DNA of 64,000 nt, from the NCBI GenBank assembly GCA_002269645.1, contig NIVC01003711.1, positions 1-64,000 on the forward strand. Reading direction: 5' to 3'. Shown one piece after another: positions 1 to 64,000 of the stretch. Below the pieces are notes generated by a model. The model ran no database searches, was not told where the DNA came from, and was given only the letters and a program-made list of their open reading frames with translations. The number at the start of each line of letters is the position of its first letter. Positions within the stretch are counted from its first letter, which is position 1. The DNA is from Macrostomum lignano. Its lineage: Eukaryota. Both the position numbers and the translations under genes were made by a program.

Positions 1-180
1 ATCGAAGAGACAGGAGGTGAGAAGAGAGAAAATTAGAAGAGAGAGAGAGAAAAGAGAAGAGAGGAGAGACAAAAGAGGAGAGGAGAGAGAAAGACGAGAG
101 ATGAGAAAAGAAAGGAGAGAGGAGATAAGATAAGAGAGAGTTCGAGGAGACGGAAGAGAAGTGAGGAGAGAAGAGAGACG
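1..180. repeat. GA-rich low-complexity purine tract
   Basis: Almost only A/G, irregular (GA)n-like run. Confidence 0.8.
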
Positions 181-1697
181 GTTCAAAGGCCTCAAATTTT
201 ATTTTTAACACGAATTTAATCCAATTTTTTATCTTCATCTTAACTACTAATTAAACGAGCTTTTGTTTGAGGCCAACTTCAGATTTCGGAATGTATGCAA
301 AAAATAGTTCAGAGGATTAAAATTCAGCGGGCTCAAAATCGCGGGTGCAACAGCTTGTACAATAAATAAATATATCAGATACGCGTATACTTTTTATATA
401 CTTTATCTCTGATGTTTGATTATAACTAAAAAATTAAACAGCTGCTAAAGTTCTGAGATGGTACCTACCTAAACCTTGCTGCAAATTTTCTCGGCTGGCA
501 AGTGTTCCTAGACCCTAAGGAGTGCCCATAATTTGTCGTGCCGCTAGCGCTTTTACATGCTCTCGAAAGATTGGATTTTCCTACATGTATCGCGGATATC
601 TCTCGACCGAATGTGCGAAAATCAATTCAGCGCTATACTTAGTTTTCTAGACTTCATCTGGGCAACAAACACATCCTCTGCGCATTCTTCTAGCCAAAGA
701 AACAATTATGGGGCATTATTTAATATCTAATTACTTCAAGAAAAGCTGAAATACTAGTGTATCGTAGTACAATCCTACTTTCGGTGGTGATGCAAACCTA
801 ATATACATGTAGGCAACTAACCAACAGTATGCAATGCAAAAAGCAGAAGTTTCAAGAAATCATAAAAGAAGATATATTATTTATTGCCTCCTGCTTTATT
901 TTATGAAGGCTAAAAATAACAGTAATTTTCATTTTACGAGCTAGTTCAAACGAATCATTTCACATCAGAATCGCAACTCGAATTGATCATTTTCTAAATT
1001 GCTAGCTTTAGACATTACAGCAATATCCCAAATTTTAAAGCAATCGCGAAATACCCTACTGTTAGTAAAACAAATCGACCAGCTGGATCATTAAAGTCCT
1101 ACAAATTAATCAGCTTTATTATATGCCGAGCTGTCTACTGCATAGGAAGGGCGTGGTCCCCGAACTGTAACCCAAGCATTAAAAAACGGATAAAAATGTA
1201 TAGGCAAACGAACTCGAACACATGGTTTTCAATCCAAAGAAGACAGATTTAGCAGGATGAGAGTTGTATTAGCGCTTTTTGTTATTCACCTTGAAAAATG
1301 TACAGCTGACATGGCCTGGATAGTTAATTAAGTTGTACAAAAAGGAGAACAATCAAAGCCTAATTGTATGTACAGAAGCAGGTGCAACGTATGTAATCAC
1401 AAAGCTGAACAAGTCGAAAACAAAAAACGAGAAAACTGGTCGCGCAGAAAATCTAAAGAATGAACGGTAATTCCGCATCTAAACTGGCTGCCAGGCTGTG
1501 TCGCGCGGGGAGATCGGTGTGAGAATACATTGAAAATAGGGGGAGGGGGAAGAATTAGAAAAAGAAAAGATAAGCAGAGAAAGAGAGAAGGGGAAGAAAC
1601 AATGTTGATATTACGTTGAGAAACACCACACCAACTCTTAGAACAGAGAGAGTAACTAGGACGGGCACGGAGCAGGGTGGCTTGGGTAGGGTCGATG

Positions 1698-2215
1698 TCA
1701 CACAGTCGTAACGACCACAAGCAGGTGCGGCGTCTCAGAACTGGGCTGTGGAAACAGATTAGCGTACAGATCGCTGGCGTACTGCTGCAGCTTGGAGGTT
1801 GCAAACTGGCCGGGCGGAAGATGTGCACAACATAGGCTGGCACATCCTGCTGATCGGGATAGTTGACGTTGACAATGCCGGCGGCCTGCTTTCCTGCAGG
1901 TACTTGATGAAGGCCTCGCGCAGATTGTGCGTCTGGCTCCGATAGTCCTGCGCATTGACGCCGCAGGCTACGGCCAGCAATACGCAATATTCCGCTTCGT
2001 CCGCCATCTTGCGCTGGACGCCTTCCAGCTGAGCTGGCTCCAGTCGCATCCGCTGAGCGACCTTCAACACCCGGGCAGCGTCTGGCGCAGCCAGCTCCAG
2101 CGCCGCTTTGGCCAGCGTGTCGCTGCCGCGGACAAAGTGCATCTGCACGCCGGCCTCGTCGTTCTTTAAGGCTAGACGACCCTGCCATTTCACTGGATAC
2201 TTGCGCAGCAAGGCA
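1698..2215 (-). CDS. SPEN: SPOC domain of SPEN (read across three frames)
   Basis: LLRKYPVKWQGRLALKNDEAGVQMHFVRG...AFIKYLQ / KQAAGIVNVNYP...AYVVHIF / PPGQF...PHLLVVVTTV matches the SPEN SPOC pattern. Confidence 0.9.
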
Positions 2216-5200
2216 TCCAGCTGTCCAGATTGCGCCGGGGCCTGCGACTGCTGCTGCTGCGGTGGCTGCTGCTGAGGTGGCTGCTGCGGTGGTTGTGGCG
2301 GTTGTGGCGGTGGCGGCGGCGGCGGAGGTTGCGACGGAAGCGGCTGTTGTTGCGGCTGCTGCGGCTGACTGGCTGTTTGAGCCGGCAGCTGTGGCGGAGG
2401 CGGCGGCGCGGAACTCGGCTGGAATAGCTGCAACTGAGGCACATATTGGCTGTAAAGCAGGTCCTGAGGATAGCGTCCGCTAGCAAATAGTTGCATGTAG
2501 AGAGCCTGCAATTGAACCTGCTGCTGTTGCGTCTGTTGTTGCTGCTGCTGCTGCTGCATCCGCTGGGCAAAAGCATCATTGCCAGTCGAATCACTAGTTG
2601 TAGACGTAGTAGACAGTGATGAAACCGCAATTGATTGGGGCGTCATCAGTTGAGAGACTTGCTGGATTGGCGCAGCTGAGGTGTCAGGGGGAGCAGCGCA
2701 GGTGGTCACAGAGCAGATGGAGAATGGCTGCAGGCGCAACTCTGGAGCTGTGGTCACAGGCGTTGGCAACGATGACGGAGGCTGCGGCGGCAAAGCCGGC
2801 TGGGTGACAGACGGCGGACGGACAGGAGTGACCGCCGGCGGCACGGGGTAAGTGTGAACCGTTCACCAGACGGATAGCGAAGTCGGTCGCGTTCCATGTA
2901 AGGCGACAAATCAATGTTTCCTTCGACAACTTCGCGAATAACATCGTCCAAGTGCTGCAGCGCCAAGGCTTCCATGGCCGGTGGCGACTTCTTGGCTGGC
3001 CGCTGGGCCAGGCCGCCAGTCAGACTGATAGTTGGCTGGGTAGGCGTTACTTCGGCGCTAGAGGCGACGCTGATGCCAACGGCAGAGCTGGCGCTGGTGA
3101 CTGTAGGAGTATCGCCAGCTTGTTGCTGCTGATTATCCCAGCAGGCAGCTTGGTTGGGCGGAGCTGCTTGCACCTTGCGAATCACATCCTGTACAAACTG
3201 ATCAAGATCTTGCTGAGCGGCCGGCTGCATTGGAGGCCGGGCGGGCTGGGCTGGCGGACCAACAGGGTGCAGCATCAGGCCCGCCTCCGGCGCAGCAGAA
3301 CGCGCCGTCTGCGGCTGCGGTACAGGCGGCAGCGGAGGCGGTGGCGGTGCGGGAATGAGCGGACGTAGACTCAGTTCGGGCACTCGGAACTGAGGTTGAG
3401 ACAGGCTGATAGCGGCCGGTCGTTGGCTTAGCTGGGCCAGAGCGTGCGCAGCTGTAGTTTCTAAATCAGCGTGGGCGGCCGCCAGCTTAGGCGGCTCATC
3501 GTCGTCGACTCGGTCCGGGCTGATCGCGGCGGCGTCTGGCTGAAAGCGGTCGATGGTCGGCAGGTCTGGCGCCGGCTCGAAAGTCTCGTCGTCGGAGAAA
3601 GAGAACAGAGATTTCTCAGTGACAGCTCGCGGATCCAACTGGGCCTTGGCTTCGGCAAATATGTCGGTTAGGCGACTGCCAGCCGGCGGGCTTCCAGGAT
3701 CGACAACAGACTCGGCGCGGCTAGAATCAGTCATTGGCACGGTGCTGGGAGTTGACGGCGCGGCAGCCTCCTCAGAGTCAGACGAGCTGCCAAACACGCT
3801 GTCGACAGACATTTTGCCGCGGCTAGCCTTGCCTGACTTAGACGACCGGTGCAACCGTTTGGAAGCCGGAGCCTTGGCTGCTGACGAGGAGCCGCGTCTT
3901 CGCTTCTCGTTGCCGCCACCGCCGCCACCACCGCCGACTTCGCTGCCGGTTGTGGTCGACTTTCGACTGCGGAATCGCGAGGAACTGCCACTCAACTGAT
4001 GCTGCTTCTTGGATCGCACAGCCTCTTGTGCAGGATAAGTTCTAACGTTTTCCTGCATTGCCTCATCCTCGGTGTCGCTTGCTGATGGGCCAGCGGCGCT
4101 CTGCTGTCTGCTGGCGGGAGGCCGAGGCCTCGATCGTTTCCTGGAATTTTCATCCGAACGCCGGACTTCGCCTGGCCTGGTCAGACTTCTGATGCCGTCG
4201 GACGCGGACGCGGTTCGAGAAGCCTGCCGGCGTTTGATTTTGTCGTACATAGATTCGTACGGTTGGGCCCAATCGGCTGGATCGAATGCCAGCTCGAGCT
4301 GCGCGTCATTTTCGCGCTTGATTGGTGGCTGGCGCCAATGTGGCGCCGGGCAGATTTGCCGCTTCTAATACTGCCGCCAGCGTCGGAGTCAGCTTCCTCT
4401 GATTCTGAATTACGACGCCGTTTCACCACCATAGTGGACTGGCCAACACGAAGCGGCGGAGTTGGTGACACCGGAGTCTCTGGCGGCGTCGGCATGGTGG
4501 AACTACTGCGAACTTCCTCTTCGCCAATGGTGGATGTCGGATTGGCCTCCGTGCACGTGCCAGCGGATGGCGACTGGCAATCGAATAGGCCGACAAGAGG
4601 CTGCGTCGCCGATCCGCTGCGGGTGCCAAGCGCGGCCTCGTAGGCGGACACTGCTTGCTCGAGGCAGCGTGTTTCCCGCTCAGTCACGGACTGTTGGCCA
4701 GCCGGACGAAGGCCACCAGAGGCGGCCGCAGTAGCTCTAGGCGTTTTCCTAGTAGAAGCTGCCGGCGAGCGAGACGACAGTGAGGGCGAATTGGACTTCT
4801 TCAGCCAGCCGGGTGTGGAAAGCCGGTCGCTGTCCGACACGAGGCCAGATTGCTCCGCAGTGGATCTGTCGGACAGGAATTGAGAAGGGCTACTCACTTA
4901 AGGACTGACTCCAGTGTTAGAACTTTAATACATAAGCTGAATTTGACGCAATTTTCAATCTAAATGCCATCGAGGGGCATGAGTGCATACTTAAACTAAA
5001 AAATGGTAATACTACTGAGCAATGAAAGCTTACCCGCTGGTATCCGCATCGCTGCATTCGCTGCGCGCGTCCTCAAAGCAGGACAGTCTGGCTAATAGTC
5101 GCTGATCTCGCTCCGACCCGTCCTTGGCCGCCGGGACGTCTCCGTCCGAGCTGTGGCCGCCGGACTTGCGTCGGACGCTGCCGCTGTTTACGCGCTGACG

Positions 5201-8200
5201 GGACTCGATGAATTCGCGCAGCTCGGGCGGATTAGTTGGTCGATTGGCTTCTTGGTCTTGGTCAGCTTCATTTGTGCTGGATCAGAAATTGGACAGGCGT
5301 ATATGAGGTATAAATTCGTTGATTTATTTTTGCATGCACGCTAGAATGAGAAGCCTAGCCTAGCTTACTCCTAATCATTAAATAAGAATAAAAAACCTTA
5401 ATCTCCCACAATGTACTTTGCTATACATGTGTCTATGTCTATGGCCAAAACTGATCTACGAGCTAATTAAGAGTAGACGAAATCGTTCTTTAACGAGAGT
5501 ACACAAAATTGACATACCCGCAGTCTTGAACTTTGCGCCAGTTCCCGTGACTCCTTGCCTTCACGTATTCTAGCATCATGTCGCGATAACGAGCCGCCGC
5601 CTTCGCACTGGAAATGATGCCGCGGTGAAGCTCGGGTGCCAGTAGCTGGTCGAAAAGCCTGGCGCAAAGGCAAAAAGAGGTCAGAGGATGGCAATCTTAG
5701 TTACTTAAATTTAGGCTCAGCTCGTTTGCAGGGTGGAGAGGGGCTACGGGCACTGCCGCAAACCAAGGTGAACAGGGTGTACAGCGGCCCTAACTTGTTT
5801 TGTTAACCATACTAGCACCAGCCCCATATTAATGCGGCCATGCAGGGAATCGAACCCACGGACCCTAGTCAGGCGCTGGAGATGGCGCCTGGCGATTAAC
5901 CCGATCCAACAAAATTTACAGTAAAAATGATGGTATTATTATTAAAAAGCTCTTACTTGTAATCGCTGCACTGGCCAGACGTGACCAATTCGTCAACAAA
6001 GTGCTTCTGACAAGGCTGGCTAGCAAAGTCAACTAGCAATCGTTGGCCAAGCAGACTGGCGCATTTCATTGCATCAACGGCTCGGCGTGCGTCGTCCAAT
6101 TCGTTAAAGAATACCAGGGCGCAATGCCGGTGCGAATTGACGCAAACGTCTCTGAGACGGCCGTGACAGGCAAAAGTTTTACTTAGTAGCGATTCTGTCA
6201 CTGTGGATGCCAGGTTAGCCAGCCACACGCAGTTGGTTGGCTGTGATTTTTGATAGCTGAGCCGGACTCGCTGACCGCCAACGGTCAGGTCGGCTGACTG
6301 ACGGAGAGCAGCCGCGGCGCCTCGGATGTCTGAGAATTGCACAGTTGCCTTGGCTGGCCCGTCTGCTGAAGACTTTAGTTCCACGTCCTGGAGAGAATTT
6401 GGGGTGGCGATTTATGCTTATCTAAACCCACTAAACACCAAAACAGGCAAAACTACGCTTAGTAAAGTCAGGTAAATCGTAGCAACTCTGCAATCAAAAG
6501 TCAGATCAAAAACATTAAGGATATCATTTATTGGATTGCGAATCCGATTTGGGATGCAGGGCATTAGTCAGCAGAAACACTCACCAGGATGGCGCCGTAG
6601 GCGGCAAGTTTTTCCCGCAGTTCGGCTTCTTGAACGCCGGGTTCAATATTGCTGACTAGCAAAGTCCTTGACGCCCGCGGGTGAAACTCGTCAAAGACTT
6701 GTTCGCCGGCTTCGTCAGCCGATTCTAGCCGCTCAACGTTGAGCGTCATGCCAAAGAAGCTCTTGCCGCTTTTGGTGAGCTCGTAAGCGGACTCGGCGTC
6801 TTCAGCCCGCTTAAAGACAATCAGCGCATGCCTGTCGTCTTTCTCGCCGCGCACTTGAATGCTGGACACTTTGCCAACTTTTCTGTACTCGTGAAACAGA
6901 CCGTTCTGAATGCTGCCGTCTGCAATGACATTAATAAAGCCGCGGGCGGGGTAAGAGCGGAATTAATTAATTCAATCGGGCTTGTCTCGAAGCAAAATCA
7001 CGCAATTTTTCTAGGTCTCATATTATATTACTAGAAGAAATTCTCGGGCCTTTTAGAATAATGTAGGTGAAAATTTCAAGACTAAGAAAGGGTTTGAAAA
7101 GCGAGTTAGTGCGTGCACGCGATTCGTACTGTTCAATATTTTTTTGTTGTCTTGTGTACAACCGAATACAGAAGAAACTAGAAACTAAAATCTAATGCTA
7201 AACACGTACTGTCTGTTTAAATTTATAACATCGACTCATCAACACTTACCAGAGGAACGGTCGGGAAAATTCCAGACCTTAAGCACTTTCAGTTTGCTGC
7301 CGTCCTGCTTGCCGACTTGGGTCCTGCGGGAAGAACGAAGGGCCAGGCGGAGTAAAACCTCTGCGCGCCTATACACAGATGGGATTGCAAAAAGCGGTCT
7401 CCTCTCTGAGTCCCTTTCGTCTCTCCTGTTCCTACCCGACTCCACTCCCCTATTTCCCTTGGCTCCCAATCTCTCCCCTTCCCACTCAGCTTCCTCTTTA
7501 GCCTTCATTCACTCCAGGACAGGCTAGTCTCACTCTCACCCAAGTGCAGCGCAGCGCAGAGCAAAGCAAAGGGAAGAACGGCCATGGTAAAATCAATACT
7601 TCACCCCAATGTGCAAAGGAATCAAACCCGTTCACATATTGCTCATAGCTATCTTAATGTACTCTGTAGCCCAATTTAGTGTTTAGGTAGAACGACTAGG
7701 CCTTATCAATGCAGTAATTCAATGTGGAAAATTGTGAATCAAATGTACTCGCATAGGACCAAATACATTACATAAACTATGGAAATTGATCAAACGCAAA
7801 ATGAAAGACGATTTTGAAAAGGTTTGCATCTATCATATTCAGAGTAACATGCATCGAATATGCATCTGAAAAATGTCCTCATATCTATTGTACTGATATT
7901 ATTAGCAATTTTGATTGCTACGAGCGAGCACAATCTCCAAAAGTATAATAGAGATAGCTTAATAATAATTATATTAGGGGTTGCAGAGAGAAAACCGGTT
8001 AATCAGTTATGCAAGATGAAATAGGATCCGTCCAGCCCCATCGACAATGCCAGTATCGATCCAGAGTGGGGTACCTTGTGTGCTTAGTAAGCAGAGTGCG
8101 GCGATATGCCGCGTCCCGCGCCAGGACTTGCACAGGAGGGTGTGGAAGCACAAGCTTTTGCTGACTAGGCAAATGAAAGGGTTGGGCTTGTCCTGTACAG

Positions 8201-10076
8201 TGCGGTGTGCGGCTGACTACGGCCTAAGCCAAAGCAAGAATGAATTTCAGGTCACCACGTCTGCTACCTCCCCCCACCCGTTCTTTTCATGCAAACCTTC
8301 CGCCTCTCCCTCTCCCTTTACCCAGCTCTTGCAGTCAGTCAGCCAAAAACACAATATAAACCCCAGAACCCCCGACCGATGCGCGAACGCGCGCGTTCAT
8401 TAACGTTCCCTCTCTATTCTGTTCACCGCCGGGCGCCAACCCACCCTCCGCTGTTTTGTGTACGCACGCACGCGCAGAGGAAGGGGTTGGGGTTGTTGGT
8501 TAGGAAACGAACAGTGGCGAGGGATAGAGAAGGAAATAGACAGAGGGCAGAGTGAGTAAGCTCCGAGATAGCCCAGTAGGCCAAACCTTACCAAAACAAG
8601 CAAGCAGCTCACACAAGGCTCACTCACAACTAGGGAAAGGGTAAGGGAGGAAGGCCAAACGGCTCTAAGGTTTGGGCAGGAGCGTCACAGCGGGGCAAGA
8701 GAAAAATCGTGCCACTGCAAGTGTTCTGTTCAGACTTAGTCGCAGCACAGAAAACGAAAAAAGTGGAGCGAATGAGTAGCAGCATGGCTGCAAGCACACG
8801 CACGCATGCATGCAGTTCACGCACACATACAATTGCAGTACATACACCCCAAACTGAGAGTTCAACTAGACACAAGCCCGATAAGGATAAGGACGCGTAG
8901 CAATTTCTTAATAAATTAACAAAAGATCTTTAATTATTTGTACAATTTCTCTTACCTGATTGGCGGACTGTTGTTGTTATTGACGCTTGTTGAACCATTT
9001 TCTAGAGAGCTCCTGTATGTTAAACAAATGTGTAAAGATGTCTAAAAGTTACATTATTTAAAGACTATGGAGCACGAACTTTTCTTTAAAAGCATGAATA
9101 CACCGACTTACTTATCCGAAAACTTGTCGCTGGCCAGATCCTTCAGACGCTGTAGTCCAGGCTCGCCAGATTGATCGCAGTGTTCGGAAGTTAGCGAATG
9201 ACCATTCAATAGATGCCGAGCTGCACAGGCTTTAGCAGCCACTTTTGCGTCTGGAAACGACAGCACTGCGCCGCGCAAATTGCCAGCCTCGTGAATTTTA
9301 GTAGCTAAGACACAGCCGTAGCTAAAAGTTAATGAAGTATAGTTAGTTACAAAAACGCGACAAACTGCAGGAGGCATAAGCCCAAGTTCCTGAAATAAAC
9401 TTTGGCCACTGTGATGATGATGATGAGACAAGACTAACAAGTCAAAGATTTTCATCTCAACCAGTTCAAATGAAATCAACTATTTATCTAAATAAATTTA
9501 CTCCATTCAAGAAGTGATAAAGCTGAACTGAATCAAACTAGCATAGCAGTCTATAGCAAAAAAAAGTTTAAATAAGGACTAAGGGTTTTTTCTATATTTG
9601 CAATTTTATGCTATCTATTGACTTTGGCTTTGTATTCAAAACATTCTACCAATCAACAAAGAAAAGGCCTATATTAGGCCAATTCAGATTAATAAAACTA
9701 TAAAAGACCACATCTAGGCTAAAGATATGATAAGATTCCAAACTAGATTTCAAAATCATAGGATTTGAACAAATATTTCAGATCCCAATCTTAATCTTTG
9801 ATCAATAGAGTAGACTAATATCCAACTATTTAAACATAATACAATAGATATTAGACTTATAGATAGACTATAGGGAGGGAGACCCATTGCATTAAAAAGA
9901 CTGTTGCAATGAAAAGAACAAAACTACATTAAATTTTGTTAATACAAACATTAATAATTTTGCTAAGCTTTTTGGCTTTGTACTTAAACTTTAGCCTGTG
10001 CTGTGGCTGTATCAATTGTCAAGTTATTTATTTATAACTATAATAATCAAATTTTTGTATTAATGTTTGTATTATA

Positions 10077-10126
<50 letters not shown>

Positions 10127-10847
10127 TATTCAGTTGCAAGCCAGTAATAATTGTCATTTGCTAGACATATGACTAGACCTAGCTAGTATTAGTAACCTAA
10201 TTAATAAACTATGAATTAACACAAATTACTCTTATAGTTTACTTGCTTATTTGTTTGTATTGCCTAACTTCCTTGTCTCTTATTCTTGGGTCATTATACA
10301 ACTCTCCTATGAGCTATGCTATGACTGGAATGTTTGATATAGATGACTAGATCTAAGCAAGACATAGTTGCAAAGTCGAGAGCTGATCAAGTGTTTGATG
10401 TTTGAACTGAGAAGAACGAGATTCGGAAGATAATAGACAAAAGTTGAAGTCAGATTTAATGAGACAATGCAGTGTAACTTAAAAATTTAATTTAAACTTA
10501 AAGCCAAGCCACTTAATGTGCCAGGGAAACGCATGCCATTACTGTTGTTGTGAGTTGTGACTGCCCAAGCTTAAAATTCCAATGGCAATGGGCAACGAAC
10601 TGAGCCTGAGCGAGAGAAGGATCGACAATAAGACTAGAAAACTCCCAGTCTTAATTTATCTTAACAATAAAATGACTAAGCTCCTAATATAAAAATTCTT
10701 GTTAAATGTAGATATACCGTTAAGTTGTAGTAGGTGATATTGATAATGAAAATCAAGAAATTACCTTGAAAACAGATCCGTCAAAGTTTGCTGAGTAACG
10801 TTGGGCGGCAGCTGGCTAATCCACAAGTAGCACGTCTCTTCTTTCAT
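1698..10847 (-). CDS. SPEN: SPEN/split ends (SHARP-type) RRM-SPOC transcriptional co-repressor, multi-exon
   Basis: Exons (- strand): 10847-10765 (MKEETCYLWISQLPPNVTQQ, like the SPEN RRM1 start), 9321-9112, 7323-7250, 6919-6585, 6387-5957, 5695-5518 (tentative), 5276-5034, 4889-1698. All have GT-AG boundaries. Four RRMs (e.g. KVWNFPDRSSDGSIQNGLFHEYRKVGKV...GKSFFGM; PTNCVWLANL...LLVDFAS) and a C-terminal SPOC (LLRKYPVKWQGRLALKND...RMRLE...KQAAGIVNV...PHLLVVVTTV*). The 5518/5276 junction does not phase-match, and the last exon needs four 1-nt corrections. Confidence 0.9.
2216..4889 (-). CDS. SPEN: SPEN central low-complexity region (S/P/Q-rich; YESMYDKIKRR motif), large terminal exon
   Basis: Long open frames 4181-4897, 2754-4250 and 1759-2844 are contiguous with the SPOC frame once single-base shifts are allowed. 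Confidence 0.75.
5765..5905 (-). mobile_element. tRNA-derived SINE-like fragment in SPEN intron
   Basis: Pol III B-box GGTTCGATTCC on the - strand (5846-5856); weak A-box; no cloverleaf. Confidence 0.35.
5957..6919 (-). CDS. SPEN: SPEN RRM2-4 exons (6919-6585 and 6387-5957)
   Basis: RRM motifs; phase-compatible GT-AG junctions. Confidence 0.9.
9112..9321 (-). CDS. SPEN: SPEN exon 2 (RRM1)
   Basis: Continues exon 1 in phase 2 (..DLFSS YGCVLATKI...GAVLSFPD..AAKA); acceptor ttttag, donor gtaagt. Confidence 0.8.
10071..10122. repeat. (TA)n microsatellite
   Basis: About 22 TA units. Confidence 0.9.
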
Positions 10848-11989
10848 TACATAGAGTCAAATGTTCGATGGCATATCATGCTATAATAACAGCTTGATTC
10901 GAAATTGTGAATGAAAATTGCTGCTAAGTCCCCTAGAATTGTGAACGCAACGCCAGTGTATTGCAGAAGCCGACTCAAGCAGGGCTTGTGCTGTAGTAGG
11001 GTATGAAATAGACTGCACAGGGAAGGGGGGTTTGTTGAGGGCTAATTTGAATAGCGAGTGCGCATCGACCAACCCCAAACTCTGGTCGATAAGTCCATAC
11101 CACTTTTGGGGGGTATCATGATTCTACGTCGCGTTTGGCCTACTTGCAAAGTATGCTACTAATAGTAACCGTACCTGTATATATATACAATTAATACATT
11201 GAAGCCGTAATATAAATCGCTTATGACTTACTTAATCAATGAAAACGATTGATGCTGAAATAGGTAATAACTTTAGCACCAAAAAATGCATATGAACAGT
11301 TGGGTACATCATAAATTGTGTAGTTAATTCTTTGAATTTTAGTATTATGAGTGTACGTAAAATTAACTGCTACGTTCAAAAAGGCATTATATTTTGCAGC
11401 AACGCAACATTACATTTTACAACATTCACAATGTAAAAAATCTGCTGAAAACCCCGGGTTTCAAAATCAATCCTTTTCAACATCTATTTATGGTACCAAA
11501 GGGACAATTCAAATTTTTAGAAATAAGTACAACTTTCTCACTGAAAAAAACATTCACAAAGGGGTATTTAAAATTAGACAAATTCAACAAAATGATTTGA
11601 AAGCAGTAAGAATCCATGTTAGAATCTCAATGTTTTACTACGTCCACCATTGACTATTCTCCATATTGCATGGGGCTCTCCCACAGGAAAAGATTACCTT
11701 TGGGCAGTTCAAAACTCGGCGTGATTAAAATGTTCAATGCACCAATATGATAACCCTTAAGCCAAGCTTATGCTTTTGTCATGCTAAATTAGAAAACGGA
11801 CATCCGCAGTTGAAATCCTATAGAATAAAGACAGGTTGGGCCATAAATGAGCAATGGCCATAGACAAAAGGGTCGCATGCGGCCTGCGAAGCCTCTTTAT
11901 CCGGCTCTCGGGTCCTCTTAAACTTCACTAGCTATAGCAATCCGGCCCGGCCCGCACGAGGTTTGTGTCTATTCTTAGCTGTCTTGTCG

Positions 11990-12120
11990 AATCTCCTCTT
12001 CTCTCCTCTCCTCATCTCTCCTCTCACTTTTTTTGTCTCCTCTCCTTCTTTTCTCTCTCTTTTCTCTCCTATTTAATCTCTACTCTCCTCAGTCCCTTCC
12101 TCCCCTTTATTCCCTCGGCT
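11990..12120. repeat. CT-rich low-complexity pyrimidine tract
   Basis: Irregular (CT)n run. Confidence 0.75.
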
Positions 12121-12699
12121 CCCTCGTAACTAATTTACATGGCACCATTGGCATTTGATGCCGAAGTTACACTATTGTGGGCCCGGAATAGTGGTGTGGA
12201 TGCGAAGCCCCCCCCCCCCTAACTTGCGACCATAGACTATTTTATTCTTAAATGAATCAAACTAAGTAGATGGACTTATAGGCTATTCTAAAAGGTTTAG
12301 GATGCCCCTATGCAAGTGAAATTCAGAAAGCAAGCTGCAAGTTGTCGATGTTCCTAACCTCATCTTTTTGTATGCGATACAAACTTGTTTTGCACTTTCT
12401 GTTTTGATTAACTATCGAACTCCTTCCTATACGCCACCTCTATTTGAAATTCCGCTGTTTCTTAACGTCTAAAAAATCAAAACTAAGTTATGATGGAATT
12501 TTGAAAACGAAAAGTAAAGTTACACGCAAAATAAATTATCTCGCAGCAAAGGCACTCAAATGTGAAATGTTAGAATGGCGCAAATAATGATATTGAAAAA
12601 ATGAACTAGATAATATCGTGCTTCACAATAATACTCAAAGTTAATACAAATGAGATTTATGCAAATTTAACAAAAGATAATATAAATTGATTACACCCA

Positions 12700-12934
12700 C
12701 AGCTAGCTAAAGGCTGCGTACGGCTGTTCGGTCCAAGGACTGAGGGGGGGGATCGAGAGGTCGCCACACCCACCCTTAAGTGCCCCAGCTAATGCTAGCA
12801 CCCATTTTACAGCTGGGTGAACTGAAGCAATGCATAGTTAAGTGTGTCGCTCAAGGACACAACTTCTTCCAGTGGGATCGGGAATCGAACCCCCGGCCTT
12901 CAACCCAACTCTTTAACCACTAGGCTACAACGCC
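12700..12934 (-). mobile_element. tRNA-headed SINE with CORE/MIR-like central domain
   Basis: - strand reads A-box TAGCCTAGTGG, B-box GGTTCGATTCC, then GTGTCCTTGAGCGACACACTTAAC...CAGCTGTAAAATGGG, which resembles the MIR CORE consensus. Confidence 0.7.
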
Positions 12935-13596
12935 TTTCAACAACAGACAGCAAAATAACAAAAGAACAGACACCTTAGCACATCAAATCTAGATAGGCTT
13001 ATTATATTAATATCATAGTAAATTCATTTTTATGCATTGGATGTCCAGCATCAGAAATAAACAAACCCGACATTGTGATTAAAACAATGGAGTCTAGAGC
13101 GTGTGAAAAATATGCTTAAATTGATGGAGTGAATGTATAAAATAAATGTAAAACAGGCTAAGAAGTTGTTGAGTTATCTTTTACAAGTTATCAACCATGT
13201 TATTTTTACATGAATGTAAATAATGTTTGAAAACTAACTGTTAGTTAGTGTGAGCAGCTGTGCTTGTATTGGAAAACAACTTCAGTGAGAAAGGCTTCTA
13301 AAATATAAAAAACAGACGGTTCAGCTGCTGGAATGATTAGCTAGAGACCTGCGTTAGATTTTTTTGAAGCAAGACTACTGAGGTTAAAGTTTCGCTTTAA
13401 ATTAGTTTGTTAGCTGAAATTATCAACTGACCCATTTGCTGACATCATCAGCTGACAGTTAAAATTAGCCCTTCGCTGCTAATTTACTATACTTTGCATA
13501 ATCATCTGTTTACGAGCTATCGATAGTCACATCTGCAATGCATCAATTATAAAAAGTTTCCGGTGCAAAACGAAAGTAATGATATTTTTTCAAACT

Positions 13597-14974
13597 TCAA
13601 AAGTACGTAGTGATCTCCTGCTCTTCGAAGGTGTCACCGTGCCTGGCTGCGGTCGCCGGATGCGGCCGCTCCAGTTGGAATTCGCCGCGGGTAACCCGGC
13701 CGCCGGGAGGTGGCGACTTGTGAAGGTCGATGGTGACAGTTGAGCCGCCGCCGACGACGCTGCTGACACCGCCGCCGCCGCCGCCGCTGCCACGACCTCC
13801 AGTTGGCGAAGAAGCCGAGTTCAGCTCGGCGTAGCCGGAGCTTCCCTCCTCGTATATGGGTGAAACGGAGGCGGCCGCGGCTGCGGAGCTGGCCAAAGCT
13901 GAGTCCTCATCAGTTGGATAGTCAGGCAGCGGGCGGGCCTTGCGCACAGTCAGCAGTAGGTGCGGCGACGCCTTCAACGCCACCACCGTGGCCGAGTGCG
14001 GCAGTCCGGAAAGGCGCTGACCGTTGGCCTCCAGCAGCTCGTCGCCGACCTCCAGGCCGACTTGCTCCGCTGGCGAGCCGACTTTCACAGACCGGATGAA
14101 GACGCCGTTGGGCCGGTCAGGCGGACCGTCGCTGGCCACTGAACAGCCGACGCCGCCGGCGTCACGGACGTTCAAGAAGACCCGCACGGTGTCCCGGTGG
14201 GTGTTCAGCAGCTCTGGGGAGATGTGCTCCCAGCTGAGCGGATCGTCCGGCACAATTCGCCTCGGGATGAGGCCGACCCGGCGAACCCGGAGGCTGAGAT
14301 CGTTGCGCGAGCGAACCAGGTCGGCCAGCTCGGCTGAGATCGCTCGATCGATGCGGAATCCGTTAACTCGGACCTGGAGGCGCCGGATTATTTGAGGTCA
14401 TCAGTTCGAAATTAATAGGATGGAACAGGTGATGAGATATGATCACAGATTATAAGACAATTACCCTATTATGTCACACCTTATGTTCCAAGAGCAATAC
14501 AAAACAAAGCCGCCACAATTAAACTTAAAGTGATTTTACCAGTTCATCTCCCGGCATGAGCCCTTGCTCCCATGCGTGCGACCTCGGCCTAACGTAGGTC
14601 ACGTAGAACCCGATGCCGTGCTCGGCGCCGCCCCGTACGCTGAACCCGTAGGGCTCTGGCTCGCCAAAAGCGCTACTGGCGGCGCCGCTTCGCTGCAGCT
14701 GGACCAGAGCCGGCCGATCCGATGGCGGTCTCAATGCCCTGGCATCGTAAGCGATCTGGTGCCGAAGCGGGATCAGTGGTCTGACAGCCTCGTAGAGGGG
14801 GATACGCCTGGGCGAGTTGACAAAACGGCGCATCTCGCGCAGCAGGCGCTCTAAGTCAAGGCTGGATCGGTATTCTCGAAGCATGCTATGGAATCGGTTC
14901 CGTTCATCCTCATCTGGCAGCAACTGCTCAACAGCTTCCCAGAAACTCTTCACTAGCCGCATATCCGTTGTCAT
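13597..14974 (-). CDS. USH1C: Harmonin (USH1C)-like protein: N-domain + PDZ1 + PDZ2 + C-terminal PDZ-binding motif; 2 exons, ~403 aa
   Basis: Exons 14974-14540 and 14373-13597 (phase 0). RIPLYEAVRPLIPLRHQIAYD, GFSVRGGAEHGIGFYV, GDEL|VRVNG and VGLIPRRIVPDDPLSW parallel harmonin ([36 protein letters not shown]). Second PDZ GVFIRSVKVGSPAEQVGLEVGDELLEANG. Ends EITTYF*. Confidence 0.8.
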
Positions 14975-16163
14975 GTCGAAGTGGCATTAATATAGAATAA
15001 GTATAGATTGATGCTTGAATGGCTTATACTTTTGCGAAAATACAAAGACAATAAAAGCCAACTAGCAACAACCTACTTGCTTAACTAACCACATGGCATA
15101 TATATGAAACATTAAAAATATTTAAACATTGATATTAATTGCAGCAAAATAAAAATTCATATGAAATTTCTATTCTTTATGCACAAATTGCTTATTAATT
15201 TTATTCCACCAACAATTTGTACTATACTTCTTTATATAAAATAGCTGGATTTGACAAACAGTGCATAAATTGCATTTTGATAGTGCATTAAATTTATAAT
15301 GCTTTATAAAAGAGATAATTTTACAAAGCATTCATTTATCAAGTAAAAACCTTAAGTTTAAATAAAATTAAAGATAAAATAACTATATTTCCTTCAGTTG
15401 TAGATTCTAGATTATTTATCTAATTATCTTTATCAATTTTTAATAAATAAGCTATAGGATATTCGTATAGATTATATATCTAGTTCTATAGCAAAGCACT
15501 ATAAAATATTATAGTTAATATAATACAATATATAGTATAAGTAAAAAATGAGAGGATGTGCAAATGGAAGCCTTTTGATATTACATTTGAATTTACTATT
15601 TAGAATACCACAAGCAAACTTCATGGAGCCTGGCATGTACACTCTACAGGTAAAGAATAATATATTAAAAACCTCAAATTCGGCTCATTTCGAAGTGGAT
15701 TTTAAACAAGTTTTTTTACATTTAGGAGTGGGCCGAACATAGCATCAGCATAGCAAAGAACAGAAATTTAAGTTTTGTAACGACCTCGATCCCGACATTC
15801 ATAATTGGCAATTGACGTTAATATTAAAATTAATACTGACACTCCTAAATATAGCTATAGTTTTCGTTTTTACTAAACTCTACAAAGTAGTATAGTAAGA
15901 TATGCTAAAATTAATAGTATTATTTTGTTTAAATAATAATTATTAGCTCTATCCTACAGTTTTTTGTTTTAGTACTTAATGTTTTAGCTGCTTTGCGCAA
16001 TCCGGCGTAGTTAGAAACATAAAACAGCTAACGACGACGCTTTTCTTAACTTTATTAGCTAACAGTCAAGACAAAGCCAACTGGCCACTACGAGAACTCC
16101 ATTGTACCTTTAAGAATTTATATCAATTGCCATACACGTCGAATTTTAGTGAACACCTTCGCA

Positions 16164-19100
16164 ATGACATCAGAATTAACAGGAATAAAGAAGCGCGTAT
16201 GCTATTATTATGATGGTAGGTATAAAAATTATCATTTATGAAAATGATGCTATTCTTCAAATTATTTTTTATTTGATTCAAAACGATGTTTACAATGTCT
16301 AACCTTTAGTTGCATTTGATGCATTTGATAATAAAATCTGGATCTTAACTTCCTTCATGTCAGTAAAATAATTTTTGATGGAATAAATGGTAGGCCTAAC
16401 TATATAATATTATAAAGTTCTTACTTAAGTCAAGACTTGTTAGTGATGCTTTAAGTTTATGTCCTAGCAAATTATAATATTTGTCTTTGTGTTTTTAAGT
16501 TGCGCCTAGACTTATTGTAAGATTTGAAAATGCACTGTAATTAATTTTAAGAATTAAAATGCACTCAGCTCTGTGATTTCAGGGCTGTCTTTAAAGTGTT
16601 ACATGTGTTATGATTTTGTGCATAATTTTCAAAGCAAATATTTTAAAATGTGTACAAATGTAAAATAATATTCTTTAGGGCCTTTTAGAACATTAGTCTT
16701 GACTAAATTTAACTAAACTAATATATTATAGTATAGTGGCTATTTAGTTGATACTTAGATTAAATTTCATATCATAGCTAGGTCATCTTGTTACTAACAT
16801 ATAATATTGGCCTATGTTGTTTAAGTTAGATAAATATTATAAATAAGAATATTAATTGCAAGCCCAAAATATTAATTTTAAAGAATTTATTCTTGTAACA
16901 ATGCAGGGATTCCCCGAGCAATATTCAAGATTGATATTCGGAAATAACAAAAATCTCTGCTTTTAAAGCACCAAACGCCATGATTTTTACAGAAAAAACA
17001 TCACCCACGAGATAAACCGACTTAAAAAAAATTACGGCTACAGATTGAAAGGATTTTTTACAATTTGCCAAAAACTGGTGCTTCCCTATCTCCACAATGC
17101 ATTAGATTGATATTCAATTTTGAGTACTTCTGCTTGCTCTCTGTCGCTGAAAATTGACATGCAGGACTTCACCCAGACATTAAGCGTTTATTTGCACTGA
17201 ATAAATTATAATTTAGATGAAACTCAATTAGCTATGCTGCTCAAATGCTGCACAAAGTTAGGCCATTGAATTGTATGGTAATCGATCAGCTGGGTAAATT
17301 GATGCAAAAGTACAGTGTACATGCTGCAATGTCATAAAGAAAAGAGCTAATCTAATGCACTGTGGAGATACATGTATTGATACATGTACATGTAGAAACA
17401 TCAGTTTTTCTCGAATAGTTCTCGAGCATGAAGCTTTGAGTTCGGTTTGAGTTATGATAATCGCTTAGTGTCTGGGTGAGTCCTGCATGTCAATTTTCAG
17501 CGACAGAGAGCAAGCAGAAGTACTCGAAATCGAATATCAATCTAATGCATTGTGGAGATAGGGAAGCACCAGTTTTTGGCAAATTGTAAAAAATCCTTTC
17601 AATCTGTAGCCGTAATTTTTTTAAGTCGGTTTATCTCGTGGGTGATGTTTTTTCTGTAAAATTTCATGGCGTTTGGTGCTTTAAAAGCAGAGATTTTTGT
17701 TCTTTCCGAACATCGATCTTGAATATTGCTCGGGGAATCCCTGCATCTTGTAACAGATTCATTTTTAGCAACAATGAAATCAGTAATAACAAAGATAGAC
17801 ACTAAGGTACTATGTAGTTGTAATATTTGATAAAATGCCTAAGAGTAAAAGGCAAGTCCATAGAAAAATAAAAAAGGGTTTACTCAAATATCTTTGCTAA
17901 TATTTTTTGGTCTCCTATCATTTTATTTTTCAAATCCCTTGTAAAGATAAGTGGCTATTTAGTTGCTATGTGGCTTTGCCAATAATAGCCCTTTCTGGTT
18001 GCAATAAATATTGCTTTTAGGGACTTCTAGAAATTAAGTTATATAAATTAGTTCCAGTTTTAGTAAGATCATACTTTTGTTTTTGAGAGTGCTAATTTCA
18101 AATTTAGGCTTTGTTTCTACATTGCTTTTTTTTCAAAATTCATGTTGCCTAAAACCAGGGTATAGGGAATGGGAGCTTTAGGATTCTATGGTTATTGCCC
18201 TTCCTAGTTACAATATATATTAATTTTTTAAATAGGGCTAAGTATATTTCTCAAATACTCTTTTATCTATGCTACATAGGCTGGGTTGTTTTTTTTCGTC
18301 CATAACTTGGGTGCGATTTCGCACCCTGTGCTAGATTTCAGGGTGCGATTTTCAAGACCAGGATGCGCTGCACGTCCATAACACTAAATTGTAAAACCCG
18401 CATCACATCCTTGCAAAAAATTGGGTGCACTTTTCGCACCCTGAGTCAAATTTCAGGGTGCGATTTTTAAGACCAGGATGCTATTCGCACCCATTCGCAC
18501 AAAAAAACCCAGTACATAGGACCTGACTAGTATGCTCTTAATTTGACACTGTCTAGTACATAAATTAAAAGTTGAAAAATAAACATTTTTTTATAATTTG
18601 TTTATATTTGCTTATGCTACTAAGTATAAGCAACAAATATACTTAGTTATAGATAGTTATTTTTATAAGATAAAATTTTACAAGAAAAGACAATTATGAT
18701 GTAAGACAAATTATTATTTATTTTAGTAAATAGCATATAACCTTAAAAATATCTGTTTGAATTCTATTAGTTGAGTTTTTTGTTAGCAGTTGCATAATAA
18801 TAGAATGCATAGCTTTCTCAAACTCATCTTATATTACAGTTACATTAGGAGGCATACAATTGTATAAACAGACCAGAATCCTTCCAAGAATACATGAATA
18901 CTTCTTTCATTTTTTAGAGCCTTCAATAAAAGGGATTCATTTTAATTTTTTAATATCTACTAAACTTAATAAAACAACAACCCCCACCATGCCCAGGCGA
19001 CATCGGCAACTACTACTATGGCCAGGGCCACCCCATGAAGCCGCACCGCATCAGGATGACGCACAACCTGCTGCTCAACTACGGCCTGTACCGCAAGATG

Positions 19101-21079
19101 GAGATCTACCGGCCGCACAAGGCCACGGCCGAGGAGATGACGCGTTTCCATAGCGACGACTACATCAAGTTCCTGCGCTCCATCCGGCCGGACAACATGC
19201 ACGAGTTCAACAAGCAGATGCAGCGCTTCAACGTCGGCGAGGACTGCCCCGTGTTCGACGGCCTGTACGAGTTCTGCCAGCTCAGCACGGGCGGCTCCAT
19301 CGCCGGCGCCGTCAAGCTGAACAAGGGCGCCACCGACATTGCCATCAACTGGGGCGGCGGCCTTCACCACGCCAAGAAGTCCGAGGCGTCCGGCTTCTGC
19401 TACGTCAACGACATCGTGCTGGCAATCCTGGAGCTGCTCAAGTACCACCAGCGGGTTCTGTACGTCGACATCGACATCCACCACGGAGACGGCGTCGAGG
19501 AGGCCTTCTACACCACCGACCGCGTCATGACCGTCTCGTTTCACAAGTACGGCGAGTACTTTCCCGGCACCGGCGACCTCAAGGACATCGGGGCCGGCCG
19601 GGGCAAGCACTACGCTGTGAACTTTCCGCTGAGGGACGGCATTGACGATGAGGCATTTGAGCAGATCTTTGCCCCCGTCATCACCAAGGTCATGGAGCAC
19701 TACAGGCCCTCCGCCACCGTTCTGCAGTGCGGTGCCGACTCTCTGGCTGGGGACCGCCTTGGCTGCTTCAACCTGTCGCTGAAGGGCCACGGCCGCTGCG
19801 TCCAGTTCATGAAGAAGTTCGACACCCCCCTGCTGTTGCTGGGTGGCGGCGGCTACACCATCAGGTGAGCTGGTTGTCTCATCTGGGATGCTGGGTGCCT
19901 CATCTGGGATGCTGGGGCCTCATCTATTGTAGGATGCTGGGGGCCTCATCTGGGATGCTAAGTGCCTCATCTGGGATTCTGTCTTGATGCCTAATCTTTG
20001 ATGCTGTGCCTCATGCTAAGTGTGTCATCTGGGATACTGGGTGACTCTTCTGGGATGATGGGTGCCTTATCTCGGGTGCTTCTAAGTGCTTCATCTGGGA
20101 TGCTGGGCGCTGCGGCCAACTGATCCCAAAATCATCCCCAATTCCTTGACACGTGACCAGCTGATCCCAAAATCGCCCCCAATTCCTAGAAACGTGGCCC
20201 GCTGCTGGACCTACGAGACGGCCATCGCCCTGGGCCAGGAGATTCCGAACGAGCTGCCCTACAATGACTACTTTGAGTACTTCGGGCCGGACTTCAAGCT
20301 GCACATTCAGCCGTCGAACATGTCCAACCAGAACACGCCCGAGTACCTGGAGAAGATCAAAACTCGGCTGCTGGAGAATCTGCGAATGCTGCCGAACTCG
20401 CCTGGGGTGCAGATGCAGGGTGCGTGTCTGGCGCTGCCTGCGGTTCTTTGCTAATGGCTTTTTAATTTGGGATGGGGGTGCATAAAGAAGATAAACTCTT
20501 GATTTGATATACACTGTGAATTAAGTAGAATCTCCTGCCATAAAATCCCATCCATTGGAATCCCCATCAGTAGAATTCAGTAGGTTATAGTGAAAGGAAT
20601 GCCAGTTATCCCTGTGGTTGATTTCTCCTGTTTTTACTTTAGAGTTGCATATTGCTACTAACGAGTAGCAAGTATGAGATTTGTTGCACTAAAATCCCAT
20701 TAATATTTTAAATTTTACTTTGAAGAATTTCATATTGCTATAAGTAGCAAGTTGAGCATTTGCAATCAGTAGTTTCCATTCCCCAACGCCGCCAGACATC
20801 CCCGAAGACGGCATGGCGGTTGACGAGGACGTCGCCCAGGAGGAGGCGGAGCAGGACCGCGGCAAGCGGGACGAGCAGCGGGTGAGCATCCGCTCCTCAG
20901 ACAAGCGCGTCTCCGGCGACAACGAGCTCAGCGACAGCGAAGACGAGGCCGGCGATGGCAGGCGCGACTCGAGGTCGCACAAGCGGCAGAAGCGGGACAG
21001 CCGGGGCGAGACGGCCGCCGCCTCTGCCGCTGGCAAGGCCGCCGAGAACGGAGACGGCACAGCGGCCAAGACCGACTGA
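16164..21079 (+). CDS. HDAC1: Class I histone deacetylase HDAC1/2 (Rpd3), 4 exons
   Basis: Exons 16164-16215, 18997-19864, 20190-20419, 20796-21079, all GT-AG and in phase. Motifs [69 protein letters not shown]...SDSEDE. Confidence 0.97.
16901..17746. mobile_element. Non-autonomous foldback DNA transposon (Mutator-like) in HDAC1 intron 1
   Basis: ~285-bp near-perfect TIRs (16901-17186 / 17462-17746) starting ATGCAGGG; 9-bp TSD CTTGTAACA at 16892-16900 and 17747-17755. Confidence 0.85.
18281..18512. mobile_element. 232-bp MITE with 8-bp TSD in HDAC1 intron 1
   Basis: Ends CTGGGTT...AACCCAG; TSD TACATAGG at 18273-18280 and 18513-18520; internal ~55-bp direct duplication (GGGTGCGATTT..CGCACCCTG..AAGACCAGGATGC). 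Confidence 0.7.
18997..19864 (+). CDS. HDAC1: HDAC1/2 exon 2 (catalytic core)
   Basis: Near-invariant class I HDAC sequence. Confidence 0.97.
19879..20105. repeat. Degenerate CATCTGGGATGCT minisatellite in HDAC1 intron 2
   Basis: About 10 degenerate copies starting ~15 nt after the donor. Confidence 0.75.
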
Positions 21080-22104
21080 TGCTTGTGTGTGTTTGTCATC
21101 TGTTTAACAGCTCATACTGAACTATTCATTCTCGCGATTGTGTTCAATGTCTGTTTCATGTTCTATTGGGCTTTTGTTGTCATTTTGTTCAACCAAAATC
21201 ACAGATGCTAAAATAATTAGATGGGCCAATCAGGCATATATACTTTACGTTCAGTAGCAAAGAAGAATACATAAGCTATTTTATAAAAATAAAGCCAGCT
21301 GAAATGACTTTGATAAGCTCGGAAGCCCAAGCTTGCAGGCGTAAAAAACTTGCTAATTGGTTCGGCAATAATGTACATTAGCCAGGCTACTGAATGTACA
21401 TGGCAGCTTTTGGCGGGAATTCCGAGAAAGGCAATTAAAGTTAGGGCGGGGCGAGGGTAAGTGCGGAAAAACGCGGCTGGATGGTTTAAGCTGAGGGGGG
21501 GGGTAAGAGCAAATAAAATGGGCCTTGACTTTAAAAATACATTAAAATGCTAGTTTAACTTGCTACTGAACTGAAAGTAGTTTGCACGAAAATGTGCTGA
21601 GTGGCCCATCTAGTTTTTCTAGTATCTGTGACCAAAATTAAACGCTCGAAAATAAAATGGCAGCCTCAGGCTTGCGTTTTTTCAAGTTCGCAATTTCTAC
21701 CTTGCAAACTGAACATTTTTGTCGGCGCATTTTTATTGGAGATTTTCGGATACCGATGCCCGCGCGAGTTGAAGTAGTGAAATTAGATCTGATGCATGCT
21801 ATGGCGGCTTTTTATGTAATTTATATCCCTAATTTATATCCCTATCTACCCAATAAGTGTAGCTAACGTGTATTATTAGGTTTGCAAACACGCAGCTGTG
21901 TGTTAAAAAATGTTCACCCGCCCTTCCCCACGGCTACTGTAGCAACAGTGTCAACCAACTGCTAATATAAATACACGAGTAATTGTCGGAATCTGAACAA
22001 GTTTAACAATACTGTCATCGTGTGCAATTAATGTTGTTATAACCCGACTCGAATTCGACTGGAGAACAATTTAATAATGCATTTTTAAGTTTATTTGCAT
22101 AATT

Positions 22105-23064
22105 CATACCAGCTACATGTACATGCAGATGTACATGTATTTGTACATGCTATTTAAGGGAAGCTTAAGATGCCCATACCAGCTACATGCAGATGTACAT
22201 GTATTTGTACATGCTATTTAAGGGAAGCTTAAGATGCCCATACCAGCTACATGCAGATGTACATGTATTTGTGCATGCTACTTAAGGGAAGCTTAAGATG
22301 CCCATACCAGCTACATGCAGATGTACATGTATTTGTACATGCTATTTAAGGGAAGCTTAAGATGCCCATACCAGCTACATGCAGATGTACATGTATTTTT
22401 GCATGCTACTTAAGGGAAGCTTAAGATGCCCATACCAGCTACATGCAGATGTACATGTATTTGTGCATGCTACTTAAGGGAAGCTTAAGATGCCCATACC
22501 AGCTACATGCAGATGTACATGTATTTGTGCATGCTACTTAAGGGAAGCTTAAGATGCCCATACCAGCTACATGCAGATGTACATGTATTTGTGCATGCTA
22601 CTTAAGGGAAGCTTAAGATGCCCATACCAGCTACATGCAGATGTACATGTATTTGTGCATGCTACTTAAGGGAAGCTTAAGATGCCCATACCAGCTACAT
22701 GCAGATGTACATGTATTTGTGCATGCTACTTAAGGGAAGCTTAAGATGCCCATACCAGCTACATGCAGATGTACATGTATTTGTGCATGCTATTTAAGGG
22801 AAGCTTAAGATGCCCATACCAGCTACATGCAGATGTACATGTATTTGTGCATGCTATTTAAGGGAAGCTTAAGATGCCCATACCAGCTACATGCAGATGT
22901 ACATGTATTTGTGCATGCTATTTAAGGGAAGCTTAAGATGCCCATACCAGCTACATGCAGATGTACATGTATTTTTGCATGCTACTTAAGGGAAGCTTAA
23001 GATGCCCATACCAGCTAGATGCAGATGTACATGTATTTTTGCATACACTTAAAAGAAGCTTAGG
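22105..23064. repeat. 64-bp tandem satellite, ~15 copies
   Basis: Unit ATACCAGCTACATGCAGATGTACATGTATTTGTGCATGCTACTTAAGGGAAGCTTAAGATGCCC. Confidence 0.95.
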
Positions 23065-23749
23065 ATGTGACAAACTCACAACTTGATAATAATTTAGGAG
23101 TACGTTCAACGAAAACTTAAAAAGCTTCCGTTACAATGACTATTTATGTTACTTATATATGTATGTAACAGTGTACGTTAATTGTACTTTATATGTACGT
23201 GTTTATACTTTGTAAATCATTTTAACACTTGTGTATGCAAAATCAACAAGCATGCCCCTGACACAAATCAGATGTAAATTAGACGGTAAATTAACTAGTG
23301 AGGTAATTAAATCGTTACTTTTGCTGAAAAAAATTCATGGCAGAAGAGCTGTGTGCACCCTGGCGCACTTTAAGCGATATAACGCCGACATTGTCACACA
23401 ACCGACGAGAGTCCGAGGACCACTGTGTAGTATATAATATTAAGTGACCCAGATCTAATGCAATCATAGATCCTATCTCCGCAGACCGGTGAATTTTTTC
23501 CAGGAAATTGGCCTTCTATAAAAATTACACGATCTTTCAGTTTCCCTGAGCAGGCACACAAGTGCGCGGATACGTACAGTACGCAGTCATACGCACAGGC
23601 ACACTCTCACACAGGAGTGTACAGCTACCCTAACTTTATTTATCGTTAGGCATGTACACTTCACTGTGCGTTGGGGGGTTGGCCCCCAAGCATGAGCAGA
23701 GCTACTGAGCCAAGCCGAGATTCCAATTAAGCCCTCAAGATCGCAGCAC

Positions 23750-24350
23750 CACCATATCGCCGCGCCAGAGATCAGACAGGCGCTCAACTCCGTTGGTGCT
23801 GCGAAAGACGAGGGCCAGCCGATCCAGGAGGTAAAATTGCTCCGGAAATTCGCCACTGAGCCTGCAGACACCGCCCGGCCGCGATGCCTGTACGGTTCCG
23901 ATAGCAGGTACGTGTAGACTCTGGACAGTAGTCCGCCCTGGTCTGCGAGACCAGGATTTGCTGTTTGCGAGGACCAACGTAGTGCGCCATAAACGTCCAG
24001 GAGGTGGCCCTCCAGAGCCGGTTGAAACTTGTGGTGGTGCCGGATTGCATGGATCACTAGTGGAACGCCTGCTGGACCACGATCGCGCCTCGACTTCCTC
24101 CAGAAGGCGTTTTGGTCCTCTGGGCGGTCGGAGGCGATGGTGGCAATGGCGATCTAGCTGTCTGTGAGGATGGCGGCGTTGCTGGCCGCGCAGGTGATGA
24201 CATCCTGGAGGGCCAATCGGATGGCAATGAGCTCCACTTAAAAGATCTAGGCTGTACCAACGGCCGGTGCATGTTGGTGAGCCTGCCACCAGGTCCACCA
24301 GGATCAATCCCAGCGGGACCTTAATTCCAGCTCTCGTGTCCCAGCCCAGC
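23750..24350 (-). pseudogene. Decayed non-LTR retrotransposon fragment (RNase H + C-terminal region)
   Basis: - strand VELIAIRLALQDVITCAASNAAILTDS* (EL.AI..AL...TDS RNase H motif, in-frame stop at 24154-24156). In another frame, RKQQILVSQTRADYC...YRNRTG resembles the post-RNase H region of LINE ORF2. Confidence 0.55.
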
Positions 24351-24599
24351 AAGTGTCTAGAGCTGCTCGGAGGCCTGCTGGATATGGAGCTGTTTTTTAT
24401 GTTGTTGCTGTTGTTTCTGTGGGTTTTGTTTCGCAGTCCTTGTAAAACTAAAAAAAGGAAAAGGCTGCAATTTATTCTGCAACCAGGCAATCTCACAGCT
24501 TTTTGAGGACAAAATGCATTTTTCAAAATCTCAGTCAATGAAAGCCCAGTCAGCGAATCTTTTTCAGACGCCATTCCCTTTTATTATTATCCCTTAGCA

Positions 24600-25330
24600 A
24601 CCATTCCCTCTCAGCACCACTCCCCACAAGCTTCATCCCCTCAGCATCATTCCCTCAGCATCATCCCCTCAGCATCATCTCCTCAGCATCATCTCCTCAG
24701 CATCATCCCCTCAAGCATCATCCCCTCAGCATCATTCCTTTTCATCATTCCCTAAGCATCACTCACCTCAAACATAATTTCCTCAGCATAGCATCCCTTC
24801 AGCATTATTCTTGCAAATTTTTGCACTTACTTTCATATACGGCAGTCTTTTTTTAGCGGTTGTGAAGTTTCGCGGTTATAAAGTTTCGCGGCTGTGAAGT
24901 TTCACGTTTATGAAAGTATGATATTTAGCGGTTGTGAAGTTTCGCGTTTGTGAAGTTTCACGTTTATGAAAGTATGACATTTAGCGGTTGTGAAGTTTCG
25001 CGTTTGTGAAGTTTCACGTTTATGAAAGTATATGACATTTAGCGGTTGTGAAGTTTCGCGTTTGTGAAGTTTCACGTTTATGAAAGTATATGACATTTAG
25101 CGGTTGTGAAGTTTCGCTGTTGTGAAGTTTCGCGATTGTGAACTTTCACGTTTATCATGGAAGTGGGTGATTTAGCTTATGAAATTTCCCGTTTGTGAAA
25201 GCAACCCCTTCAAGCATCATCACCTCAGCATCGTCACTTTAGCAAACTCCCCCTCAGAATCAGTGGCTCGTGAGCAACATACCCTCTCAGTATCAACCCC
25301 CAGCATCAAAAATCTTATATTAGCATCATT
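24600..25330. repeat. Compound minisatellite: CATCATCCCCTCAG-type repeats interrupted by a GTGAAGTTTC(G/A)CG higher-order array
   Basis: Flanking arrays 24600-24810 and 25200-25330; inner array ~24855-25160 with ~56-58-bp higher-order units. Confidence 0.75.
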
Positions 25331-27296
25331 CCCATTCAGAACTATTCCTTATACTCATTCAAATAATTCCCACAGTGCCAATCAAAATCATAATTTATGC
25401 CAAATAATTCAGTAATAATAAGAGAGTTTTTGTTATGCTTCAAAAAGGTTTTAAAATATAATAAAAACTAAATTTCTTGAATCAACATCTTAATTCTTGA
25501 AATTTTCTCTTCAGCCTTTCCATGGTGGCTCAAAATTAAACTCTCAATAATTTGGTCACAAGTAGACTTCAACAACACCACTCACTCTTCTAGCATAGAT
25601 CCTAAGCCTAGTGTCCCTACAGTACAGCTGTTCCGCCTACTTAAAGATTTAAGTTTAAAACTTTACTTTAAACTCTTTCCCTCTAAAACTTATGTTATTT
25701 TGGTGAAATTAAGTTAAAAAGTTGTCACTTGTCAGTTAAAATTAAATTCTACTATTAAATAGTTACTTTTTAAAAGATTTGCCCAGAATTATTTCGCTGA
25801 TAATTGACTTGCTCTTTCCGCATAAAATTTTACATGTATATTCAATTTACTTTGAATTATAAATCCATTTATGCTACTTTTATATTTCTCGTCATTGCAT
25901 GGACAACTATAATTGTTTCTCACAAGCGCAACTCAATCTTAAGTCACTCTCCTGCCCTGAGTTGTTAAAACACAATCTCGATTACCCTCTAGTAACGAGT
26001 TCCTTTCCATTAATTACATTTATTCTAATCAATCATCCAAAATTCCTATAAATTGTCGCTTGACAAAAATATAACGGATTTACGCTAAATCGCACTTGCC
26101 ATTTCTATCGCTCACAAGAGTTGCATATGCATGTAGCCTAAACTGAATAAAAAATCCACATTCAACCTGAACTTAGCTTCTTTTCTAAAAATACCATCTC
26201 AGTTTGATTATCATTGAGTATAAAAATATTATACATAAACTGCAGATATATTTAGCGTAATATAACGTAACATTGATCTTAATAAATAAAGACACTAGTG
26301 AAGAAAAATATTTCTTAAGTTCTTTTTACTTAATAAAAATTGCAAATTTAAAAAATCCTTTTAAATGCATATGCTTGAACTACCTTTGTTATAACAACTG
26401 CAGCACGAATTTGCTGACAAAATGTTTTTGAAGTTAGCGTCTTTCCAAGAGTACCTCGACATTAGGGAACGGAGCAAAAATTCAATCTGTGCATAAGGTT
26501 CTGGTAAATATCGCTAGTAATTGTTTGCCTTTTTGCTATCTTAAAAGATTAAAAATATGGTAAAAAAACTCAAATTTAATTGTGTTTAGCATCAACGCTA
26601 TTACATGTATATCTAGATATTTTATATTTATCCATCCAAGTACACGTACATACTGATACTGCGTGAGAGAATCGATTCATTAGATTTGAATATTATTATT
26701 CGAATGACCTTATATTGAGGTAACAATAAAAACTCAATATGAAGTTTTGGAATTTTTTATAACTGAAGCAAACTATTTAAAATGTTACAGCCTACTCAAA
26801 TTTGTTGCATTTATATTTCTAACTATTGTGGTATAACTAGCTATTAAAAAAATTCAAATATAGCACAAGCATTGATTTACATGTTAAGCTGTTTGTTTTC
26901 TTCGCATTTACATGAAATTTAAACACACAAGCAAGTAAGAAAATAGTTTGAAATATAGCTTGCTATAGTCCTACTAAAGAATTTAAGATCATTAGAGCTG
27001 TACAAAAGAAACCAAAAGTATTGCTTATAAAACTCATCAATTTTATTACAATGCTTATCACTTCAGAGTTTTATTCTAACTCCGTGGTACACAAGGTAGA
27101 TCTCAAAAGTCTAAATTAGCTCTTAGCTATATACATTGTTACCTAGATATCTGTTCAGTAGAATTTTATTCCAGATTATTACTGCAGATTTAACTTTGTA
27201 TATTTCATTTTGTTTTTGCAGAAAAACTTTTGATTTGCCATTGCTGACTTATTTCCATTGCCTCTGTTTATGCGCATAAGCCTGTCACATTTATTC

Positions 27297-38299
<11,003 letters not shown>

Positions 38300-41004
38300 G
38301 CAATGATGGAGACTTCTGATTAGTGATGTCAGATGGACACTGGGTAGAGTTGCTATGGGGATTCCCTGAGATTCTATAAGGGTTATTTATTTTACAAAAT
38401 CTGGTGGCATCCCTCATGAGAGCTCTTTATGAGATTTCATCAGAGCTATGGGAGGTTTTTTAATACTTATCCATAAGATTTGATGAGAATTATGCATAAG
38501 ATTTGATGAGAATTGTCCATAAGATTTGATGAGAATTGTCCATAAGTTTTGATGAAAACTCTCCGTAAGATTCAATGAGAATTCTCTATGAGATTTGATA
38601 GGAATTCTCCGCAACATTGATAGAAATTCCATTTGTTTCTCGTAGCTATTCTCCCTAAGGTTAATGATCTCCCAGAATTAAATTTCAAGTTCTTCATAAT
38701 TTTTGCTCCAACAATCAGCTTGGCGTTGTCAAAGAAGCACTTGTGTGCCCAAAGCTGTGTCAATCAAGTGGCCGCCGGAAACGCACGCTTTTCTTCTATT
38801 TTTCCTGTTTTTTAGCCCGTTGTTTTTAGCCGTCAAAAGCATTGTGCCCTTTTTAAACAGAAATATTTTTGCTTTTTAAAGAGTTTTTAGTAAATAAATA
38901 AAATCCTCCTCAACTACTCATTTAGCCAACTGTTTGTCTGGCATGGAATGGCGGTTTTTCCATGGGTTTTCCATAGAAGCCCCTTGGTTCTGATTTGCAG
39001 ATATTCATATTCTATGCAGTAAGCAGTTACCTTTTAGCCAAGCGAAAGTCAATTGTTTTAACCAATTAGCTGCATTCGTTTTAACCTTTTAGCAGATTGT
39101 GACTGACAATAATTTGCTGGCTAGTTGTCGCACAATTTTATACTAACAGTAGTATAATCAGCTTATAACATTTTATATTCCTTGTTATGCATTGTGCCGG
39201 AATCCAAGATGTTGCCTAGTTGCTGTTGTTGGTGTTTGCATTACTATTCTGTCAGTAAACCACGCGCAGTTACTGAAGACTGGTGTGTTCTTCAGCTTCC
39301 CTGTCCTTTTGCGGTTGCATATTGATGTTTTATTATGATTTCTTCCTCTTGTGTTGCCTCTGGGCTTTTTCTGCTATTTTTCTATTTCACTAATAAACAG
39401 ACCAAAGCGCTGTGTCGCGGACCAGCAGAATAGCAGTGGAATCCAGACTTTCCCCAGCTATAGTATTAGAGAGACAATTACAGGTGATTCCAAACGGATA
39501 AAGCACTGGTTGATAATATTTTAGCTTGAAATATTTTTGTATTCGTAGCGTTTCAATGTCGTTTTTGTTATACTGCTAAATTTTTGTATAAATCCAGAAA
39601 ATAGCCGGCTATATAAAAAGACTATAAAAAGCACACTTTATTTAAACAACTGCCCAAGTTTGGATTGCTGTGTTTTTTACAACTAACCTCTGCAGTTACA
39701 TAATTTGTACTCTTGTAGTATTGGTTTTTACAGAACCTCCCTGCTGTAATAGCATTTCCTATTTTACCAAATCCTGCACTTTGATCGCATCTCTGCCCAT
39801 CGCTTTGGGGTTCAAAGATATTTTCGTGTTTAAATTGGCGCGAAAATTTCAGACTCTTAGTTCTATTATGATTTCGGATGATGATTATCGAATTTAAATT
39901 AACAAATGTCAATGTTTGGATTTTCTTAAAATTTGAAATCAACACGACGTAAAGAAGTTGTTATTAACAAAGACACAAAGACACAAACAACTTCAATTTT
40001 GTCCCGTGTCCCTACTTGAACATGTTCTACTTTAATTATTCAATAGTGAAGCAATGTCGGCTCTTCGCTCTTAATAATTATTGCGTGAATTCATTTTATT
40101 GGCAGGTTTGGTTTTTCGTTAGTTTTTGTCATTGAAACCATTGGTGGCCCAACCGCAACTCTCTTTCTCCTTTCAGAACTCATTTTGGTGATTGGACACT
40201 ATTATACAATTCAAATGCTTTATAATTTGTGGCTTCTTTCCTTTTTTGTGTTCGTCTTTTAAATAGAATTTAAACACACAAAAAACAATTGAGTAAAATT
40301 GCTGTTTGTCCTGTGGCTGCACATTGTGAATTATCAATGCAGTTTGCGACTTTCTCATTTACAAATATTACATTATGCTGCAAGACTAAATGAATTTAAG
40401 AGACACATTCAAGGTTTTTATTCATGCAGATTTTGTTTTTTTCATACATCCAGAAGAAGGTTAAAAGATTATAAGCTTTATTATGTAAGAGTACTCGTAG
40501 TTTATGATGAACTTCCGGTTTAATGCGCTTTTTAATTATTGGGACACGAATTAAGGACTACCAGTGGTCCTTGACACACACGGAAGTGGATTGGATAAAT
40601 AGGCTATTCTTCAATACAATGGACAACTTAATACTGCTACAGAAGGCCGCAATTACAACCTGGATGAGAAAAAATTCCAAACCCGATTAACTTAACAGAA
40701 TGAAAGTGGCACCGTAATAAATTAGGAATGAAAAACACACCAACACTGAAGAAATGGGTAATTGATTTCTTAGAGTTTTATCACACTGCAAGCATTGTAT
40801 GCGAATATTGTACAGAAGAGGGTGTCTGACAAATATGAATTATAGAATTATTACTCATGGAGAAAAATGCCAAAAATTTTTTTGTCTGAATGAAAATGTC
40901 AGCACGCCTACTAATTAGTAGGCGGATTAGTAAGGAAACGGGTCAAAGCAGAAAACAGAGATAAATTGATTGATCTATGGTGGGGGCTGACAAACCTTGA
41001 ACGG

Positions 41005-41345
41005 CATCCCTAAATCCCATAAGCCCTAAATCTCACAAGCCCTAAATCTCTCAATCCATAAATCTCACCATCCCTAATCTCACAAACCATAAAAACTACA
41101 ATCCCTAAATATCTCAATAACTAAATCCCACCATCCCTAAATCCCACAATCCCTAAATCTCAAAAACCCTACATCTCACCATCTCTAAATCTCACAAGCC
41201 CTAAATCTCACAAACCCTACATCTCACCATCTCTAAGTCTCACAAACCCTAAATCTCACCATCTCTAAATCTCACAAGCCCTAAATCTCATAAACCCGAA
41301 ATCTCACCGTCTTTAAAGCTCACAAACCCTAAATCTTAAAACCGA
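41005..41345. repeat. CCCTAAATCTCAC(A/C)A-type minisatellite
   Basis: About 20 degenerate ~15-bp copies. Confidence 0.8.
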
Positions 41346-41454
41346 AACTACAATGTTATTCTACCTTTTAAAAATCAAAACCCTACAAATTCACAAAAGG
41401 CTTATAAAAACCCGACCCCATCCAGACCTAGAGCAGGTCAGCTGATTTCACTCG

Positions 41455-41600
41455 CTACTAAAAGTACTAAAGTACTAAAAGTACTAAAAGTACTAAAGCA
41501 CTAAAAGTACTAACAGTACTAAAGTACTAACAGTACTAAAGTACTAACAGTACTAAAAGTACTAAAGTACTAAAGCACTACTTAAGTACTAAAATACTAA
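41455..41600. repeat. (AAAGTACT)n 8-9-bp microsatellite just downstream of the ENL stop codon
   Basis: About 16 copies, most containing the palindrome AGTACT. Confidence 0.85.
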
Positions 41601-41624
41601 GTGACTGATAGGCGGCGCCGTAGC

Positions 41625-44600
41625 TCAGGAGGCGCTGTCTGGCATGAGCAGATCGATCAGGCGCTTCACACAGTCTGGCCTGAGCCGGGCCAAGTCGAAA
41701 TTTGCATAGTCTTTGTCTTTATTAGTCAGCGCCTCGGATTCGGCCAGCACGGAGGCGAGAAGCTGCAGTCGGTCTGGATCGTCAAGCGAAGCGGCCAGCA
41801 GGCACAGCTGGAATCTCTGGTCGTATTCCTCCCGGCTCAGGCCAGACTGCGCCGACCACTGGTACTTGGGGTGGCGGGCCAGGGCAGAGGACTCGGCAGC
41901 CATGGCAGCAGCCGAGATCGGTATGGAGGCAGCCGCCAGGGGCGAGGAATCCGCCGACGAGCTTGGCGGTTCGGCGCCAGCTGCCGGCCGGAAGCCGGTG
42001 CTCTCGACGCTAACCTGCGACATCAGCTCCGGATCGTCTTTGGGCCCAGCGGCCGACTGCAGATAGGGGCTGAGCATTGGCGGCTCAGCCTCCAGCATTG
42101 GCGGGGGCTGAGCTGCCTGAGGCTGGGTGGAAACTGCAGCCTGTGGCGCTTGCAGAGCCGCCACCTTCGCTTCAATTCCTACAGTGTTGTCAACCGGCTG
42201 AAGCTGGTCGGAAACTGTGACAGCAACGGGGGCGGCGGTTGCCGGGGCGGCCAAGGCGGAAGCTTCAGTGACGTCGTCTCCGTCCGGCTCGTCGTGGCGT
42301 CGGCGCTTTTTCTCTTTACCGCCCTCGTGTCGATGCCGGCGCCGTTCGTGCCGCTTCCGCTCGGCGTCGCTGTCGGAGTCGCTGCGGCTTCGCGGCGCGC
42401 GATGATGATGGTGGTGGTGGTGCCGGTGGTGCTTCTCTTTCTTTCGTTTCTCCTTTTTTCGCTTTCGTCGATCGTCCTCGCTTTCGGTTGTTAAGCCGGG
42501 GGCGCCGCTGCCGCTTGGCTGCCAGCTGGCGGCGGATTCCGAGTAATTCGCTGGCGGCTGCTGCGCAACCGACGTTGGCGAAGACTTCATTGAATCGACG
42601 GCAACGTGCGGTGCAACAACGGCCACCATAGCTGGTGGAGCGGCTGTTGGCGGAGCGGACCAGCCCTGCTGCTGCTGCTGTGGAGGGGGGTTCAGTGTGT
42701 AGGAGGCATCGGCCGGTGGCAGAGCAGAGACGGACGCCTCGGCTTTGACGGCAACTGGCGGCGGCGGCGGTACCGCGCCGGGCGAAGATTTAATCGGACT
42801 TTTGGAGATTTTCAGCACCAGCTTCTCGTTTTTCATTTCGTCGGTGCGCAGCTCGGCAACTCGGGGCGGCGCTGGTGGCGGCGGCGGCGGCGCCAACTGC
42901 TGCTGCGACAAGTCGAACTCGGAGACGGCCGGTGATGCCGCCACTGCTGGTTCGGTTTTGACGGCTGCCGGCTGCTGCTTGGGCCGAGCCGAGTAGCCAC
43001 CGGTGCCGCTGGATTCTCGAAGCTTCGCTTTGTTTGGCGAGGCCAGCCGACTGCCAACGATGCTCCTGCCGCTGCCCGCCGCCGCCAACTGCGACTGCTG
43101 CTGTGGAGACTGCGGCAGCGAGCCGGAGTGGACAGCCAATTGGTTGGCCAACTGCTGCTCGTCAGTTGAAGAAGCCGGCGACGCGAAGGTTTGTTCATCG
43201 GCTGGCAGCAGCGCCGCAGCCGCAGCCTTGGACTTGCTCTTGGACCGCACCAGGCCGCTGTTGCCCGACCCTCCAAGCTTGCTGGTCTTGGCTGGCTTCA
43301 CCTCGGCCGGGCCTAGCGGCGAATCCTCGGCCGGATCCACCACAATCTGGTCAGTAATCAATTAGAGGGGCATTGATAGTGAGCCCAGGTAGCACAGGTA
43401 AAATAGGAAAGAAGTGACTCTGGACGACTCTAAAACTACAAGATGCCCCGGTTCAATTGGACAAAAAGTTGTCAGTTGCCTTAGAGCCACTTGAAGCGTT
43501 TTATTAGCTGTGACTCTGACAGTGACAGGACGATATAACGACTCTGGGGCCGTAAAGTCGTAAGACAACGATTCTACAACTCACGTGACGCGATTGTGAC
43601 GCAACAGTCGCTAAAGTCACTAGTGAGTTGTTTGCAATCACTCTGTAGCGACTCTTGTCACAGTATAGTTTTAAATGGGGAGCGCAGTTGTAAATAGTGA
43701 GCACATTAGAGCACTTCAGGCATACACAATGAGCAGGTCAGGTTACTTACCCCACCAGCCCGGATAAGCTTCTCCCTGAACTCCGGGGGTCGCGGATTCG
43801 CGATGGAAAACGATTTGATAGACTTGCAGTTAATATCTTTGTCAAGCATGAGAAACACTTCGTATTCAAAGCCGGCCATTGAATTGTTGAAGTGCAGCTC
43901 GATTTTCATTGGAAACGTGCCAAATGCTTTCTCCTCAATTTCGAATGGAGGCTGGCTAACAACCCGCATGGGGTCGGGAAAGGTTGGGTGCAGCTGGAAC
44001 ACCACTCGTTCAACAAAGGATTCTAACTCTCCATGGCGGCCGCAGACCCAAACTTTCCAGACGTGTGTGGCATTTTGTACACTGGAATTTGGCAGCACCG
44101 GCTGAGTTGGTGCAGATGAGAGTCGCTTAGCCCAGTGGCCAATCTCAATCTCAATCTTTATCTGTGGGTGCCATTTAGTTAGCCATTCTTGATTGCATAC
44201 GCTTTTAAAATAAATCATAAGTAATCAATCAATTTTAAGTATTAATTTTAAGAATCTATTTATAGTGGTATTTATATAAAAGCATTAGCAAGTTAGTAAA
44301 TGTTAACTATTGTTCTAAAATAATCTACAAAATGATACTAATAATATACTGCATTGATAGTGCTATACCTTTTCCCCATTTGCTTGGTTTTCTAAGAAAC
44401 TTTTAATGATTTGAGTCATAAATAATTGATTTAAATGGGTTGTCATGCATTTTGGTATCTCAATTTGCTTTTTAATATCCTAGTTTGTATTTGCCTATGT
44501 CCAACAATAAACTTTATCTAAAAATAGGGTAAGTTGTAAGTTTTTTGACAGATTGAATCAGTGATTTATTTTCTAATTCATTCTTTGAATCTATTAGGAT

Positions 44601-46055
44601 AAATTTTAAAATATATAGATCTATGAACATTGGGTGTCTATCAAAAAAGTGCCAAGGGTCATTCTCTAGGATATAAGAGCAATATCTAGGCCATAGACTA
44701 GATCATGCTGAGTGCATGCCCAAACAAAAATTGAATAGTTAAAAATGTACACCAAAAAATGGACCTAGATATTGCTCTCTAGACTCTAGACTCTAGTCTC
44801 TAGACCAACCTCGCACATTGTGGTTCCTTCAAAAAGAAAGCCAGTATCAAATAGTAAGAGTTCCGAGTAAATGTTATAAGATTGTTTTCCGAGTTATTCA
44901 TTTGCAGAAGAGAAGTGAAGTGGCAGAGAACACATACAGTATATACTACTGAGAAGTGGAAGTAGTAAGAGACTATGAAGTAGATCCTAAATTGATACAT
45001 GAAAGAATAACCAGAGGCTGTGACCCTCTGATCTCGGTAATGCCCAGGATTGGAAGTACATGCAATACATATACCAGTAAGCCAATACTGCTCAGGCCAG
45101 AATAACAGTAAACACTACTAGAAAAATAGTAAACGCTACCGGAATAACAGGAGAACAATACAAGGCGATTTCTTAGTTTCCCGCGTTAAATTATTTTTTT
45201 GCCTTTTTCAGCTGATCATGGCCGGACGACCTCAGGCACGCCGTTTCATCGTTGACCTACACCTTCTGAGGCCCACCATTGAGCTCTGCGACCTCGACGT
45301 GAACCATCGGGAGCTGACTGTCCTCACTGGTGAGACGGGAGTGGAGTGGCTCGCTACATATGGCCTACTGCGAAATTCAATGGAGTGCCCTCATTGCGCA
45401 CTACTACCCCGCTGTCTGACATCCCTGACATCCCATCTATGGCCCCTGGACTTTTATATATGGACTTGGACTTCTTATTGCTTAATTGCTTATTGCTTGG
45501 ACTTACAAAATAATTTAACGCGGGAAACTAAGAAATCGCCCAATACAATTGTAAGGGCTAAATAGTATTCTAAGAACAATATACTCAGAAAAATTCTCAA
45601 ATAGATACTCAGACAACTACTTAGATATATACTCAGACTAATTCCAAGAAACATTTCTCAGACTTATTCTAAGATTAATAAACTCATAATTTATTAATAA
45701 AATAGTCTTGGTGGCACTGGCAGGCAGCAGCTACCAACATTAAGACATTTAACATAGAAAGAAGTATAACCCCTAGTACAACTTGGTGGCATTGTGGAAT
45801 CATTTATAAAGACAGAAGTTAAGCCCTTTGACAACTTTAGTGACAGCTGTGGAATCATTTGTAGAGACAGAAGAATCAGCCCTTCGACAACTTTGGTGGC
45901 AGCTTTAGGGTATTCAATAATAGGAATTAGAAAAGTAGCCCTACAACACTAGGCTTATTCAATTTATAATTTTAATAGAGCTCATTGTACTAAGACACAA
46001 AAAGAAACAATTTTAAAAGCCGCCAACTCACCTTCTCCTTCATTTTGCTAGTCAT
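41625..46055 (-). CDS. MLLT3: ENL/AF9 (MLLT1/MLLT3) YEATS-domain super-elongation-complex subunit, 3 exons
   Basis: Exons 46055-46032 (MTSKMKEK), 44161-43751 and 43346-41625, all phase 0 GT-AG. YEATS IEIGH...THVW.VWV.G...FVERVVFQLHPTF...PPFEIEE...FREKLIRAGG; central S/P/K/H-rich region; C-terminal AHD-like LQLLASVLAES...NFDLARLRPDCVKRL. Confidence 0.88.
43751..44161 (-). CDS. MLLT3: YEATS domain exon of ENL/AF9
   Basis: 137 codons; ends REKLIRAGG (AF9 RRKLLKAGG). Confidence 0.9.
45164..45540 (+). mobile_element. Internally deleted Merlin/ISXO2-type DNA transposon in ENL intron 1
   Basis: 34-bp perfect TIRs starting GG (GGCGATTTCTTAGTTTCCCGCGTTAAATTATTTT); 8-bp TSD CAATACAA (45156-45163, 45541-45548); ORF from 45218 with WLATYGLLRNSMECPHC, resembling the N-terminal zinc ribbon of these transposases. 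Confidence 0.75.
45700..45948 (+). mobile_element. Diverged LTR (U5) relic with tandem PBS-like units
   Basis: CCC..ACAACTT(T)GGTGGCA units at 45784, 45838 and 45894 (54-56-nt period), ending CCCTACAACA; resembles the U5 of the intact element. Left boundary not found. Confidence 0.55.
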
Positions 46056-46847
46056 GATGATTGATGTTTTTCAAATGTCGAATAGATAGAACCTACGAGG
46101 TATTTATAGCCTATACGAATGTGGCCTTTATAAATATAGCCTTCCTGTTAGTTAGTAGTAGAAAGAATCAAAATAATCCTGGTTCAAAATCAACTGATTA
46201 GTCATATATGATATACTTAACTTACTGCAGTTGCGCTATGCGCGGCTCTGGCGACTCTGCAGGCCTCTGCTACTAAAAATTACGACTTCTTTGAAAAGAA
46301 CTTTTTAAATGGGAGCGTTGCGTGTTTTGTTTTTTTGACATGAAGAAAAATATGGCAATCCAGTTAGGAATTCTATAATTATTAATGTTTATATTCACTT
46401 AGGCCCAGCCTAGTCTTTTTTTAATACATATAAAATACGTGTACTACTAACTTTAGATTTACTCTACTAACTGCTTCATCACAAAAATTTAAATTACACT
46501 GAAACGCTTTTTATTTGTGTACTTTATTTTTTATCGGATTCTTTACTTTTTGTCTTGTTTTATATACTATTGAGCTGACCTATACAGGTACTGTAGTAAA
46601 AAGATGCATCCGGCGTGTCCAGTAAGGTCGCTGGGCCAGTGAGGTCGGTGGGCCTGCCGCTTTTTAGCAGAGGCCCTGAAAATATTGCAAGGGGGCAAGC
46701 GAATTTTTGCCAAAATACAGTCTCACCCAGACCCACTCACTCTCACTTCTAACCTTCCGAGATACGCGCCTCATCTTACAGGTTCTGCCGACTTCTGTAG
46801 AGTAGAGCACTTCCTTTCCGAGCATATTTCATTATTTCCTATAATAT

Positions 46848-47663
46848 TGAGGCAGGCCCGATGTGTTTAATATTCACGTAACCATGATTTTAAATTTCCG
46901 CCAAACTACGCTTAACAACGCATTTTTGTTAGAACGAAATCTTTGTTTTAATGGGTTTGTTTTATTCGGGAAAATTATTTTGTTAAACCGCTATAAAGAA
47001 ATTTGTTTATTCACGACCCGCGCACCCCACCTCCCCCTTTTTGAGACTATAAATACAAGCGATTGCGGGCAATTTCCCCTTTGCCCGCCGTTTCCTCGAT
47101 TCGGTCAAGAAAAGCAAAACGTGTTGTCTTAGTCACTGGAAAGCAAGACAGGAGAGAAAGCTGTAAGAGGCCAGAAAAGCCGTAAGAGGCCAAGAAAGCC
47201 GTGAGAAGCCAGAAAAGCCGTAAGAGGCCAAGAAAAACTGTAAGAAGCCAGAAATAGACGGTTGACGAGTCGGGCAACTCCTTCCCAGGGAGCCCGCAAC
47301 TAAATATAGGGAATTAATAGTAGTAATAATAATAGTAGTGAGATTCATAACTACATGTAGACCAGTGTTTGCCGCTCGACACTGCTACCAGGGCGACTTG
47401 CATAGATTCAAGGAGTCCTTAGATTAGAATTCTAGACTTGATATTTTCTAAGAAGCAGCAATTGACTAAGCAATTTTATGGAGTAATAACTATTCTAAAT
47501 TACAACAACTTGATTCTGTAGTGTGATTATAAACTAAGAAGTGTATAGCCCTGGTATAACTTGGTAACAGCGGTGGGATATTAACAGACAGGAATACCCC
47601 CTAGAACAACTTGGTGGCAGCGGTGGGATATTATTAGAGAGGACAGGAGTTTCCCCTAGAACA
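46848..47663 (+). repeat. 5' LTR
   Basis: TGAGGCAGG...CCTAGAACA; TATA-like TATAAAT at 47048-47054. Confidence 0.95.
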
Positions 47664-47666
47664 ACT

Positions 47667-47678
47667 TGGTGGCAGCGG
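47667..47678 (+). promoter_or_regulatory. Primer-binding site (tRNA-Leu type), 3 nt after the 5' LTR
   Basis: TGGTGGCAGCGG is complementary to the 3' end of tRNA-Leu (..CCGCUGCCACCA). Confidence 0.8.
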
Positions 47679-47712
47679 AAAGGGATTGGAATCCGACTAA
47701 GTCGACCGCTAA

Positions 47713-47812
47713 AGCAAATAACGTGAGAGTACAGCAAATAACGTGAGAGTACAGCAAATAACGTGAGAGTACAGCAAATAACGTGAGAGTACAGCAAATA
47801 ACGTGAGAGTAC
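47713..47812 (+). repeat. Five perfect 20-bp repeats (AGCAAATAACGTGAGAGTAC) in the leader, abutting the gag ATG
   Basis: Read directly; ATG at 47814. Confidence 0.95.
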
Positions 47813-47813
47813 A

Positions 47814-48716
47814 ATGGCAGCACTTAATGACGCTATAGGTTTATTAGCAGAGGAGCTTAGGAACAGGCTAGAACTAGGGCCTATGAGGCATGTAAAGATC
47901 CAAAAGTACACTCCCAGCCAGGATGTACGAATTTGGTTGACTGCATTCGATCAAAGGTGTGATCAGGAAGGAATAGATCAGGAGCACAGGAAAACTGAAC
48001 TTCTAGCTAACCTAGATCTGTCAACTGCATTCGCTGCAGTACAGCGATTAAATTTACCCGAGGATTTGACGTATGAGGAATTTAAGGAGAGATTGGTGGA
48101 AAGATTTGGCCGGATTGGTAGCTCATCTGAGTGCAGAGAAGAGTTCAGAGGTAGGATGCAGGGTAGAAACGAGGCAACCGACGTGTTCGCCGATGCTTTG
48201 ATCGAACTAGCAGCTAGGGCGTTCCCAAATATGAACGCAGAACAGCGTGAAGAGGAAGTAATCGAGCAATTTATCAAGGGAGTAAGAATTTCCTCCGATA
48301 CCCGGGAGAAACTTATTTTTGCTCAGCCCACTAGCCTGCAGGAGGCCAGACGCATGCTTAGGAGAATAGAAGCAGCCTGGCATATGTCGCATAAGAACGG
48401 TGTCAGAGTCGTGAGAGACGAAGATGATGAGAAGAGCAAGCTAGAAAAGCTAATTAAGCTGCAGAAAGCTGAGCTCGAAGAGCAGAAGAAGTTAATTCAG
48501 GAACTGCAAACTGAAAAGCAGCAGCAGCCGCCAGTTACTCAGACTAGGCCGCAATACTATCAGCCAAGAGTTCAGGCGTTCCAGCCACAGCTTCGCCCGC
48601 TGATGCAGCAGCAGATAAGGAGGCAGATTCCGTGGAAGCCAACACAGAATGTAGTGCGACCTGGCTTTAACAACCAGAGTCGATTCCCTGCCCGCAACCC
48701 CAATCAGGGAAACTAG
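47814..48716 (+). CDS. gag: Gag (retrotransposon capsid-type, coiled-coil and Q/P-rich tail, no zinc knuckle)
   Basis: 300 aa; DVRIWLTAFDQRC, FKERLVERFG, EEFRGRMQGRNEATDVFADALIELAARAFP, IEQFIKGV. Confidence 0.88.
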   Translation: MAALNDAIGLLAEELRNRLELGPMRHVKIQKYTPSQDVRIWLTAFDQRCDQEGIDQEHRKTELLANLDLSTAFAAVQRLNLPEDLTYEEFKERLVERFGRIGSSSECREEFRGRMQGRNEATDVFADALIELAARAFPNMNAEQREEEVIEQFIKGVRISSDTREKLIFAQPTSLQEARRMLRRIEAAWHMSHKNGVRVVRDEDDEKSKLEKLIKLQKAELEEQKKLIQELQTEKQQQPPVTQTRPQYYQPRVQAFQPQLRPLMQQQIRRQIPWKPTQNVVRPGFNNQSRFPARNPNQGN

Positions 48717-51700
48717 GATTCGAGGGTCGATATTCGAGGCCACGTCCCTCTAGGAAACCCCAAAGCGAAGCTCAGGCCTCTCATTTCTCCCGCAAACCCG
48801 TTTTCAACCCACTCCCTGGAGGATGGCGACAAGTCCCATTTTCCAGGAATTCAATGCGTAATGCACCAATGCGTAATGCACCAACGCGTAATGCACCCAT
48901 GTATAGAGCACCAATGCGTAATGCACCTGTAAACAGCGCGTCTCCCATCGCGCTATCTCCTAATATGTTTGAGTTATTGGCGTCAGAGCCCAGTGAGTCA
49001 GATGCAAAAGCATCAGCATCCGAGTTGACAAAGTCCCCAGTGACTAAGCCAGCAAATGCAAAGCAGAAGGCGAGAAAATCTCGCAAAGCGAAATATCGAG
49101 AAGCTAAGAAAGCAGCTGAGAAAGCAAAAGTTGATTTGATAAGCGAGAAAAGTAGCGAAGCAATTGTCTTTGGAGACATTGAAGGTCAAGAAATTGACTT
49201 CTTGCTTGACACCGGAGCCGGAAACTGCTTCCTAAGCAAGTCAGTATGGTCCAAGGTGATCAAGACAGAGCAAATCCGAGAAACCAATAAGAGAGTTACC
49301 ACATTTGATGGTTCCTCAGTGCAGCTAGAAGGAGAAGCTAGTGTGTCTGTAACCTTTGGAGATATCCAAATTGATACCAGCTTTTTGCTGTGCAGCTATG
49401 AATGTGATAACATTCTTGGCATGGACTTCTTCCTTTCCCACTGTAAGAGCATTGATTTAGACAATGGCATGCTTGTACTAAAAAGAGGCCTCTGTGTGCC
49501 TATGCAGTACACTCGCCAAGCAGTTAGAATTTGCCGAGTTTATACTCGAGAAAAGGCAGTAGTACCTGCTAATAGTGCATTGAGAGTTCCCATTAGGCTA
49601 GCGAAAGACCATGAGCCCAATCATGGCACTCCTATGACAGTAGAAGTGATCGGAGAAGGCGTGAGAGCCAAGGAATTGACAGTAGAGATGGTTCCGACAT
49701 TGGTCACCATGAGAGACGGCAGTGCCATCGTGGAGATCGTGAATCGACACTCTGTCGACGTGAGACTGCCGAAGTCGACATTGATTGGTCTGGCCAAGCC
49801 CATGAGAGCCAAGGACCTCGTCTACTGGTCAGCATCGCCTTCCGCCGCCGAATCAGCTTCGCCGACAATTGCCGAAGATGCCGCACAACCCGCCGGACGT
49901 GTCAATCAAGCTCAGGCAACTGAAGATGCTTGGGTGAGCGAAATTAGTATTGGTGCCGATTTATCTGAAAGTCAGCGAAAAGCAGTAATTGATCTCGTGA
50001 GAGAGAATAGAGAAGCATTTTCCCAGCATGATTTAGACATGGGATTGACTCATCTAGTCACTCATGAAATTTCCCTGAAGGACGAGACCCCTGTTAGAAT
50101 CCCTACCCGCCGCATCCCCCCTCATCTCCAAAAGCAAGTCGACGCCCAGCTAGACGACATGCTAGCTAAGAATCTCATCCGCCCCTGCTATTCTACCTAT
50201 TCTACCCCATTAGTCATTGTGCCAAAGAAGGATGGCACCATCCGAATAGTGAGTGATTTCCGAGTGCTCAACTCTAGAGTTAACTATTTTCCCTATCCCC
50301 TCCCCAATATTCAAGAAACTTTTTCTAATCTTACTGGCAGTAGGTACTTTAGTAGTTTAGATCTTAACTCAGGTTATTGGCAAGTGCCTATAAAGGAAGA
50401 GCATAAGTTCATGACCGCGTTCTCTACTTTGACGCGAGGACAGTTTGAGTACCAGGTTATGGCGCAAGGGTTATCCAACGCGCCCGGTACATTTCAAAGA
50501 CTGATGAACTTAGTGCTAGCCGGAATCCAGCATAAGTTTGCAATGTCGTATATTGACGATATAGTTACTTACTCGAAGCAATTTGAGGAGCATTTATCCC
50601 ATCTAAGAGAGGTGTTTCAGAGATTGATCACCGCAGGTTTAAAGTTGAGAGCGAAAAAGTGCAACTTATTTCACTCTGAACTCAAGTATCTAGGCCATGT
50701 GATAGGTAGAGATGGCATTCGCACAGACGAAGCCAAGATTGAAGCCATTAGAACCTGGCCAAAGCCAAAGGAAGTAAAGGAATTGAGAAGCTTTTTAGGA
50801 TTGTGCAATTACTACAGCAGATTTGTCAAAAATTATGCTGAAGTAGCGCATCCTCTTTTCCAACTGACTCGTAAGGGAGTTCAAAACTTCCAAGCAAAAT
50901 GGACAGCAAAGCATGATGAAGCGTTTGAGCTATTGAAAACCCGTATGATGAGTACTGACGTGTTAGCATACCCTGAGTTCATAGACAATGAGAAGGTGAA
51001 GATGGTTCTCGATGTAGACGCCAGTGATGGACGCATAGGTGCCTGTTTAGGACAAATCCAATCAGACGGTGTCGAGAGACCAATCGCCTACTTTAGTCGC
51101 GCTATGAAGGAGTCAGAAAAACGCTATCCCATAACTCGCAAGGAGTTGCTAGCTCTAGTAGATGCCATGAGGCATTTCCGCTTCTATCTAATAGGAAAGA
51201 AATTTCTAGCTAGGACCGACCATAAGGCTATACTTTGGTTATTAAGGCAGACAGAAGCCCAGGGCATTTTAGGCAGATGGATTGAGCGCCTCAATGAATT
51301 TCAATTCGAAATCGAGCATAGGAGTGGCGCGAAACATTCAAATGCCGATAGCTTGTCCCGAAGGCCAGCCGAGGCTGCCCAGCCAGATTGTAAAGCCAAT
51401 GAGAAGGCGGAAGCCGAGAAGAAGAATCAAGAGATGAGCGAAATCCCCAGCAAAGGCGTAAGAGCCGAAGTGAACCAAAAGATAAGCGCAGATAAAGAGA
51501 AGTATATCCCCAGCGAACGCGTGTGTGCACAGCAGAACCAGAATGGGAAGGCTAAGGACAGCATAAGCAATCTGACCCAGCCCCCCACTGAGCAGAGAGA
51601 GGGAGAGACCAACCCCCCCCCCCCCGAGTCACAGAGGAGCAAAATAGTCTCTGGTGAGAAGAGTGTAAGGATTGACAGTGTGAAAACACAGAGCTCCTGC

Positions 51701-51910
51701 GTTATGCAATCGAGCAGAGTCACCCCACAATCTGAGCACAGTGAGGAGTATGGCACGCTGAAGGTTGGAGCATTATTAGTTGACTTCCTACCTAACCCCC
51801 TGCGGAGAGAGCAGATTATTAATGCCCAGCGCGAAGACCCCAATATTAGTACTTTGCTGAGTTGCAAGCTTGAAGAAAAAGAACCCCCCCGCCGAGCAAA
51901 AGAGCATTAG
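48713..51910 (+). CDS. pol: Pol: aspartic protease, reverse transcriptase, RNase H (entered by -1 frameshift)
   Basis: FLLDTGAG, ILGMDF, DFRVLN, LDLNSGYWQ, GLSNAPGTFQR, SYIDD, YLGHVI, DVDASD..IGACLGQ, YFSR, KELLAL, TDHKA. The frame is open back to 48713. Confidence 0.95.
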   Translation, partial: LGFEGRYSRPRPSRKPQSEAQASHFSRKPVFNPLPGGWRQVPFSRNSMRNAPMRNAPTRNAPMYRAPMRNAPVNSASPIALSPNMFELLASEPSESDAKASASELTKSPVTKPANAKQKARKSRKAKYREAKKAAEKAKVDLISEKSSEAIVFGDIEGQEIDFLLDTGAGNCFLSKSVWSKVIKTEQIRETNKRVTTFDGSSVQLEGEASVSVTFGDIQIDTSFLLCSYECDNILGMDFFLSHCKSIDLDNGMLVLKRGLCVPMQYTRQAVRICRVYTREKAVVPANSALRVPIRLAKDHEPNHGTPMTVEVIGEGVRAKELTVEMVPTLVTMRDGSAIVEIVNRHSVDVRLPKSTLIGLAKPMRAKDLVYWSASPSAAESASPTIAEDAAQPAGRVNQAQATEDAWVSEISIGADLSESQRKAVIDLVRENREAFSQHDLDMGLTHLVTHEISLKDETPVRIPTRRIPPHLQKQVDAQLDDMLAKNLIRPCYSTYSTPLVIVPKKDGTIRIVSDFRVLNSRVNYFPYPLPNIQETFSNLTGSRYFSSLDLNSGYWQVPIKEEHKFMTAFSTLTRGQFEYQVMAQGLSNAPGTFQRLMNLVLAGIQHKFAMSYIDDIVTYSKQFEEHLSHLREVFQRLITAGLKLRAKKCNLFHSELKYLGHVIGRDGIRTDEAKIEAIRTWPKPKEVKELRSFLGLCNYYSRFVKNYAEVAHPLFQLTRKGVQNFQAKWTAKHDEAFELLKTRMMSTDVLAYPEFIDNEKVKMVLDVDASDGRIGACLGQIQSDGVERPIAYFSRAMKESEKRYPITRKELLALVDAMRHFRFYLIGKKFLARTDHKAILWLLRQTEAQGILGRWIERLNEFQFEIEHRSGAKHSNADSLSRRPAEAAQPDCKANEKAEAEKKNQEMSEIPSKGVRAEVNQKISADKEKYIPSERVCAQQNQNGKAKDSISNLTQPPTEQREGETNPPPPESQRSKIVSGEKSVRIDSVKTQSSCVMQSSRVTPQSEHSEEYGTLKVGALLVDFLPNPLRREQIINAQREDPNISTLLSCKLEEKEPPRRAKEH

Positions 51911-53516
51911 CTCAGAATTTAAGCAGTTGGGCAAATCCTACGAGAAAATGAAAATCGAAAGCGATATGCTTGTTATTGAAGAAGAAGGAGTAAGCAAAAT
52001 TGTGTTGCCAGTGTCGCTGGACAAATTAGTGCTGGCTGATCTACACGATAGCCCACTAGCAGGACACTTGGGTCGTGACAAGACAGTGCAAAGAGTTAGG
52101 GAGAGATTTTGGAGACCCGGCTTAGTGACAGCCATTGAGAAGTACATATCTGAGTGTATTCCGTGTTTGGAAAGCAAAAGAGGATGCCCTGTTCAGGCTC
52201 CAGTGCAGTCATTCCCAGTCAACGAGGCATTTCATCGCCTACATATCGATATCATAGGCCCCATTTCGAAAGAAAGCAAGAGAGGCCATCGTTATGTACT
52301 GACTGTAATTGATAGTACTACCCGCTACCCATTCGCGTTCCCGATCCGTAATCAGAAGTCTGATACCGTGATCAAGATCTTACAGGAGCGAATTTTCAGT
52401 GAATATGGTCAATGCCATTGGATACATACTGACAATGGGAAAACCTTCACAAGCAGACAGTTTAAAGCGTTTTGCGAAGCATACAATGTCAAGCACACCT
52501 GTACCACCCCGTACCATGCCCAAAGTAATGGCTTGGTAGAGAGGTTTAACAAGCAAGTGAAATCCATCATTACCTGTTTAATTAAGAAGGACCATAGCAA
52601 TTGGGATTTAATGATCCCAGCAGCGCTTGTTGCAGTGCGCACTAGTGTGAATCAAACCACAGGCTATTCACCCCATTTCCTGTTATTCGGAAGGGAGCCA
52701 GTTTTGCCACTAGACAGTCAAATTCGCCAGCCAAATCAGTACTCAGGCTATCCAGCCTATGTCGCAGATCATGCCGAAAGGCTAGAAATTGCCAGAAAAA
52801 TCGTGAGAGATAAGCTCGAGAAAGTTGCTGATAATAGAAAGAATATTGCTGAAACAGCCAAGCAGCCTAAGGAAGTACCAGTAGGGAGTTTAGCGTTATT
52901 AAATAACCCGCAGTTAGACAATGAGGAGTCTAACAAATTTCACAGAAAGAAGAGAGCCGCCTATAGAGTGATCGAACAGATCTCAGATGTAGTGTTTAGA
53001 GTGCAGAAAGAAGAGGATGGTGAGCTTGTAGGGAATAAATTATTAGTGCATAGGGACAATTTAACACTAGTTCCTAATTCGACCGCAGAATTACCAATTA
53101 AGGGAAGCCAGCAGGAGAGGCACCGGAAGAAAAATCAGTCAAGGAGGGAACCTAAAGCTAAGGGAAGCCACCCGCCGAGGAAGCATAAGGAGATAGTGAT
53201 TAGTGAAGAGTCTGAGTATGACACTGAATCTGAGGATGAGCGAGTGCAATGGCAATGCCAAATGAGAGAGTCCGAAACGGAACCAGCAACTGAGAGCGAA
53301 GATGAGAGCCAAGAGTCAGAGAGTGCGGTAGAAGAAGGAGGAATAATGAGCAATGCAGAAGACGCCAGAGAGAACAATGAGATTGAGCATGAGCACGAGG
53401 AAGCTAATTCAGAGAGGAGATACAATACACGCAGGCAGGTCAGGCCCCCCAAGTGCTATTGTTGCTTGAAGCGGCTGGCCACTGTGCTGTCTTTGTTGAA
53501 CAATCTCAGTTTCTGA
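51870..53516 (+). CDS. int: Integrase (frameshifted from pol at a C7 run)
   Basis: HHCC (LHDSPLAGHLG..CIPC), DDE (HIDIIG, HTDNG, GLVERFN), degenerate GPY/F module, acidic tail; no chromodomain seen. Confidence 0.93.
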   Translation: MKKKNPPAEQKSISSEFKQLGKSYEKMKIESDMLVIEEEGVSKIVLPVSLDKLVLADLHDSPLAGHLGRDKTVQRVRERFWRPGLVTAIEKYISECIPCLESKRGCPVQAPVQSFPVNEAFHRLHIDIIGPISKESKRGHRYVLTVIDSTTRYPFAFPIRNQKSDTVIKILQERIFSEYGQCHWIHTDNGKTFTSRQFKAFCEAYNVKHTCTTPYHAQSNGLVERFNKQVKSIITCLIKKDHSNWDLMIPAALVAVRTSVNQTTGYSPHFLLFGREPVLPLDSQIRQPNQYSGYPAYVADHAERLEIARKIVRDKLEKVADNRKNIAETAKQPKEVPVGSLALLNNPQLDNEESNKFHRKKRAAYRVIEQISDVVFRVQKEEDGELVGNKLLVHRDNLTLVPNSTAELPIKGSQQERHRKKNQSRREPKAKGSHPPRKHKEIVISEESEYDTESEDERVQWQCQMRESETEPATESEDESQESESAVEEGGIMSNAEDARENNEIEHEHEEANSERRYNTRRQVRPPKCYCCLKRLATVLSLLNNLSF

Positions 53517-53551
53517 GTGGAGGAGAAGGAAGGAAGGAGAAGGAGGAGTGA

Positions 53552-53772
53552 GAGCCAATGAGAGGAGGCGTAGAAGTGAAGGGATTTCGAGGCCGTGGAT
53601 AGGAGGAGAGAGGCGAAGAGACCGACAGCCAATAAGGAAGAATCATCAGCCAATGAGAGAAGACCTGCCATTTAAACAAATAATTGTTTGTTTGAATAAG
53701 CTTGAAACATGATGCCCCCCAAAGTGGAATGTTTGCAAACCTATATAAGCGAGATCCCTGACGCAATCAGTT
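53552..53772 (+). promoter_or_regulatory. Candidate internal Pol II promoter for ORF3
   Basis: AGCCAAT(G/A) with CCAAT at 53555, 53629 and 53650; TATATAA at 53742; TCAGTT Inr-like at 53767-53772. Confidence 0.6.
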
Positions 53773-53842
53773 CCTCATCCTCAACAGAGCAATAAGGCAG
53801 CAATTAAGTAGCAATAAAGAAGCAGTCAAGAGCAAATCCGTT

Positions 53843-55285
53843 ATGAATAAAGAAAACGAAGAGTTAAATATTTTAGCAGACGGTAGTGAATTTGACGATC
53901 TATTAAAAGAGCTTGAAGGGCCTTGGCCCATGCAGCAAGATGAGCAAACTGAGCAACCAGAGCCAGAGCGTTCAGCGCAGCAAAACGAGCAAGAACAGCT
54001 AGCTGAGGCTCCGTCGCAGCCGCCTGCTACGCAGCAGCCTGCTCCGACGCTGGCACCGCCGTCAGAGCCATTACGGGAGCGTCAGTCAGCTGACCTGCCC
54101 GGGCCCTCGCAGCCACCGGAGCCCTCCACCAAGCCAAAGCGACCTGCTGCAGAAACGGATCAGGGTACACAAGCGAAGAGGCCGGCCCCGTCAAGGCTGC
54201 CAGTGTCCCAGGATCCGGCAGCAAGACAGGAGCTCGTTAGAGTGAAGTCGGTGCAGTCCGTGGTGGTAAAACCGACGGTTATGCAGAGGCACCCGGCTGG
54301 CGCGCGGCCCACACTGATGTTAGCTGCCCCGCCTCAGCAGCAGCGGCCGGCTCAGCGGTCGCAGCCTCGACGTGTGGCGTCGCGAGCAGAAGTCCGACAG
54401 CAGCTGCCAGTGCACCGCAGGCTGGCTCCGCGGCCGCCGCCGCAGCAGCGCCGGCAGTCGCCGCCGCAGCGCCGCCACCAGTCTCCGCCACGGCACCGCC
54501 ACCAGTCGCCGCCGCAGCGCCGCCACCAGTCTCCGCCGCAGCACCATCAGCAGCCACCGCCGTCTCAGCCTCATCAGCAGCCACCGCCGTCTCAGCACCA
54601 TCACCAGTCTCCGCCGCAGCACCATCAGCAGCCACCGCCGTCTCAGCCTCATCAGCAGCCACCGCCGTCTCAGCACCATCAGCAGCCACCGCCGTCTCAG
54701 CCTCATCAGCAGCCACCGCCGTCTCAGCACCATCAGCAGCCACCGCCGTCTCAGCACCATCAGCAGCCACCGCCGTCTCAGCATCATCAGCAGCCACCGC
54801 CGTCTCAGCATCATCAGCAGCCGCCACCGCAGACTGCAGTGCCACCACAGGCGTCAACCTGCCGTGCAGCTGCAAGTTATTTGTTCGCCCCCGGCAACCA
54901 AGACATCCAAAGGCTTGCTGCGATGGGCGCCGACTTCAGCGCCATCATGGACGGTTTGTCGCCAGAACAGCAGGCAAGAATGAAGCGACTGATTGCTGCC
55001 CTGAAGGAGTATCTAATGCGAATCGGCCACTTGCGGTTGGACCGGCCGCTGCCACAGCGGGCCCAGGTCCGGCCAGCCTGCATTGTGCTTCGCCAAGAAT
55101 TCACGCCTGAGCAAGCTGTCGCGGCTTGGCGCCGCGCCGTGAATTACGTACTTCATGACCTGAATGCGGCTGGCCAGCCGTACTTTCGCACGCTGCTTAT
55201 CATAGAGATTAAGTGGCTCGCCGAGCAAGTCGGATGGCCTCTACGCGACCTTTTGCCGGACGAATTTAATCTGAATGATAATTAG
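53843..55285 (+). CDS. ORF3: accessory protein of unknown function (acidic N-terminus, P/Q/H repeats, helical C-terminal domain)
   Basis: Intact 480-aa ATG-initiated ORF between integrase and the PPT; no signal peptide or transmembrane segment. Confidence 0.8.
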   Translation: MNKENEELNILADGSEFDDLLKELEGPWPMQQDEQTEQPEPERSAQQNEQEQLAEAPSQPPATQQPAPTLAPPSEPLRERQSADLPGPSQPPEPSTKPKRPAAETDQGTQAKRPAPSRLPVSQDPAARQELVRVKSVQSVVVKPTVMQRHPAGARPTLMLAAPPQQQRPAQRSQPRRVASRAEVRQQLPVHRRLAPRPPPQQRRQSPPQRRHQSPPRHRHQSPPQRRHQSPPQHHQQPPPSQPHQQPPPSQHHHQSPPQHHQQPPPSQPHQQPPPSQHHQQPPPSQPHQQPPPSQHHQQPPPSQHHQQPPPSQHHQQPPPSQHHQQPPPQTAVPPQASTCRAAASYLFAPGNQDIQRLAAMGADFSAIMDGLSPEQQARMKRLIAALKEYLMRIGHLRLDRPLPQRAQVRPACIVLRQEFTPEQAVAAWRRAVNYVLHDLNAAGQPYFRTLLIIEIKWLAEQVGWPLRDLLPDEFNLNDN

Positions 55286-55638
55286 GTGACTATAATTGAA
55301 CTGTCATGTACTGTTATTTTTTCGCATTGCATGCATACCTATTTAGCCTTCACTAATTTGCATGGATACTTATTTAGCCAAAATTCTTGTGTGCTCAACT
55401 TTGTGCAACTTTATATTTAGCCAAACATCTTTTTGTACGCTCAACTTCGTGCCATTTTAATAATAGCCAACCTTGCTCAATTCTTCCACTAACTATATTA
55501 CTGATATTACCATGTTGTGTGCTGTTTTAATGTTTTAGTGTCAGCCAATTTTATCTAGTGCCTACGTTTTGTGATTAAAAGCCCCTTTTGCACTTTAACT
55601 ACACATTTATTCACTCACTAGTTTATTCATAAATATGT

Positions 55639-55648
55639 AGAAGGGAAG
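55639..55648 (+). promoter_or_regulatory. Polypurine tract
   Basis: AGAAGGGAAG, 5 nt before the 3' LTR. Confidence 0.65.
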
Positions 55649-55653
55649 CCAGT

Positions 55654-56469
55654 TGAGGCAGGCCCGATGTGTTTAATATTCACGTAACCATGATTTTAAA
55701 TTTCAGCCAAACTACGCTTAACAACGCATTTTTGTTAGAACGAACTCTTTGTTTTAATGGGTTTGTTTTATTCGGGAAAATTATTTTGTTAAACCGCTAT
55801 AAAGAAATTTGTTTATTCACGACCCGCGCACCCCACCTCCCCCTTTTTGAGACTATAAATACAAGCGATTGCGGGCAATTTCCCCTTTGCCCGCCGTTTC
55901 CTCGATTCGGTCAAGAAAAGCAAAACGTGTTGTCTTAGTCACTGGAAAGCAAGACAGGAGAGAAAGCTGTAAGAGGCCAGAAAAGCCGTAAGAGGCCAAG
56001 AAAGCCGTGAGAAGCCAGAAAAGCCGTAAGAGGCCAAGAAAAACTGTAAGAAGCCAGAAATAGACGGTTGACGAGTCGGGCAACTCCTTCCCAGGGAGCC
56101 CGCAACTAAATATAGGGAATTAATAGTAGTAATAATAATAGTAGTGAGATTCATAACTACATGTAGACCAGTGTTTGCCGCTCGACACTGCTACCAGGGC
56201 GACTTGCATAGATTCAAGGAGTCCTTAGATTAGAATTCTAGACTTGATATTTTCTAAGAAGCAGCAATTGACTAAGCAATTTTATGGAGTAATAACTATT
56301 CTAAATTACAACAACTTGATTCTGTAGTGTGATTATAAACTAGGAAGTGTATAGCCCTGGTATAACTTGGTAACAGCGGTGGGATATTAACAGACAGGAA
56401 TACCCCCTAGAACAACTTGGTGGCAGCGGTGGGATATTATTAGAAAGGACAGGAGTTTCCCCTAGAACA
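55654..56469 (+). repeat. 3' LTR
   Basis: Copy of 46848-47663 with differences corresponding to 46899, 46939, 47537 and 47639. Confidence 0.95.
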
Positions 56470-57554
56470 ATATTATCTTGTCAATTTGGGTTACTAGGCC
56501 TGCCTATCATGTCATGAGTTACTTACTTGACTTAGCTGCAGGGGGCTACGTGCGTCCGGAAACAGCGAGGAGGCGTTGCCGCCCATATCGCTAACCCCTG
56601 GCGACCATGTCATGAGTTAGACATGACATGCATGACATGAAAATTTGTATTTAACTTCTTTAAAAATGTTAAATAGCAGAAATATGATATAGTATTCAAT
56701 ATAAAAAATATTTTGCACTTCTTCAAATTTGTTTCTTGAATTTAAAAAGCTTGAATTTGAATATTAAAAAACAAATGTAAACTAGGTGTAGCTACCCAAA
56801 TTTGAATTGAGTTTGGTTTAATAGATAAAAGTTCACTTTGCACAAAAATTATTTTGTATTATACTTGGAAGCCCTATTTTATATTAGACCTAATTCTAAA
56901 GGTTATTGTTGTAAATCAACATAGTTTATATAGAGATTCTAATAGGATCATGTAAAGTACTAAAAAACTTGATAAGTTGATAGTTAGTATATAATTCTAT
57001 GTGTAACAATGCCTTTAGACCTATTATACTTTGAGTGAAAAAAATTAAAAGTTTTTATTGTATCTCTAATAGTGCTAATATGATAGATATATTAGGGCCC
57101 AATAGTGATGGTTATCACTGTCTATTTTAAAAGGCCTAAAATTGAAATAAAACACATTTTTGCTAAAAGGATCTATGTCTATTTGACTTTTAGCAATAGA
57201 CAATGAAATTTCCCACAATGGGTTTGTTTTTATACTAAAATTAGACTATTATGATTGAGCTTAAACAATATTTATATATAGATATTAGATAGGATCAATC
57301 AACTTCTTAGGCATTGTACCCAAGATTCTAGGACTTGACTTTAGGATAATCAAGAAGTAATCGGGTATCTGGTTTAATTTTGAATTAATTATAGATGTTG
57401 GATAGCAACAAAGTTTTCAGGATTGAGATCCTTGTCGTAATCCTAAAATATCTTTTAATAACTTTTTCAACCTACTTACAGACAGTAGTAATAAGCAGTA
57501 CTTGATTTACTAAATGTCACCCCATCCTATTGCACATTCAATCAGCTGTTCCAG

Positions 57555-59339
57555 TCAGTGCGCAGCGTGGCCTTTTTGCGCCATGCTGCAGTCCAGCAGC
57601 TGAGCACTGCTCCAGCTCCATCAGCAATGGCTTCCCATTCAATGCGCTCAGTGAACTCATACGAGTATGGCGGCTTAGAGAAGCTGCAGCTCACCGACAC
57701 CATGAAGGTGCCAGTGCTCCGCCAGCCGGACGATATTCTGGTGCGGGTGCACTGCAGCACTGTGCAGCCGATAGACATCGCACTGCTTTCCGGCTACGGC
57801 TCTGTTCTGCTGCCCCTCGCTGCTCGAGCTGCCGCCTGCGGCGCCGAGCCTGACGCTGTTCCGCCAGCGCTGCCACTAATTCTCGGCCGCGACTTCTGCG
57901 GCGAGGTGGTCGCGGCCGGCCCGGACTGTCCGCCAGAGCTGCGCCAGCCCGGCCGGCTGGTTTGGGGCGCCAGGGCGCCGTTCGAGTCTGGCTGCCACGC
58001 CGAATTCGCCCTGGCCAGCGCCCGGCATGTCCGGCCCGTGCCGGACGGCGTGGACCCGGCCGCTGCCGCCTGCGTCCCGTATCCGGGCCTCACCGCGCTG
58101 GCCGCCATGCTGGAGGCTGGCCTGCCCACGCCTGCCAGCAGCTTCAACTGGCCGCTGAGGTGTCGGAGTTCTCGGCCGGACCCTGCTGTGCTGGTCCTGG
58201 GCGCCAGCGGCGGCGTTGGCTTGCTGCTGCTTCAGCTCATTCGATGCCTGCTGCCTGCCTGCCGCCTTGTTGTCACCTGCCCGGCTAGGTGAGCTTTTAC
58301 TGCCTCCCTTAATCCCTTGGTCTTTTAGTGTCTCCTTAATCTCCTGGCCTTTTACTGCCTTCCTTTAATCCTCTGGTCTTTTAGTGGCTCCCTTAATCTC
58401 TTGGTCTTTTAGTGGCTCCCTTAATCTCTTGGTCTTTTAGTGGCTCCCTTAATTCCCTGGTCTTTTAGTGGCTCCCTAATCCCCTGGTCTTTTAGTGGCT
58501 CCCTTAATCTCTTGGTCTTTTAGTGGCTCCCTTAATCTCTTGGTCTTTTAGTGGCTCCCTTAATCCCCTGGTCTTTTAGTGGCTCCCTTAATCTCTTGGT
58601 CTTTTAGTGGCTCCCTTAATCCCCTGGTCTTTTAGTGGCTCCCTTAATCTTTTGATTCTTCAGTGGACTGCCTTATCCGCTGATTCCTTAGTATAGTCTC
58701 TCTAATCTCCTGATGCTTCAACGACAGCCAGTTAATCCTGTTCAATTAATCAAAGTAAATAGAATCTCCAACCCAGTTGTGCTACTGTCAGTAGTGCAGC
58801 TGAGCTGCTCAGCAATAGTATTAAAATCAAAATAAACCCGAACTTTCAGACACGTCGCCGACCTGCCAGCTGCCGTGAATGGCTGCCAGCTGGACTCGGT
58901 GCTGGCATCCGGCGGCCATGACTCCGCCGCGACCCTGCAACAGCTGACCGCAGCTCCGGCTACTTTCGATGCCATCATCGACCTGACTAGGGATGCCGCC
59001 AGTCGGCGCCGCCTGCTGCCGACCCTGCGGCCGGGGGGCCGTCTGGCCACCGTGAGCAGCCCGCTGCTACGCCTGTTCGACCAGCGCGGCGTCGCTGGCG
59101 GCGCCCCGGTCGCGGCGCGCGCCTTCGCCTCGGACCGGGCCGCCGGAATCCGCTGGGCCTTCTTTGCCCAGTCCGGCGCCAATCTGGACTATTTGGCGCG
59201 GCTGTTGGCGCTGGGCCGGCTGGCGCCAAGGATTGACCGGCGATTTTCTATGAGCGGCGAATTTCGCACCGCCTTCGAGCTGGCAGCCGGAGGCGACGGT
59301 CGCGGCATGGGCAGAGTGGTGCTGGACGTTGCCAGCTGA
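57555..59339 (+). CDS. RTN4IP1: RTN4IP1-like mitochondrial NADPH:quinone oxidoreductase (MDR family)
   Basis: Exons ~57555/57627-58288 and 58850-59339 (phase 2). YGGLEKLQL, DILVRVHCSTVQPID..LLSGYG, LPLILGRDFCGEVV, GCHAEF, AAACVPYPGLTA, VLVLGASGGVG, IRWAFF, GRVVL. The 5' end is uncertain. Confidence 0.85.
58295..58670. repeat. 28-bp minisatellite (GGTCTTTTAGTGGCTCCCTTAATCTCTT) in RTN4IP1 intron
   Basis: About 13 copies starting just after the donor. Confidence 0.9.
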
Positions 59340-59524
59340 GGCAACTGCTGACTACTGGTTGATTTGCGTCTATGCTCTTTGCTCTTGAATACAAATATTA
59401 TTAGATTGTTGAACTGGCATTTCGTTTGGCATTTTTCTGTCATAAACTGATTAAATTGGACCCAGCAGTGCGTTGTTAAGCTTGAATTTTATTAGTTCAT
59501 TTTTGGTTTGTGAGCGGGAACAGC

Positions 59525-60040
59525 ACTCTCACTGAGCAGGTACTGCACTCACTGAGCTGGCACTGCACTCACTGAGCAGGTACTGCCCTCACTGAGCAGG
59601 TACTGCACTCACTGAGCAGGTACTGCACTCACTGAGCAGGTACTGCACTCACTGAGCTGGTACTGCACTCACTGAGCTGGTACTGCCCTCACTGAGCAGG
59701 TACTGCACTCACTGAGCAGGTACTGCACTCACTGAGCTGGTACTGCACTCACTGAGCAGGTACTGCACTCACTGAGCAGGTACTGCACTCACTGAGCAGG
59801 TACTGCACTCACTGAGCAGGCACTGCACTCACTGAGCTGGTACTGCACTCACTGAGCTGGTACTGCCCTCACTGAGCAGGTACTGCACTCACTGAGCAGG
59901 CACTGCACTCACTGAGCTGGTACTGCACTCACTGAGCTGGTACTGCCCTCACTGAGCAGGTACTGCACTCACTGAGCTGGTACTGCACTCACTGAGCAGG
60001 TACTGCACTCACTGAGCTGGTACTGCCCTCACTGAGCAGG
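59525..60040. repeat. 20-bp satellite (CTCACTGAGCAGGTACTGCA), ~26 copies
   Basis: Read directly. Confidence 0.95.
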
Positions 60041-62274
60041 AACTCATTCATTCGAATTCAAAATACTCTCTTCAATGTGCCACGTCGGCTACATAGCAAC
60101 CAAAATCGAGGTGCTTGACACTGGAAGCCGGTTTTCGCTTCCGGCGATAGTAGATAGGACCTTCTGTACTTTAGAAATAAAAACTAAGCAAGCATGTGTT
60201 TGTCAAGGTTTTACACACGCTCCAAATAATAATTCAAAATCTAAATTACGACTTGTAGTTAGCTCAACTTGAAATGCATTGTCATATGGTCTAGCCAACA
60301 AGTGAAACAATATAATGAGAATTTCTGCCATAGACAACTGCCATAGACAAGTTAACGCGTGTAGTCACTGGATTGAACACGATAATTCGATGCTTGACGT
60401 TTTTTATTGAAGTCGCTGTTCCGACTGCCTTACGTTTTGAGTCCACGGAGGTACCGGAGATAAACATTGAGGTCCCCCGCAGAATCCTTATCATCAGATG
60501 GTTCGACGATGGCTATCGACGTCTCGTTAGTCGCAGACGACGAACTGGCTCCCAGTTCATTTGCCTTTCGCTTGCTGCTAGTTAGGTAACTAAAGAAAGT
60601 ATGCATGGAAGTATTATTTAGAATACATACTTGAATACATTTACTTTCAAGTAAAGAATATAATACAAATACGAGTATAAGAACTTACCGCTGGACAGTT
60701 TTGCTTTTTGATATCTTCTCCAAGCGAAAACCAGCTTCATGCAAATAAAAAATGACAATAGGTCGAACGTTGTGCCCGGTATAACGTTTAGCAGACTTAG
60801 CAATTTCTGCTTCAGTCAAGCCAGTAATACAGGGAATACAGGGGTGGGGAATTGAAACAAATGAAGCATGGTGTTGAATGAAGACATTCTAATTTGAGCC
60901 AGCGTGCAAGAATGCTTTGGAAGTCGCCATATGCGTGCAGAAATGCAAGTGTCTATGGTAAAAGCACCTTGAATTTACATGTGCACTCCGTGCGGGAATG
61001 TCAATCGTGCAAGAATGTAATGCGCAATGTTTCTATATTTAGCATAACAGCCATAGACTACAAGCATAGTCTTCTTTCCATCGTGCAAGAATGTTCAGAC
61101 TAGCTCGCGCATATTTTTTCTATGGTTCAAGTCTAACTCCACACCCCCGCTCCACTCTTGTCTACTTTAGCCACACATGTTGGATCAAATAAGACTGCAC
61201 ACGAGGGTTTTTACCATAGACGCACAAGTCAAAGTGCTAGATTCCTCCACTGCGACAGCTTTGCAGCTCAGCTCTTTCAGCAGTCCCTCAACTCTTTTTA
61301 ACCGTTGTACTGGACGAATTACCATGGACTAATCATGGATGCTTATCGATTCATCAGCGTGCATCATAATGCTTGTCTGTCGTTGACTGTTGGTTAGCCA
61401 TACTGTTGGCTATTTAATATGGCAATGTGATAGAAGCACGTCTTGCGCGTGCACCATCTCTCCATTGAGCTCTTGGTAGCAAGTGAAACGGGATGTCAGC
61501 TTTTTGGTCCCAGTGGGAATAAAAAGGGTATTGGGGATATTTTGCAAACTTTAGCCTTTCAAGGAGGGAAGCGGTGGGTTTTCATAAATTTCTCTATCAT
61601 TGCATTGAGGCTTGAGTTGTCACGCCTGTCTCTGTGGGTAATTCAAGCTGCATCCAGTAGTAATTTTCCTATAAATATCTCAAGTCCAGGCCAGTGACAG
61701 CGATTTGGACCAAACACGCCTTGGTTTAAAAGCTTAAACGTTGAAAACAAATTAATCTCAATGAATTGAATCTTTAACATCAAACTTCAAAACCTTTGCC
61801 CCGTCGCCGTCCTCTCGCTGTCGGCGACCCCTGTTGCCAAACAAATTCAGAAAATTCTCAATTCACCTGAAAAAATCAATTTCTGCAATCTCAGCAATTT
61901 TACCTGCAGTATTCGAGGTTGAGCCAGCTGAAACTCTGCATGCAAAGTCAAGCAAACAAAGGCTCGGATTGTCACAATGTAAAATCCAACAGAAAATTTC
62001 TGACGCCGTGTCCAGAGCGCTATGGAATCGGCAAGCAGAAAAGCGGTGTTCAAGTCAGCTGACCATCGATCCCCGAGCAAACACCGGCAGCAGCCATGAG
62101 CATCAATTTGCGCACCTGCTGGTTGCCAACAAATTCTGTTGCCAAATGTTTGAACGCCGAGTTGCCAGGTGGTCAAGCAGTCCAGGTTCATAAAAAGCAC
62201 CCCTGGCCAGCGACCAGAGTCCATCAAGTCGACTCGATTTCTCACTGCCGGACATCCAGACTCTCTGACTCAAG

Positions 62275-62943
62275 ATGAAGCTGCTGCTGCTGCTCACCGC
62301 CCTGGTGGCCACCGCCCTGGCCTGCGAGAACCCGCCCAGAGAGGGAGCCATCGGAGTGGCCGGTCTCGGCTACCACAACGGCACCTACCTCAAGCTGCTG
62401 GGAGGCATCGCCGGCTCCAAGGAGAAGAAGAAGGTGGCCGCCTACTTCAAGGTGAAGTCCCAGAACTACTCCGGACACCACTACACCATGTTCGACTTCG
62501 AGGCCGGCGTCGGCTACTACGCCTGGGGCACCAGTGCCGCCAACGCCCGGTGCGTGAAGATCCCCGTGAGCCACGCCAAGTACTTCCTCACCCTGTGCCC
62601 CAAGATGTGGCCGAACAACCGCGTGGTGGCCCGCTCCACCGTCACCAGCCGCAAGGTGCCCATCAGCGTGCACTGCGGCCGCATGACCAAGGGCGACCTC
62701 TCCATCAAGCTGGGCGGCGTCATCGATGACCGCTGCGTGCCGATCCTCATCAAGAAGAAGTACAGGAAGAACGGCCAGTGCTCCGGCGGTATTCTCTTCT
62801 TCTTCGGCTTCCACCAGCCCAAGGACAAGTACTTCGAGCTGCCCGAGCTGTGCGCCAGCGCCAAGTTCTACAAGCCGAAGCGCGGAGAGGGCAGAAAGCC
62901 GTGCAGCGAGAAGACCAAGGGCCTGCCGACCCCCGACAGCTAA
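62275..62943 (+). CDS. Secreted Cys/Lys-rich protein, ependymin-related (EPDR)-like
   Basis: 222 aa, intronless, strong GC3 codon bias; signal peptide MKLLLLLTALVATALA; CENP, RCVK, RCVP and FELPELC match ependymin-family Cys spacing; CATAAAAA at ~62189; AATAAA at 63346. Confidence 0.75.
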   Translation: MKLLLLLTALVATALACENPPREGAIGVAGLGYHNGTYLKLLGGIAGSKEKKKVAAYFKVKSQNYSGHHYTMFDFEAGVGYYAWGTSAANARCVKIPVSHAKYFLTLCPKMWPNNRVVARSTVTSRKVPISVHCGRMTKGDLSIKLGGVIDDRCVPILIKKKYRKNGQCSGGILFFFGFHQPKDKYFELPELCASAKFYKPKRGEGRKPCSEKTKGLPTPDS

Positions 62944-64000
62944 ACTGCTGGACTGACCTTGGACTGGGGATTTTCCACTGCAGCAATGCTGAGTACCGGC
63001 GTATGGCTGGTTAACTAGCAGAAATACACGAGACCTGCTGCTGCAGCTGCGAACCGCATTTGCACCATCGTGCTGCCTGAGTTGTCTTTGCCTCATTTTG
63101 CTCAACTGTGCTGGATATCATATGGCAGTGTTTTGGGATTGCTTGAAGGTTAAATCCAATTGAAAGTTGCAGGGCACTCTGACTGCAGACCTCACAATGA
63201 TGTCAGTCAAGCATTTAGAGCATGGTCAAAAAGTTTTGAAATCTACTTGCAGGGAGTATTCGTCATCTCGTTAATTGGTAATTGTGGCTAGCAAGGGGGA
63301 TTCTGGCTTATTGGCAGCTCGCTGCTGCTGCATTAAAAGCAGTTTAATAAACAATAAGCCGATTGAGAAAACTTGCTAGGCATAAATTTGGAAACACCAG
63401 AAAAAAGTTGATAAAAATCAAAAGCTGCGACTTTGAGCAACGCTAGTTGAGCTCTGTTTATTCAGCACAATGGAAGACATTGCAAACTGATGAGTTTAAA
63501 CAAAATAAGAAACTGCTGCATATAGTCAATAACGAACAATTAAACAAGGATCTCACTTTATATACTTATTTCAGAAGGAATAATAGTAAGGAAAGCATTG
63601 GAACTCTAAAGCAATGACCAAAAGGAATTAACGATTGCTAAACACTAGCAGTTAAACAAATATCTCACTTTATAAGCTTATTTCAGAAGCAATTAGCATT
63701 TAAATTATTGCAGATTTTTACAATTATCAAAATATGGCATTTGTATCAGAAGAGATCATAAAGAACATAGAGATGTTGGATTGCTAAAACAATGACCAAA
63801 ATGAATTAACGTTTACTAAAATTGTGTTTATTAAATCGGAAACATCGACAGAAAAATTTTCACACAATCGAATAACAGACTCCGAATGTTCAAAAAGTAA
63901 TTTGAGAACGTACTCAAGCGGCAGGATGGTGCGCTTTGATACACCCGGGAAACGCAAAACTCTTTACAAATTCAATCAAATATACCATCAAATGTCCAAT

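Follow-up and report, generated by a model that had tools for sequence, protein, structure and literature searches.

The window analysed in this study, a stretch of 64,000 nt of the Macrostomum lignano genome (contig C3711), contains a young Ty3/Gypsy retrotransposon on the forward strand, which was delimited by its LTR pair and target site duplication (TSD) and spans 46848-56469 as a whole. Comparison of the LTR boundaries placed the two copies of the TSD, ATAT, at 46844..46847 and 56470..56473. The 5' LTR (46848..47663, TG...CA) and the 3' LTR (55654..56469) are both 816 bp long and differ by 4 substitutions and no gaps. Between them, all on the forward strand, lie a leader tandem repeat of 20 nt × 5.1 copies (47713..47813), a gag-position ORF of 300 aa with no Pfam family above the cut-off (47814..48716), a pol frame for protease, reverse transcriptase (RT) and RNase H (48671..51910) with Ty3 Gag-Pol as best solved relative (E 3e-80), an integrase with H2C2 and rve (51861..53516) in a frame different from that of the RT part in this copy, an extra 507-aa frame rich in proline, glutamine and histidine with no Pfam hits (53762..55285), and a polypurine tract (PPT) with a linker ending in AGT (55639..55653). 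The Ty3/Gypsy traits present are the paired TG...CA LTRs, the short TSD, a host-tRNA primer binding site (PBS), the PPT and the domain order protease-RT-RNase H-integrase. In the comparison with solved structures, the RT was nearest to Ty3-type RT at the E value given above, with retroviral RTs much weaker.

The extra frame sits between the integrase and the 3' LTR and holds 24- and 27-nt tandem repeats. A 19-nt repeat within the LTR (47155-47254) differs in copy number between family members, as does the 20-nt leader repeat. The PPT linker AGT (55651-55653, PPT to LTR) mirrors the ACT at the opposite end (47664-47666, LTR to PBS), and similar linkers of 3-4 nt were found across the array-bearing clade described below; the linear DNA may accordingly end with 3 extra bases, not the usual 2. 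Elsewhere in the window, a long 18-nt tandem array with copies 98-99% identical was seen at about 34850-36700, and the host genes near the element are a YEATS-domain frame (43706-44224, reverse strand) and a zinc-binding dehydrogenase-like gene (57495-59339, forward strand).

The LTR ends in three units, each composed of a tRNA-Leu PBS-like head, a spacer and an LTR end, which are followed by the working PBS. Unit Z (47511..47558) has a decayed head and a decayed end, with a predicted tRNA duplex of only about -8 kcal/mol. Unit A (47562..47608) has a head matching at 16/18 positions and an LTR-end motif followed by the 3-nt linker ACT, while unit E (47612..47663) has a perfect 18-nt tRNA-Leu head and carries the integrated LTR end. 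The working PBS, assigned from its position after the LTR, consists of a 12-nt match, an A-rich bulge and GGGAT (47667..47686), and the leader stretch behind it (47687..47697) is predicted from duplex energies to pair with the tRNA T arm. The first-pass annotation had reported three stacked units with heads at 47562, 47612 and 47667. These heads are real and the first two are copied in the 3' LTR at 56368 and 56418; the stack itself was confirmed, but the decayed fourth unit at 47511 had been missed, and its head also recurs in the 3' LTR (56317), whose units are as in the 5' LTR. The middle head had been equated with the 3' end of tRNA-Leu, and it does match the host tRNA-Leu 3' end plus CCA at 18/18 positions: all 12 hits of its pattern in the host genome were tRNA-Leu(AAG/TAG) genes (12/12), which provides a host tRNA complementary to the perfect inner site. 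A degenerate pattern covering four F1-family head types, used for heads matching other tRNAs, found only the same perfect form (12/12), and none of the 31 sites returned by a looser tRNA pattern was a tRNA gene matching the bulged working forms.

The stack is not an assembly artefact, since a contig from run X15 covers 47527-47635, differs there in 1 letter and confirms the junctions, and a contig from run X2, a separate study, carries a different, longer array between flanks matching those of the window. A search of 46700-47900 against Rfam gave 0 matches. Further upstream, at about 47364-47392, CAGTGT...CACTG forms a stem whose loop is CCGCTCG and which is followed by GCTAC; it is kept in 43 of the 76 array-clade LTRs examined, and the motif after this stem could pair with a PBS head.

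The LTR family of the window was collected by a DNA search with the LTR end (at least 47 matches; best 40 of 171 candidates scored) and by a search with the LTR start, which gave 32 exact sites. Of the 43 family LTR rows located through an upstream anchor, 42 had at least one unit, and in the remaining row a nested insertion splits the LTR. The unit order of the window, Z-A-E, was one of many; elsewhere the orders Z-A-B, Z-B-C-A, A-D-C, Z-B-C-D, D-A-B, Z-D-B-A, Z-B-C, A-D, D-B-E and A-D-B were found. By hand count over the 43 rows, an exact 4-nt TSD bounds 17 independent insertions, whose last units belong to 6 types; A-type units are TSD-bounded ends at C1396 and C685/C684. Alternative integration-competent ends, as had been proposed, are thus in use, and not only the equivalent of 47663. 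A second copy of the window's own array, whole or cut at 47608, was not found among the 43 rows.

For the wider survey, a tRNA-guided scan of 173 segments (856 kb) gave 176 arrays. A TSD was called for 61 of the 135 arrays without a leader, the other 74 including provirus 3' LTRs and LTRs without a located start. Two TSD calls were judged spurious, and ends more than 60 nt from the last head and units longer than 70 nt were dropped. Merging of duplicated loci reduced 97 entries to 79 (47 solo LTRs, 17 paired and 15 with the 5' side only), among which one duplicate pair was left unmerged and one "pair" (C390) later proved false. Most loci were found via the junction pattern, so the counts refer to array-bearing copies and are lower bounds.

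The array-bearing clade comprised 79 insertions with 206 units, 122 distinct spacers and 40 spacer types at 75% identity. The unit length was 49-59 nt in 205/206 units, with 1 to 7 units per LTR, and 57 distinct unit orders were found among the 76 insertions with units. A total of 25 unit types were seen as the TSD-bounded last unit, 17 of which were also internal, and spacer types were common to LTRs with different starts. Neighbouring units were of the same type in only 6/129 cases and of different types in 123/129, and 9 pairs of unit types were found in both orders. Tandem copies of one unit occurred at C1449, C1600, C112 and C1115. The tandem junctions are not due to chance, because their pattern gave 235 genome hits, some of them unrelated satellites, against 35 for the reversed control. 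None of the 122 metagenome stretches listed with this pattern had both heads within 5 edits of tRNA-Leu, and no relative of the RT was found in the viral contigs searched.

The RT-RNase H region of the array-bearing elements is 84-96% identical to that of the window, and 20 RT rows formed one group with an SH-aLRT support of 100 in a quick, midpoint-rooted tree built from single alignment hits and without reference elements. The stack layout marks one whole RT clade in the M. lignano genome, for which the Ty3/Gypsy clades Mag, CsRN1, Gmr1/Osvaldo and Mdg3/Micropia are listed in the available part of a host retrotransposon study (PMC12801592). Seven related elements at 59-62% RT identity were examined. 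The six with a full LTR pair were without stacked units and had one internal GGTGGCAGC motif followed by CTACC, while only the LTR start of the seventh was covered. In these relatives (L375-L384, C2559) the GGTGGCAGC...CTACC stretch lies about 100-130 nt before the LTR end and could form a short hairpin; it also occurs upstream of the stack in several array-bearing LTRs. The working PBSs of the lineages at about 60% RT identity are perfect or carry 1-2-nt insertions in the 5' half.

Near-identical sisters with their own TSDs showed that LTR length changes in one-unit steps, as had been anticipated. Between the LTRs of C1849 and C3152 there is 1 substitution besides one 51-nt end unit, and this same unit, with 0-1 substitutions, separates C833 and C867 from C29. 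Simple duplication of the end-plus-PBS cassette, which had been put forward as the driver of lengthening, accounts for little, given the low number of like neighbours and the type pairs found in both orders; these two results point to exchange between different elements.

The symmetry of the two LTRs was assessed in 21 TSD-bounded proviruses (16 + 4 + C759, with C390 left out). The array was identical in both LTRs in 20/21, which would be expected of changes arising in the minus-strand strong-stop step. None of the 21 was longer on the 5' side, giving a rule-of-three ceiling of about 14% per insertion, and the only asymmetric case is longer on the 3' side; a longer 5' LTR being the simplest mark of priming at an internal site, the other half of the earlier proposal, no such mark was seen. 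In this asymmetric provirus, C759, the 5' LTR matches the first 707 nt of the 758-nt 3' LTR exactly and stops there, and the TSD, GGTT, is at the long end. Because the 5' LTR is one unit short and the TSD bounds the long end, it fits an early plus-strand transfer from an inner head to the PBS, although a deletion between 14-nt direct repeats after integration could have the same look. C299 and C61 have symmetric arrays but one-mismatch TSDs and were left out of the count. C1382 and the second C991 element were treated as chimeras rather than proviruses, being without a TSD and having unlike LTRs, and C390 was dropped as a provirus pair since its upstream flank is shared and it is without a PPT. 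At the C390 locus (154800-170000), 10,070 bp are duplicated, and a single insertion takes the form of a 5' LTR with its PBS in the one copy and of a solo LTR in the second.

Sites followed by a leader were taken as working sites (n = 32) and compared with the 206 inner heads. An unbroken 5' match to the tRNA of at least 9 nt was present in 32/32 working sites and in 19/206 inner heads. Working sites carried a lesion at positions 10-14 in 25/32 cases, nearly always A-rich and in nine forms, and 18/32 start with 12 perfect bases, which were themselves demanded by the search pattern used. Inner heads were damaged mostly at positions 5, 6, 9 and 11 and in the G run at 14-16. Inner heads cannot, however, be called unprimable, because the lineages at about 60% RT identity use working sites with an unbroken 5' match of only 5 nt.

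The integrated end had been read as lying before the weakest site. The end at 47663 with its TSD was upheld, but the 12-nt site is not the weakest: with the T-arm extension, the last site has a predicted duplex energy of -46.6 kcal/mol against -40.5 kcal/mol for the perfect inner site, both for naked RNA. The predicted gain from the extension was -11.2 kcal/mol compared with -7.6 kcal/mol for shuffled sequences, and 21/21 distinct working sites beat their shuffles, these energies being naked-RNA predictions and the 21 sites falling into only 5 leader types. No such gain was predicted in the 128 inner units tested. The 12-nt site would thus bind the tRNA best once the T arm is counted, and this prediction resolves the puzzle of the integrated end preceding it; the modelled energies point to primer choice being set by T-arm pairing rather than by the 18-nt match. 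A hairpin role for the heads was not supported. Sequestering of the head by the end of its own unit gave -7.48 kcal/mol in native units and -7.45 kcal/mol in controls (102 units, p 0.45), a hairpin between the head and the preceding end across the junction gave -6.06 and -6.38 kcal/mol (97 junctions, p 0.14), and no covarying hairpin was found in the units. Intron-like units were also rejected, as there is no AG acceptor: 205/206 bodies end in ACA, followed by the linker and TG before GT.

The working site bears traces of copying from the tRNA. The LTRs of C833 and C867 are 1 substitution and 1 gap apart, with one PBS perfect and the other bulged, so that the 50:50 inheritance of the tRNA copy is visible at the working site. 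Perfect and damaged states were both present in 4/5 leader types, and perfect working sites made up 7/32, below one half (p 0.002, for copies that are not independent). For the mouse ERVs ETn, MusD and IAP, the available portion of one report describes 50:50 PBS inheritance and proposes escape from 3' tRNA fragments (PMC7472051), and the states of the working sites fit both. Among the inner heads, the edit distance to the tRNA was zero in 10, one in 1, two in 11 and three to six in 184. For 4 of the 10 perfect inner heads, a body 0-1 edits away bears a head with 2-3 edits; the body of unit E, for example, is 1 edit from that of C1382, which has the same A-E order and a head that departs from the tRNA by 3 edits, two of which fall in the 3' half. 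The odds that perfect inner heads arose by overwriting from a tRNA copy, judged from these comparisons, are about even or somewhat better. A real alternative that requires no tRNA template is a crossover joining an inner head, where the damage lies in the 5' half, to a working PBS, where it lies in the 3' half. Only 1/206 inner heads equalled a lesioned working PBS. Perfect heads were found in the last position in 8/76 cases and elsewhere in 2/130, a weak enrichment because three share one body and two come from single-unit LTRs and are not independent; a further perfect inner unit, at C670, was dropped by the length filter. The six seed-pairing bases were kept in 32/98 distinct imperfect inner heads and in 1/18 distinct imperfect working sites (p 0.02). 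The lesions, in heads as in working sites, are probably the result of selection against sequences fully complementary to 3' tRNA fragments.

Starting from the observed anatomy, the mixed orders, the alternative TSD-bounded ends, the one-unit differences between sisters and the one 5'-short provirus, we consider it probable that in one Ty3/Gypsy clade the LTR 3' end is a variable, reshuffled stack of units of about 50 nt, many types of which serve as integrated ends, and that the stack is turned over by RT strand switches at the shared junction. Priming would normally take place at the last site, since only there does the leader pair with the tRNA T arm, and the upstream units, which the model assumes to lie in U5, would thereby be copied into both LTRs. 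Gain and re-ordering of units would come from template switches during minus-strand strong-stop synthesis, made between RNAs that different elements have contributed to one particle, occasional slips in this synthesis would give tandem unit copies, and loss of units would follow from an early plus-strand transfer that leaves from an inner head and lands on the true PBS. The accessible part of one study documents premature second-strand transfer for HIV-1 (PMC12657518). In some inner heads the perfect tRNA sequence would be restored by overwriting, with the plus-strand tRNA copy as the probable source. A provirus longer on the 5' side would be the expected intermediate of overwriting by internal priming or by plus-strand mis-transfer, and its absence among the 21 counts against this step. 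As every head follows a valid end, errors would yield viable copies and the stack could persist without a dedicated function. The turnover pattern is well supported and the enzymatic route plausible.

Other explanations share parts of this evidence. Routine priming of tRNA-Leu at inner heads, shortening the LTR and resetting the head, would account for perfect inner heads on otherwise unchanged bodies, including unit E beside its C1382 counterpart, and related lineages do prime from sites as mismatched as many inner heads. Sisters shorter by one unit exist too, and a short symmetric product would result if the plus strand then moved to the true PBS. It is nevertheless unlikely as a routine, given that no provirus was 5'-longer, that few inner heads keep the unbroken 5' match seen in every working site, that inner units are predicted to have no T-arm extension and that the mixed orders are left unexplained. 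Slippage of an ordinary tandem repeat (VNTR) after integration is consistent with the tandem copies at the four loci named above and with the 55-nt period called by Tandem Repeats Finder in the window. The dissimilar neighbours, the spacer types common to LTRs with different starts, the agreement of both LTRs in nearly all proviruses and a unit phase tied to TSD-bounded ends make it highly improbable, and as a main route it is largely refuted by the mixed orders.

Maintenance of the stack by selection, as extra tRNA docking sites for primer loading, RNA dimer formation or packaging, would explain why spacers have split into 40 types and heads have nevertheless remained only a few edits from the tRNA, why practically all family LTRs keep at least one unit and why a single internal GGTGGCAGC motif persists in the LTRs of related lineages. 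Drosophila Gypsy offers a precedent in a second tRNA site that bridges the RNA ends, but according to the accessible part of the source that site binds another part of the tRNA and is dispensable for cDNA synthesis (PMC1635307). Heads can also remain similar to the tRNA with no function involved, through homology at the junctions and overwriting from time to time, and with a unit number varying from 1 to 7 and no covarying hairpin, such selection seems quite improbable. The suggestion that inner heads are decoys soaking up 3' tRNA fragments was not supported. Working sites do lose the seed-pairing bases more often than inner heads, and the many solo LTRs could supply decoy RNA; yet the seed match is broken in two thirds of the inner heads as well, and one would expect further sites on the RNA of the element itself to increase silencing, as deduced from the portion of the mouse work available (PMC7472051). 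On these sequence comparisons, a decoy role appears very doubtful. A more far-reaching reading is less likely, though not remote, namely that an evolved cassette system trades a pool of interchangeable LTR-end and primer-site modules among co-packaged elements of one clade, turns normally lethal early transfers into viable copies, allows inner sites to be primed and rewritten from the tRNA, and re-assorts the primer region under tRNA-fragment silencing. If it were true, earlier events of co-packaging and priming could be read from the order of the units.

In the standard picture, one PBS lies outside the LTR and the U5 end is fixed. This active clade, in contrast, keeps up to seven PBS/end junctions inside both LTRs and reshuffles them. 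The layout resembles the U5-PBS junction of Ty3/Gypsy elements (Metaviridae) in its TG...CA LTRs, 4-nt TSD, PBS after the 5' LTR, PPT before the 3' LTR and domain order, and differs in that the end-plus-PBS junction is repeated 1 to 7 times in both LTRs, shuffled, with many types serving as ends. TRIM/Cassandra tandem arrays also consist of head-to-tail units with a PBS, but such a unit is non-coding, holds a whole LTR, PBS and PPT and is placed between LTRs, whereas the present units of 49-59 nt lie inside the LTR and fall outside the definition of a TRIM array. LTR enhancer repeats vary in copy number inside the LTR, in U3, and do not form ends, and in a simple VNTR, unlike here, neighbouring copies would be alike.

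Among the systems below, each compared through the part of the source available, the mouse ETn/MusD/IAP elements likewise have mostly mismatched working sites with perfect ones scattered among sisters (7/32 here), but with one PBS per element, whereas here inner units are affected too and the damage is at other positions (PMC7472051). Aberrant second-strand transfer in HIV-1 gives a shortened 5' LTR as at C759; the products there are defective proviruses, while a cut at the junction here leaves a valid end and a PBS (PMC12657518). The two tRNA sites of Drosophila Gypsy and the multipartite PBS of Ty1/Ty3 share more than one tRNA-complementary site and pairing beyond the acceptor stem, but those sites are fixed and bind different parts of the tRNA, while the stack repeats one and the same 3' stretch of 18 nt, every copy having its LTR end (PMC1635307). 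Pairing with other tRNA arms, the multipartite-PBS trait, is predicted for the leader after the working PBS and not for inner heads. A mosquito Copia cluster has two PBSs in one cluster without the stack layout, as far as the accessible text goes (PMC3212995). In the host retrotransposon study, "PBS" and "primer binding" are absent from the main text, and "PBS" and the motifs from five text supplements, while its other files may describe these families (PMC12801592). The earlier remark that this layout is not known to have been described agrees with the open literature searched, most subscription journals and repeat-database entries lying outside it. Overall, the layout is real and clade-wide, apparently undescribed in that literature, and a variant of the LTR-PBS junction; the present analysis adds a pool of units spanning the clade, their shuffling and direct evidence that the LTR has alternative ends.

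The clade provides a natural series for three problems that single elements can hardly address: the choice that RT makes between competing primer sites, the frequency and the places of stray strand transfers in the germ line of an animal, and whether perfect primer sites are selected against by tRNA fragments in animals other than mammals. Annotation of such families can go wrong over the LTR ends, the calling of PBSs and dating by LTR pairs. Finally, C723, C1180, C112, C303, C990, C1449 and C2229 are short elements (LTR spacing of 4-5.5 kb) with identical LTRs and long arrays, and are probably non-autonomous partners of the clade.
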